44,363 nt of DNA from a virus (IMGVR_UViG_3300017589_000155:1-44363); one strand, 5' to 3'; numbered from the stretch's first letter, positions 1-44,363 are shown. Numbers and translations are program-made. The notes: generated from the letters alone by a model not told the origin.

Positions 1-71
1 ATCAGGATAAGATAATAACAATTTCGGGACGTAATCTGGAAATTATCCAAAAATCTACATTAGAAATAATT

Positions 72-193
72 GCGGAGAAGGGGTAAACGTGAATGCAGCT
101 GACCGCCCGAAAGGCGGGCTCTCGAAGAGAGCTTTAAGCCTGCAGGGCGTGCCTCCTCCCGCACAAAGTGCGGTAAACGCAAGTCTCCGCTAC
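72..193 (+). other. Multi-hairpin structured element on the host side of the att site
   Basis: Closing stem GCGGAGA(72-78)/TCTCCGC(184-190). Internal stems TGCAG/CTGCA, CCGCC/GGCGG, GCTCTC-GAA-GAGAGC and CCGCAC-AAA-GTGCGG. Confidence 0.55.
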
Positions 194-195
194 AC

Positions 196-229
196 AAAAA
201 AAGCAGATCAAAATTGATCTGCTTTTTTT
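196..229. terminator. Bidirectional intrinsic terminator, probably the original host tRNA terminator
   Basis: AAAAAAAGCAGATCA-aaat-TGATCTGCTTTTTTT hairpin directly downstream of the displaced tRNA 3' end. Confidence 0.75.
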
Positions 230-249
230 AGTAGCGGAGACAGGATTCG
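225..249. repeat. Left attachment site (duplicated tRNA-fMet 3' end)
   Basis: TTTTTAGTAGCGGAGACAGGA (21 bp) is identical to 44267-44287, followed by one mismatch and then TCG. Confidence 0.92.
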
Positions 250-326
250 GAACAGCAAGCAACTGATTTATAAAATCATTATTTTCAATTACTTGGCTTC
301 TGCAAAATCCCGTTTTTTTCATTTTT

Positions 327-347
327 TTGTCCCGATTTTGACCCGTT
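327..347. promoter_or_regulatory. Putative integrase arm-type sites, left
   Basis: TTGTCCCGAT and TTGACCCGTT with 11-bp period. Matching pair at 44196-44216. Confidence 0.55.
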
Positions 348-399
348 TAATGTCGCGGAGAAAGAGCTCCAACCCACGACATTATGGGTCTGTTTTAAA

Positions 400-828
400 T
401 TAGTTTCTTGACTTGATTTGAGTTATATTCTTATGAATTTCGTGAGTGTTTTGAGGGTTATCTTCAGTGTAGACCGAAGTAAGAATACCCTCTATTCGAC
501 TGGAGTCAGCATAGGCCTCCAGTTTCTTTAGAATGATTTTGGTTATCTCTTTAACATGGTTTGCATAAAACTCCTCATAGGTTATCTCTTCATCAGAATC
601 CTCCTTAACATACATTTCACCCTCTCCTGTTATTAACCATTTAGGAGAGATATCCGGGTAAGCTTGTAAGATAGAGAACAATGTGCTGTAATTGGGTTCT
701 GCTTTTTCATGAAGAATTGCGCCAATAGTAGTATCAGCACAATGTATCGTGCGAGAAAAACAGCGAATACTCAACTTTTTACTACAAAGCACCAACTTTA
801 TACGCTCAGATATGTTTTTATTGCGCAT
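400..828 (-). CDS. CI-like HTH repressor
   Basis: N-terminal XRE-like HTH (ISERIK...LSIRCFSRTI) and the ISPKWLITGEGEM motif typical of phage repressors. Divergent from the early operon. Confidence 0.8.
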   Translation of the reverse strand: MRNKNISERIKLVLCSKKLSIRCFSRTIHCADTTIGAILHEKAEPNYSTLFSILQAYPDISPKWLITGEGEMYVKEDSDEEITYEEFYANHVKEITKIILKKLEAYADSSRIEGILTSVYTEDNPQNTHEIHKNITQIKSRN

Positions 829-932
829 TTTAACTTGATATTGCGAGTTATTATTTGCAGTTTTGTGCCTGTAATCAGTAAAATAACTACAATCATAACC
901 ACAAACATAACCTCAATTATAACCTATTTTCA

Positions 933-1118
933 ATGTCCAAATTTATAAAAGAAATTGGTTTGTCGTATGGAATTGCGAAAGTAATTGCAAAAAAAATAAA
1001 TACGACCCCTCAGTATGTACGCAATGTTCACTTCAAAAATAAGAATGGACATAATTTTAATGGCATAAAAGCCAAGAAAATTCTGCGTTTAATCGAGAAA
1101 TATCACCCCGAAAAGTGA
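933..1118 (+). CDS. Cro/Xis-like small DNA-binding protein
   Basis: 61 aa, basic, HTH-like (IAKKINTTPQYVRNV), divergent from the repressor. Confidence 0.6.
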   Translation: MSKFIKEIGLSYGIAKVIAKKINTTPQYVRNVHFKNKNGHNFNGIKAKKILRLIEKYHPEK

Positions 1119-1217
1119 CTTGTTCAGTAGTTGCGCAATAATATTTGCACTTAGAATTTACCAAATACCTTCAAATAGAACTATGTAATATTAAAATACC
1201 ATTCAACCTGCCAAACT

Positions 1218-1442
1218 ATGAACACCGGAGAAATCAAAATCATTGAAAGTGATTTAATCTTAGTCAACCGATTCATTACTCACATTGGAGCAATGAGAAG
1301 CAGACAGATAGCATATAAAAGGGATAAGAGGGATGCGGATTATTCCTTATCAAAAGCCCTGGAGGAGCAAGTTGATAACTCATATTCAGAAGTTGTCAAA
1401 GCCTGTTCAAGAATATTAACGGCATACAACAATGAAAATTAA
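1218..1442 (+). CDS. Hypothetical early protein
   Basis: 74-aa ATG ORF in a tightly packed early operon. Confidence 0.65.
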   Translation: MNTGEIKIIESDLILVNRFITHIGAMRSRQIAYKRDKRDADYSLSKALEEQVDNSYSEVVKACSRILTAYNNEN

Positions 1443-1444
1443 TA

Positions 1445-1672
1445 ATGGAAATCAATATCAAAACAGCCAAGATAGTCCTTAAAGCTCTCCGAATAGCCAA
1501 GCATACAGTAACCTTTGAGTACTCCAAAAAGGAACTGATTGCTATCATTAACGGATTAGGTGATGAAGAACGATTATCATTCTTAGATTCTCAGACATCA
1601 ATAATTGAATTCATTGATGATCTGGAAAAAGTTCAACGAGATTTTGAAACAGTAATTGGACGCAACGTATGA
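1445..1672 (+). CDS. Hypothetical early protein
   Basis: 75 aa; stop overlaps the next start (ATGA). Confidence 0.65.
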   Translation: MEINIKTAKIVLKALRIAKHTVTFEYSKKELIAIINGLGDEERLSFLDSQTSIIEFIDDLEKVQRDFETVIGRNV

Positions 1673-1920
1673 TAATCGTAACAAAAGACAACCAAGAATA
1701 TATGCCTCTTCTTTTTGGGAGTGTGGAGAGTGAGACACCCACACAACATATAACCTGTATAAAATTGAAAACTGATGGTAGCCCCGTTCTGGATCTGTTT
1801 GGAAGAGTAGCCCACTACAAGGTTCATATATCCGAACTAAAGGAGTTCAAAGGCTCCTACTCTATAGCAGCGACAGTAAATAACCCCCTACCATCAGAAT
1901 TCAATAATGGCTCGAATTGA
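1669..1920 (+). CDS. Hypothetical early protein
   Basis: 83 aa; overlaps both neighbours. Confidence 0.65.
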   Translation: MIIVTKDNQEYMPLLFGSVESETPTQHITCIKLKTDGSPVLDLFGRVAHYKVHISELKEFKGSYSIAATVNNPLPSEFNNGSN

Positions 1921-4750
1921 AAAAGACAGCATACTTTCAGCAACGGATGGAGGTAAGAACGTAATACTGGATTACTACCCACAGGCATCTGTGGGTTTTT
2001 CCTCCCGAAGAAACTTTAAGCTCCGCTCAGACGACCGTAATCCATCTGCAGCCGTATTCCTGAAAGAGAAAGTTTGGTTCATACAAGACAAAGGGGGCTC
2101 AGACAACAAAGCCTACTCTGCCATTTCATTAGTGATGGAGAATGAAAAGCTTAGTTTCCCTCAGGCACTGGAATTCATAGCTTCGAAATTTGCCCCTCAT
2201 TTGCTTGATGAACGCAAACAGACGATAGGCCCACGGCCACGAATGGAACGAGCAACACCATCAGACAAACTGGTGGTAAAAGTAGCCAAGCGTGAATTAA
2301 CCCAGCGAGAGCTGGACTACCTAGGATACCGGATAAACCAAACCACCTGCGAGGAGCTCTGCCTTAAGCCGGTGGAGTCGTATGTTTCCAGATGCAACGA
2401 CAAAGGGCAGAGCTGGGAATTCTTTCCTACAGAAGAATATCCCATTTACTACTATGATTATGGCAGCTGGGGAAAGATATATCAACCACTGGGAGAACTC
2501 CGTTTCCTGTATGCCGGGGAGAAACCGTCGAACTTCATTTTCGGAGGGCACAAGTTTCTGAGGCTATACGAGGATGCGCGAAAAGGAGATTTTCCCGAGA
2601 TAGATAAAGATACGCAGGTGGACGAGAGATGGGAGCATCTGATACTTTGCTCAGGTCCATCCGATGCGCTCAACGTATCTGCAGCAGGATATCATGTTTG
2701 CTGGTTGAACTCCGAATCGGCAACCCTAACTCAGTACGACTACTCCCTACTCACTAGACTGGCAAAGAACCTTTATATATGTTACGATATAGACAGTACA
2801 GGAATAAATAAAATGTACGATTTGGCTCTGCAATACCTCGACTTGAAAATACTAATCCTCCCGGAGAGTCTGGGAAAGATTAGGACCCGGGGAGGGAAGT
2901 TCTGCAAGGATGCGAAAGACTTTTTTGTACACTATAGAAGACCCGACCAGCAGAATCCTCACAAGTTGTTTGAACAACTGGTGAAGCTGTCGTTTTCCCT
3001 TAAATTCTGGGTGGAGAAGAGAGACAGAAAAGGTGATTTTATTGGATACGATATAAACAACGAACAGCTTTACTCATTCTTGGCAGCGTGCGGATTCTGG
3101 AAGATTGAAACCAGCACCAACAAAAAAGAATTTACATACTGTTTCATAAAGGATAATGTAGTAAAGCTGATAAGTGAAGAGAAGATATCTGCAGCATGTT
3201 CGGCATACCTCATTGAGTACCTACGAGAGCATCCCGAGTACTACTCGCAAATGCTTGTCAATGCCATCCATCGAAGTAACCAGATAAAAATAGGCTCACT
3301 GGACAAGCTCAGAACGATATCTCCGAACTTCAAGTCATACGACAAGTATTCAGATACCATCTTTTTCAGGAACGCGACAGTAAGGATATCTAAAGAGGAT
3401 ATCGAAGCTCTAAAGCCAGGGAGCACGGACTTTTTTGTATATGATCATAAGATAATAGACCATGACTTTACTATGCTGGAGCCACTCTTCGAAATAGAAT
3501 ACACCGAAGAGTATGCAACTCTTATGAACTTATACAAAGCGAGCGACCTGCCGCTGAACTCTCCCGAGAGAGCAGCTCTAAAGAAGAAACTGGACACCAT
3601 TCCCGATACAGCAAGATATAACCTCTCCATCCGTGATACACACTTCTCATTCCTGCGCTACATATACAACACCGGAAGAGCTTACTGGAGGAAAGAAGAA
3701 CTGGGACACTCCCTGTCTGCAGAAGAGAAAAAAGAAGTAGAACTCCATTTCATAAACAAAGTGTGCGCTCTGGGATATCAGATATTTAAGTACAAAGAGG
3801 CCGGACTGGCATATGGGATTTATGCAATGGAACTGGAGTCATCCGATGTGGGAACACACCTAGGAGGAACAGGCAAGTCATTATTCATTTCCTCGATAGA
3901 ACAGGTGAGAAAGCAGCTGTTCATTAACGGACAGGACCTGAACATGAATGATGCACAATTTCTATTCTCGGGAGTAGAACGAGGGGTAACTGACCATGTA
4001 TTTTTTGACGACTTAAACGAGTTCATAGACTTGCATAGGTTCATGCCTATGATAACAGGAAAAATGTCAGTAAACGCCAAATATCAGAATGCATTCACAC
4101 TAGATTTCAGCGACTCCCCACGAGTAGCATTTACCTCCAACCACGGGATAAAGAACTTTGATGCCTCACTTCGCCGGAGGACATGGTTCACTGCGTTCAG
4201 CTCCTATTACCACCCCGACGACCCAATGCGAGGGCTGAAAGAACGCTCACCATTTACAGAGTTCGGGAAGAACTTGATAAGTGACTACACCACCGCTGAA
4301 ATGAACCAGTTCTACAACTTCATGCTGCAATGCCTGCAGACGTTCCTGCAATTCCGGGAGAGGATACAGCCACCGATGGGACAGATAGAGAAACGAAACA
4401 TCCAGCGAGCAATCGGAGATGAATTTATATGGTGGGCCGAAGACTACTTCAATGCGGATCGACTGAATGTTTTGATAAATAAACACACGGCATTCGAGGC
4501 ATACAAGGCAACATTGAACGAGAAGACTGCGAAGATGATTAAGATAAACACCTTCAAGAACCGACTCATTCAATTTTGCCAATACAACGACTGGATATTC
4601 AATCCCCAGGGGATGCTGACATCCGAATCCGAGAAAGAAAGAAACGAGATACGAAGGAAAGAGAACGGAGAGGATGCATACTTCTATTTTATATCCACAT
4701 ACCCAGCAGGGAAGAAAAATGTAGATGATTACGATGATTTACCTCTATAG
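1907..4750 (+). CDS. DNA primase-helicase fusion (TOPRIM plus P-loop helicase)
   Basis: Primase-like N-terminus, TOPRIM-like LCSGPSDAL, CYDIDSTG and KDAKD, Walker A GGTGKS, Walker B FFDD, FTSN motif. Confidence 0.85.
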   Translation: MARIEKDSILSATDGGKNVILDYYPQASVGFSSRRNFKLRSDDRNPSAAVFLKEKVWFIQDKGGSDNKAYSAISLVMENEKLSFPQALEFIASKFAPHLLDERKQTIGPRPRMERATPSDKLVVKVAKRELTQRELDYLGYRINQTTCEELCLKPVESYVSRCNDKGQSWEFFPTEEYPIYYYDYGSWGKIYQPLGELRFLYAGEKPSNFIFGGHKFLRLYEDARKGDFPEIDKDTQVDERWEHLILCSGPSDALNVSAAGYHVCWLNSESATLTQYDYSLLTRLAKNLYICYDIDSTGINKMYDLALQYLDLKILILPESLGKIRTRGGKFCKDAKDFFVHYRRPDQQNPHKLFEQLVKLSFSLKFWVEKRDRKGDFIGYDINNEQLYSFLAACGFWKIETSTNKKEFTYCFIKDNVVKLISEEKISAACSAYLIEYLREHPEYYSQMLVNAIHRSNQIKIGSLDKLRTISPNFKSYDKYSDTIFFRNATVRISKEDIEALKPGSTDFFVYDHKIIDHDFTMLEPLFEIEYTEEYATLMNLYKASDLPLNSPERAALKKKLDTIPDTARYNLSIRDTHFSFLRYIYNTGRAYWRKEELGHSLSAEEKKEVELHFINKVCALGYQIFKYKEAGLAYGIYAMELESSDVGTHLGGTGKSLFISSIEQVRKQLFINGQDLNMNDAQFLFSGVERGVTDHVFFDDLNEFIDLHRFMPMITGKMSVNAKYQNAFTLDFSDSPRVAFTSNHGIKNFDASLRRRTWFTAFSSYYHPDDPMRGLKERSPFTEFGKNLISDYTTAEMNQFYNFMLQCLQTFLQFRERIQPPMGQIEKRNIQRAIGDEFIWWAEDYFNADRLNVLINKHTAFEAYKATLNEKTAKMIKINTFKNRLIQFCQYNDWIFNPQGMLTSESEKERNEIRRKENGEDAYFYFISTYPAGKKNVDDYDDLPL

Positions 4751-4813
4751 GGAGGCACTTCTCAATTTTATTGAACAATGAGAACTAAAGATGAACAACT
4801 CCACTTTCTATTT

Positions 4814-5116
4814 TCTTTGACGCTTTTGACGCTTAAAGAAGAAGAGTCTTTTAAGAGGATAATAGCTAAGAACTTACAGCGCGTCAAAAAACGCGTCAAT
4901 TTGGCTCTTTTTGGTTTTGTGCCGACGCCGAGAGTTTCCGAAGCGTTAAAACGTGGAGAATTTGACACGGCTCTGTATTGATGTGCAAAACAATTTATTA
5001 CAGGGATTTCGATTGAAATAAGCTTCAATCCTGCGTCAACAACAAAATGCAAAATGACGCACTGTAATATATTGTCTGCCCGATGGATACAGAACCGGCG
5101 TCAAAAGCGTCAAAGA
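4814..5116. other. Putative replication origin (iteron cluster)
   Basis: Seven GCGTCAA/TTGACGC heptamers, bounded by a perfect 19-bp inverted repeat (4814-4832 and 5098-5116), just after the primase-helicase. Confidence 0.6.
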
Positions 5117-5187
5117 TTTAAGAAAATAATCCAATGTATTAAAGAAAGTGGGGTTTAAAAGAATCAACATTAAAACAATATTTGCGA

Positions 5188-5700
5188 ATGGAACGAATGA
5201 CTGTTGATGTCAAAGTGGGGAAAGCTCTAAAGGAGTTTATTGTTTCAAGCAATGGCTCCGATATACTTGACCCGGGGAAAGACACTATACTATGGTGCCT
5301 GATGAAACAACACCTGATGAATCGCCCGGGATACATGCTGATAAAAGATAGAACTGAATATGTTTACATAACGCTGCGAAACAAGAACGGAGTAAAGACA
5401 TATAGCGTACCCGACAGACGAAACCTCTCCATGGAAACATTATTCAGATCCTACCTAGACGAGCATGGCCAAGCAGTAATAAGAAAGCACTTTGAGAAGG
5501 AGTTCAAGAAGTCATTCCGGGACTACATGAAAGGGGCATTGAATAATAATCCAAACATGAGAATCATTGATGCAATAGCAGAATTCTGCGCTGACCACAA
5601 TGTCACGCTGACCAACATCACCATATCAATGCTGCAAAAAGACTGGTACCGGTATAGAACAAAATGTGCCGTGAAGAGCGTATGTCCTCTATGTTTTTAA
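5188..5700 (+). CDS. Hypothetical protein, candidate late transcription activator
   Basis: ATG at 5188 preferred over the track's TTG at 5182. Helical HTH-like C-terminus. Lies between replication and structural genes. Function is inference. Confidence 0.55.
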   Translation: MERMTVDVKVGKALKEFIVSSNGSDILDPGKDTILWCLMKQHLMNRPGYMLIKDRTEYVYITLRNKNGVKTYSVPDRRNLSMETLFRSYLDEHGQAVIRKHFEKEFKKSFRDYMKGALNNNPNMRIIDAIAEFCADHNVTLTNITISMLQKDWYRYRTKCAVKSVCPLCF

Positions 5701-5702
5701 AG

Positions 5703-5771
5703 AATATTTGCTCCCCTTAATGTCCCATAAAAAACTGCTTTCAAAATAAATATTTGCTCCCCTTAATGTCC
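5703..5771 (+). repeat. 23-bp perfect direct repeat AATATTTGCTCCCCTTAATGTCC
   Basis: Copies at 5703-5725 and 5749-5771 (46-bp period). Confidence 0.9.
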
Positions 5772-5788
5772 TAGAAAATTCACTACTT

Positions 5789-6226
5789 ATGAAGCTTGGA
5801 ATAAAGAAAATTGAGACCATTTCTGCATCAAAAATCAAGAACTGCGGATACCTGCCCCGAAACGCCACCATCAACCTTTTGCCATTTGTCACCGGCCCTT
5901 TCTCTGAATTACAATTCTCACAGGGGACTGCTTCCCTAGAGGAGGAATGGCTGGAGAGCCCTGCAGGATTATACAGCCAAGTAACACTCAACGGTTCTGT
6001 GAGGGTAAAGGTGAAAGAGATGGAGCCTATTCTATCGGGGCTGATGGTAAGTGAAAACATATACAGAGTGACAACCATGGAGAATGAAAAACTGATAATT
6101 GGAAGCTTGGACTTCATGCCAAAGATGATTTACAAAAGAGCGATATCCGGAATAACATCCTCAGAACTGCTCTTCACAATAACTTGCAAATCACCGCACG
6201 GAGTAATGCGAGAGGCTGCTGTATAG
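5789..6226 (+). CDS. Hypothetical phage protein, possibly structural
   Basis: 145 aa, beta-rich, upstream of the head genes. Confidence 0.7.
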   Translation: MKLGIKKIETISASKIKNCGYLPRNATINLLPFVTGPFSELQFSQGTASLEEEWLESPAGLYSQVTLNGSVRVKVKEMEPILSGLMVSENIYRVTTMENEKLIIGSLDFMPKMIYKRAISGITSSELLFTITCKSPHGVMREAAV

Positions 6227-6260
6227 TCCTTTTCTTTAGATAAGGCTCACTTCATATTTG
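6226..6260 (+). promoter_or_regulatory. Putative late promoter
   Basis: GTCCTTT-N20-CATATTTG; same spacing as at 9860, 27386 and 37215. Confidence 0.6.
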
Positions 6261-6280
6261 TATAGATTTTATCAAATTCT

Positions 6281-7561
6281 ATGCAATACTCCTTTATCAA
6301 ACACCTCATAGACGGCATTTGGATGATTCATCCGAGTGCCGCCTCTGCTTGGCTACCAGTGTACCAAGGTGCATTTTCCGGATTGGAGCTTTCACCTGAG
6401 GCTGAGCCTGAGAATACTGTGCCTTATATGGTTTCGGTGGAATCAAAAAGACGTATCGATACCACCGGCAACCAAGAGCCGGATAAGACTGAGAAACAAA
6501 TTTTCGTTGCTTCTCTTCGCGGTGTAGTATTAAAGCACGATGCAGCCTGTGGACCGGTAGGGACACGCACCATAGCACAACGGTTACTTACCGCAGACAA
6601 GCAAGAAAATATCATTGGCCACATCCTCATAACTGAAAGCGGCGGAGGACTGGGAGCAGCTGTACCTGAACTGGCAGAGGCAATCCACTCTCTTCAAAAA
6701 CCTATCCTCGCTTGGGTTGATGGCATATCAGCATCAGCCGCATATTACATCAACTCGTATTGCAATCATATAATGGCCTCTCGTGAGTCAGACCAAATAG
6801 GTTGCATCGGTACCCTTGTGACTCTGGAGGGATATCCAAAGTATTCCAAGCTTCCGGATGGAAAAGTAATCGCACGGATTTATGCCGATGGCGCAGATGA
6901 AAAGAACGAAGAGTATGAGCAAGCCCTGGAGGGAAACTTTAAACCAATAAAAGAAAGAGTGCTCAACCCTCATAACGAGAAGTTCAAAAGTGATGTAAAG
7001 GCAAACAGAGCCGGGGCTCTTCCTGAACATGTGAAAGGCCGAACCTATAACGCATCAGAGGTACTGGGAACACTTATCGATTCAATAGGTAGCCTCGAGG
7101 ATGCTGTTCAAAAGATCATTGAGATTTCCAAAACAAATAACGACACAAATCCAAAACCACATAATTCTAAAACAATGCCCGATTTAATCAATCTCAATCA
7201 AATTGAATCTATAAGAGATTTTGCTCTTGTGGACGGCCAAGCGTCATTCAACTCCCAACAGTTGGATGAAATAGAGCAAAGACTTGCAGAGGGGGCAACA
7301 GCTTCCGCGCGAGTTACTGAACTGGATGGCTCGGTTACTTCCCTCACAAAGGAGAAGAACACTCTCAAAGAAGAACTTCAGCAAAAAGACGCTCGCGTTT
7401 TGGAGCTTGAAAATGCACTGGAAGCTGCAACAAAAGACGGAGCAGCCGACAAATCCGCAACCGCATTAAAGGACACCGATGCCGCTGGTTCCACAGTAGT
7501 CGTTGATGAGTTCCAAGCGGCTAAAACATTTTGCGAAAATCATTTAAAAAATCATAAGTAA
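6281..7561 (+). CDS. S49 (SppA/ClpP-like) prohead protease with C-terminal coiled-coil scaffold
   Basis: ESGGG, SASAAYYI, IGCIGT motifs; coiled-coil tail; directly upstream of the capsid gene. Confidence 0.85.
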   Translation: MQYSFIKHLIDGIWMIHPSAASAWLPVYQGAFSGLELSPEAEPENTVPYMVSVESKRRIDTTGNQEPDKTEKQIFVASLRGVVLKHDAACGPVGTRTIAQRLLTADKQENIIGHILITESGGGLGAAVPELAEAIHSLQKPILAWVDGISASAAYYINSYCNHIMASRESDQIGCIGTLVTLEGYPKYSKLPDGKVIARIYADGADEKNEEYEQALEGNFKPIKERVLNPHNEKFKSDVKANRAGALPEHVKGRTYNASEVLGTLIDSIGSLEDAVQKIIEISKTNNDTNPKPHNSKTMPDLINLNQIESIRDFALVDGQASFNSQQLDEIEQRLAEGATASARVTELDGSVTSLTKEKNTLKEELQQKDARVLELENALEAATKDGAADKSATALKDTDAAGSTVVVDEFQAAKTFCENHLKNHK

Positions 7562-8508
7562 TGGCAGAAGCACTTGACATTAAAGGTATCCTAGTAGGTT
7601 CAGGACACAAGTTCCGTAAAGAGATTCTCCTCATGCCGGTAGTGGCTATCTCAGAAACCACAAACCACATGACCATGCGCTATGGTGTGCGTGGTAAGGA
7701 AACAGTGGGAGAAGCAAGCTCAGGGGCAAAACTTAGGCCGTACACTTCGGCAAAAGGGGAAACAAACACCGCCAACATTGTTCCGAGAACCCTCGAGACT
7801 TTCCTTGGTGATGTAGTAGAAGAGTTCGACCCGTACACACTTTACAACACCGTTTATTCGGAGCCCCTCTCAAAGAAGAGAACCGAGATGGAAGTTGTAA
7901 AAACTCTGGCCGTGGAAATGTCCAAATCTGCAACCGAAGACCTCCCTCAGGTAATTTTCTCAGGTGTGAGAAATGCAGTCGGTACAACCACAATGGACCT
8001 CTTTGACGGCTTTGACACAATCATTAAAGCTGATATCCTTGCCGGAAATATCTCTGTTGCTAAAAACAATCTGGTACTGGCAGATGCAATCACCGCTGCA
8101 AACGCAGGTGACAAGCTGAAACTGATTCACAAGTCAGCTCACGTAACATTGAAGAACGGAGCAACAAAAATGTATGTTCCGGTAGCAATCAAAGAGCTTT
8201 ACGATGAGTGGTTCCTCGCTACTTTCGGAGCAGTATCTTATAACAACAGTTATGAGCAGACTTATCTCCACGGCACGAACAAAAAATGCGAACTGGTTGC
8301 TCTTCCGGGTATGGTTGATGCTGAACATATCATCCTCACTGTAAAGAGAAATATGTTAGTTGGTGTTGACCAGATGTCAGACCAAGAACGTGTGGAAATC
8401 AACAAATGTGATAACCCAAAAGCAGTACAGTTCTTTATGACTGCATTTTTCGGTGTTCAGATTGAGTCGTTAAACCCTAAGGTATTTCTGGCAGCATCAT
8501 TTTCATAA
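7561..8508 (+). CDS. Major capsid protein
   Basis: 315 aa, translationally coupled to the protease, with DLFDGFDT and a C-terminal FFGVQI pattern typical of HK97-fold capsids. Confidence 0.75.
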   Translation: MAEALDIKGILVGSGHKFRKEILLMPVVAISETTNHMTMRYGVRGKETVGEASSGAKLRPYTSAKGETNTANIVPRTLETFLGDVVEEFDPYTLYNTVYSEPLSKKRTEMEVVKTLAVEMSKSATEDLPQVIFSGVRNAVGTTTMDLFDGFDTIIKADILAGNISVAKNNLVLADAITAANAGDKLKLIHKSAHVTLKNGATKMYVPVAIKELYDEWFLATFGAVSYNNSYEQTYLHGTNKKCELVALPGMVDAEHIILTVKRNMLVGVDQMSDQERVEINKCDNPKAVQFFMTAFFGVQIESLNPKVFLAASFS

Positions 8509-8527
8509 CCATTAAAAGAGACATAAA

Positions 8528-9115
8528 ATGGCAACATTAGCAATAGGAAATATTGATTGGAAAAACGGGAAGATAAATCCTTCCGGGATAGTTCCCATAG
8601 CTTATCGCATCGCGAAAGCTGATATCACCTCTTGGCCAACCATAGAGGATGACCCGGAGGTAGCCGCCACAGTCGGAGCACTGGTCAACTATACCGGGGA
8701 CTTTGTTCTGGCCGTGGGTAAGGTGTGGGATAAGATTTACTCCACACAAGGGAAAGGCAAGGCGACATTTGAGCCGGTTGGTGAAACTGATATGGTTTCG
8801 TATGTAAACAAAGGAACACTCTCCTTTCCTGACTTAACAGACGAGGTGAGAGCATACGCCAAAGTAGCTGCCAACGGAGACTATGTGTACATCATTCACA
8901 CCCCCAATGGTCGCTATCATGTAATAGGAAACGAGGACCTGAGAGTGAAGAGCTCCTTCAGTGGAGATACCGGGGATGCAACAGGTTCGGCAAAAGGAGT
9001 GACAATATCTCTGGAGGTGCCGGATAACACTCCTCTCCCACTGTACTCTGGAGTGCTGGTAACTTCTGAAGGTTCACTCGACATCTCCACAAAGGTTTTC
9101 ACTCCAAAAGTTTAA
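8528..9115 (+). CDS. Probable major tail (tube) protein
   Basis: 195 aa, Gly/Thr/Val-rich beta protein after the capsid gene. Confidence 0.5.
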   Translation: MATLAIGNIDWKNGKINPSGIVPIAYRIAKADITSWPTIEDDPEVAATVGALVNYTGDFVLAVGKVWDKIYSTQGKGKATFEPVGETDMVSYVNKGTLSFPDLTDEVRAYAKVAANGDYVYIIHTPNGRYHVIGNEDLRVKSSFSGDTGDATGSAKGVTISLEVPDNTPLPLYSGVLVTSEGSLDISTKVFTPKV

Positions 9116-9124
9116 ACTTTAGTT

Positions 9125-9826
9125 ATGACGGAAATCGTTGAATATCTAAATTCCACAAACCCTGGCTTCGGTCAGGGTTTTAGAATTTTCTGTAAGTACT
9201 CACGCAACCAGTCGCTAATGTCATACATCGGACGTAAAAGTGATATGGAATTGCTCGTATATGAATTACAGAAGCTAGCTAATATGGGTATCCTTTCTGT
9301 CAATCCGAACTTCGAAGCACAACACATCCGATTTAACAAAGATGATGCTGGAGCATCCCCAATGGATGAAAGCCCAAAAGGAGAGGAAAGAGAAAGAGTC
9401 CATATAGTGGATGAGCGACATGTGAACAGAGGTGAACTCCCCGAAGAGCTGAAAAAGATTTACGATGAGATTACTGATGATTACAAGGTACAACGGAGCT
9501 TGCACGAGAAGATGAAACAGGCCAACAGCGACACAGGCCGTAAGGAGTTCAGGGATGAAGTGGTGAAGCTCCAGTTATCAATTACTGCAAAGTGGCAATT
9601 GATTGATGTGGCCCTTGCAAATAATACTCCCGTTGAAGTTAACCCGGTCGCTGGTGACAGGGTGCACGTGAGTTCACATAGGGCATACATAAGCAAGATG
9701 CTTGCAAAGCCAAAGCTGACTAAAGAACAGCTAGAGGCTGTGAAGAAAAAGGTAGAGGAGCTTCTCAACCTTGGAGAAACACTCAAACCGGAAACCTTGA
9801 AAAGGTTAAAAGAGAAAGGTTTTTAA
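9125..9826 (+). CDS. Hypothetical phage protein
   Basis: 233 aa, helical and charged. Confidence 0.7.
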   Translation: MTEIVEYLNSTNPGFGQGFRIFCKYSRNQSLMSYIGRKSDMELLVYELQKLANMGILSVNPNFEAQHIRFNKDDAGASPMDESPKGEERERVHIVDERHVNRGELPEELKKIYDEITDDYKVQRSLHEKMKQANSDTGRKEFRDEVVKLQLSITAKWQLIDVALANNTPVEVNPVAGDRVHVSSHRAYISKMLAKPKLTKEQLEAVKKKVEELLNLGETLKPETLKRLKEKGF

Positions 9827-9859
9827 CCATTTTCCTGACCCCGGGAACATGGTATTTCA

Positions 9860-9894
9860 GTCCTTTAATACCCGGCGCAAGTCGGGTATTTTTG
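9860..9894 (+). promoter_or_regulatory. Putative late promoter
   Basis: GTCCTTT-N20-TATTTTTG ending 4 nt before the ATG at 9899. Confidence 0.6.
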
Positions 9895-9898
9895 TTTT

Positions 9899-10363
9899 AT
9901 GGGAACTGATAAAATTACAATACCCTCAATACATATCGGTAAGATTGACTCATGGTCAATACTTGATGCGATGATGCAAAGAGCCAAAGAGCCATGCTCT
10001 GTGGTGATATGCTCATTTGCAATTGCCGAGGGCTGGATAAAAAGACTTTGGAAGCTCAAGGAAAAAGGGAGGATTAAAAAGATTACGGTAGTGCTGGACA
10101 GGGCTGTGATGATTCGTCACCGCTCGAAGATAATATTCATGGAGAGTGTAATCGATGAGATATACTTAAATGATACACACGCAAAGTTACTACTGGTTGA
10201 GAGCGCGGACTTCACAGCAGTTGCAGTAATGAGTGCAAACGCGACAATGAACTACCGAATAGAGGCCTTTTTCGTGACTGACAAGGCTGAATACATAAAT
10301 ACAATAAAGGAAGACTTACAACGGATATATGACAACTCAAAATCAGTTAAATCAAATCCTTGA
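9899..10363 (+). CDS. Phospholipase D (HKD)-like nuclease-fold protein
   Basis: ITVVLD...THAKLLLVE...MSANAT...IE matches the HxK...SxN..E PLD/Nuc pattern. Confidence 0.65.
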   Translation: MGTDKITIPSIHIGKIDSWSILDAMMQRAKEPCSVVICSFAIAEGWIKRLWKLKEKGRIKKITVVLDRAVMIRHRSKIIFMESVIDEIYLNDTHAKLLLVESADFTAVAVMSANATMNYRIEAFFVTDKAEYINTIKEDLQRIYDNSKSVKSNP

Positions 10364-10604
10364 ACTGGCAGGGTTATTCTTTACGCTGGAAGAGATATCC
10401 CTCCTGGTGGAAATAGATATATCAGAGCTTCGCCGAGAGGTAAACTTTGGCCATTCAGAAATGCACGACTATTACTGGAAAGGGAAACTGTCTGCCGTTA
10501 AAGCATTAAGGATTTCAACAAAAGAGTTCGCGGAGAAAGGCTCACCACAGGCAGAAGCTCAGATGATAGAGCACCTGAAACTAATGAACGAATCAGAAAA
10601 ATAA
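10329..10604 (+). CDS. Small HTH-like packaging-module protein
   Basis: 91 aa with FTLEEISLLVEIDISEL; upstream of the terminase genes. Confidence 0.55.
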   Translation: MTTQNQLNQILELAGLFFTLEEISLLVEIDISELRREVNFGHSEMHDYYWKGKLSAVKALRISTKEFAEKGSPQAEAQMIEHLKLMNESEK

Positions 10605-10609
10605 ATCAG

Positions 10610-11191
10610 ATGGCACGCCCCGACTCTTTAGAATTAATCACTCAGGCTCTCTTCGATGTAGAAAAGAAGAAAGCACTCTCAGGCTCTGACATTCAGCTGC
10701 TGGAGAGGGTCCGCGATGTTTACACCTTTTGGTTGGAAAAGCCAACACTCACAGATACCAATATCAGGGACTACCTGATGGTGAACTTCGCTGTTTCAAA
10801 AAGTCAGGCCTACAATGATATTGCAATGATAAAGGCAGTACTCGGGAGCGTTCCAACGGCTACAAAAGAGTTTTACAGGTACAAGGCAAATCATATCCTT
10901 GATCAGGCTCATGCCGCGGCAATGTCCGGCAATGATAACAAAGCCAAAGCTCTCACCAAGATAGCCGAAGCAATAGCCTATAACAACAGGACAAATGAAG
11001 ATGATGGAGAGAAGCTCCCATTCAACGAGATAGTTCCGAAAGACCTATCATTCACACTTGACCCTAGTGCCGCAGGCATTAAACCGGTTCCGGGGTTGCG
11101 TGAGAAATCGAAAAAGCTTTTCGATAAGTACAAAGATGAGATTGAACTAGACACAACAGCTTATGTCGAATTTGAAGAAGATATACTTTAA
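10610..11191 (+). CDS. Putative terminase small subunit
   Basis: HTH-like VSKSQAYNDI; overlaps the start of the large subunit. Confidence 0.55.
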   Translation: MARPDSLELITQALFDVEKKKALSGSDIQLLERVRDVYTFWLEKPTLTDTNIRDYLMVNFAVSKSQAYNDIAMIKAVLGSVPTATKEFYRYKANHILDQAHAAAMSGNDNKAKALTKIAEAIAYNNRTNEDDGEKLPFNEIVPKDLSFTLDPSAAGIKPVPGLREKSKKLFDKYKDEIELDTTAYVEFEEDIL

Positions 11192-12776
11192 CAGGGCACA
11201 ACAGGAAGCCATGTTGGTCGGGGCCAATACTGAAGTGGACATCTGGGGAAGAAGGACAGGGAAATCTCACGGGATAATAGCTCCCCGGCTGGTTCGTAAT
11301 GTGCAGATGATGCCCGGAAGTACAGGGGCTTTTGTTTCAGCAACCTTTAAGCAGGCGCACATGAGAACGCTCCCTGCAATGCTAATGGGATTATCCGAGA
11401 TGGGATACAAAAGAGATGTTCACTTTGTCATAGGGAAACGACCACCAAAGAAACTGGGCTTTTTGAGGCCTCTGGTGGAGCCGAATAACTTCGACGATGT
11501 TGTGTCGTGGTACAACGGATCGATTCAGGTAATCATCTCTCAGGACGTGAAGATGTCATCCAACTCGATGACGCTCGACTATGTGATAGGTGACGAGGCA
11601 AAGGGGCTGAACTTCGATAAACTCAAAGATGAAACATTCCCTGCTAATGGAGGGACACGGCGGTACTTTGGTGACTGTCCATGGCACCACGGTTACGTGT
11701 TCGTTTCAGATATGCCAGTCACAAAGTCCGGAAAGTGGCTCCTCAATTATCGGGAGAAAATGGACCCGGAAATAATTGAAACGATAAAAGGGTTAATGAG
11801 TGAATGGCACAGGCTCCAGACCCTGCCGGATTCAGAGTATAAGGCAAGGACAATCCGGGAAACAGAAAAGTACATTGCACAGTTGCGTTCGATAGCTGTA
11901 TATTATAGCGAATGCTCCACATTTGAGAATGTTGATATAGTGGGGCTGTCATACCTCAGGCAACAGAAAAGAGATTTGCCTCCCCTAATCTTTCAAACCT
12001 CCATAATGTCAAAGAGGGTTGAAAGGCTTAAAGATGGGTTTTACCCGAATTTCAATGACAAGGTTCATACATACATTGCCAATAACAATAAACCACTTAT
12101 CAATAACCTATACAAGTTCGACAATGAAATGGACTATGGGTGCCTGCTCGATGCAGACCTAGATACCAAGTCACCAATAACCGGGGCTTTCGATTACAAC
12201 TCAAATATAAACTGGCTGGTGGTAGGTCAGAGGGATGGATTAAAGTTCAAGGTTCTAAAGTCCTTTTATGTGAAGTACACAAGGAAACTAAGAGAGTTAA
12301 TTGATGACTTCTGTCACTATTACAGGCACCACCAGACGCGTGAGTTTGTTTACTATTACGACAATACTGCCCTAGGTTCAAATTACGCTGTCAATAACGA
12401 TGACTTTGCCTCGGTTATATGTGATCAGCTGGTCAAAAACGGATGGAAAGTGACAAAGATGCATATCGGGAATCCAATGAAGCATCACGAGAAGTTCAAC
12501 ATCCTGAATGAATGTTTCACAGGGGCAAAACACTTGCTGCCTATTCTCAACAGAGAGAACAACGAAGCATTGATAATATCAATATCCCTGGCAGAAGTTG
12601 TAATATCCTCAAGAGGATTTCAGAAGTTCAAAGGTGGGGAGAAGTTAGCAGAGAGTGAGGACGACCCACTCGAATACCGAACAGATGGTTCAGACGCTTT
12701 CGATACATTAGTGTTGGGGAACTGCCTGTATCCTTACAGAACCGGAGGGTTCGGAATAGGCTCGTCACTCACATAG
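11163..12776 (+). CDS. Terminase large subunit
   Basis: Q motif (RAQQEA), Walker A GRRTGKS, Walker B IGDEA, C-terminal RNase H-like acidic motifs (AFDYN, DGSDAFD). Confidence 0.9.
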   Translation: MSNLKKIYFNRAQQEAMLVGANTEVDIWGRRTGKSHGIIAPRLVRNVQMMPGSTGAFVSATFKQAHMRTLPAMLMGLSEMGYKRDVHFVIGKRPPKKLGFLRPLVEPNNFDDVVSWYNGSIQVIISQDVKMSSNSMTLDYVIGDEAKGLNFDKLKDETFPANGGTRRYFGDCPWHHGYVFVSDMPVTKSGKWLLNYREKMDPEIIETIKGLMSEWHRLQTLPDSEYKARTIRETEKYIAQLRSIAVYYSECSTFENVDIVGLSYLRQQKRDLPPLIFQTSIMSKRVERLKDGFYPNFNDKVHTYIANNNKPLINNLYKFDNEMDYGCLLDADLDTKSPITGAFDYNSNINWLVVGQRDGLKFKVLKSFYVKYTRKLRELIDDFCHYYRHHQTREFVYYYDNTALGSNYAVNNDDFASVICDQLVKNGWKVTKMHIGNPMKHHEKFNILNECFTGAKHLLPILNRENNEALIISISLAEVVISSRGFQKFKGGEKLAESEDDPLEYRTDGSDAFDTLVLGNCLYPYRTGGFGIGSSLT

Positions 12777-12802
12777 TTTGGTATCACAAGGATACACAAA
12801 TC

Positions 12803-12824
12803 AAGGGGCTTTTGCCCTTTTTTT
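12803..12824 (+). terminator. Intrinsic terminator after terL
   Basis: AAGGGGC-tttt-GCCCTTTT followed by a T run. Confidence 0.6.
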
Positions 12825-13010
12825 GTTGTGATGGGGTTCAGAACGGAGAGTTCGGGCATATATCGTAAATTATTTGAGGGTGCAATTGCCATTTTTCGAC
12901 AGGGCGGTGCAGGGTATACACTCCCAACAAAACAGCTGAAGCTATTTTTTTGGATTTCGTTTTTTGATTTTCACGCGGATGGGATTTCCAAGATTGGAAA
13001 CCGCTGTTCT

Positions 13011-13118
13011 CCCGAAGGGGCTTCTTTCTGATGTCAGCAGAAAGAAACAAAGACTGAGTGGAGTACAGAACACTGCCCGTGAGGGCTTCTTTCTGACGAG
13101 CCAGAGAAGAAGCAAAGA
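13011..13118. repeat. Two tandem palindromic repeat units
   Basis: GGGCTTCTTTCTGA...CAGA(A/GA)AGAA(A/G)CAAAGA at 13011-13053 and 13075-13118, each preceded by a small GC hairpin. Confidence 0.65.
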
Positions 13119-13257
13119 GCGAAAGATAAACTTATGTTTCAGGCAGATATAAACCATTTTCGTTTAATCTTCAAATAATTTTGTTTAATTTTATGAAGCT
13201 AAAAAATGCGTCTCACTAATACTTGCTTAAGAGAAAAATAACAAAATAATCTAACAA

Positions 13258-15012
13258 ATGATGAATATTATACCAACACCTCCTTCTTTCCTGTTTTGTT
13301 ACTGGAAACCATGGGAAGAAGATTCAAGTTCTTTTGAAAGTTATTTGGAATATAAAAAAGACACAACTTTAAGTAAATATCAATCTGATTTTGTAGGTCA
13401 GTATGTAAAACAAGCTTCTCGTGAGCAAGTTATGGCTATTGGTGAAGTCGGGAAACAACTTGGTTTGGCTTTGACTGAGCAAGGTAAAATAATAAGTGAA
13501 AAATTTGATTTAGGTGTTAAAGTTTTGTCTCATAAACTTTCAAATATCAATGTGAACCTTTTATTTATTAACGACAATTTATCATTATTAATAGATCAAC
13601 AAAAAATTTCAAATCTCTTGCTTGAAAACATATGCGAATTATTGAGAGTTCCTGATAGTGAAAAAGAAAGACAACACAGCATAGAACTTGGTCTTAAGTT
13701 TTTTGTTCACGCTCAAAATGATGAAGATATGTTTGATGATGCTTTAGAAGAATTACTTAAAGCAGAAAGATTAATGAGGCAAGATTATTTCGTTTTACAC
13801 AGGATCGGACTTATTTATTTAAATTCAAAAGCACACTTTAATCCCGCTAATGCGTTGGAATATTTTACAAGAGCTGCAAAATATGCAAGTGTAGAAAGTG
13901 ATCCTAAAGCATCAATACTTGCAAACGCATTAACTAAGCTTGGGAATCCAGTTAATTTTGAAATAAATAACAATGGAAACACTATTGCTTCACTTGCAAG
14001 CGATTCTTATAATAAAGCAGCATTTGTGAACTATGTCTTGGGTGATTTTACTTCTGCGACATTGCTTCAAAACAAAGCTGTGAAATTTAACGAGAGTAGT
14101 GAAAATTATTTTATGCTGGCAAAATATCAAGCACGATGTAAACAACTTGATTTATGTATTCAAAATCTCTGCAAATGTTTAGATAAAACACCTGAGATGC
14201 TAATAGCCGTTTTCAAGGATATTGACTTAATAAATGAGTCAGAAGTATTGAAGGTTGTTGAGGAGTATGTTATAGTTAATAAAGAAAAAGATACTCTACT
14301 TAATGAAAATATTCATCAATTAATTGAAAAATTAAAAAACAACCAAACATTTGTAGTTAAAACCCTCATAAGTAATCTTTATGAATCTACAGATTTTGAA
14401 TATAGCAGAAAATTGAATTTATACAATTCATCAAAAGTTGCTGATATTGAAAATTGGTCACTTAATAACTTAGATGTTTGTCACTTCAGAAATGGGGACA
14501 TAATTCCTGAAGCACGTACTAATCAGGAGTGGCTTAAAGCAGAAAAATATAAACAACCTGCTTGGTGTCATTATAATAACGATCCTAAATTTGGCAATAA
14601 ATTTGGCAAACTATATAATTGGTATGCTATAAACGATCATAGGTGTTTAGCTCCTGATGGATGGCATATTCCAAGTTTAGATGAGTGGAATTTATTAAAA
14701 AAAATACTTGATTGGGAATTAGAAGTAATAGGTAGAATGAAAAACAAAGGAAGTCAAAGTGAATTATATCTAAGCAAAATAAGTGGATTAAAGGCGTATC
14801 AGACAAGGTCTCGTATAGGGAAGCATCAGGAATCTACTCCTGGAGAATTCTATACAATTTCTAAAGATTTTCCTGAAAACACATGGTGGAGTGCCACCGA
14901 AAAAAACTATGATTCTGCTTATTATTTTAATATCGATTATAAATATAAAAGAATCTTATTGGGAGAAATCGATAAAGGATCTGGCATTCAAGTTCTTTTA
15001 GTTAGAGATTAA
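13258..15012 (+). CDS. TPR-like repeat protein with C-terminal FISUMP (Fibrobacter succinogenes major paralogous) domain
   Basis: TPR-like helices (ALEYFTRA, NYFMLAKY), then NLDV.HFRNGD.IP...PAWCHY...GKLYNWYA...LAPDGWHIPS.DEW. Confidence 0.8.
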   Translation: MMNIIPTPPSFLFCYWKPWEEDSSSFESYLEYKKDTTLSKYQSDFVGQYVKQASREQVMAIGEVGKQLGLALTEQGKIISEKFDLGVKVLSHKLSNINVNLLFINDNLSLLIDQQKISNLLLENICELLRVPDSEKERQHSIELGLKFFVHAQNDEDMFDDALEELLKAERLMRQDYFVLHRIGLIYLNSKAHFNPANALEYFTRAAKYASVESDPKASILANALTKLGNPVNFEINNNGNTIASLASDSYNKAAFVNYVLGDFTSATLLQNKAVKFNESSENYFMLAKYQARCKQLDLCIQNLCKCLDKTPEMLIAVFKDIDLINESEVLKVVEEYVIVNKEKDTLLNENIHQLIEKLKNNQTFVVKTLISNLYESTDFEYSRKLNLYNSSKVADIENWSLNNLDVCHFRNGDIIPEARTNQEWLKAEKYKQPAWCHYNNDPKFGNKFGKLYNWYAINDHRCLAPDGWHIPSLDEWNLLKKILDWELEVIGRMKNKGSQSELYLSKISGLKAYQTRSRIGKHQESTPGEFYTISKDFPENTWWSATEKNYDSAYYFNIDYKYKRILLGEIDKGSGIQVLLVRD

Positions 15013-15026
15013 TAATTTATTATATA

Positions 15027-15272
15027 ATGGCAAAGAAACATTTCATGATTTATTACAAAAAGGGTACTGGAAGTTATGTCATTTCTGAACCTAGACCATG
15101 GGCACGTGAAAATCAACATTATTTTCCTCATTACAGTTTCTTAGGTAACAATCATCCGACTACAGAAGTCGTTGAAGAATTGTTGATAAATACTAAGGGG
15201 TTTAAAAGAGGATTTTTTAATTATCCAACAGTTGAAGTAATTTATAATTTAGATCCAAATATTGATTTGTAA
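15027..15272 (+). CDS. Hypothetical protein
   Basis: 81-aa ATG ORF 14 nt after the previous stop. Confidence 0.7.
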   Translation: MAKKHFMIYYKKGTGSYVISEPRPWARENQHYFPHYSFLGNNHPTTEVVEELLINTKGFKRGFFNYPTVEVIYNLDPNIDL

Positions 15273-15493
15273 CATTATTTGTGCAGACCCACACATCCTG
15301 TTGAGATGAGGAAAGAACAAATCCTGGTTTCTCTATTAAGTTTTATTTATGTAACTATGATAATAAAAATATCTCCTTTATTTACTTTGGTGGATTTATT
15401 TTCATAGAATTGAAAATCATTTAAGCCCCAGAAATAGGGCCTATTCATGCTCTTTTATTAGTTTCGTTAGTAGATCCTCGTAAGCTAGACCTA

Positions 15494-15673
15494 TCACTCT
15501 CTAGATTCGATAGCTTGTTTCAATCCATCAATGACCAACTGGGGAGAGAAGCCGACTGATTCAGCCAAGTTAGAGAATGATTCAATAAATTCGATAGCAG
15601 AGCAGTCTTCCGGGAGTTCTGCAGTGTGAGTAATGTTGTTTGCTTTTACTGAGAGAGAAATTCTTTGTTCCAT
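15494..15673 (-). CDS. Small hypothetical protein (59 aa), absent from the ORF track
   Basis: Hand translation: MEQRISLSVKANNITHTAELPEDCSAIEFIESFSNLAESVGFSPQLVIDGLKQAIESRE*, with an AT-rich leader. Confidence 0.6.
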   Translation of the reverse strand: MEQRISLSVKANNITHTAELPEDCSAIEFIESFSNLAESVGFSPQLVIDGLKQAIESRE

Positions 15674-15893
15674 GTATATTTAATTGAAGATGAATAAATA
15701 AATATATTTATTGTTGATAAATTATTTAAATATCTTTATATAATAATTCGTTTAATTAAGTAATATGATTGCAATTCTAGCATGTATTGCGGTATTTCTT
15801 TGGTTTTTGAAAGATATTTTAAATAAAGATAGGTTTATTAAGGAGATACATCCTCAATGAAACATTGATTTACACCCTAATATTTAATAATCT

Positions 15894-16178
15894 ATGAAAC
15901 TTGAAAAAGAACAGCTTGAAAAGATTCTAAAAAGATTGAATCAAATTAGTAACCCACCACGACCATGTAATGTCTGTGGAAATTCACAATGGAATGTTGT
16001 TGACACTGTATTTGAAGTTAGAGAATTTCATGAAGGAAATGTTGTTATAGGTGGTGATTCTAAGATAATCCCAATTATTACAATGTCTTGTTCAACCTGT
16101 GGAAATACAGTTTTCTTAAATGCTATACTGATGGGAATTATCGTTCCTAACGATCCAAAACAAAATATTGAAAAGTGA
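15894..16178 (+). CDS. Zinc-ribbon protein
   Basis: Two CxxC pairs (CNVCG, CSTCG); coupled to the next ORF. Confidence 0.75.
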   Translation: MKLEKEQLEKILKRLNQISNPPRPCNVCGNSQWNVVDTVFEVREFHEGNVVIGGDSKIIPIITMSCSTCGNTVFLNAILMGIIVPNDPKQNIEK

Positions 16179-16576
16179 CGATTATGGACGAAATTAAAAT
16201 TACACAAGGCTATTTAGTCTATAATGTTAAAGAGGAATGTATCTTTCCAATCAAAGAATCTGAATGGTTGCGTCTTAAACGGATGATTAAAAGTATCAAA
16301 CCCCATAAAAAAATATTTCAACTGATTTCATCAAATTTATGGGGCGTTTGTATATCTGCAGTTTTTTCTATTATTGCTTTTCATTCTGCGGAAAAACTAG
16401 ATGGATGGGTTTTACCTACAATATGGTCAATTTTTTCTGTATCATTAATTTTAGCGATTTGCCTTTTGATTTTAGATACTCAACAAAATAAAATAATTAA
16501 TTTCTCTACTGAATCTATTTTAGGAGAGATGGATTTAATTGAAAAATCGTTAGAATTACCGTCAGAAAAAGAATAA
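16175..16576 (+). CDS. Two-transmembrane-helix protein
   Basis: Hydrophobic segments LWGVCISAVFSIIAF and WVLPTIWSIFSVSLILAICLLIL. Confidence 0.75.
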   Translation: MTIMDEIKITQGYLVYNVKEECIFPIKESEWLRLKRMIKSIKPHKKIFQLISSNLWGVCISAVFSIIAFHSAEKLDGWVLPTIWSIFSVSLILAICLLILDTQQNKIINFSTESILGEMDLIEKSLELPSEKE

Positions 16577-16601
16577 TCACCAACTACTAAAACGGAATAA
16601 T

Positions 16602-17489
16602 ATGTTTGTTAATGCAATTGAGAAAGCAGCTAAATATACAAGGCCAATTCACACTATTTCTAAGTCATATAAGAGTAATGATGTAACCCCTGGAGCGGCA
16701 ACCCTCTTTTTTATAAACGATGAAGGATATGCCGTTACTTGTAGGCATGTTATTGAATTATTAGTTCAATCAGAAAATATTTCTAAAAATTATTCCGAGT
16801 TCAAGGCCGAAAGAGATAAATTACCGAAAACTGGTAGATTTAAACAACAACTTGAAAGATTGAAAATTAAATATAATATTTCGGACACTTCAACAGTCCA
16901 ATTAAGAAATTCATTTATTGGTTGCGTTGATAAAATGTCTGGATTTACATGGCATATTCATCCGAAATACGACCTTGCTATATTAAAGTTTAATGATTTT
17001 ACAAATTTGCTTTGTTCAGAATTTCCCGTTTTCAAGAAAAACAGTTCCGATATTCAGCAAGGAAAATTTTTGTGTAGACTTGGTTTTCCATTTTCAGAAT
17101 TTAATAATTTCCACTATAATGATAAAATTGATGAAATAGAATGGTCAGCAATAGGAAATAGTAACTCTCCAAGATTTCCAATTGAAGGAATGGTTACCCG
17201 ATTTTTAGCTGATGAAAAAGGTGATAAGTACGGAATTGAATTGAGTTCTCCAGGATTACGAGGGCAAAGTGGTGGCCCTCTATTTGATAAAGATGGCTTA
17301 GTCTGTGGAATGCAAAGTCAGACGATATCCCTACACCTTGGATTCGATATAGAAAATAAAGAAGTAATAGTAAAAGGCCAAAAGAAAAAAATAAATGATT
17401 ATTCTTTTATTAATTTGGGAGTATGTATTCATATGGATGTAATTAAGGATTTTTTAAAACAGTATGACGTAAAATTTAGTGAACAATAA
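16602..17489 (+). CDS. Trypsin-like serine protease
   Basis: Catalytic triad motifs VTCRHV, YDLAIL and GQSGGP; no signal peptide. Confidence 0.88.
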   Translation: MFVNAIEKAAKYTRPIHTISKSYKSNDVTPGAATLFFINDEGYAVTCRHVIELLVQSENISKNYSEFKAERDKLPKTGRFKQQLERLKIKYNISDTSTVQLRNSFIGCVDKMSGFTWHIHPKYDLAILKFNDFTNLLCSEFPVFKKNSSDIQQGKFLCRLGFPFSEFNNFHYNDKIDEIEWSAIGNSNSPRFPIEGMVTRFLADEKGDKYGIELSSPGLRGQSGGPLFDKDGLVCGMQSQTISLHLGFDIENKEVIVKGQKKKINDYSFINLGVCIHMDVIKDFLKQYDVKFSEQ

Positions 17490-17526
17490 TCACTGTAATA
17501 ATCTTTAAATCAAACCAAAAAAGCTA

Positions 17527-18348
17527 ATGAATAAAGAATCGCCATATTTTTATGTTGAAAAAGAATCCACGCTTTCTTCTATAAAAGAATTGCTTGAATT
17601 AAACAAAAAGAGAGTTTATTGTGAGATTGGCAAAGAATATAATAATAATAATAATGGTAATTCTAAATTAATAAATTCTAGTTGTATCTGTACAGGTTCA
17701 CATGAAACTTGCGGAATATTCAGAGGTCAAGCTCAGGATTGGCCTTTAATACCATCTTCATATAGAAAAATCAATGATATTCCGAAGGTCGAATTATCTG
17801 ACTTTCAAAAAACACTAAACTATTTTTCATGTAATAGGCAATTAACTGAATTTTGCAAGTTTGCCTCAGAACAGAATAATAAATTCCCAAAATCAAAAGT
17901 TGAACAAATGTTTATTGCTCAGCATTACGGAATAAACACTCCTCTTCTTGATTGGACAACAAACATTTTTGTTGCCGCTTATTTTGCATTAGATTTAAGA
18001 GATGACGATGACAAGATAGTTGCTGAGCCTTTCGTTTTTCATTTAAAGGATGAGCGACATCTTCATCTTAAACTCGAAACTGAAGAAAATATTGCATCTG
18101 TAAAATATTCTGCTTTAGTTAATCCGGTGCCATTAGATAGAAGGATAGAACGGCAGTTTAGTGTTTTTTCATTTCATCCACATCCGGCACTAGAACCTCA
18201 AAAAATTCCTATCGACAAATATACGATTTCAGAAGATTTGTATTTTGATCTTTGGGAAATTATGGATGGGCTTGGATATTCGTCATCACATTTTTTTCCT
18301 GATTATGCCGGTTTAGCAGACCGAGTTAAACAACATTATATGATTTAG
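17527..18348 (+). CDS. FRG-domain protein
   Basis: IFRGQ...W.LIPS..R, AQHYGINTPLLDWT.N..VA.YFA, RIERQ.SVF, FPDY.G. Confidence 0.9.
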   Translation: MNKESPYFYVEKESTLSSIKELLELNKKRVYCEIGKEYNNNNNGNSKLINSSCICTGSHETCGIFRGQAQDWPLIPSSYRKINDIPKVELSDFQKTLNYFSCNRQLTEFCKFASEQNNKFPKSKVEQMFIAQHYGINTPLLDWTTNIFVAAYFALDLRDDDDKIVAEPFVFHLKDERHLHLKLETEENIASVKYSALVNPVPLDRRIERQFSVFSFHPHPALEPQKIPIDKYTISEDLYFDLWEIMDGLGYSSSHFFPDYAGLADRVKQHYMI

Positions 18349-18426
18349 AAAAATTAATGTATACAATAAATTGCTATTACATTTCAGAAATTATAAAACA
18401 CATTGTAATTAATATCTAGTAAGATA

Positions 18427-19392
18427 ATGACAATAAAAGAGGCAATTTTAAAAAGCTTAGACGACTTTAGAGGTCTAACAAATTATTTAGAGGTTTCTAA
18501 ACATATTATTGAAAGCAAATATTATGACTTTGGTCCTGCTAAGACTCCATATGCAACAGTTTCGGCTTTACTTGGTGATTTCATTAGAAATGGCGATTCC
18601 AGAGTAAAACGAATAAAGCAAGATTCCGGTACATATTCTTACTATCTTTCGAAATACGAGCAAAATATTGAGATTGAAGTATTAAGTGGCTTAGCGACGA
18701 CAACTACAGCAACAGCAAAAAATGTAAATACAACAATGTATATAGAGCGGGATTTGCATAAACTTTTGAGTAGCTATCTGAAATCAATAGATATTTACTC
18801 TAAAACAATTTTCCACGAACAATCAAAAACAGGAATTGATAGTAACCAAACTTGGACACACCCGGATATTGTTGGCGTTCGCTTTTTAAACTTGCAGAAT
18901 AAAGCCAGCCAAAATCTATTAAAAGCTATAAACAAGGTTGACACTTTTAAACTACATTCTTTCGAAATCAAAAGAGAAATTAGCAGCGATACTGAATTAA
19001 AAAAAGCTTTCTTTCAGGCAGTTTCTAATTCTAGTTGGGCGAACTATGGATATTTAGTGGCGTTTGAGTTTAGTGATAGTTTGATTGAAGAAATGGAACG
19101 GCTTAATCAATCCTTCGGCATTGGGATCATTGAACTAAATGCAAATCCTTATCAAAGCAAAGTTTTATTTCAACCAAAGTATCGTAGCCTTGACTTTAAA
19201 ACAGTTGACAAACTCTGCAAAATCAGCAAGGAATTTGAAAAGTTCATCGCATTGATAGAAACGTTAATGAATGCTGAAGAAAGATATTACAAATCAATGG
19301 AAAAAGAACTAAATGAGTATTGTGATGCCTATTTTGATAACGATACTGAAGCTGAAATTTACTGCAAGGAGAAGCGCATCCCTATCAAGTAA
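18427..19392 (+). CDS. HARE-HTH plus restriction-endonuclease-like protein (COG2958/HrgA-like)
   Basis: N-terminal MTIKEAI...KTPYATVSA HTH; ERDLH, WTHPDIVG, SFEIK, FFQAVSNSSWANYGYLV form a PD-(D/E)xK fold. Confidence 0.8.
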   Translation: MTIKEAILKSLDDFRGLTNYLEVSKHIIESKYYDFGPAKTPYATVSALLGDFIRNGDSRVKRIKQDSGTYSYYLSKYEQNIEIEVLSGLATTTTATAKNVNTTMYIERDLHKLLSSYLKSIDIYSKTIFHEQSKTGIDSNQTWTHPDIVGVRFLNLQNKASQNLLKAINKVDTFKLHSFEIKREISSDTELKKAFFQAVSNSSWANYGYLVAFEFSDSLIEEMERLNQSFGIGIIELNANPYQSKVLFQPKYRSLDFKTVDKLCKISKEFEKFIALIETLMNAEERYYKSMEKELNEYCDAYFDNDTEAEIYCKEKRIPIK

Positions 19393-19570
19393 AGCTTTTG
19401 ACAGGGGGGAATTATCTGAACTAGAAGACCAAACGCAGTAAGTTCTGTACAACTTTTCCGCTCACAAAAATTTCAATATATTAATATTTGCAAAATATTG
19501 GTTTATTATCAACTCATTAGTAGAAAAACGTAAATTTGCTGGAAGAAAATTTTGAATAAAAACAAACGTA

Positions 19571-20242
19571 GTGACGAACGAAACAATAAAAGAAAGACAA
19601 GTAAAATCTAAGAAGAGGGTAACCGATCATGGAGAAGTGTTTACAAACGTTCGTGAAGTAAATGCAATGCTTGACTTAGTGAAGCAAGAAACTGAACGCA
19701 TTGATTCTCGTTTCTTAGAACCAGCCTGTGGTAATGGCAACTTCTTAGCGGAAGTATTGAGAAGAAAATTAACAGTAATTGACAGTCGATACAGCAAAAG
19801 TCAATTGGAATGGGAACGATATACTGTGATTGGTATATCTAGTATATATGGTGTTGATATTTTGGAAGATAACGCCCAAGAATGCAGAGAAAGGCTTTAT
19901 AAAATCTTTGATGAAATATATTCTTCATTGTTTAAAGACAATTGTAAAAAAGAATGTCGCAGAAGTATTAAATTTATTCTGAACAGAAATATTCTTTGGG
20001 GAGACGCCTTAGATTTTACAAATCCCAAAACAAAAGCACCAATAGTTTTTTCAGAATGGGGCGCTGTAAACGGAAGTTTGCTCAAACGAAGAGATTACAT
20101 ATTTAAATTTTTGGTTGAAAAAACACACCAGTTTTCTCTATTTAATGACGAAGGAAACGCAGCTGCCATTGATGAACCAGTAAAGGATTTCCCACTTATT
20201 CATTTCTTAAAACTTGGCGATGATGATACAAACGAACTATAA
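19571..20242 (+). CDS. Short N6-adenine methyltransferase-like subunit (SAM-binding half)
   Basis: GEVFT, FLEPACGNGNFL, IYGVDI, NILWGDAL; no NPPY motif. Confidence 0.75.
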   Translation: MTNETIKERQVKSKKRVTDHGEVFTNVREVNAMLDLVKQETERIDSRFLEPACGNGNFLAEVLRRKLTVIDSRYSKSQLEWERYTVIGISSIYGVDILEDNAQECRERLYKIFDEIYSSLFKDNCKKECRRSIKFILNRNILWGDALDFTNPKTKAPIVFSEWGAVNGSLLKRRDYIFKFLVEKTHQFSLFNDEGNAAAIDEPVKDFPLIHFLKLGDDDTNEL

Positions 20243-21788
20243 CCCTGATGTACTTTCTTGTCTTGCCAACCTTAGCAATGACGAAGTTTTTACACCTCCC
20301 AGTTTAGTAAATGACATTTTGGATTTGCTCCCAGCCAGACTTTGGGTCAACCCGAATTCAAAATTTTTGGATCCTGTTTCTAAAAGCGGTGTCTTCCTCC
20401 GTGAAATGGCAAAGAGATTAATGAAAGGTCTGGAATCTAGGATTCCTGATAAACAGGAGCGCATCAATCACATTTTCACCCAACAGCTTTATGGAATTGC
20501 TATAACAGAGTTGACATCCTTACTTTCTCGCAGAAGCGTATACTGTTCCAAAACGGCCAATGGCAAATACTCCGTTTGCGAATCCTTCGACAATGAGCAA
20601 GGGAATATCCGATACGAGCGAATGAAACACACCTGGAAAAACGGAAAGTGTACTTACTGCGGAGCAAGTCAGTATGTATATGACCGAGAAGATACCTTAG
20701 AAACATACGCTTACAATTTTATTCACACAGAAAAACCGTACAACATATTCAATATGAAATTTGACGTTATAGTCGGAAATCCACCTTATCAATTGAGTGA
20801 TGGAAGTGGAGGAAGCAGCGATAGTGCTATTCCTGTATATAATAAATTCATTGAACAGGCAATCAACCTTAATCCGAAATATTTGGTGATGATTACGCCA
20901 TCAAAGTGGATGTTTGGCGGAAGAGGTTTACAGAAATTCCGCGAAAAGATGGTTTTGGACAAAAGGATAAAATCAATTTATGACTTTGAAAATGCATCGG
21001 ATTGTTTTCCTGGATTACATATTGATGGAGGGGTGAGCTATTTTCTATGGGAGAAAGATTATTCTGGTATGACAGAATACTACTTCAAAGCTAATAACGG
21101 GTCCTTCAATAAATCTTTTCGTTACCTAAAAAACAACTATTTCGAATATGTTATTAGAGATAATAGGGCAATTTCAATAATTGAAAAGGTATTAAATGGC
21201 AAAAGTTTTTCCGAAATTGTATCTCTAACAAGACCTTACGGAATAAGAAACTATTTATTTAACGAACCGCAAAGATATCCAGATTCTAATTTACAATTTG
21301 AACCCTTTAATAATAGTTTAAAAGTTTTTGGTGTAAAGGGTATCAAAGGAGGAGCAAGAAGAATAGTAGGTTATATTTCTCCAACTATTGCGACGAACAA
21401 CCTAGAATCAATTAATAAATACAAAATATTTTTCACAACGAGTTATTCCACTAATGCAATAAATCCCCCAGAGATAATACTGGGTGAACCAGGCTCAATA
21501 TGCACTGAAACATTCTTATTAATTGGCCCTTTTAACAGTGAAAATGAACAATATAATTGTCGAACATATATAGAAACAGATTTTTTTAAAGTGCTTTTGT
21601 ATTTGGGTAAGGGAACCATGCACGTTACAAAGAGTGTTTTTGGGCTTATTCCTATACAAGACTTTACTGAATCATGGACTGACGTAAAGTTATACGAAAA
21701 ATACGGCTTAACGAAAGCGGAAATTGCGTTTATTGAAAATATGATTCGCCCAATGGATATAAATTATAAAGACAAAAATGACATTTAA
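20220..21788 (+). CDS. Eco57I-like amino-DNA methyltransferase with target recognition domain
   Basis: DEVFTP, degenerate motif I (FLDPVSKSG), FDVIVGNPPY, MITPSKW, C-terminal TRD-like region. ATG at 20220 or 20223 preferred over the track's TTG at 20214. Confidence 0.85.
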   Translation: MMIQTNYNPDVLSCLANLSNDEVFTPPSLVNDILDLLPARLWVNPNSKFLDPVSKSGVFLREMAKRLMKGLESRIPDKQERINHIFTQQLYGIAITELTSLLSRRSVYCSKTANGKYSVCESFDNEQGNIRYERMKHTWKNGKCTYCGASQYVYDREDTLETYAYNFIHTEKPYNIFNMKFDVIVGNPPYQLSDGSGGSSDSAIPVYNKFIEQAINLNPKYLVMITPSKWMFGGRGLQKFREKMVLDKRIKSIYDFENASDCFPGLHIDGGVSYFLWEKDYSGMTEYYFKANNGSFNKSFRYLKNNYFEYVIRDNRAISIIEKVLNGKSFSEIVSLTRPYGIRNYLFNEPQRYPDSNLQFEPFNNSLKVFGVKGIKGGARRIVGYISPTIATNNLESINKYKIFFTTSYSTNAINPPEIILGEPGSICTETFLLIGPFNSENEQYNCRTYIETDFFKVLLYLGKGTMHVTKSVFGLIPIQDFTESWTDVKLYEKYGLTKAEIAFIENMIRPMDINYKDKNDI

Positions 21789-21790
21789 AT

Positions 21791-22372
21791 TTGAATCCCT
21801 CAAGACAAATATCAAATATGTGGTGCATTAGTCGGTATAAGAATGACAATAACAAAATTGTAGAAGAAATACAATATCAATTTTATAGTTATTGTAATTC
21901 AACAATTTTTGATTTGATAAAAATATCTGTTTTAGATAAAGAATATTGTAAGTTGTATTTCGATAATATCGAAAGAGAGAATATGCGTGAGATTGATTCG
22001 TGTGATCATCGCTTATTACAAACTTGTCATGATAGTTTAGCTGCTGTTTTTAGATATTATGTTTCAATAGGTAAATACGAAAGTTTAATTTTTGAAATTT
22101 CTAATCAAGAAATTCGAAGTTTCTTTGACAGCATATATGTTGACACAAAATTCCTTGATGTCATAGACGAAAAATATTGGTTTTTAAATAAATATTGGTA
22201 CGACTTTGTTATTGATGAGATAAATAGCAACTATGATATGGTTCGAGAATTAGCAAAAGCAACTTTAATTTACTCAAAGGGAGATGATAATAGAGAATTA
22301 AGATGGAAATCATCCTATAATGCAGCAAATTCTGTTAAGGATAAATATTTTAATGTCCCTTGGTTATTATAA
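21791..22372 (+). CDS. Hypothetical protein within the R-M-like operon
   Basis: 193 aa, very AT-rich; start uncertain (TTG 21791 or ATG 21818). Confidence 0.6.
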   Translation: MNPSRQISNMWCISRYKNDNNKIVEEIQYQFYSYCNSTIFDLIKISVLDKEYCKLYFDNIERENMREIDSCDHRLLQTCHDSLAAVFRYYVSIGKYESLIFEISNQEIRSFFDSIYVDTKFLDVIDEKYWFLNKYWYDFVIDEINSNYDMVRELAKATLIYSKGDDNRELRWKSSYNAANSVKDKYFNVPWLL

Positions 22373-22378
22373 CTAATA

Positions 22379-24883
22379 ATGAACAATAAAGAATTTTTTC
22401 CACCCAGGCCATCTACCAATCCCACCATTTATGCGTATGAATTGGTTGGGGTTACCACGCATTCGGGTTTACTCAAAATTGGCTTTACCGACCGTGATGC
22501 CAAAAGACGTATTAAAGAACAATTGGGCACAGCTGCCATTCAACATAAAATTGTGTTTGAAGAATCGGCAATGAAACGAGACGGCTGTTCCTTTACTGAC
22601 CATGACATACACCGCCACTTGCGCAAAAAAGGTTTTGCCAATCCTGAAGGAGAATGGTTTAAATGCAATCTCAACGATTTACGCAGAGTCATTCACGAAA
22701 TCAAGACAGGTGAGCGTACCGAAGAAAATCGAGTGCTTACATTTGGTATGCGACCCGAGCAGAAAGAAGCCGTTAAAAAATCAATAGACTATTTCAATAG
22801 TTTCAAAAAAGAGAATAATGACAAAACCCCGCACTTTTTGTGGAATGCCAAAATGCGTTTTGGAAAAACTTTTGCCAGTTATCAATTGGCAAAGAAAATG
22901 GGTTGGACAAAAATACTTGTACTCACATTCAAACCAGCCGTGCAATGTGCCTGGGAAGAAGATTTATTGTCCCATGTAGATTTTGAAGGTTGGCAATTTA
23001 TCTCTCGCAACGGCCGTTCGTTTGAAGATGCTAACACTAAAAAGCCTATTGTTTGTTTTGGCTCGTTTCAGGATTATTTGGGAAAAAACGATGTTGGTGG
23101 AATAAAGTCGAGAAATGAGTGGGTTCATGCTACCAATTGGGATTGTGTAATTTTTGATGAATACCATTACGGAGCCTGGCGGGAAAATGCGAAAGAGCTC
23201 TTTGAGGCAGAAAGTAAAAAGGAAATAGAATTCGGAGAAGGCGAGGGTATTGAGTATTTCGATGAAGAAGCAATGCCCATCACTACCAATCACTATTTGT
23301 ATTTATCGGGAACGCCTTTCCGTGCAATCGCTTCTGGAGAGTTCATAGAAGAACAGATTTTCAACTGGACCTACTCGGACGAGCAAAAAGCAAAAGAGAA
23401 TTGGACTGGTGCAAACAATCCTTATGCTGCCTTACCAAGAATGGTTATGCTCACTTATCAATTGCCCGATTCCATCCGGCAAATTGCGATGCAAGGTGAG
23501 TTCGATGGGTTTGATTTGAATGTTTTCTTTTCTGCCGAAGGCGAACAACGTACAGCCCGTTTCAAATACGAAGACGAAGTGCAAAAATGGCTTGACCTGA
23601 TACGGGGTTCATTCAGCGAAACTACCATTGACAACTTGAAAATGGGGGCAAAGAAACCACCGTTACCGTTTTCACACGCTCCATTATTGAAAGTTCTGAA
23701 CCACACTTTTTGGTTTTTACCAACGGTTGCGGCTTGTAATGCTATGGCAAATTTGCTCAAGCAACGCCAAAATAAATTCTACCACGATTATACTATAGTA
23801 GTTGCCGCAGGCACACACGCAGGCATTGGAGTTCACGCATTGCCTCCAGTGCAAGATGCTATGACTGATAATCCGTTGGAATCAAAAACGATTACACTTT
23901 CATGTGGCAAACTTACCACAGGGGTTACGGTAAAACCTTGGACAGGCATCTTTATGCTACGTAATTCTTCCAGTCCGGAAACCTATTTTCAGGCTGCTTT
24001 CAGGGTTCAATCTCCCTGGACAATCAAAAACCCGGATAGCAAATCTCCTAACAAAGAAGAAATTTTAAAAGAAGAATGCTATGTTTTCGACTTTGCACCC
24101 GACCGCGCATTGAGACAAATAGCCGATTATAGTTGCCGTCTGAACTTAAACGAATCTAATCCCGAAACAAAAGTTGCTGAATTTATAAACTTCTTGCCTG
24201 TATTGGCTTATGACGGTAGTTCAATGAAACAAGTTGACGCAGCTGGAATCTTGGATATGGCAATGAGCGGAACAACAGCAACACTTTTAGCAAGAAGATG
24301 GGAAAGTGCATTGCTAGTAAATGTTGACAACAACACGCTTGCCCGCTTGATTGCGAATGAAGATGCAATGAAAGCGTTAATGAGTATTGAGGGTTTCAGA
24401 AATTTGAATCAGGATATTGACACGATAATCAACAAATCGGAAGCAGTTAAAAAAGTAAAGAAAGAAGCCAACGAAAGAGAGCTTGACAAGGAAGAAATTA
24501 AAGAACTTTCAAAAGAAGAAAAGGAGTACAAAAGCCTAAGAAAACAAATACAGGATAAGCTTATTAAGTTTGCAACTCGAGTTCCTGTATTTATGTACCT
24601 GACAGACTACAGAGAAAGAAGCCTGAAAGACGTAATTATCCAACTTGAACCGGGACTTTTTAAAAAAGTTACGGGCTTGACTTTAAAAGATTTTGAATTA
24701 TTGGTTAGCCTTGGCGTTTTTAATTCTGCATTAATGAATGATGCTGTGTATAAATTCAAACGCTATGAAGATGCAAGTTTGGAATATGTTGGAGTAAACA
24801 AGCACGAAGGAGAAAATATTGGACTATACGACACTGTTATAAGTCGTAAAGATTATGAAGGAAGTTTTGTAAATGAAGATTAA
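22379..24883 (+). CDS. GIY-YIG (T5orf172-like) nuclease plus SF2 (ResIII-like) helicase
   Basis: IYAY...LKIGFT..R...EWF nuclease; AKMRFGKT, IFDEYH, LSGTP and QAAFRVQ helicase motifs. Confidence 0.85.
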   Translation: MNNKEFFPPRPSTNPTIYAYELVGVTTHSGLLKIGFTDRDAKRRIKEQLGTAAIQHKIVFEESAMKRDGCSFTDHDIHRHLRKKGFANPEGEWFKCNLNDLRRVIHEIKTGERTEENRVLTFGMRPEQKEAVKKSIDYFNSFKKENNDKTPHFLWNAKMRFGKTFASYQLAKKMGWTKILVLTFKPAVQCAWEEDLLSHVDFEGWQFISRNGRSFEDANTKKPIVCFGSFQDYLGKNDVGGIKSRNEWVHATNWDCVIFDEYHYGAWRENAKELFEAESKKEIEFGEGEGIEYFDEEAMPITTNHYLYLSGTPFRAIASGEFIEEQIFNWTYSDEQKAKENWTGANNPYAALPRMVMLTYQLPDSIRQIAMQGEFDGFDLNVFFSAEGEQRTARFKYEDEVQKWLDLIRGSFSETTIDNLKMGAKKPPLPFSHAPLLKVLNHTFWFLPTVAACNAMANLLKQRQNKFYHDYTIVVAAGTHAGIGVHALPPVQDAMTDNPLESKTITLSCGKLTTGVTVKPWTGIFMLRNSSSPETYFQAAFRVQSPWTIKNPDSKSPNKEEILKEECYVFDFAPDRALRQIADYSCRLNLNESNPETKVAEFINFLPVLAYDGSSMKQVDAAGILDMAMSGTTATLLARRWESALLVNVDNNTLARLIANEDAMKALMSIEGFRNLNQDIDTIINKSEAVKKVKKEANERELDKEEIKELSKEEKEYKSLRKQIQDKLIKFATRVPVFMYLTDYRERSLKDVIIQLEPGLFKKVTGLTLKDFELLVSLGVFNSALMNDAVYKFKRYEDASLEYVGVNKHEGENIGLYDTVISRKDYEGSFVNED

Positions 24884-25154
24884 CAAAACCAATACATTTT
24901 AAAGCAAATAGCATATTTCTGCAACCAAAGAGATCTCTTTCTTTGTTTTTTTGTCGTTGTTCTATATTGATAAAATAGCCTTTTATTCAGGGTTCTCGCT
25001 TGCTTGCAACTCTTGTGATTGTTAGTTGACTCATTGCTCTGTTTATCGTCGTTATTGATAATTATTCCGGTGGGGGTGTGAGTTCTGTTCGACTTAATTC
25101 ATTTTCCTCCAGAGTTACTTTTTCAGTGATTTTTAATATAATTCTGGTTTTATC

Positions 25155-25283
25155 AATGCAAAGGTTATCAAATGCCTTGGGCCTTATACAAGGTCGGGCT
25201 GGAGTTTTGGTAACAATCTCCACACTTTCAGGTAGTATTCTTTCAAAAACCTTGTTACGGCTGTCATTTACCTTTTGGGCATT
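25155..25283 (+). promoter_or_regulatory. Long imperfect hairpin element 1, Frpo/ssi-like
   Basis: AATGC/GCATT, AAAGGT/ACCTTT, ACAAGGT/ACCTTGT, TTTTG/CAAAA; core AATCTCCAC-N8-GTAGTATT at 25215-25239. Confidence 0.7.
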
Positions 25284-25322
25284 CGTTAAAACACTTAATT
25301 ATTTAAATCAAAATCAACTATT

Positions 25323-25754
25323 ATGAAAAAGAACTATGTACGCCTGGAAGGAAATGTTGGATTCGACCCAAGAGTAAACACACTGGAAACCGGCTCAACC
25401 GTGATGAGATTATCAATTGCAACAGACGAAAGCTACAAAAACAGAGCTGGAGAATTCGTCAGGGAAACTGTATGGCACAATGTAGTTGCTTGGGAAAGCA
25501 AAACACTCCCCCAGTTCTCCACTATCCATAAAGGAACAGGCCTTATCGTTATCGGGAAAATCAAACCGGTACAATACACAACAAAAACAGGGGTGGAAAG
25601 AAGTACTTACGAGATCGTTGCTTCAGAAATACAATTTACTGCCGACACTACAAACGACATCATTGATGCCCTCAAAGAAATTGAAACTCCTAAAGAAGCT
25701 ACCCTCAAAGAGTACGCTCCAGCAGCTACCAAGAGCAGAAAGAAAGCTAAATAG
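25323..25754 (+). CDS. ssb: Single-stranded DNA-binding protein
   Basis: NYVRLEGNVGFDP...SIATDESY...WHNVVAW...KG..L.V.G.I OB fold; lacks the acidic tail. Confidence 0.92.
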   Translation: MKKNYVRLEGNVGFDPRVNTLETGSTVMRLSIATDESYKNRAGEFVRETVWHNVVAWESKTLPQFSTIHKGTGLIVIGKIKPVQYTTKTGVERSTYEIVASEIQFTADTTNDIIDALKEIETPKEATLKEYAPAATKSRKKAK

Positions 25755-25773
25755 CTCCCACTTTCCCTTAAAG

Positions 25774-25803
25774 AAAGCCGGTCATTGACTGGCTTTTTTT
25801 TTT
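25774..25803 (+). terminator. Intrinsic terminator after ssb
   Basis: AAAGCCGGTCA-t-TGACTGGCTTT plus a long T run. Confidence 0.8.
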
Positions 25804-26034
25804 GTTTATTGGTTACACTAGTTCAGTCTTTATGGATGCTCTTTTTCGTTATTAACCCTGATGGCACTTATTGATTTATTCCGGGATTAAATATCATCTT
25901 CACTGATAGTATTTATAGCATGGGCAATACTTTACATTTCTCTAATCCGGGATGATTGGTTTATATGTATGTGACTGCTATTTGAAACATTTTGTGTTTA
26001 TTTCCATTCGCTTATTCTTTGTTCCTGTTTATAA

Positions 26035-26160
26035 AGGCAAAGGTATTTACGTTCATTACTTTACAACAAGTTCGTGCATAGTTTTATTAACAATCTCCAC
26101 TCTTGCAGGTAGTATTCTTACTAAAAAACTGGTTTCATTATTCTCTACCCTTTGATGCCT
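26035..26160 (+). promoter_or_regulatory. Long imperfect hairpin element 2, Frpo/ssi-like
   Basis: AGGC/GCCT, CAAAG/CTTTG, GGTA/TACC, TTTTA/TAAAA; core at 26092-26116. Confidence 0.7.
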
Positions 26161-26185
26161 ATATAAATCATTAACAATAAGCATC

Positions 26186-26365
26186 ATGAAAACAACAATG
26201 TACAAAATCGAACTTTCAAAAAGAGAAGCAGTTATCTACACAATGACAACCAAAGGAGCTATCCTAGCTGAGAAATACGTTTCAGTAAATGAAGCCCAAA
26301 GGTTCGCTAGAATGAATGGCCTATCAGTTATGGAAGATGATGGAGAATTGAAATCTTACTGGTAA
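26186..26365 (+). CDS. Small hypothetical protein (59 aa), absent from the ORF track
   Basis: MKTTMYKIELSKREAVIYTMTTKGAILAEKYVSVNEAQRFARMNGLSVMEDDGELKSYW*; same position relative to the hairpin as ssb and radC. Confidence 0.75.
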   Translation: MKTTMYKIELSKREAVIYTMTTKGAILAEKYVSVNEAQRFARMNGLSVMEDDGELKSYW

Positions 26366-26383
26366 ATCAATACAAAGAGACTG

Positions 26384-26403
26384 CCCTGATATCAGGGTTT
26401 TTT
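26384..26403 (+). terminator. Intrinsic terminator
   Basis: CCCTGATATCAGGG palindrome followed by TTTTTT. Confidence 0.65.
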
Positions 26404-26560
26404 CTTACTCAAAGTATAATTGCTGACTAGTTGATTCGTTGTTGTTCGTGATTGGCTTATTCTCTTATTAAAAGTTACTGAAAATCTCTTCGGTTATATT
26501 GAAGTTCGGACTCATTGATTTTGGCCTTCCGGTAGTTGAATTTCACTTTCATATTGTTTT

Positions 26561-26704
26561 GTGAATTGTTGGCAAAGGTGGTTCGCTCACATGTCGATTG
26601 TAGCAAGAACAGGCTTTGTTTACAGGATAATCTCCACTTCTGCGAGTAGTATTTTCCTTTAAATTCTTGCATATCGGTTCACTCTCTCCCGGCCACAAAT
26701 TCAC
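26561..26704 (+). promoter_or_regulatory. Long imperfect hairpin element 3, Frpo/ssi-like
   Basis: GTGAATT/AATTCAC, CGAT/ATCG, GCAAGAA/TTCTTGC, TTTA/TAAA, AGGA/TCCT; core at 26629-26653. Confidence 0.7.
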
Positions 26705-26719
26705 TTAAAACAATCTATC

Positions 26720-27331
26720 ATGAAAGCCTTAAAAGAAATTCAAACAATCTACCATCAGTCGGGAGTAAAATCATTAGATGATAAAGACCTCCTTCACCTT
26801 CTTGGAGTCAACCTTGAAGAATGCAATTTTCTAGAACTATTTAATTCAACCCACGAATCACTTCTGAGAAAAGGGGTCACCCCGGGAGCTGCTTTAAAAA
26901 TACGTGCACTATCGGAGGTGGCTCATAGATACTCAACAACTCCTATACAGGAACTTCCTTCCATATCATCTTCAAGCTCCGCGGCTAAAATTATTTCTCC
27001 CTTCCTTAAACATCTTCCCCACGAGGAGTGCTGGGTGTTATACCTAAACAGGGGAAACAAGCTAATTTCAAAAGAGCGGCTCTCAGTTGGTGGCGTTACT
27101 GCAACTGTCGTTGACATTAAGCTCATAATGAAGAGAGCTCTTGAACTTCTAGCTTGTAGTATAATTTTAGTGCATAACCACCCATCTGGGAACAACAAGC
27201 CCGGAGAGAATGATAGAACACAAACAAAGTTGCTGAAGGATGCCGCAAATTTCTTTGATATCAATCTCCTTGACCACTTAATTATAGCCGGCGATAGCTT
27301 CTTTAGCTTTGCAGATGATGGTATAATCTAA
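26720..27331 (+). CDS. radC: RadC-family JAB-domain protein
   Basis: HEECWVLYLN...GG...T.VD...ILVHNHPSG...D...LLDHLII...FFSFAD. Confidence 0.92.
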   Translation: MKALKEIQTIYHQSGVKSLDDKDLLHLLGVNLEECNFLELFNSTHESLLRKGVTPGAALKIRALSEVAHRYSTTPIQELPSISSSSSAAKIISPFLKHLPHEECWVLYLNRGNKLISKERLSVGGVTATVVDIKLIMKRALELLACSIILVHNHPSGNNKPGENDRTQTKLLKDAANFFDINLLDHLIIAGDSFFSFADDGII

Positions 27332-27346
27332 GACTCAAATGCAATT

Positions 27347-27375
27347 AAAGAGTCCTCTTGCGAGGGCTCTTTTTT
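27347..27375 (+). terminator. Intrinsic terminator after radC
   Basis: AAAGAGTCCTC-ttgc-GAGGGCTCTTT plus a T run. Confidence 0.8.
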
Positions 27376-27385
27376 GCTGTTTTCT

Positions 27386-27420
27386 GTCCTTTTTCTAAGG
27401 CTCTGTCAAGTGTATTTTCG
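27386..27420 (+). promoter_or_regulatory. Putative late promoter for the portal/tail operon
   Basis: GTCCTTT-N20-TATTTTCG ending 4 nt before the ATG at 27425. Confidence 0.6.
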
Positions 27421-27424
27421 TCTT

Positions 27425-27649
27425 ATGATACATTCCAGTAAGATACATGAGCTTGTTGAAGTTCACCCGTTTTTCTCAATAGGATGGATAACCAGTAGCG
27501 GTGAGAAAATCTTTATCCGCAAGTGCAAGTGCACGAGCTTCCACTCATCGGGGGACACCCTTAACATAATGATATTCGAAAGTGGGGAGATACGCAAAGT
27601 AAACAGGTACACAATAACAGAGTTTAACGGCCAAGAGGTGATTTTATGA
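27425..27649 (+). CDS. Hypothetical phage protein (74 aa)
   Basis: ATG at 27425 preferred over TTG at 27374; coupled to the portal gene. Confidence 0.7.
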   Translation: MIHSSKIHELVEVHPFFSIGWITSSGEKIFIRKCKCTSFHSSGDTLNIMIFESGEIRKVNRYTITEFNGQEVIL

Positions 27650-28980
27650 TTGAGATAATTAATGGTATAACGTACCTGCCGGAGATAAAGGCAGTGATTA
27701 GCGCAAAACCCAGTGCTAACTTTTTCAAAGATGAAAATCTGGAGCCAATCACCATTGACAAAATGGTGATTGCACCCTGGGGTGCAAAGAACAACCTCCC
27801 TCAGGAAATCCTTGATATGGTTGAAGTATCTGATGTGCTGGGTGCAAACCTAAGGTTCAACAGGGATGTGTGCTATGGACTGGGACCGAAACTGGTTAAG
27901 GTATTGAAGGACAAAAGCGGAAAGGTAGTGGACTACTGTGATGTTGAAAGTGGAAAAGAGTATGACTTCTTTGAGAGAAACGATATACCAATGTTCCTGC
28001 TGGAACAGCTGACGGATATGGTTAATTTCCACAACGCTTTTCCTGAACTGATACCTTCAGAATCAAAGAATGAAATATTCTCACTCCGCTCTAAAGAAGC
28101 CGCTTTCTCGAGGTGGTCAGTGATGAACAAATTTGGCGGAATAGATAATCACTACTACTCGGCCAAATGGCACGACTCCCCGGGAAAGAATGATATTATA
28201 GCCTCTCGTGTCATTGACGAGTTCAACGCACTGGCAGATGTGACAGCTAAGATTGCACTCAAAAAGAGCAGGCTGATTTATCCTGTTTATATGCCATCAC
28301 CCAGTAGGCCATATTATTCACGCCCTGAATGGTACTCACTGTTCGAATCAGGCTGGTATGATCACTCTGTGGCCATCCCGGCACTCAAGAAAGCTATTTT
28401 GAAAAATAACTTGGGTGTGAAGTTCATAATCTACATCTCTGATGAATATTTTCAGGACATATTCCAAAAGGAAGGTATTGACCTTCACGATAGGAAAGCT
28501 GTAAAAGATAGAATCGATAAAGAGAAAGCAGCATTTAATGAGTTCCTCTCCGGGGCAGACAACGCATCCAAGGCCATAATGGCAATAAAGAAGTTTGTCC
28601 CTTCAGGCAGTGGCGCTGTGGAAAACAAGTGGATTGAAATCGAACCAATCAAAAACGATTTAACCGGGGGAGAGTACATCCCTGACTTGGAAACCGTAAC
28701 CAGTATAATGTGCTACGCCACCGGAGTACATCCATCCCTGATTGGGGCCGTTCCGGGAAAGAATTCAGGTTCAATGTCCGGGACAGACAAGAGAGAGCTC
28801 TATCTGATGAAACAGGCTCTGATGAAACCTCTTGTGGATAGAACGCTCCGTCCGCTAAAGCTGATAAAGATGTACAATAAATGGGATGACGATATCTCCA
28901 TCATTGTGCCTGAGTACATATTTACAACGCTCGATAAAGCAAAGTCAGGGAAAGAGGAATCAACAACAAAACAAATTTAA
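27646..28980 (+). CDS. Portal protein
   Basis: 444 aa with PWGAKNNLP, YYSRPEW and GVHPSLIGA...SG motifs typical of portals. Confidence 0.75.
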   Translation: MIEIINGITYLPEIKAVISAKPSANFFKDENLEPITIDKMVIAPWGAKNNLPQEILDMVEVSDVLGANLRFNRDVCYGLGPKLVKVLKDKSGKVVDYCDVESGKEYDFFERNDIPMFLLEQLTDMVNFHNAFPELIPSESKNEIFSLRSKEAAFSRWSVMNKFGGIDNHYYSAKWHDSPGKNDIIASRVIDEFNALADVTAKIALKKSRLIYPVYMPSPSRPYYSRPEWYSLFESGWYDHSVAIPALKKAILKNNLGVKFIIYISDEYFQDIFQKEGIDLHDRKAVKDRIDKEKAAFNEFLSGADNASKAIMAIKKFVPSGSGAVENKWIEIEPIKNDLTGGEYIPDLETVTSIMCYATGVHPSLIGAVPGKNSGSMSGTDKRELYLMKQALMKPLVDRTLRPLKLIKMYNKWDDDISIIVPEYIFTTLDKAKSGKEESTTKQI

Positions 28981-28983
28981 GTT

Positions 28984-29832
28984 ATGCTAGTACAGTCATT
29001 CGCTTCGATGAAGAAGTTCCTCCCTGCCGTTGTGCTCAAAGGTGAGAATATGTATTTTGATGATATGTTACAGATAGCAGAGCAAGAGCTCGTATCGTCT
29101 GTAATTGGAGAAGAACTCCTAATCCAACTGAACAAAAAGGAGGAAGCCGACCAGCCACTCCTTACCATGTGCCAGCGGATAATATCACTAAATGCATTCG
29201 TTAAGGCTATCCCTGAAATGGATTTAGTGCTAACAGAATCGGGTTTTGCAGTGCATAACTCCGATAAAATGGCACCGGCATCAAAGGCAAGAGTTGATGC
29301 TCTCATAAAGTCCTTGGCTGAAAGGCTGGACAACTCAATCGATACTCTTATTGCTTTTCTGCTCTCTTCCGTAAATTATATTGACTGGCGGGATACCCAA
29401 CAGTTTGATAACATATCCTCAGGATTCATTTGCACATACGCTGAATTCAAGAGGTACGCCCTACACACTCCAGTATATGCTGAGAGGTATCCGAAGTCAT
29501 ACAGCGACTTCGCAAAGCTCTATCCGAACCTGAGTACAGCTTTGATGGTGAATATTTCACCATACCTCTCCTCTGAATACTGTTCCGAGCTCATTGAAAA
29601 GTTCAAAGACAAAGAGATATTCTCAATGCAGGAGAAATATGCTCTCAATCTTATTAAGTCAGCTCTGGCAGCTTTCGTGATGGGTGATGGAGCCACAGGG
29701 AATAACTACCTGTTTAACTGCATAAGGTACCTCAAGGACAACATTGAGCACTTCCCAACATTTGCGGCATCTGCTGAGTCACAGGCACTGGATGTGAATC
29801 ATACCGACACGCCTATATTTTCAATGTTGTAA
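28984..29832 (+). CDS. Putative head-tail adaptor (DUF6712-like)
   Basis: Follows the portal gene; DLVLTESGFAV...APAS motif. Confidence 0.55.
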   Translation: MLVQSFASMKKFLPAVVLKGENMYFDDMLQIAEQELVSSVIGEELLIQLNKKEEADQPLLTMCQRIISLNAFVKAIPEMDLVLTESGFAVHNSDKMAPASKARVDALIKSLAERLDNSIDTLIAFLLSSVNYIDWRDTQQFDNISSGFICTYAEFKRYALHTPVYAERYPKSYSDFAKLYPNLSTALMVNISPYLSSEYCSELIEKFKDKEIFSMQEKYALNLIKSALAAFVMGDGATGNNYLFNCIRYLKDNIEHFPTFAASAESQALDVNHTDTPIFSML

Positions 29833-29833
29833 C

Positions 29834-30538
29834 ATGAATATAAACCTTAATTATCCTACTTCTTGGGAAGAGGTTACTAGAAAACAACTCCTGATTATTG
29901 CTTCATATATTCTTAAGGGAAGATCCCGGGAGGATTTCCTTCTGGGAGTATTCTGCAAAATTACGGGTATTCGGGTAGTGTATAAATCTGGAGTTAACGA
30001 GGGTACGGCGACAGCTCAGCACTGCTTTGCCAAAGGGAGAGTAAAGTTTCTTTTTCCACTCTCAACGATACACACCGCGTGCGAAGAACTTTCCTTTATC
30101 CTGGAGAAAACAGGACTCCCTGAGTGCCCGATACTATCAGTAAGCACAAAGCTCCACGGGGTATCTTTCAAGCAGTATTATTTTGCCAACGCTTACTTTC
30201 ACCGGTTTCAGGAGGTAAAAGATATTTCTCTTATTCATAAGATGCACGAGGCTTTGACCGGGAAACAGATAAAGAAAATTGAGCCTCACGAAGTGTTAGC
30301 TATAACGATATGGTGGTCCGGACTGCAAAGCTTCCTGAAGGAGAAATATCCAAATGTATTCAGCGACGATGGAGATCCTGATGAGAATAAAACACCAGCC
30401 GACACTCTTCAGGAAATCCTTGCCGCTTTGAACAACAACAAACCTCAGGAGAATGACAACATCCTGAACTCAGAAGTTCACTCAGTACTCCACGCATTAC
30501 AATACATCTACTTAACTAACAAAAATGATAACAGTTAA
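29834..30538 (+). CDS. Hypothetical phage protein, possible tail assembly chaperone
   Basis: N-terminal PTSWEEVT; located in the morphogenesis operon. Confidence 0.55.
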   Translation: MNINLNYPTSWEEVTRKQLLIIASYILKGRSREDFLLGVFCKITGIRVVYKSGVNEGTATAQHCFAKGRVKFLFPLSTIHTACEELSFILEKTGLPECPILSVSTKLHGVSFKQYYFANAYFHRFQEVKDISLIHKMHEALTGKQIKKIEPHEVLAITIWWSGLQSFLKEKYPNVFSDDGDPDENKTPADTLQEILAALNNNKPQENDNILNSEVHSVLHALQYIYLTNKNDNS

Positions 30539-30992
30539 TTATCTGAAGGAGCTCCTGACAGAACTGGAGGAGTTCAGCGACCCGTCTGCAGTAGACAACC
30601 AAATAAAATCCGGGGATGGGTTTGACGAGATAACTGCAATACTGGAGAGCATACGCTCCATAGTGTTCCCCTGCGTGGTAATTGAGGACAAATCTTCCGG
30701 AAACTTCACAATAGAAGATGGGCCGGTGGACACTTATACAATCACATTATGGATAATGCTGCAACAAACAAGAGAGGAGGAAAATGATAATTCGGAGATA
30801 TTTCGTACTGCATTTGCCCTGATGAAAAAGATTGTAGTGCTCCTCATAAGAGAACAAGAGAAAGGTACTCATTCCGTCGCTTCACTTGATATATCTAGGA
30901 TGCCATACAACAAACGGCTGGGAGGACCAAACTGCCTCGGTTATGAGTTGCTGTTAACATTCCGGGAGAATATTGAACTGAGTTATGAATGA
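30525..30992 (+). CDS. Putative tail terminator/completion protein
   Basis: Acidic, 155 aa, FPCVVI pattern; context. Confidence 0.45.
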   Translation: MITVNYLKELLTELEEFSDPSAVDNQIKSGDGFDEITAILESIRSIVFPCVVIEDKSSGNFTIEDGPVDTYTITLWIMLQQTREEENDNSEIFRTAFALMKKIVVLLIREQEKGTHSVASLDISRMPYNKRLGGPNCLGYELLLTFRENIELSYE

Positions 30993-31386
30993 TAACCTGG
31001 AGTTCGTACAAGGCTGGGCAGATATCGTCATTAAAAGGTGGGTAACAAAAGTAACCCAACTAAAGATAGTAGAAACCTCTGAGCTCCTTCGCTCATTTAC
31101 CTCTCAGGTAATGCTGGACGCAAAAGGAGACCCATTCAAGGTGACATTCACATTCATTTACTATGGCATTTTCCCAGACATGGGAGTCGGCAAGGGAGTG
31201 AGATTTCCTCAGGTTGCTTCCTCGAACAGAAGAGCCAAACCGTGGTACTCCCGGCAGTTCACTGCAGAAGTACACAAGCTCGCGGAAATAATGGCACAGA
31301 GGTATGGACAGAGAGCAATGGATGCTATAAAGATTATAGAGAACAGAACACAGTACACAAAGGTAAACGGCTATAAAAACAACTAA
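30985..31386 (+). CDS. Putative neck/tail completion protein
   Basis: Basic; T.ELLRS, YG.F.DMGVG and R.KPW motifs reminiscent of the HK97 gp10 family. Confidence 0.5.
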   Translation: MNDNLEFVQGWADIVIKRWVTKVTQLKIVETSELLRSFTSQVMLDAKGDPFKVTFTFIYYGIFPDMGVGKGVRFPQVASSNRRAKPWYSRQFTAEVHKLAEIMAQRYGQRAMDAIKIIENRTQYTKVNGYKNN

Positions 31387-31389
31387 CCA

Positions 31390-34300
31390 ATGGCAAGAAA
31401 CACAAACGCTCGTGCTGAATCAACAGTCACTTTAAATGGAAGAGCAGCCGAGAACGCTCTCGATGGGCTAAAAATAAAAGCCAAACAATACCGGGATGCA
31501 ATACTGGAGGCCAGTCGTGCCGGAGATACCGTGAAAGTTGAAAAGCTGAACAAAGCTCTCAAGTCGACAGAAGGCAGTATGAAGTCAATAAAGCAGCAGA
31601 CATTTGACTACAATATTGTATTGAAGAACCTGAACGGCTCTTCAATGATTCAACTGGAGAAGTCAGCAAAGACATTAAAGAATGAGATAAAAGGGCTCTC
31701 TCCTGCAACACAGGAATACATAACAAAGTCAAAACAGCTCGACATAGTGAGAGCTCGTCTGGACGAACTCAATGGAAGAGTAAGGCAAAGCAGCAGCTGG
31801 CTGGCTAGAGCAGGAGATTCGTTTAATAGATACTTCTCAATGCTGACAGCAGCCGCGGCTTCTCTGGTGGGAATATCAATGGCCTTTCGGAGTGCAGCAC
31901 AAGCAGCGGCTGAAATGGACGACACATACGCTGATGTGATGAAAACAACCAATCTCACAAGGGAGAAAGTGGTGCTACTCAATGATGAGTTTAAAAAACT
32001 TGACACAAGAACTTCTCGCGAAGCTCTTAATCTACTGGCCAGAGATGCCGGAAAACTGGGGAAAAGCGCATCAGAAGATGTGCTCCAGTTCGTGAGAGCA
32101 TCAAACCAAATAAATGTGGCACTGGGGGAAGATCTGGGAGAGGGTGCCATCAGAAACATTGGAAAGATTGCAGAAGTATTCCAACAAACAAAGAAGCTCG
32201 GAATAGAGAAAGCTTTCCTTTCCATCGGTTCCTCAATAAATGCGCTGGGACAAGCATCGACAGCTTCGGAAGATTATCTTGTGGACTTCACACAAAGACT
32301 GTCCGGCGTAGCATACCAGTCCGGGATATCCGTTCAAAACATACTAGGTTTCGCATCCGCTCTGGACCAAACAGGGAACAAGGTGGAGATGGGAGCAACA
32401 GCTTTTCAGAAGTTCATAATGCAAATGTTTTCCGACACGGCCACCTTTGCAAGTATGGCCGGGATGGAACTTGATGCATTCTCAAAGCTCCTAAAGGAAG
32501 ACACAAACACCGCTATTATCACTGTGCTCAAAACACTAAACGAGAGAGGAGGATTCTCTCAATTAGTGCCGGTGTTCGAAGATATGGGACTGGAGGGGGC
32601 AAGAGCCGTCTCTGTTCTCACTTCTTTGGCATCGAACATTGGACTGGTTACAGAGGCTCAAAAGCTATCAAACGATGAGTATCGTCTGGCAACCTCTCTC
32701 ACTAGGGAGTACAACATAAAGAACGACACGATGCAAGCAAGGCTGGAGAAAGCTAAAAAGGCTTTTATGGATAATGTGATAGCTCTAGGAGAGAAGCTAT
32801 CCCCTGCCCTGCTAAAGACAACAAACGCTTCAACCATATTCCTTAAAATAGTGATGGCAATACCATCATGGTTATATATGGTAGTGGCCGGAACACTGGC
32901 CGTAATAGTAGCATGGAAGAGCTGGAATATAGTTGTGGCAATAGGCAACACGCTGATGGTATCTGCTAGGTTGATTTCCCTTGCCTTCTCATTAGCTATG
33001 GCCCTTGTCACAGGAAACACAATAAGAGCAGCAGCCGCTTGGAAGCTCTTTAACCTCGCTTTATCCACAACAGCCGTGGGGGCAATAATTGTTGCCGTGG
33101 GTGCGCTTGCAGTCGGTATGTATAAACTTATCACATACCAAAGTCAGTTGACAAAAGTAACAAAGAGCTTTTATGAAGAGACACAAAAAGCCAAGTTGGA
33201 AGCATCCGGGTTGCTTGACATAATTAACAAATCTGCCGTAGGTTCCGAAGAATATAAGGCAGCCCTAAGCAAGCTCGTTGAGCTTTATGGGCCATATATC
33301 GGACACCTGATAAATGAAAAGGGAGCTCTCACGGATATTGAAACCGCTCGTAAAAACATAAATGATGAAATAGACCGAAGCATAGCTCTTAAACTAAAGG
33401 AGCAATTGGTAACAGAAATAACAGAGAAGCACCTCAAGAAACAATCTGACACTTATAGCAGCCTCGTCAACTCCATAATGCAAGTGGGAGGAGCATCCGA
33501 GAGTGTAGCACAGATTCAGGCCAGCAGCATAGTTGCGATGGTGAAGTCCGGAATGGATGAATATGAGATACACAGAAAAAGGCTTGAAGAGGGACTTCCG
33601 GCGATAGGGATAAACTGGATTAGAAAAATAAAAGAACAGAATAAAGCAATGATTCAGGAGTTGCACGCTGCCAACGCAACGATGTCAGCACTGGTGCCGT
33701 CACTGTTCGTGAAAGGGTTGGATACTGCAAAGACCGAGGGGCCTGTTCTAAAGACACAGAGTCAGCTGGATGCTGAAAAAGCAGCTGAGAAGAAAAGGCT
33801 TGCCGACCTTGCAGCCATCCGCAAAGAGGAAGCAGACAAAGAATTCAAAAGACAGATTGATTCTCTCGCCCTGGCTGAGAGAGAAAAGTCAAATGCACTG
33901 AAAAAGTCTTTTCTCGAAAACAAGATCAGCAAGGACGAGTACGAGGCTCAATCTGTTCAGGACACAGTGACGTTCCTGCAACTTCGCAATAACCTACATA
34001 TAAAGTTCAATCAAGATAATACCGAAGTGGAGGGACAATACTATGATGCAATACTGAAAATAGCAGCAGACGCTACTAAAAAAACAGAAGAACTATTAAA
34101 ATTAAAAGAGGAAAGGTGGAAGAAACTCCATGAAGTTAAAGAAGAGGAGATATATGAGCCTGAATCAGACAAGGAAATTGCAGCATTCGCAAAACATTAT
34201 AGTGACCTACAAAAGGCATCGGAAGAGATAAAAGAGAGGTACCAAAAAAGGAGCTGGCAGAAGCAAAAAGCATTTGAGATGAAAAATCTCAATGAGATGC

Positions 34301-35151
34301 TCCGTGAGAAACTTATAACCCAACAGGAATATGAGCAGTCGGTAAAAGACCTCCGTATGGAAGCGGCTGTAAAAACTGCAGAAGCAATAAATAGTCTGGT
34401 CACTTCGATGGCCGAGTTATACAACACCATCAAGGATGCTGAATTTGACCGCCTCGAAAGGCAGAAAGAGCAGGAACTGATGCTCTATGGCGACAACGCA
34501 GATGCTCGGGCAGAGATAGAACAGAAGTACGAAAAGAAGAAACACGACCTTCAGGTTGAGTACGCAGACAAAGACATGGCAATAAAAATAGTTCAGGCAG
34601 TAGCAGCTGGAGCTCTGGCCGTGACTCAGGCACTCGCCCAACTTGGACCGGTTGCCGGTGCCGTTGCTGCAGTAATCATCGGAGCAACGACAGCCGTTCA
34701 GATAGCAACGATAGTGGCACAGCGAAATGCACTTAAATCAGGTGCGAGCCCCGGAGCTGGTAACAGTTCCTCAGGAAGCAGAACAGTGAAGGGTTACTCT
34801 GATGGAGGATACACAGACCGCAGCTGGTCAGACACCCATCCTGTCGGAATAGTACACGCAAATGAATGGGTTGCCCCGGCCTCGATGGTTCGTACCAACC
34901 CTGTCGTATTTGCAAATCTGGAAAGGCAGAGGGTAAATAACTACTCAATAATGAGCCCACCGAAACAATTCGCGTCGGGTGGTTTTACCTCTCCACAGAA
35001 ATACGAATCAAAGACAGACGCGCTGCTCGCTCAGGTGATAGTAGAAATACAAGCTCTGAGAAATAAATCACTTCCGGCACACGTTGTACTGGACGAGATA
35101 AATGCACAACAGGAAATCCTAAACAAATTTAAAAAACAAGGCAGTCTATGA
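31390..35151 (+). CDS. Tail tape measure protein
   Basis: 1253 aa, Ala-rich helical, TP901-type core, hydrophobic segments, GYSDGGYT...VHANEWV motif. Confidence 0.93.
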   Translation: MARNTNARAESTVTLNGRAAENALDGLKIKAKQYRDAILEASRAGDTVKVEKLNKALKSTEGSMKSIKQQTFDYNIVLKNLNGSSMIQLEKSAKTLKNEIKGLSPATQEYITKSKQLDIVRARLDELNGRVRQSSSWLARAGDSFNRYFSMLTAAAASLVGISMAFRSAAQAAAEMDDTYADVMKTTNLTREKVVLLNDEFKKLDTRTSREALNLLARDAGKLGKSASEDVLQFVRASNQINVALGEDLGEGAIRNIGKIAEVFQQTKKLGIEKAFLSIGSSINALGQASTASEDYLVDFTQRLSGVAYQSGISVQNILGFASALDQTGNKVEMGATAFQKFIMQMFSDTATFASMAGMELDAFSKLLKEDTNTAIITVLKTLNERGGFSQLVPVFEDMGLEGARAVSVLTSLASNIGLVTEAQKLSNDEYRLATSLTREYNIKNDTMQARLEKAKKAFMDNVIALGEKLSPALLKTTNASTIFLKIVMAIPSWLYMVVAGTLAVIVAWKSWNIVVAIGNTLMVSARLISLAFSLAMALVTGNTIRAAAAWKLFNLALSTTAVGAIIVAVGALAVGMYKLITYQSQLTKVTKSFYEETQKAKLEASGLLDIINKSAVGSEEYKAALSKLVELYGPYIGHLINEKGALTDIETARKNINDEIDRSIALKLKEQLVTEITEKHLKKQSDTYSSLVNSIMQVGGASESVAQIQASSIVAMVKSGMDEYEIHRKRLEEGLPAIGINWIRKIKEQNKAMIQELHAANATMSALVPSLFVKGLDTAKTEGPVLKTQSQLDAEKAAEKKRLADLAAIRKEEADKEFKRQIDSLALAEREKSNALKKSFLENKISKDEYEAQSVQDTVTFLQLRNNLHIKFNQDNTEVEGQYYDAILKIAADATKKTEELLKLKEERWKKLHEVKEEEIYEPESDKEIAAFAKHYSDLQKASEEIKERYQKRSWQKQKAFEMKNLNEMLREKLITQQEYEQSVKDLRMEAAVKTAEAINSLVTSMAELYNTIKDAEFDRLERQKEQELMLYGDNADARAEIEQKYEKKKHDLQVEYADKDMAIKIVQAVAAGALAVTQALAQLGPVAGAVAAVIIGATTAVQIATIVAQRNALKSGASPGAGNSSSGSRTVKGYSDGGYTDRSWSDTHPVGIVHANEWVAPASMVRTNPVVFANLERQRVNNYSIMSPPKQFASGGFTSPQKYESKTDALLAQVIVEIQALRNKSLPAHVVLDEINAQQEILNKFKKQGSL

Positions 35152-37205
35152 AATTAATAACAGAAGGAGGGCAACTCGATCTGCCCTCAGGGTTCTCCTT
35201 CACAATTGAGCAGAACTCCCCTGCCTTTAGTAACGAGGGAACACAAAGCATCCCTGCAACATTGCCAACATCCATCCGAAACATAGACACGCTCGGTAAT
35301 CCGATACGACTGGGGAGAGTAGATAAATACATCAGGAAAATCCCAGCCAAAATTGAGGCAGGGCTGATTCAGAAAAATGGAATTTTGGTAATTGATTCAG
35401 CACAGAAAGGAAATGGAATAATGGGTGCCGTGATGCTCAATGAAAGTGATTTTTACAGCAGGGTAAAAGATGTGAAACTGGTGGAGATATTTGAAAAGAT
35501 AATACGCGATGATTTCGCATCTCAGGCAGACCCAGTTGAAGCGTGGTACAATCATATTTTTTCGTGTATGACTGGAGTAATATCTGATGATTTCACAGCT
35601 TTTCCAATTGCAGTGAACTATGATTCAGACAGAGGGTACCAGTTACTTAATTCTCCAGATAAATCATCTTCTGGAGAAATTTGGTCCCTCAGGTACAAGG
35701 CAAGAAGAGTGACAACTGGTGATGAAACAATCAATGTACCCACAGGATATGGAGTGACTCCATTCATTTGGTTATGGAGAGCACTGGAGCTAATGTTTGC
35801 CGAATGGGGATATACCATCCGTGAAAACCCATTCAAGAGCACTCCCCTACTTTCCAAAATAGTTATTCTAAATAATACAGCGGACTCAATATGTGTTGGA
35901 AAAATAAAGTATTCAGACCTAGTGCCTAGTTGCACCGTCTCTGAATTTCTCTCCTTCCTCGGGAGTAAATTCCTTACACACGCTTACATCTTCCCTGAAT
36001 CAAAAATGGTTGACCTTGTGCCCCTCCAGTCAGTATTAACAACAGCCCCCGACATTGACCTCACAAACTATGTTAATGGAGAGATAAAACAAATATTCTC
36101 TGACCCCCAGGAAACCTCTATCTCCTCGGATATCTCTCTGGAGGGAGCAGCACCGGCATCGGAAACGATTTTTGAGCTGAATAAAAAGCATAGCATATTG
36201 ACCCGTCTCGATGAGTACAACTTTAGAAATAACGCTTGGAGATACTCCTTTGTACAAAGAAAGGCAACAGGGGAATTTTATGAAATACTACAAAAAGTAG
36301 CAGACTCCTCTGTGAAAGAAAATAGACTGGGAAGTAATTACTTCACTCATTACTCAGGAGCTCTCCCGGCGAGAGAATATAAGTCGGCAGACATATTACC
36401 TCCTATGGTAGAAGTGGACATGGGACTAATCGGTTTTCAAAAGGTGAAATTTATATGCCCCTTTGTAGGGGAATCCAGACATATAAACACCTCCTTCTTT
36501 GATACAAAAGAGCAAACAGAGCAAAAAATAATAATTGCATACGCAGCTGGGAGAGCAGAAGAGGATGCGAATATATTATGTAAGGCTTTCTTTGGAACGA
36601 CACAGAAGTTCAACAATCTGGGACACCAATGGGCTGAATACGATTTAACAAGCTTTGATATTTACAAGCTCTTTTTCAAGTCATGGAACTCTGTACTAAG
36701 GAACTCAACTCGGGAACTGGAGTGCCGCGTTGATTATCCTGAGAAGGAACTGCTCTCATTAAGACTTGACCGCCTGAAATTAGTACAAGGACAGAAACTC
36801 CTGCCAAAAGCTTTGTCATATACCATAGGGCAAAAGGTAGCCCATAACAATTCTCAATTCGTAGTTATCAAACCACTCTCTCCAATTGAAGAAGATGTTG
36901 AATCTGTATTCATGGAACAGTTGTACAGATGGCAGTACGAAAATAACTCATTAACGGTTTTCACGGAGTTCGACATTCAGGAGTGGGAGAACTATACATG
37001 GGTATATAAAAATGCAGACGGCTCCACTTCGAACAACAACACCTTTGAATCTATCCCCCCACCAACTTCAATACAGTTTACAACCGGTGGGCAATACTTC
37101 TATCAGGAGAATGAAATAATAATTTCAGCAAAAAGAACTAACGAAAGTACAGTTATTGATTTTGACAGAGTGCTCATATCGTGGTTCACGCCTGTCATAA
37201 TTTAA
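35148..37205 (+). CDS. Tail/baseplate hub-like protein
   Basis: 685 aa coupled to the tape measure gene; LDLP...EQNSPAF N-terminus. Confidence 0.6.
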   Translation: MKLITEGGQLDLPSGFSFTIEQNSPAFSNEGTQSIPATLPTSIRNIDTLGNPIRLGRVDKYIRKIPAKIEAGLIQKNGILVIDSAQKGNGIMGAVMLNESDFYSRVKDVKLVEIFEKIIRDDFASQADPVEAWYNHIFSCMTGVISDDFTAFPIAVNYDSDRGYQLLNSPDKSSSGEIWSLRYKARRVTTGDETINVPTGYGVTPFIWLWRALELMFAEWGYTIRENPFKSTPLLSKIVILNNTADSICVGKIKYSDLVPSCTVSEFLSFLGSKFLTHAYIFPESKMVDLVPLQSVLTTAPDIDLTNYVNGEIKQIFSDPQETSISSDISLEGAAPASETIFELNKKHSILTRLDEYNFRNNAWRYSFVQRKATGEFYEILQKVADSSVKENRLGSNYFTHYSGALPAREYKSADILPPMVEVDMGLIGFQKVKFICPFVGESRHINTSFFDTKEQTEQKIIIAYAAGRAEEDANILCKAFFGTTQKFNNLGHQWAEYDLTSFDIYKLFFKSWNSVLRNSTRELECRVDYPEKELLSLRLDRLKLVQGQKLLPKALSYTIGQKVAHNNSQFVVIKPLSPIEEDVESVFMEQLYRWQYENNSLTVFTEFDIQEWENYTWVYKNADGSTSNNNTFESIPPPTSIQFTTGGQYFYQENEIIISAKRTNESTVIDFDRVLISWFTPVII

Positions 37206-37214
37206 CATAAATCT

Positions 37215-37249
37215 GTCCTTTTTATTTGCCATTCGAGCCCATAATTTTG
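37215..37249 (+). promoter_or_regulatory. Putative late promoter
   Basis: GTCCTTT-N20-TAATTTTG. Confidence 0.6.
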
Positions 37250-37259
37250 GTTAAAGATT

Positions 37260-38723
37260 ATGGCAAATATTATTTCATACCCGGATTCTCTCTCGCTCGT
37301 CTCGAATTTAAAGAAGTTCGAGGCGACCTCAGTAATTGATGTCCGGTTTAAACTTTATCAGGGAGCAAAGCTACTGGTGGATGAATCATTCTCCCCGGGG
37401 ACTGAGGGGAAAGTTGTGATTGATGTAAATGAGATCGTTAAAAACGAACTCAGTTTATCAATTCCAACCACAGACGTATTCCAGCAAACTGAGATAATAA
37501 AAGAGTTCACAGCTCATATAGATGGAACAATAAAAACTTTCAAGGCTATACGCTCGGGCGTTGAGAACCTTGGAACTTCGCCAGTGGTATTCCTTACCGG
37601 AAACTTTCTCACTTGGCAACCGCAAACAAAGTCAGTAAGCCAAAGCCAGCCCGAATGGCTCACATACTTCGCTCCCGTTAGTGGAAACTTGAAAGTAAAG
37701 TTTTATCTCAAAAATGGAGGCTCTTCAATAAAAATCCTTGCCGCAATAGCGGCCGATTCGTGCGTTTCAGTCAATGTGAACTTTGCTCGCATAATGAAAC
37801 TAGAAGCAAGTGAAAAATATGGGTACTACGATGTTTGGTTTGAGAGCATGACCGGGGAAAGGCTCACATACGAACAGCGATATTTATATAGAGAACCCCA
37901 GAGTTCGGACGAGTACTTTCTTTTAGAAAACTCTTTGGGGGGATTGGACACCGCTGTAATGAGTGGTGAGTCAGTATTCTCTCCTGAAATGGAACATACC
38001 GAGGGGCAATACAACGATGAGTCTGAACAGCTTGATGGTGCCATCTCTCGCCTGTACCAAAAGGGAACAGGCTGGAAAGCGAAAGGGGAAGCCGACTGGC
38101 TCTGGGACTTCTTTCGAGCTGCTAAAAAATACAAGGTTCACGAGGGAGTGATAAGAAAAATAACACTTAAGGAGAGTACGGTGGTGGACAGCTCCCACGA
38201 GGAAATGAAGTCTTATATATTCACCTACCGATTATCATCGGACAAAGGTTTACTGAATATCTCGCGTTCAACAGATTCTCTCCCTACCAACATCGAGATA
38301 ACCACACCTGCTGGTCTTTTTTTTTTAGCACCAAGACTCAATGACCTCCCTGACTTTTCGGAGGACATTGGTCTAATCCCAATTCAGTCACCATACCTAC
38401 AACAGTGGTACAAACTTAATCTGGGCTTCCTTAAGAAATCAATCCTTGATTCGGTAAGCAGTGCCGGAGGACCATATAATGACTACGTGCAAAAGTTAAT
38501 GCAAGTCCTTATCGTGGATGAAGTAAATAACACCCTCTTTTCAACAAAAACATTCTATTCAATGGGAAAGGTTTATGGCCTTGGCCTCGGCACGGACGAG
38601 GGGGCCAGCTTCATTTCTTTTGTAGTAAACGACAATATGGAGCTTGAAATGAGCATCCCTGAACAGCATACCGGGTATTCATTCACAATAGAGGATGGGA
38701 ACTTAATTTATAATATCCAATAA
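37260..38723 (+). CDS. Minor tail protein
   Basis: 487 aa with ENSLGGLDT motif; internal T10 tract at 38317-38326. Confidence 0.6.
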   Translation: MANIISYPDSLSLVSNLKKFEATSVIDVRFKLYQGAKLLVDESFSPGTEGKVVIDVNEIVKNELSLSIPTTDVFQQTEIIKEFTAHIDGTIKTFKAIRSGVENLGTSPVVFLTGNFLTWQPQTKSVSQSQPEWLTYFAPVSGNLKVKFYLKNGGSSIKILAAIAADSCVSVNVNFARIMKLEASEKYGYYDVWFESMTGERLTYEQRYLYREPQSSDEYFLLENSLGGLDTAVMSGESVFSPEMEHTEGQYNDESEQLDGAISRLYQKGTGWKAKGEADWLWDFFRAAKKYKVHEGVIRKITLKESTVVDSSHEEMKSYIFTYRLSSDKGLLNISRSTDSLPTNIEITTPAGLFFLAPRLNDLPDFSEDIGLIPIQSPYLQQWYKLNLGFLKKSILDSVSSAGGPYNDYVQKLMQVLIVDEVNNTLFSTKTFYSMGKVYGLGLGTDEGASFISFVVNDNMELEMSIPEQHTGYSFTIEDGNLIYNIQ

Positions 38724-38725
38724 CT

Positions 38726-40000
38726 ATGACAAAACAGATCCTTGGTAAAATAGCTATCACTCCTAAAGGAGAGTATAATCCTGTCACGCTTTATGAAAGA
38801 TTAGATGCCGTCACATTTAATGGTGCTGGTTTTATTGCCAAAATACCATCGCAGGGTGTACTTCCTACAAACACAAACAACTGGACAAAGTATGTGGAAA
38901 AAGGTGACACTGGACCACAAGGAACACCCGGCGACAAAGGATTAAAAGGAGATACAGGACTGCAGGGTGCAATTGGGCCACAGGGTCAGCAAGGTTTAAA
39001 AGGAGAAACCGGAATTCAAGGTATTCAGGGAATAAAAGGAGATACAGGAGCAACTGGAGCGCAAGGGTTTCAAGGAGAGAGAGGGCATGTTGGAGTACAG
39101 GGACCAGAGGGGCCACAAGGATTAATGGGTATTGGAGAAATGGGACCAATGGGCCAACAAGGATTAACCGGGGCTATGGGTAAAAGCGCGTATCAGGTTT
39201 GGTTAGACCTAGGGAATAGCGGAACAATGGTTACTTATTTAGAATCGCTAAAAGGCTTAAAGGGAGATACGGGAGCACAAGGAATTCAAGGCGTACAAGG
39301 AGTAAAGGGAGATACGGGATTAACAGGAGCACAAGGTATTCAGGGAATAAAAGGAGATACTGGAGATAGAGGGCTCCAAGGAATCCAAGGAGAAAGAGGG
39401 TACACAGGACTTGAGGGACCGGAGGGACCACAGGGTTTAATGGGTATCGGAGAAATGGGACCAATGGGCCAACAGGGTGCAACCGGGGAAATGGGTAAAA
39501 GCGCGTATCAGGTTTGGTTAGACCTTGGGAATAGCGGAACAATGGTTACTTATTTAGCATCACTAAAAGGCTTAAAGGGAGATACCGGAGCTCAGGGTGG
39601 TCAAGGTGTACAGGGCATAAAAGGAGATACAGGATTAACCGGAGCACAAGGTATTCAGGGAATAAAGGGAGATACTGGAGCGACAGGAGCACAAGGAGGA
39701 CAGGGAGTAAAAGGAGATACCGGAGCCACTGGAGCTGCATCAACAGTTGCCGGGCCACAAGGGATACAAGGGCCTCAGGGAATAAAGGGAAATACCGGAG
39801 CCACCGGAGCGCAAGGTGCACAAGGGCCAATTGGTAACACCGGAGCAACAGGCTCTCAAGGCGCACAAGGGCCAATTGGTAACACTGGAGCGACTGGTTC
39901 GCAAGGCGTACAAGGACCTGCAATTCCTCTTTGGACAGGCTCCCAAGCCTCTTATAATTCGATTTTAAAAGATGCTAACACGTTGTATTTTATTGTTTAA
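38726..40000 (+). CDS. Collagen-like tail fibre protein
   Basis: Long Gly-X-Y runs with two GKSAYQVW interruptions; 315-bp internal duplication. Confidence 0.88.
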   Translation: MTKQILGKIAITPKGEYNPVTLYERLDAVTFNGAGFIAKIPSQGVLPTNTNNWTKYVEKGDTGPQGTPGDKGLKGDTGLQGAIGPQGQQGLKGETGIQGIQGIKGDTGATGAQGFQGERGHVGVQGPEGPQGLMGIGEMGPMGQQGLTGAMGKSAYQVWLDLGNSGTMVTYLESLKGLKGDTGAQGIQGVQGVKGDTGLTGAQGIQGIKGDTGDRGLQGIQGERGYTGLEGPEGPQGLMGIGEMGPMGQQGATGEMGKSAYQVWLDLGNSGTMVTYLASLKGLKGDTGAQGGQGVQGIKGDTGLTGAQGIQGIKGDTGATGAQGGQGVKGDTGATGAASTVAGPQGIQGPQGIKGNTGATGAQGAQGPIGNTGATGSQGAQGPIGNTGATGSQGVQGPAIPLWTGSQASYNSILKDANTLYFIV

Positions 40001-40003
40001 GAG

Positions 40004-40876
40004 ATGCTAAAAATTGGTAATAACATAGTTCGGGCAGCATATAAGGGAACCACTAAAATAACGGTTATCTATAAAGGAGGAACCGCGATTTTTCCCGGTG
40101 TTGAGTATCCGATTGCAGGTACTGAATATGCCGCCTCTTGGACATATCCAAATTCATATACAAGAACTCGGGCTGCATATCCTTGGAGCCAGCAAGTTTA
40201 TCAAGACGGCACTCTGGGGAGTAAAGTTTATGGCACAACATATCAGGATACAGAAACCGCTGAAACAACGATTGAAAATAGTGGCCTATACTGGAATGGC
40301 TCGTGCGGCTCAAATTATTATTATGTCGACTACCAAAAGGTAAGGGCAAAATATACTTTTTACGACGGAGTTGTCAATTATGGAAGTTACTACAATGGTG
40401 ATTCAAGAAGCCGGAGGATAGACGGCTCATGTGGTTGGGTTCGGGTTTGGACAGGATGGGTAAATACCGGCAGTATTTGTAACGCAAACGGAACAGTTGG
40501 GCAATACTCATGTGATGGTACGTGGAGTATTACATATTACCAACAAATAAGACACTACCAGTATCCTGATGGTTCGAGCAGAACAGGAACGGAATACAGA
40601 GCCGGTTCGGAGTACAGCAGAGTGCAGACAGAGGGAAAATGTGGTTATACAGCTGCAGCACCTCGCAAGGCTTGGGATTATTACGGGTATGCTGATGGTT
40701 CTCCGGTTGATGCATTTTTTAATTGTTGGGATTATCCAATAGGTACGATTTATCAAGATGAAAGCTCGGGAATGTATTATACAGCAGAAACAGGCGAAAA
40801 CCTTGCGCCTTCGGGTTATTATGTGCTGCAAAAAGGCCCTGATGTTAATGATTCGATAATTTGTGAGGTGGAGTAA
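40004..40876 (+). CDS. Putative receptor-binding or fibre-tip protein
   Basis: Tyr/Gly/Thr/Cys-rich, follows the collagen fibre gene. Confidence 0.55.
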   Translation: MLKIGNNIVRAAYKGTTKITVIYKGGTAIFPGVEYPIAGTEYAASWTYPNSYTRTRAAYPWSQQVYQDGTLGSKVYGTTYQDTETAETTIENSGLYWNGSCGSNYYYVDYQKVRAKYTFYDGVVNYGSYYNGDSRSRRIDGSCGWVRVWTGWVNTGSICNANGTVGQYSCDGTWSITYYQQIRHYQYPDGSSRTGTEYRAGSEYSRVQTEGKCGYTAAAPRKAWDYYGYADGSPVDAFFNCWDYPIGTIYQDESSGMYYTAETGENLAPSGYYVLQKGPDVNDSIICEVE

Positions 40877-40898
40877 AAACAATTAAAAATGATGAAAT

Positions 40899-41483
40899 AT
40901 GAAATACATTCAAATTGACTTAAAATTTATTGAAACAAGCGAGCCAGTTGCTTTGGAGTTGTCCGGCAGCACGCTTGATGATTATTCCAACGGCAAGTAT
41001 GTTCTTTTAACAGAGATTCAAGAAGAGTTCCTAGAACAGAACCCAGCTTCAACTCCGGAAGAAGCTTTTAGAATGGTTACGGCTCCAACAGTCGAAGAAC
41101 TATTCATCAAAGGCAGAAGGGACAAATTAAAAGAGATATTTAATTATGACCGTTCACAGGCTGTGAACTCATTTTTTATAAATGGGAATAACACTTGGCT
41201 CAATAGAATAACAAGAGCATCTTTGGCTTTTACCATATCTGCTTATAGAGCCAAATCCATCCAATCAATAACGCTTTGGACCACCACCGCCGACCCTGTT
41301 CAAATCCTTCTGACAGTTGAACAATTAGAAACCTTGCTTGTGGAGCTGGAGATTTATGCAAAAAAGTGTTTTGACACAACCACCATTCATAAGGCAGCCA
41401 TCAATTCTTTTGAAACCACAGAGGAACTGGCCGCTTATGACCACACTCAGGGCTACCCGGAAATTTTAAGATTTACCTTTTAA
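40899..41483 (+). CDS. DUF4376-like tail fibre-associated protein
   Basis: YD.S.AVNSF.ING...WL...LE.YA..CFD.T..HKAAI...YD...GYP. Confidence 0.65.
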   Translation: MKYIQIDLKFIETSEPVALELSGSTLDDYSNGKYVLLTEIQEEFLEQNPASTPEEAFRMVTAPTVEELFIKGRRDKLKEIFNYDRSQAVNSFFINGNNTWLNRITRASLAFTISAYRAKSIQSITLWTTTADPVQILLTVEQLETLLVELEIYAKKCFDTTTIHKAAINSFETTEELAAYDHTQGYPEILRFTF

Positions 41484-41495
41484 GCAAATACTATC

Positions 41496-41972
41496 GTGAG
41501 ATTAGAAGACATTAATAAATATCTTTTTGGTGCGGCAGCCTCAGGTGGACTATTGCTCTTCTTACAGCCATTGTGGGCATACATATTTGTATGCTTTGTG
41601 GCAATAATAATCGACTGTTACAGCGCATGGAGACTCTCAGTGAGAATAAAGTCCAAGTACGGGAAAAGTAAAGGAAAATTTCAAAGCAACCACGCAAAGC
41701 GAATGGTTCGGACATTCGGGGAGATAGCAGGAGTACTATATCTGGTATTCATGATGGATAAGGTTATAATAACCATGGAACAGTTTTACACAACTAAGTT
41801 CGTAGCAGGGATATTCTGCACTCTGCAGATAATTTCCATACTGGAGAATGCATCATCAGAGAGTGACAGCAAATGGATGAAGCCCCTGCAAAAGATATTA
41901 ATCAACAAAGCAGAGCGCCACTTTGATGTGGACTTAAAGGGAGCAATAAACGAGGATGAAAAAGACAAGTAA
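41496..41972 (+). CDS. Holin
   Basis: Several transmembrane segments, D...W and ISILEN motif, charged C-terminus, upstream of the lysin. Confidence 0.8.
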   Translation: MRLEDINKYLFGAAASGGLLLFLQPLWAYIFVCFVAIIIDCYSAWRLSVRIKSKYGKSKGKFQSNHAKRMVRTFGEIAGVLYLVFMMDKVIITMEQFYTTKFVAGIFCTLQIISILENASSESDSKWMKPLQKILINKAERHFDVDLKGAINEDEKDK

Positions 41973-42390
41973 AAGAGTTTGTATTGGAGAGGTATCTTCC
42001 GGATACGGGAGAAGAACACATCCAATAACTAAGAAGCTCGAGAGCTTCCACAACGGAGTTGATATAGCCTGTCCAATCGGGACAGCAGTCCTCTCTCCTA
42101 CAAAGGCTAGAGTAATGTCAGTGTACGACCATGAGCTGGGAGGGCTCACTGTAATTCTAAAAGACCTGGCAAATAATGATAGGTACGGATTCTGCCATCT
42201 GCAGGAAGTTTTATTGCCCATCGGAGCGATAGTCAATAAAGCAGATTTATTTGCTAGGTCAGGGAATTCCGGGAGGAGCTCAGGCCCCCACCTCCATTAC
42301 TCATACGCAACAGGAGGGACATGGTTGCAGGATGTTTGTGTAGGATTTAAGTACCAAAACCCCATATCGAAAATTGAGATACATGAATAA
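41956..42390 (+). CDS. M23-family peptidase endolysin
   Basis: SSGYG.R.HP...HNGVDI...HL...SGNSGRSSGPHLHY. Confidence 0.88.
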   Translation: MKKTSKRVCIGEVSSGYGRRTHPITKKLESFHNGVDIACPIGTAVLSPTKARVMSVYDHELGGLTVILKDLANNDRYGFCHLQEVLLPIGAIVNKADLFARSGNSGRSSGPHLHYSYATGGTWLQDVCVGFKYQNPISKIEIHE

Positions 42391-42973
42391 ATATATCATT
42401 GGGCTGCTCTTTGCTTCATTGCTAGCTATCGGATTTCTTTCCCGGGCACTCAAACTGGCAAACGCCGAGAAAGCTCGAATAGAAATAAATCAAAGAATTC
42501 TGCTACAGGATTCGCTTCATAAGTACAAAGCGAAGAACAACCTCTTGGTATATTCAATCGAGCAGCTCGAGCTTACGCTCTCAGAAGTGAAAGCTAACCG
42601 AACAACGATTGTGAAAGAGCTTCACAATATGAAAATAAGGCCTAAGGATGCCATTGCCGTAGGAAAAACGACTACTGAGTCAGCCGTTTCCATTAAAGCT
42701 CCCATTAGGAATGAAACACGCATAGACTCGGGACGAGTTGTGAAAGTAAAAGAATTTAACTGGTCAGACACTTGGACCAGCATAAAGGGAAATATTGAAG
42801 AGGACAGCTTAACGCTTTACTACAATAGCCGGGACACACTGGTACAAGTAATTCATGTAGAAAAATACAAATTCCTTTTCATTCGCTGGGGAGTAAAGGC
42901 TATTCGGCAAAGCGTAACGCTTAAGAATCCCAATTCACATATCGTGAGCACTGAGTACATCAAGATCCGCTAA
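42383..42973 (+). CDS. Spanin-like membrane-anchored protein (DUF6549-like)
   Basis: N-terminal transmembrane helix plus coiled coil, following the endolysin; ATG at 42383. Confidence 0.55.
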   Translation: MNKYIIGLLFASLLAIGFLSRALKLANAEKARIEINQRILLQDSLHKYKAKNNLLVYSIEQLELTLSEVKANRTTIVKELHNMKIRPKDAIAVGKTTTESAVSIKAPIRNETRIDSGRVVKVKEFNWSDTWTSIKGNIEEDSLTLYYNSRDTLVQVIHVEKYKFLFIRWGVKAIRQSVTLKNPNSHIVSTEYIKIR

Positions 42974-44145
42974 AAAGCTGAACTGTGATGCCTCAATATT
43001 TCATTGGCCTCTTCAATATCTTTTGGAGTATACAAATCTGTCATAAGTAGTGAATGGTGCCTAGCTTGGTCTCTTACGCTCAACAAATCTTTACCACCTC
43101 TGATTAAATCAGTGATACCGGTATCTTTGAGAGAATAGAACTTATATTCCTTAGGAAAATTAAACTTAGGACGAATCTTTAGTGACCAGTAGTCTCTAAT
43201 CTGTTTATCAGAGTGCCACTCCTCATTTGGTTTGAAGTACTTACCAAAAAGATAATAACTGCTTGGATTTTTGAATATATCCAGCTCAATCATCAGCCTT
43301 ATTACTTTATCGGGTAGCGTAACAGTGCCATCTTTCCTGTTCTTAGAGTTCTTATCTGGGATGAAGATTGTACCTTTTTGAATTGAAATATGCTCCAGCT
43401 TGATATGGGACATCTCCTTTGGTCTGATAAAGCAATAGTAAAGGATGTAACAAGCCAAAAGGTAATGTTTATTATTTTCCTCGCAGTAGTCTTTAAGTTT
43501 GACCATGTGCTCAGGGCTGATTACTAGTCTCTCCTTTTTACCTTTTTTCTTACCAAAAGACTGTAATGTTGCAGTAGGGTCAACTTCTACATACTGTTTG
43601 CTCAGCAAAAACTTTGCAAATCCCTTTAACCAGATAATATAGTTATCTCTAGTGGTACCTGAATTGCCTTTGTCCAGCCATAGATAATCTAGGAACTCAC
43701 TCAGAAATTCACCGTTAATCTGATAAATATATTTCTTAGGATTCTTTGTGGATTTGTTGTACTCCATGAGAACATTGAGCATTGAGAGACTTCCTTTTAG
43801 GGTTTTTTCTCTTATATGGTCGTCTGCACAAAGCCTCTCCAGTTTCTTGCGATAAGAATCCGCTGCTGTTTCAATGGTTGCATAAGTATTTTCAGAAGTA
43901 CTGCACACCCACGGATTCCAGCCGTTGATTAACTCCGCATTAATCCTCGCAATAAGGTCGTTTGCATACTCCTTTCTTTTGCGCTTGGTATCGATATAAT
44001 TTACCTTGATTCGCTTCCTCTTCATTTTACCCGTTGAAGGGTTGAAAGCATGAAATGATACATACCAGTCAACTTTGCCTTGTGTGAGTTTGGCAGGCGT
44101 GTATGCCCTAAGACTATTAACAATTAGCGAAGAATGAAAAGACAT
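42970..44145 (-). CDS. int: Tyrosine integrase (391 aa)
   Basis: Catalytic residues in IRPKE, SKN, YSLKDT, ARHHS and TDLY. Real start is ATG 44145; the track ORF runs on through the tRNA. Confidence 0.92.
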   Translation of the reverse strand: MSFHSSLIVNSLRAYTPAKLTQGKVDWYVSFHAFNPSTGKMKRKRIKVNYIDTKRKRKEYANDLIARINAELINGWNPWVCSTSENTYATIETAADSYRKKLERLCADDHIREKTLKGSLSMLNVLMEYNKSTKNPKKYIYQINGEFLSEFLDYLWLDKGNSGTTRDNYIIWLKGFAKFLLSKQYVEVDPTATLQSFGKKKGKKERLVISPEHMVKLKDYCEENNKHYLLACYILYYCFIRPKEMSHIKLEHISIQKGTIFIPDKNSKNRKDGTVTLPDKVIRLMIELDIFKNPSSYYLFGKYFKPNEEWHSDKQIRDYWSLKIRPKFNFPKEYKFYSLKDTGITDLIRGGKDLLSVRDQARHHSLLMTDLYTPKDIEEANEILRHHSSAF

Positions 44146-44195
44146 TTTTTTTTTGAGCGTCGAAGTCTCAAAAAAATTATCAATCTGATTTGGTG

Positions 44196-44216
44196 GTGTC
44201 CCGTTTGTGTCCCGGC
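44196..44216. promoter_or_regulatory. Putative integrase arm-type sites, right
   Basis: GTGTCCCGTT and GTGTCCCGGC with 11-bp period. Confidence 0.55.
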
Positions 44217-44228
44217 TGTCTTTACGAC

Positions 44229-44269
44229 AAAGACCGTAAATGCCTGTGTTATTTGCATTTACGGTCTTT
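44229..44269. terminator. Phage-supplied hairpin after the reconstituted tRNA
   Basis: Perfect 15-bp stem AAAGACCGTAAATGC/GCATTTACGGTCTTT. Confidence 0.7.
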
Positions 44270-44273
44270 TTAG

Positions 44274-44346
<73 letters not shown>

Positions 44347-44363
44347 ATATATTTCTAATTTGG

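Follow-up and report, generated by a model that had tools for sequence, protein, structure and literature searches.

Hairpin units of a Bacteroidota-wide family, likely single-strand promoters, precede ssb, an orphan gene and radC in a tailed prophage

In the F plasmid, promoter boxes are reconstituted when the Frpo element folds as a single strand; it gives early expression of ssb until synthesis of the second strand shuts it off (PMC9849209, PMC12672017, 10.64898/2026.01.09.698686). The published work available to us has tested single-strand promoters only for enterobacterial plasmids, and a literature search, mostly of non-subscription sources, returned no case from Bacteroidota or from phages; the main text of PMC11541004 does not contain the term 'Bacteroid', and the motif could still stand in the supplements of that paper or of PMC2864571. 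Other described systems that invite comparison are the early promoters of phage N4, which are short hairpins extruded by supercoiling and read by a virion polymerase (PMC4496689); the EGeRS1 and EGeRS2 elements of pLS20-family plasmids, which are repeated and conserved and head small establishment operons (PMC8708921); and the proteobacterial radC and STAXI motifs (RF01754, RF01728), structured elements that neighbour radC or lie close to ssb, anti-restriction and integrase genes (PMC2864571). Here we compare with these systems three hairpins in a viral window (the whole stretch of 44,363 nucleotides that was analysed), which an original prediction had described as a Bacteroidota expression module triggered by single-stranded DNA and following the logic of Frpo.

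The window is an integrated tailed prophage of 44 kb: it carries tape measure, protease and tail fibre genes, has an integrase at its right end, and contains a tRNA-Met (44273-44346) whose end is repeated over 15 nt at 227. This phage integrase, at the tRNA, is the only integrase of the window. The terminase matches terminases of Bacteroidota phages, one of them a member of Duneviridae, and the three-unit array forms the last part of a cargo block between the terminase and a portal-like gene, for which family searches gave no match. No relaxase or oriT-like site was found in the window, and the relaxase family PF03432 had no match in five virus records (three of them rated complete); hence the phage has no known single-stranded stage. 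The 41 window ORFs scanned include no polymerase gene. Matches to PF03432 are present in four host genomes, and are not assigned here to the prophages.

Exactly three units are present in the window (Table 1), and the positions originally predicted for GCAAAGGT (starting at 25158, 26037 and 26572), for CAAG and for the apex were all reproduced. The apex pattern occurs three times, versus none in 100 shuffles, and a profile built without the window copies recovers just the three units (E 1e-17, 6e-14 and 1e-11), all decoys having E of at least 0.96. Each unit has the predicted layout of a T-rich spacer (44-47% T in the three spacers versus 27% across the window), a hairpin, a single gene (ssb, a 59-aa ORF or radC) and a terminator-like site. 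The 59-aa ORF has no Pfam or PHROG match and no distant homologue; it has five close homologues, and its best protein-atlas score is 0.82, to an entry without a name. As units the three predicted hairpins stand, by profile and boxes, but their folding is weak near the bounds first proposed (minus-strand DNA z -2.7, -0.1 and -1.6); with wider bounds, chosen afterwards, z is -4.0, -2.1 and -3.0, the plus strand being about equal.

Table 1. Coordinates of the hairpin units, their genes and the borders of the cargo slot in the window.
Feature	Position	Strand	Basis
Terminase large subunit, left border of cargo slot	11163..12776	+	tblastn to annotated terminases
Unit 1 hairpin, folding strand minus; core 25151-25290	25127..25316	-	profile match, box scan, folding
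Unit 1 -7-like box AACCTTTG, one mismatch to TAnnTTTG	25159..25166	-	box scan
Unit 1 -33-like box CTTG, 22 nt before -7 box	25189..25192	-	box scan
Unit 1 apex, T(GAA)A triloop on minus strand	25215..25239	-	tip analysis, apex count
ssb, single-strand binding protein, 143 aa	25323..25754	+	PF00436 E 1e-20
Terminator-like hairpin after ssb	25770..25800	+	terminator scan
Unit 2 hairpin; core 26032-26165; folds least strongly among the units	26005..26188	-	profile match, box scan, folding
Unit 2 -7 box TACCTTTG, perfect	26038..26045	-	box scan
Unit 2 -33-like box CTTG, 21 nt before -7 box	26067..26070	-	box scan
Unit 2 apex, T(GCA)A triloop	26092..26116	-	tip analysis, apex count
59-aa orphan ORF, kept in three related phages	26186..26365	+	comparison with relatives
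Terminator-like hairpin after 59-aa ORF	26383..26398	+	terminator scan
Unit 3 hairpin	26555..26714	-	profile match, box scan, folding
Unit 3 -7-like box CACCTTTG, one mismatch	26573..26580	-	box scan
Unit 3 -33-like box CTTG, 23 nt before -7 box	26604..26607	-	box scan
Unit 3 apex, C(GCA)G triloop	26629..26653	-	tip analysis, apex count
radC (RadC-like JAB domain), 203 aa	26720..27331	+	PF04002 E 5e-38
Terminator-like hairpin after radC	27347..27372	+	terminator scan
Portal-like gene, right border of cargo slot	27646..28980	+	named solely from gene order of BT-TP2 and phage018a

On sequence evidence, the three window hairpins belong to a large Bacteroidota-wide family. Stretches with the exact apex pattern number about 1,300 in genomes and about 350 in viruses (tool estimates, with some matches by chance); among the 77 genome loci listed, 65 are named as Bacteroidota, ten belong to other phyla and two are without a name. 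From 255 apex hits with full flanks, 118 non-redundant ones were kept, of which 63 pass a strict arm-pairing filter and 55 fail it, including window units 2 and 3. The family was defined with a sequence profile in place of the covariance model originally envisaged for searching Bacteroidota phages and integrative conjugative elements (ICEs), and downstream genes were listed; the profile, made from 61 of the 118 without the window copies, confirms 96 of them, the 22 others lying mostly inside ORFs. Of the 72 confirmed members that could be assessed, 70 are intergenic, and extra copies lie on the same strand at 20 of 21 loci (some of these loci being overlapping contigs). A query of the far-arm boxes alone returned the core AATC(T/A)(C/T)C...GTATT in 24 of 54 non-redundant hits (0.05 expected), and the core therefore belongs to the element, though it is not invariant: the exact apex, which had been called invariant and is so within the window, occurs in only 8 of these 54 hits, 30 have neither core nor exact apex, and the spacing within the apex ranges between 7 and over 25 nt. 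For the hairpins, Rfam 15 holds no family above the gathering cut-off and gives no match at E-value level; blastn of the module against annotated phages returned chance fragments only, a profile search of BT-TP2, phage018a and 6H found no copy, and unit 1 had no match in enterobacterial plasmids.

Pairing is kept despite changes in stem sequence, as had been predicted: 14 of 22 predicted pairs show two-sided changes across 61 minus-strand family sequences, a score that none of 500 shuffles reaches and that slid controls fall far below, although this is an upper view, the sequences having been picked mostly for arm pairing and the structure drawn from the same alignment. Among the 63 pairing-selected members, the minus strand folds lower in 54 as DNA and in 58 as RNA, an energy gap to which the apex used as query contributes; plus-strand A-C oppositions number 70 versus 39 G-T. 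The tip was left free in the search query, and on the minus strand it is a GNA triloop in 53 of 96 members (shuffles: mean 15.4, maximum 30) and in all three window copies; these 53 are found among 70 doubly closed triloops, and the plus strand has a GNA triloop in 1 of 96. Among all 64 triloops only GNA is reported to have formed DNA mini-hairpins, an RNA counterpart being much less stable (PMC13037366), and because of this the tip bias points to DNA folded on the minus strand. Thirty of the 53 GNA tips also read as UNCG on the plus strand, which the remaining 23 and the three window copies do not.

The promoter consensus of Bacteroidota consists of -33 and -7 boxes, the latter being TAnnTTTG (PMC7366714). 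On the minus strand, a perfect TTG-17..23-TAnnTTTG lies on the far arm of 50 of the 96 profile-confirmed members versus none of 96 gene-side arms (background 1%), and a perfect TAnnTTTG alone on 40 far arms versus a single gene-side arm of the 63 pairing-selected members (background 2.2%); the -7 box was absent from the search pattern. In the window, the predicted minus-strand -33/-7 promoter is borne out fully in unit 2 and in the CTTG spacings, whereas units 1 and 3 deviate by the first T of the -7 box, a base kept in 95% of members whose box has one mismatch or fewer. Across 32 members, pairing in the fold amounts to 0.88-0.91 for the -33 box and to 0.47/0.35 for the TA of the -7 box. The arms hold no gene-facing duplex promoter copy (0/96), the three window spacers have no perfect forward -7 box, and a scan for sigma-70 -35/-10 boxes stays at chance level (6 versus 7.3). 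The far-arm promoter is also a good duplex promoter, pointing away from the gene.

We consider it fairly probable, judging from these patterns, that each unit is a DNA hairpin acting as a fold-back promoter from which host RNA polymerase would read the next gene only while the minus strand is single. On folding, the geometry would give the far arm the non-template role and leave the gene-side arm as template; with the -33 box paired and the TA of the -7 box half open, the primary sigma factor would start towards the gene. In duplex DNA the gene-facing copy would be dead and the boxes would point away. The same transcript could prime the second strand, as that of Frpo does, which would account for the copies that small plasmids carry next to their mob genes. 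Within the prophage, firing would come when phage DNA is briefly single-stranded, during its own replication or in resection after cutting, and a cell just entered or induced might then receive SSB, the 59-aa protein and RadC in one pulse; these last two steps are the least certain. It is by comparison that the fold-back logic of the original prediction is well supported, through arm asymmetry, covariation, minus-strand GNA loops, and a strand fixed relative to mob and tra genes; against it count the near-equal folding of both strands in the window, the two imperfect -7 boxes, the missing relaxase and oriT-like site, the modules that are inverted in some viral layouts, the long distance from the mob region in transposons, and the outward-facing duplex promoter.

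The boxes could instead form a normal duplex promoter that really serves to make an antisense or small RNA running leftward across the T-rich spacer, with the hairpin tuning or silencing it. In duplex DNA they do match the promoter consensus, pointing away from the gene (PMC7366714), and minus-strand terminator-like sites lie to the left of units 2 and 3 (25742-25759 and 26384-26397); yet pairing of the gene-side arm with the -33 box, the GNA tip and the fixed classes of downstream gene would be left unexplained, and the upstream context varies from integrase to terminase to rep. We regard this explanation, although the main rival, as unlikely.

In conjugative elements and plasmids, gene order and strand are strongly patterned. 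A protein panel matched at 32 of the 77 listed genome loci; among these listed loci, tra genes always lie downstream on the opposite strand (DUF3872 7/7, TraO 6/6, TraN 5/5), and genes for ArdA (3), JAB (6), PcfK (4) and PcfJ (4) always downstream on the same strand. An element of Bacteroides ovatus has one unit before JAB and another before ardA. Units also precede mob genes in plasmids of 2.7-4.9 kb, and stand before mobA with no intervening gene; a profile of five mobA-upstream regions matched four further loci in the same orientation. In 9 of 11 cases, all but L248 and L191, mob is encoded on the apex-forward strand, and thus the folding strand is usually non-coding for mob. Since the relaxase typically lies in the lagging region (PMC11541004), this orientation suggests that the folding strand is the transferred strand, provided that the relaxase is in the lagging region here too. 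Hairpin and mob region are 17-29 kb apart in three transposons of CTnDOT type, whose nick strand was not found in the accessible text of PMC5729914 and PMC3809561; an RP4-type nick motif appears on the expected strand in one of six mob-upstream regions and on the other strand in one. The folding strand being usually non-coding for mob, and ArdA, RadC/JAB, PcfK and PcfJ lying behind the units, the elements fit a putative Frpo-like single-strand promoter and primer site.

The copies before mob genes, and those with no gene between hairpin and mobA, would also suit units whose main task is to prime or to block synthesis of the second strand, as single-strand origins, with gene expression secondary; Frpo-type transcripts are reported to prime, and ssp2 to stall synthesis (10.64898/2026.01.09.698686). 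Each window copy, however, heads one gene closed by a terminator, copies come and go with their gene, and a single origin would suffice, which makes this explanation improbable, if only slightly more so than the leftward RNA. Lower again we place the idea of a leader RNA on the plus strand, or of a repressor operator in duplex DNA, controlling a promoter in the spacer, as in the establishment regulons of the pLS20 family. Members do always lie 5' of genes, intergenically as noted above, 30 of 96 tips read as UNCG on the plus strand, the apex core is conserved and non-canonical, and establishment genes under repressor control are known (PMC8708921). However, Rfam gives no match, which together with window tips that are GNA on the minus strand and never UNCG also disfavours the cis-regulatory RNA that the original prediction had kept as an alternative; the spacers lack a perfect forward -7 box, the variable apex spacing is unlike a dimer operator, and the reverse promoter would be left unexplained.

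In phages, the hairpin module recurs, by comparison of gene layouts, between terminase and portal across the lineage, sometimes inverted and never reordered. Among the 80 viral loci with flanks, 23 distinct layouts have the unit at the terminase: 20 of them place it behind that gene in the same orientation and 3 have it inverted, and a fixed displaced strand is therefore not required. At the viral loci radC lies downstream on the same strand in 21 cases; an ArdC N-terminal domain is encoded in one viral module, and ArdA comes next after two. Among 20 loci of relatives, one (L249) has all three units in the same order, another (L260) has units 2 and 3, and a third (L261) keeps unit 2 together with an apex-less unit 3; none of the remaining 17 carries a unit, several of them being too short to span the slot. 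The relatives L262 and L250 have no units, nor do three isolated phages of like layout. RNA runs for a gut-phage homologue consisted of unstranded contigs, and three isolate runs among them leave the hairpin uncovered. Units are gained and lost together with their gene, and boxes, pairing and gene order are kept in relatives whose radC is only 58-68% identical. The suggestion that the module was captured from an ICE holds at most for an ancient or repeated event, as the module is resident in many phages of the lineage.

That the phage units are inert leftovers of conjugative elements would agree with the want of a known single-stranded stage, with two of three -7 boxes being imperfect, and with the unit-free relatives and isolated phages; we hold it to be very improbable, given the conservation at such radC divergence and the occupation of the same slot in 23 distinct viral layouts. 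The weakest proposal, also considered originally, is that the units serve as attC-like sites for recombination in an array of gene cassettes, and although hairpin-gene units are repeated, are gained and lost, and fold better on one strand, it is largely refuted: the RYYYAAC/GTTRRRY boxes carried by attC stem ends form no pair on either strand, the order expected to change among relatives is unaltered in all three that have units, the only integrase is that of the phage at the tRNA, and the hairpin stands before its gene, not after it, and carries a promoter.

For the phage, the fold-back promoter would most readily be exposed by brief single-strandedness in replication or resection, with entry on a conjugated chromosome segment and N4-like extrusion as alternatives; large transfers are documented (PMC5729914), and RadC has been hypothesised to process nucleic acids (PMC5512222). 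Tentatively, and with more doubt than confidence, we suggest that fold-back promoters let tailed temperate phages of Bacteroidota sense when their DNA is single-stranded or unwound. Resection, replication, or extrusion that SSB aids and the GNA tip nucleates may set off a pulse of SSB, RadC and anti-restriction proteins that limits itself, the conserved apex core being bound by a host factor. If the fold-back reading is true, a phylum-wide family would explain anti-restriction expression on arrival and second-strand priming in the conjugative transposons of the gut, and the units could serve to tag establishment genes in sequence searches, one candidate being the 59-aa orphan; the same device in tailed phages would imply an unrecognised single-stranded or extruded stage in their cycle.

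Compared with described systems, the units resemble integron attC sites in being hairpins repeated between single genes, and differ in lacking R boxes, reordering and an integron integrase and in carrying a promoter. They share with the radC and STAXI motifs a structured element near the same kinds of gene, but those motifs are proteobacterial (PMC2864571) and the units have no Rfam match. Like EGeRS1 and EGeRS2 they are repeated conserved elements at the head of small establishment operons; EGeRS1, by contrast, is 400-600 bp long, folds without a promoter and lies on a non-template transferred strand, and EGeRS2 is repressor-based (PMC8708921). Phage N4 offers hairpin promoters in a double-stranded phage, a link to SSB, and a template-strand loop of 3 nt that contains a sheared G:A pair, a feature that the units have as well (PMC4496689); unlike the short N4 hairpins, the units are 160-190 nt long and mismatched and carry host sigma boxes, and no polymerase gene is among the 41 ORFs.

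By sequence, the units fall outside Frpo/ssi classes 1-3, as judged from box type, the sigma-70 scan and the plasmid search with unit 1. The units and Frpo are both long imperfect hairpins 5' of ssb or anti-restriction genes with promoter boxes rebuilt in the fold, in several copies on one strand, and with establishment genes downstream (here ssb and radC, and in relatives ArdA, JAB and ArdC-N); the template strand of the units may also, like that of Frpo, be the transferred strand. The units differ in having -33/-7 rather than -35/-10 boxes and a conserved apex core with a GNA tip, in the long distance to the mob region in CTnDOT-type elements, and in residing also in tailed prophages. From comparison of sequences, then, the family is real, Frpo-like in its presumed working, and outside the known Frpo classes; the fold-back promoter is a device described for E. 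coli plasmids, of which the units would be a case in Bacteroidota and in a double-stranded phage.

The hairpin units, with their apex and far-arm boxes resembling a -33/-7 promoter, recur in phage loci and in plasmids (see the table for coordinates). In a phage locus related to the window (L261), the unit preceding radC has retained its arm boxes and lost its apex, and is a natural apex-less variant. The hairpin module lies in inverted orientation in the terminase-portal interval of four phage loci (L015, L028, L032 and L066), and two other phage modules (L001 and L181) encode an additional protein between the hairpin and radC. Elsewhere (L128), a unit stands immediately 5' of a 1724-aa ORF that, judged by eye from its sequence, looks like a putative methyltransferase-helicase.

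Within the window's own cargo slot, between the terminase large subunit and the portal-like gene, a restriction-modification-like block shares the space with the hairpin array and abuts unit 1 on its upstream side. At the prophage ends, the end of tRNA-Met is repeated directly over 15 nt and marks the attachment sites. The best named matches of the window terminase (35%) include two phages whose records give Microcystis as host, a label that may be doubtful because the remaining hosts listed are Bacteroidota.

In Empedobacter, Elizabethkingia and Marivirga, plasmids of 2.7-4.9 kb (L245, L246 and L254) each carry a single unit immediately ahead of their mob genes, and these units are candidate single-strand origins. 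A Bacteroides ovatus plasmid (L256) carries four same-strand units inside 6 kb, interspersed with small hypothetical genes and with an N6 methylase nearby.

Coordinates of units and other features in the window and the compared loci
Locus	Position	Feature
Window	227-241; 44269-44283	direct repeat
Window	11163-12776	terminase large subunit
Window	19571-24883	methyltransferase stub; Eco57I-type methyltransferase; 193-aa ORF; T5orf172-helicase
Window	38726-40000	tail-fibre-like gene, long collagen repeats
L001	3447-3839	ArdC N-terminal domain protein (E 4e-7)
L128	5824-5847	unit
L181	10214-10771	weak phosphoribosyltransferase match (E 0.006)
L245	726-828	unit before mob
L246	1051-1153	unit before mob
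L254	4615-4731	unit before mob
L256	20320-26075	four units
L261	3480-3620	unit before radC
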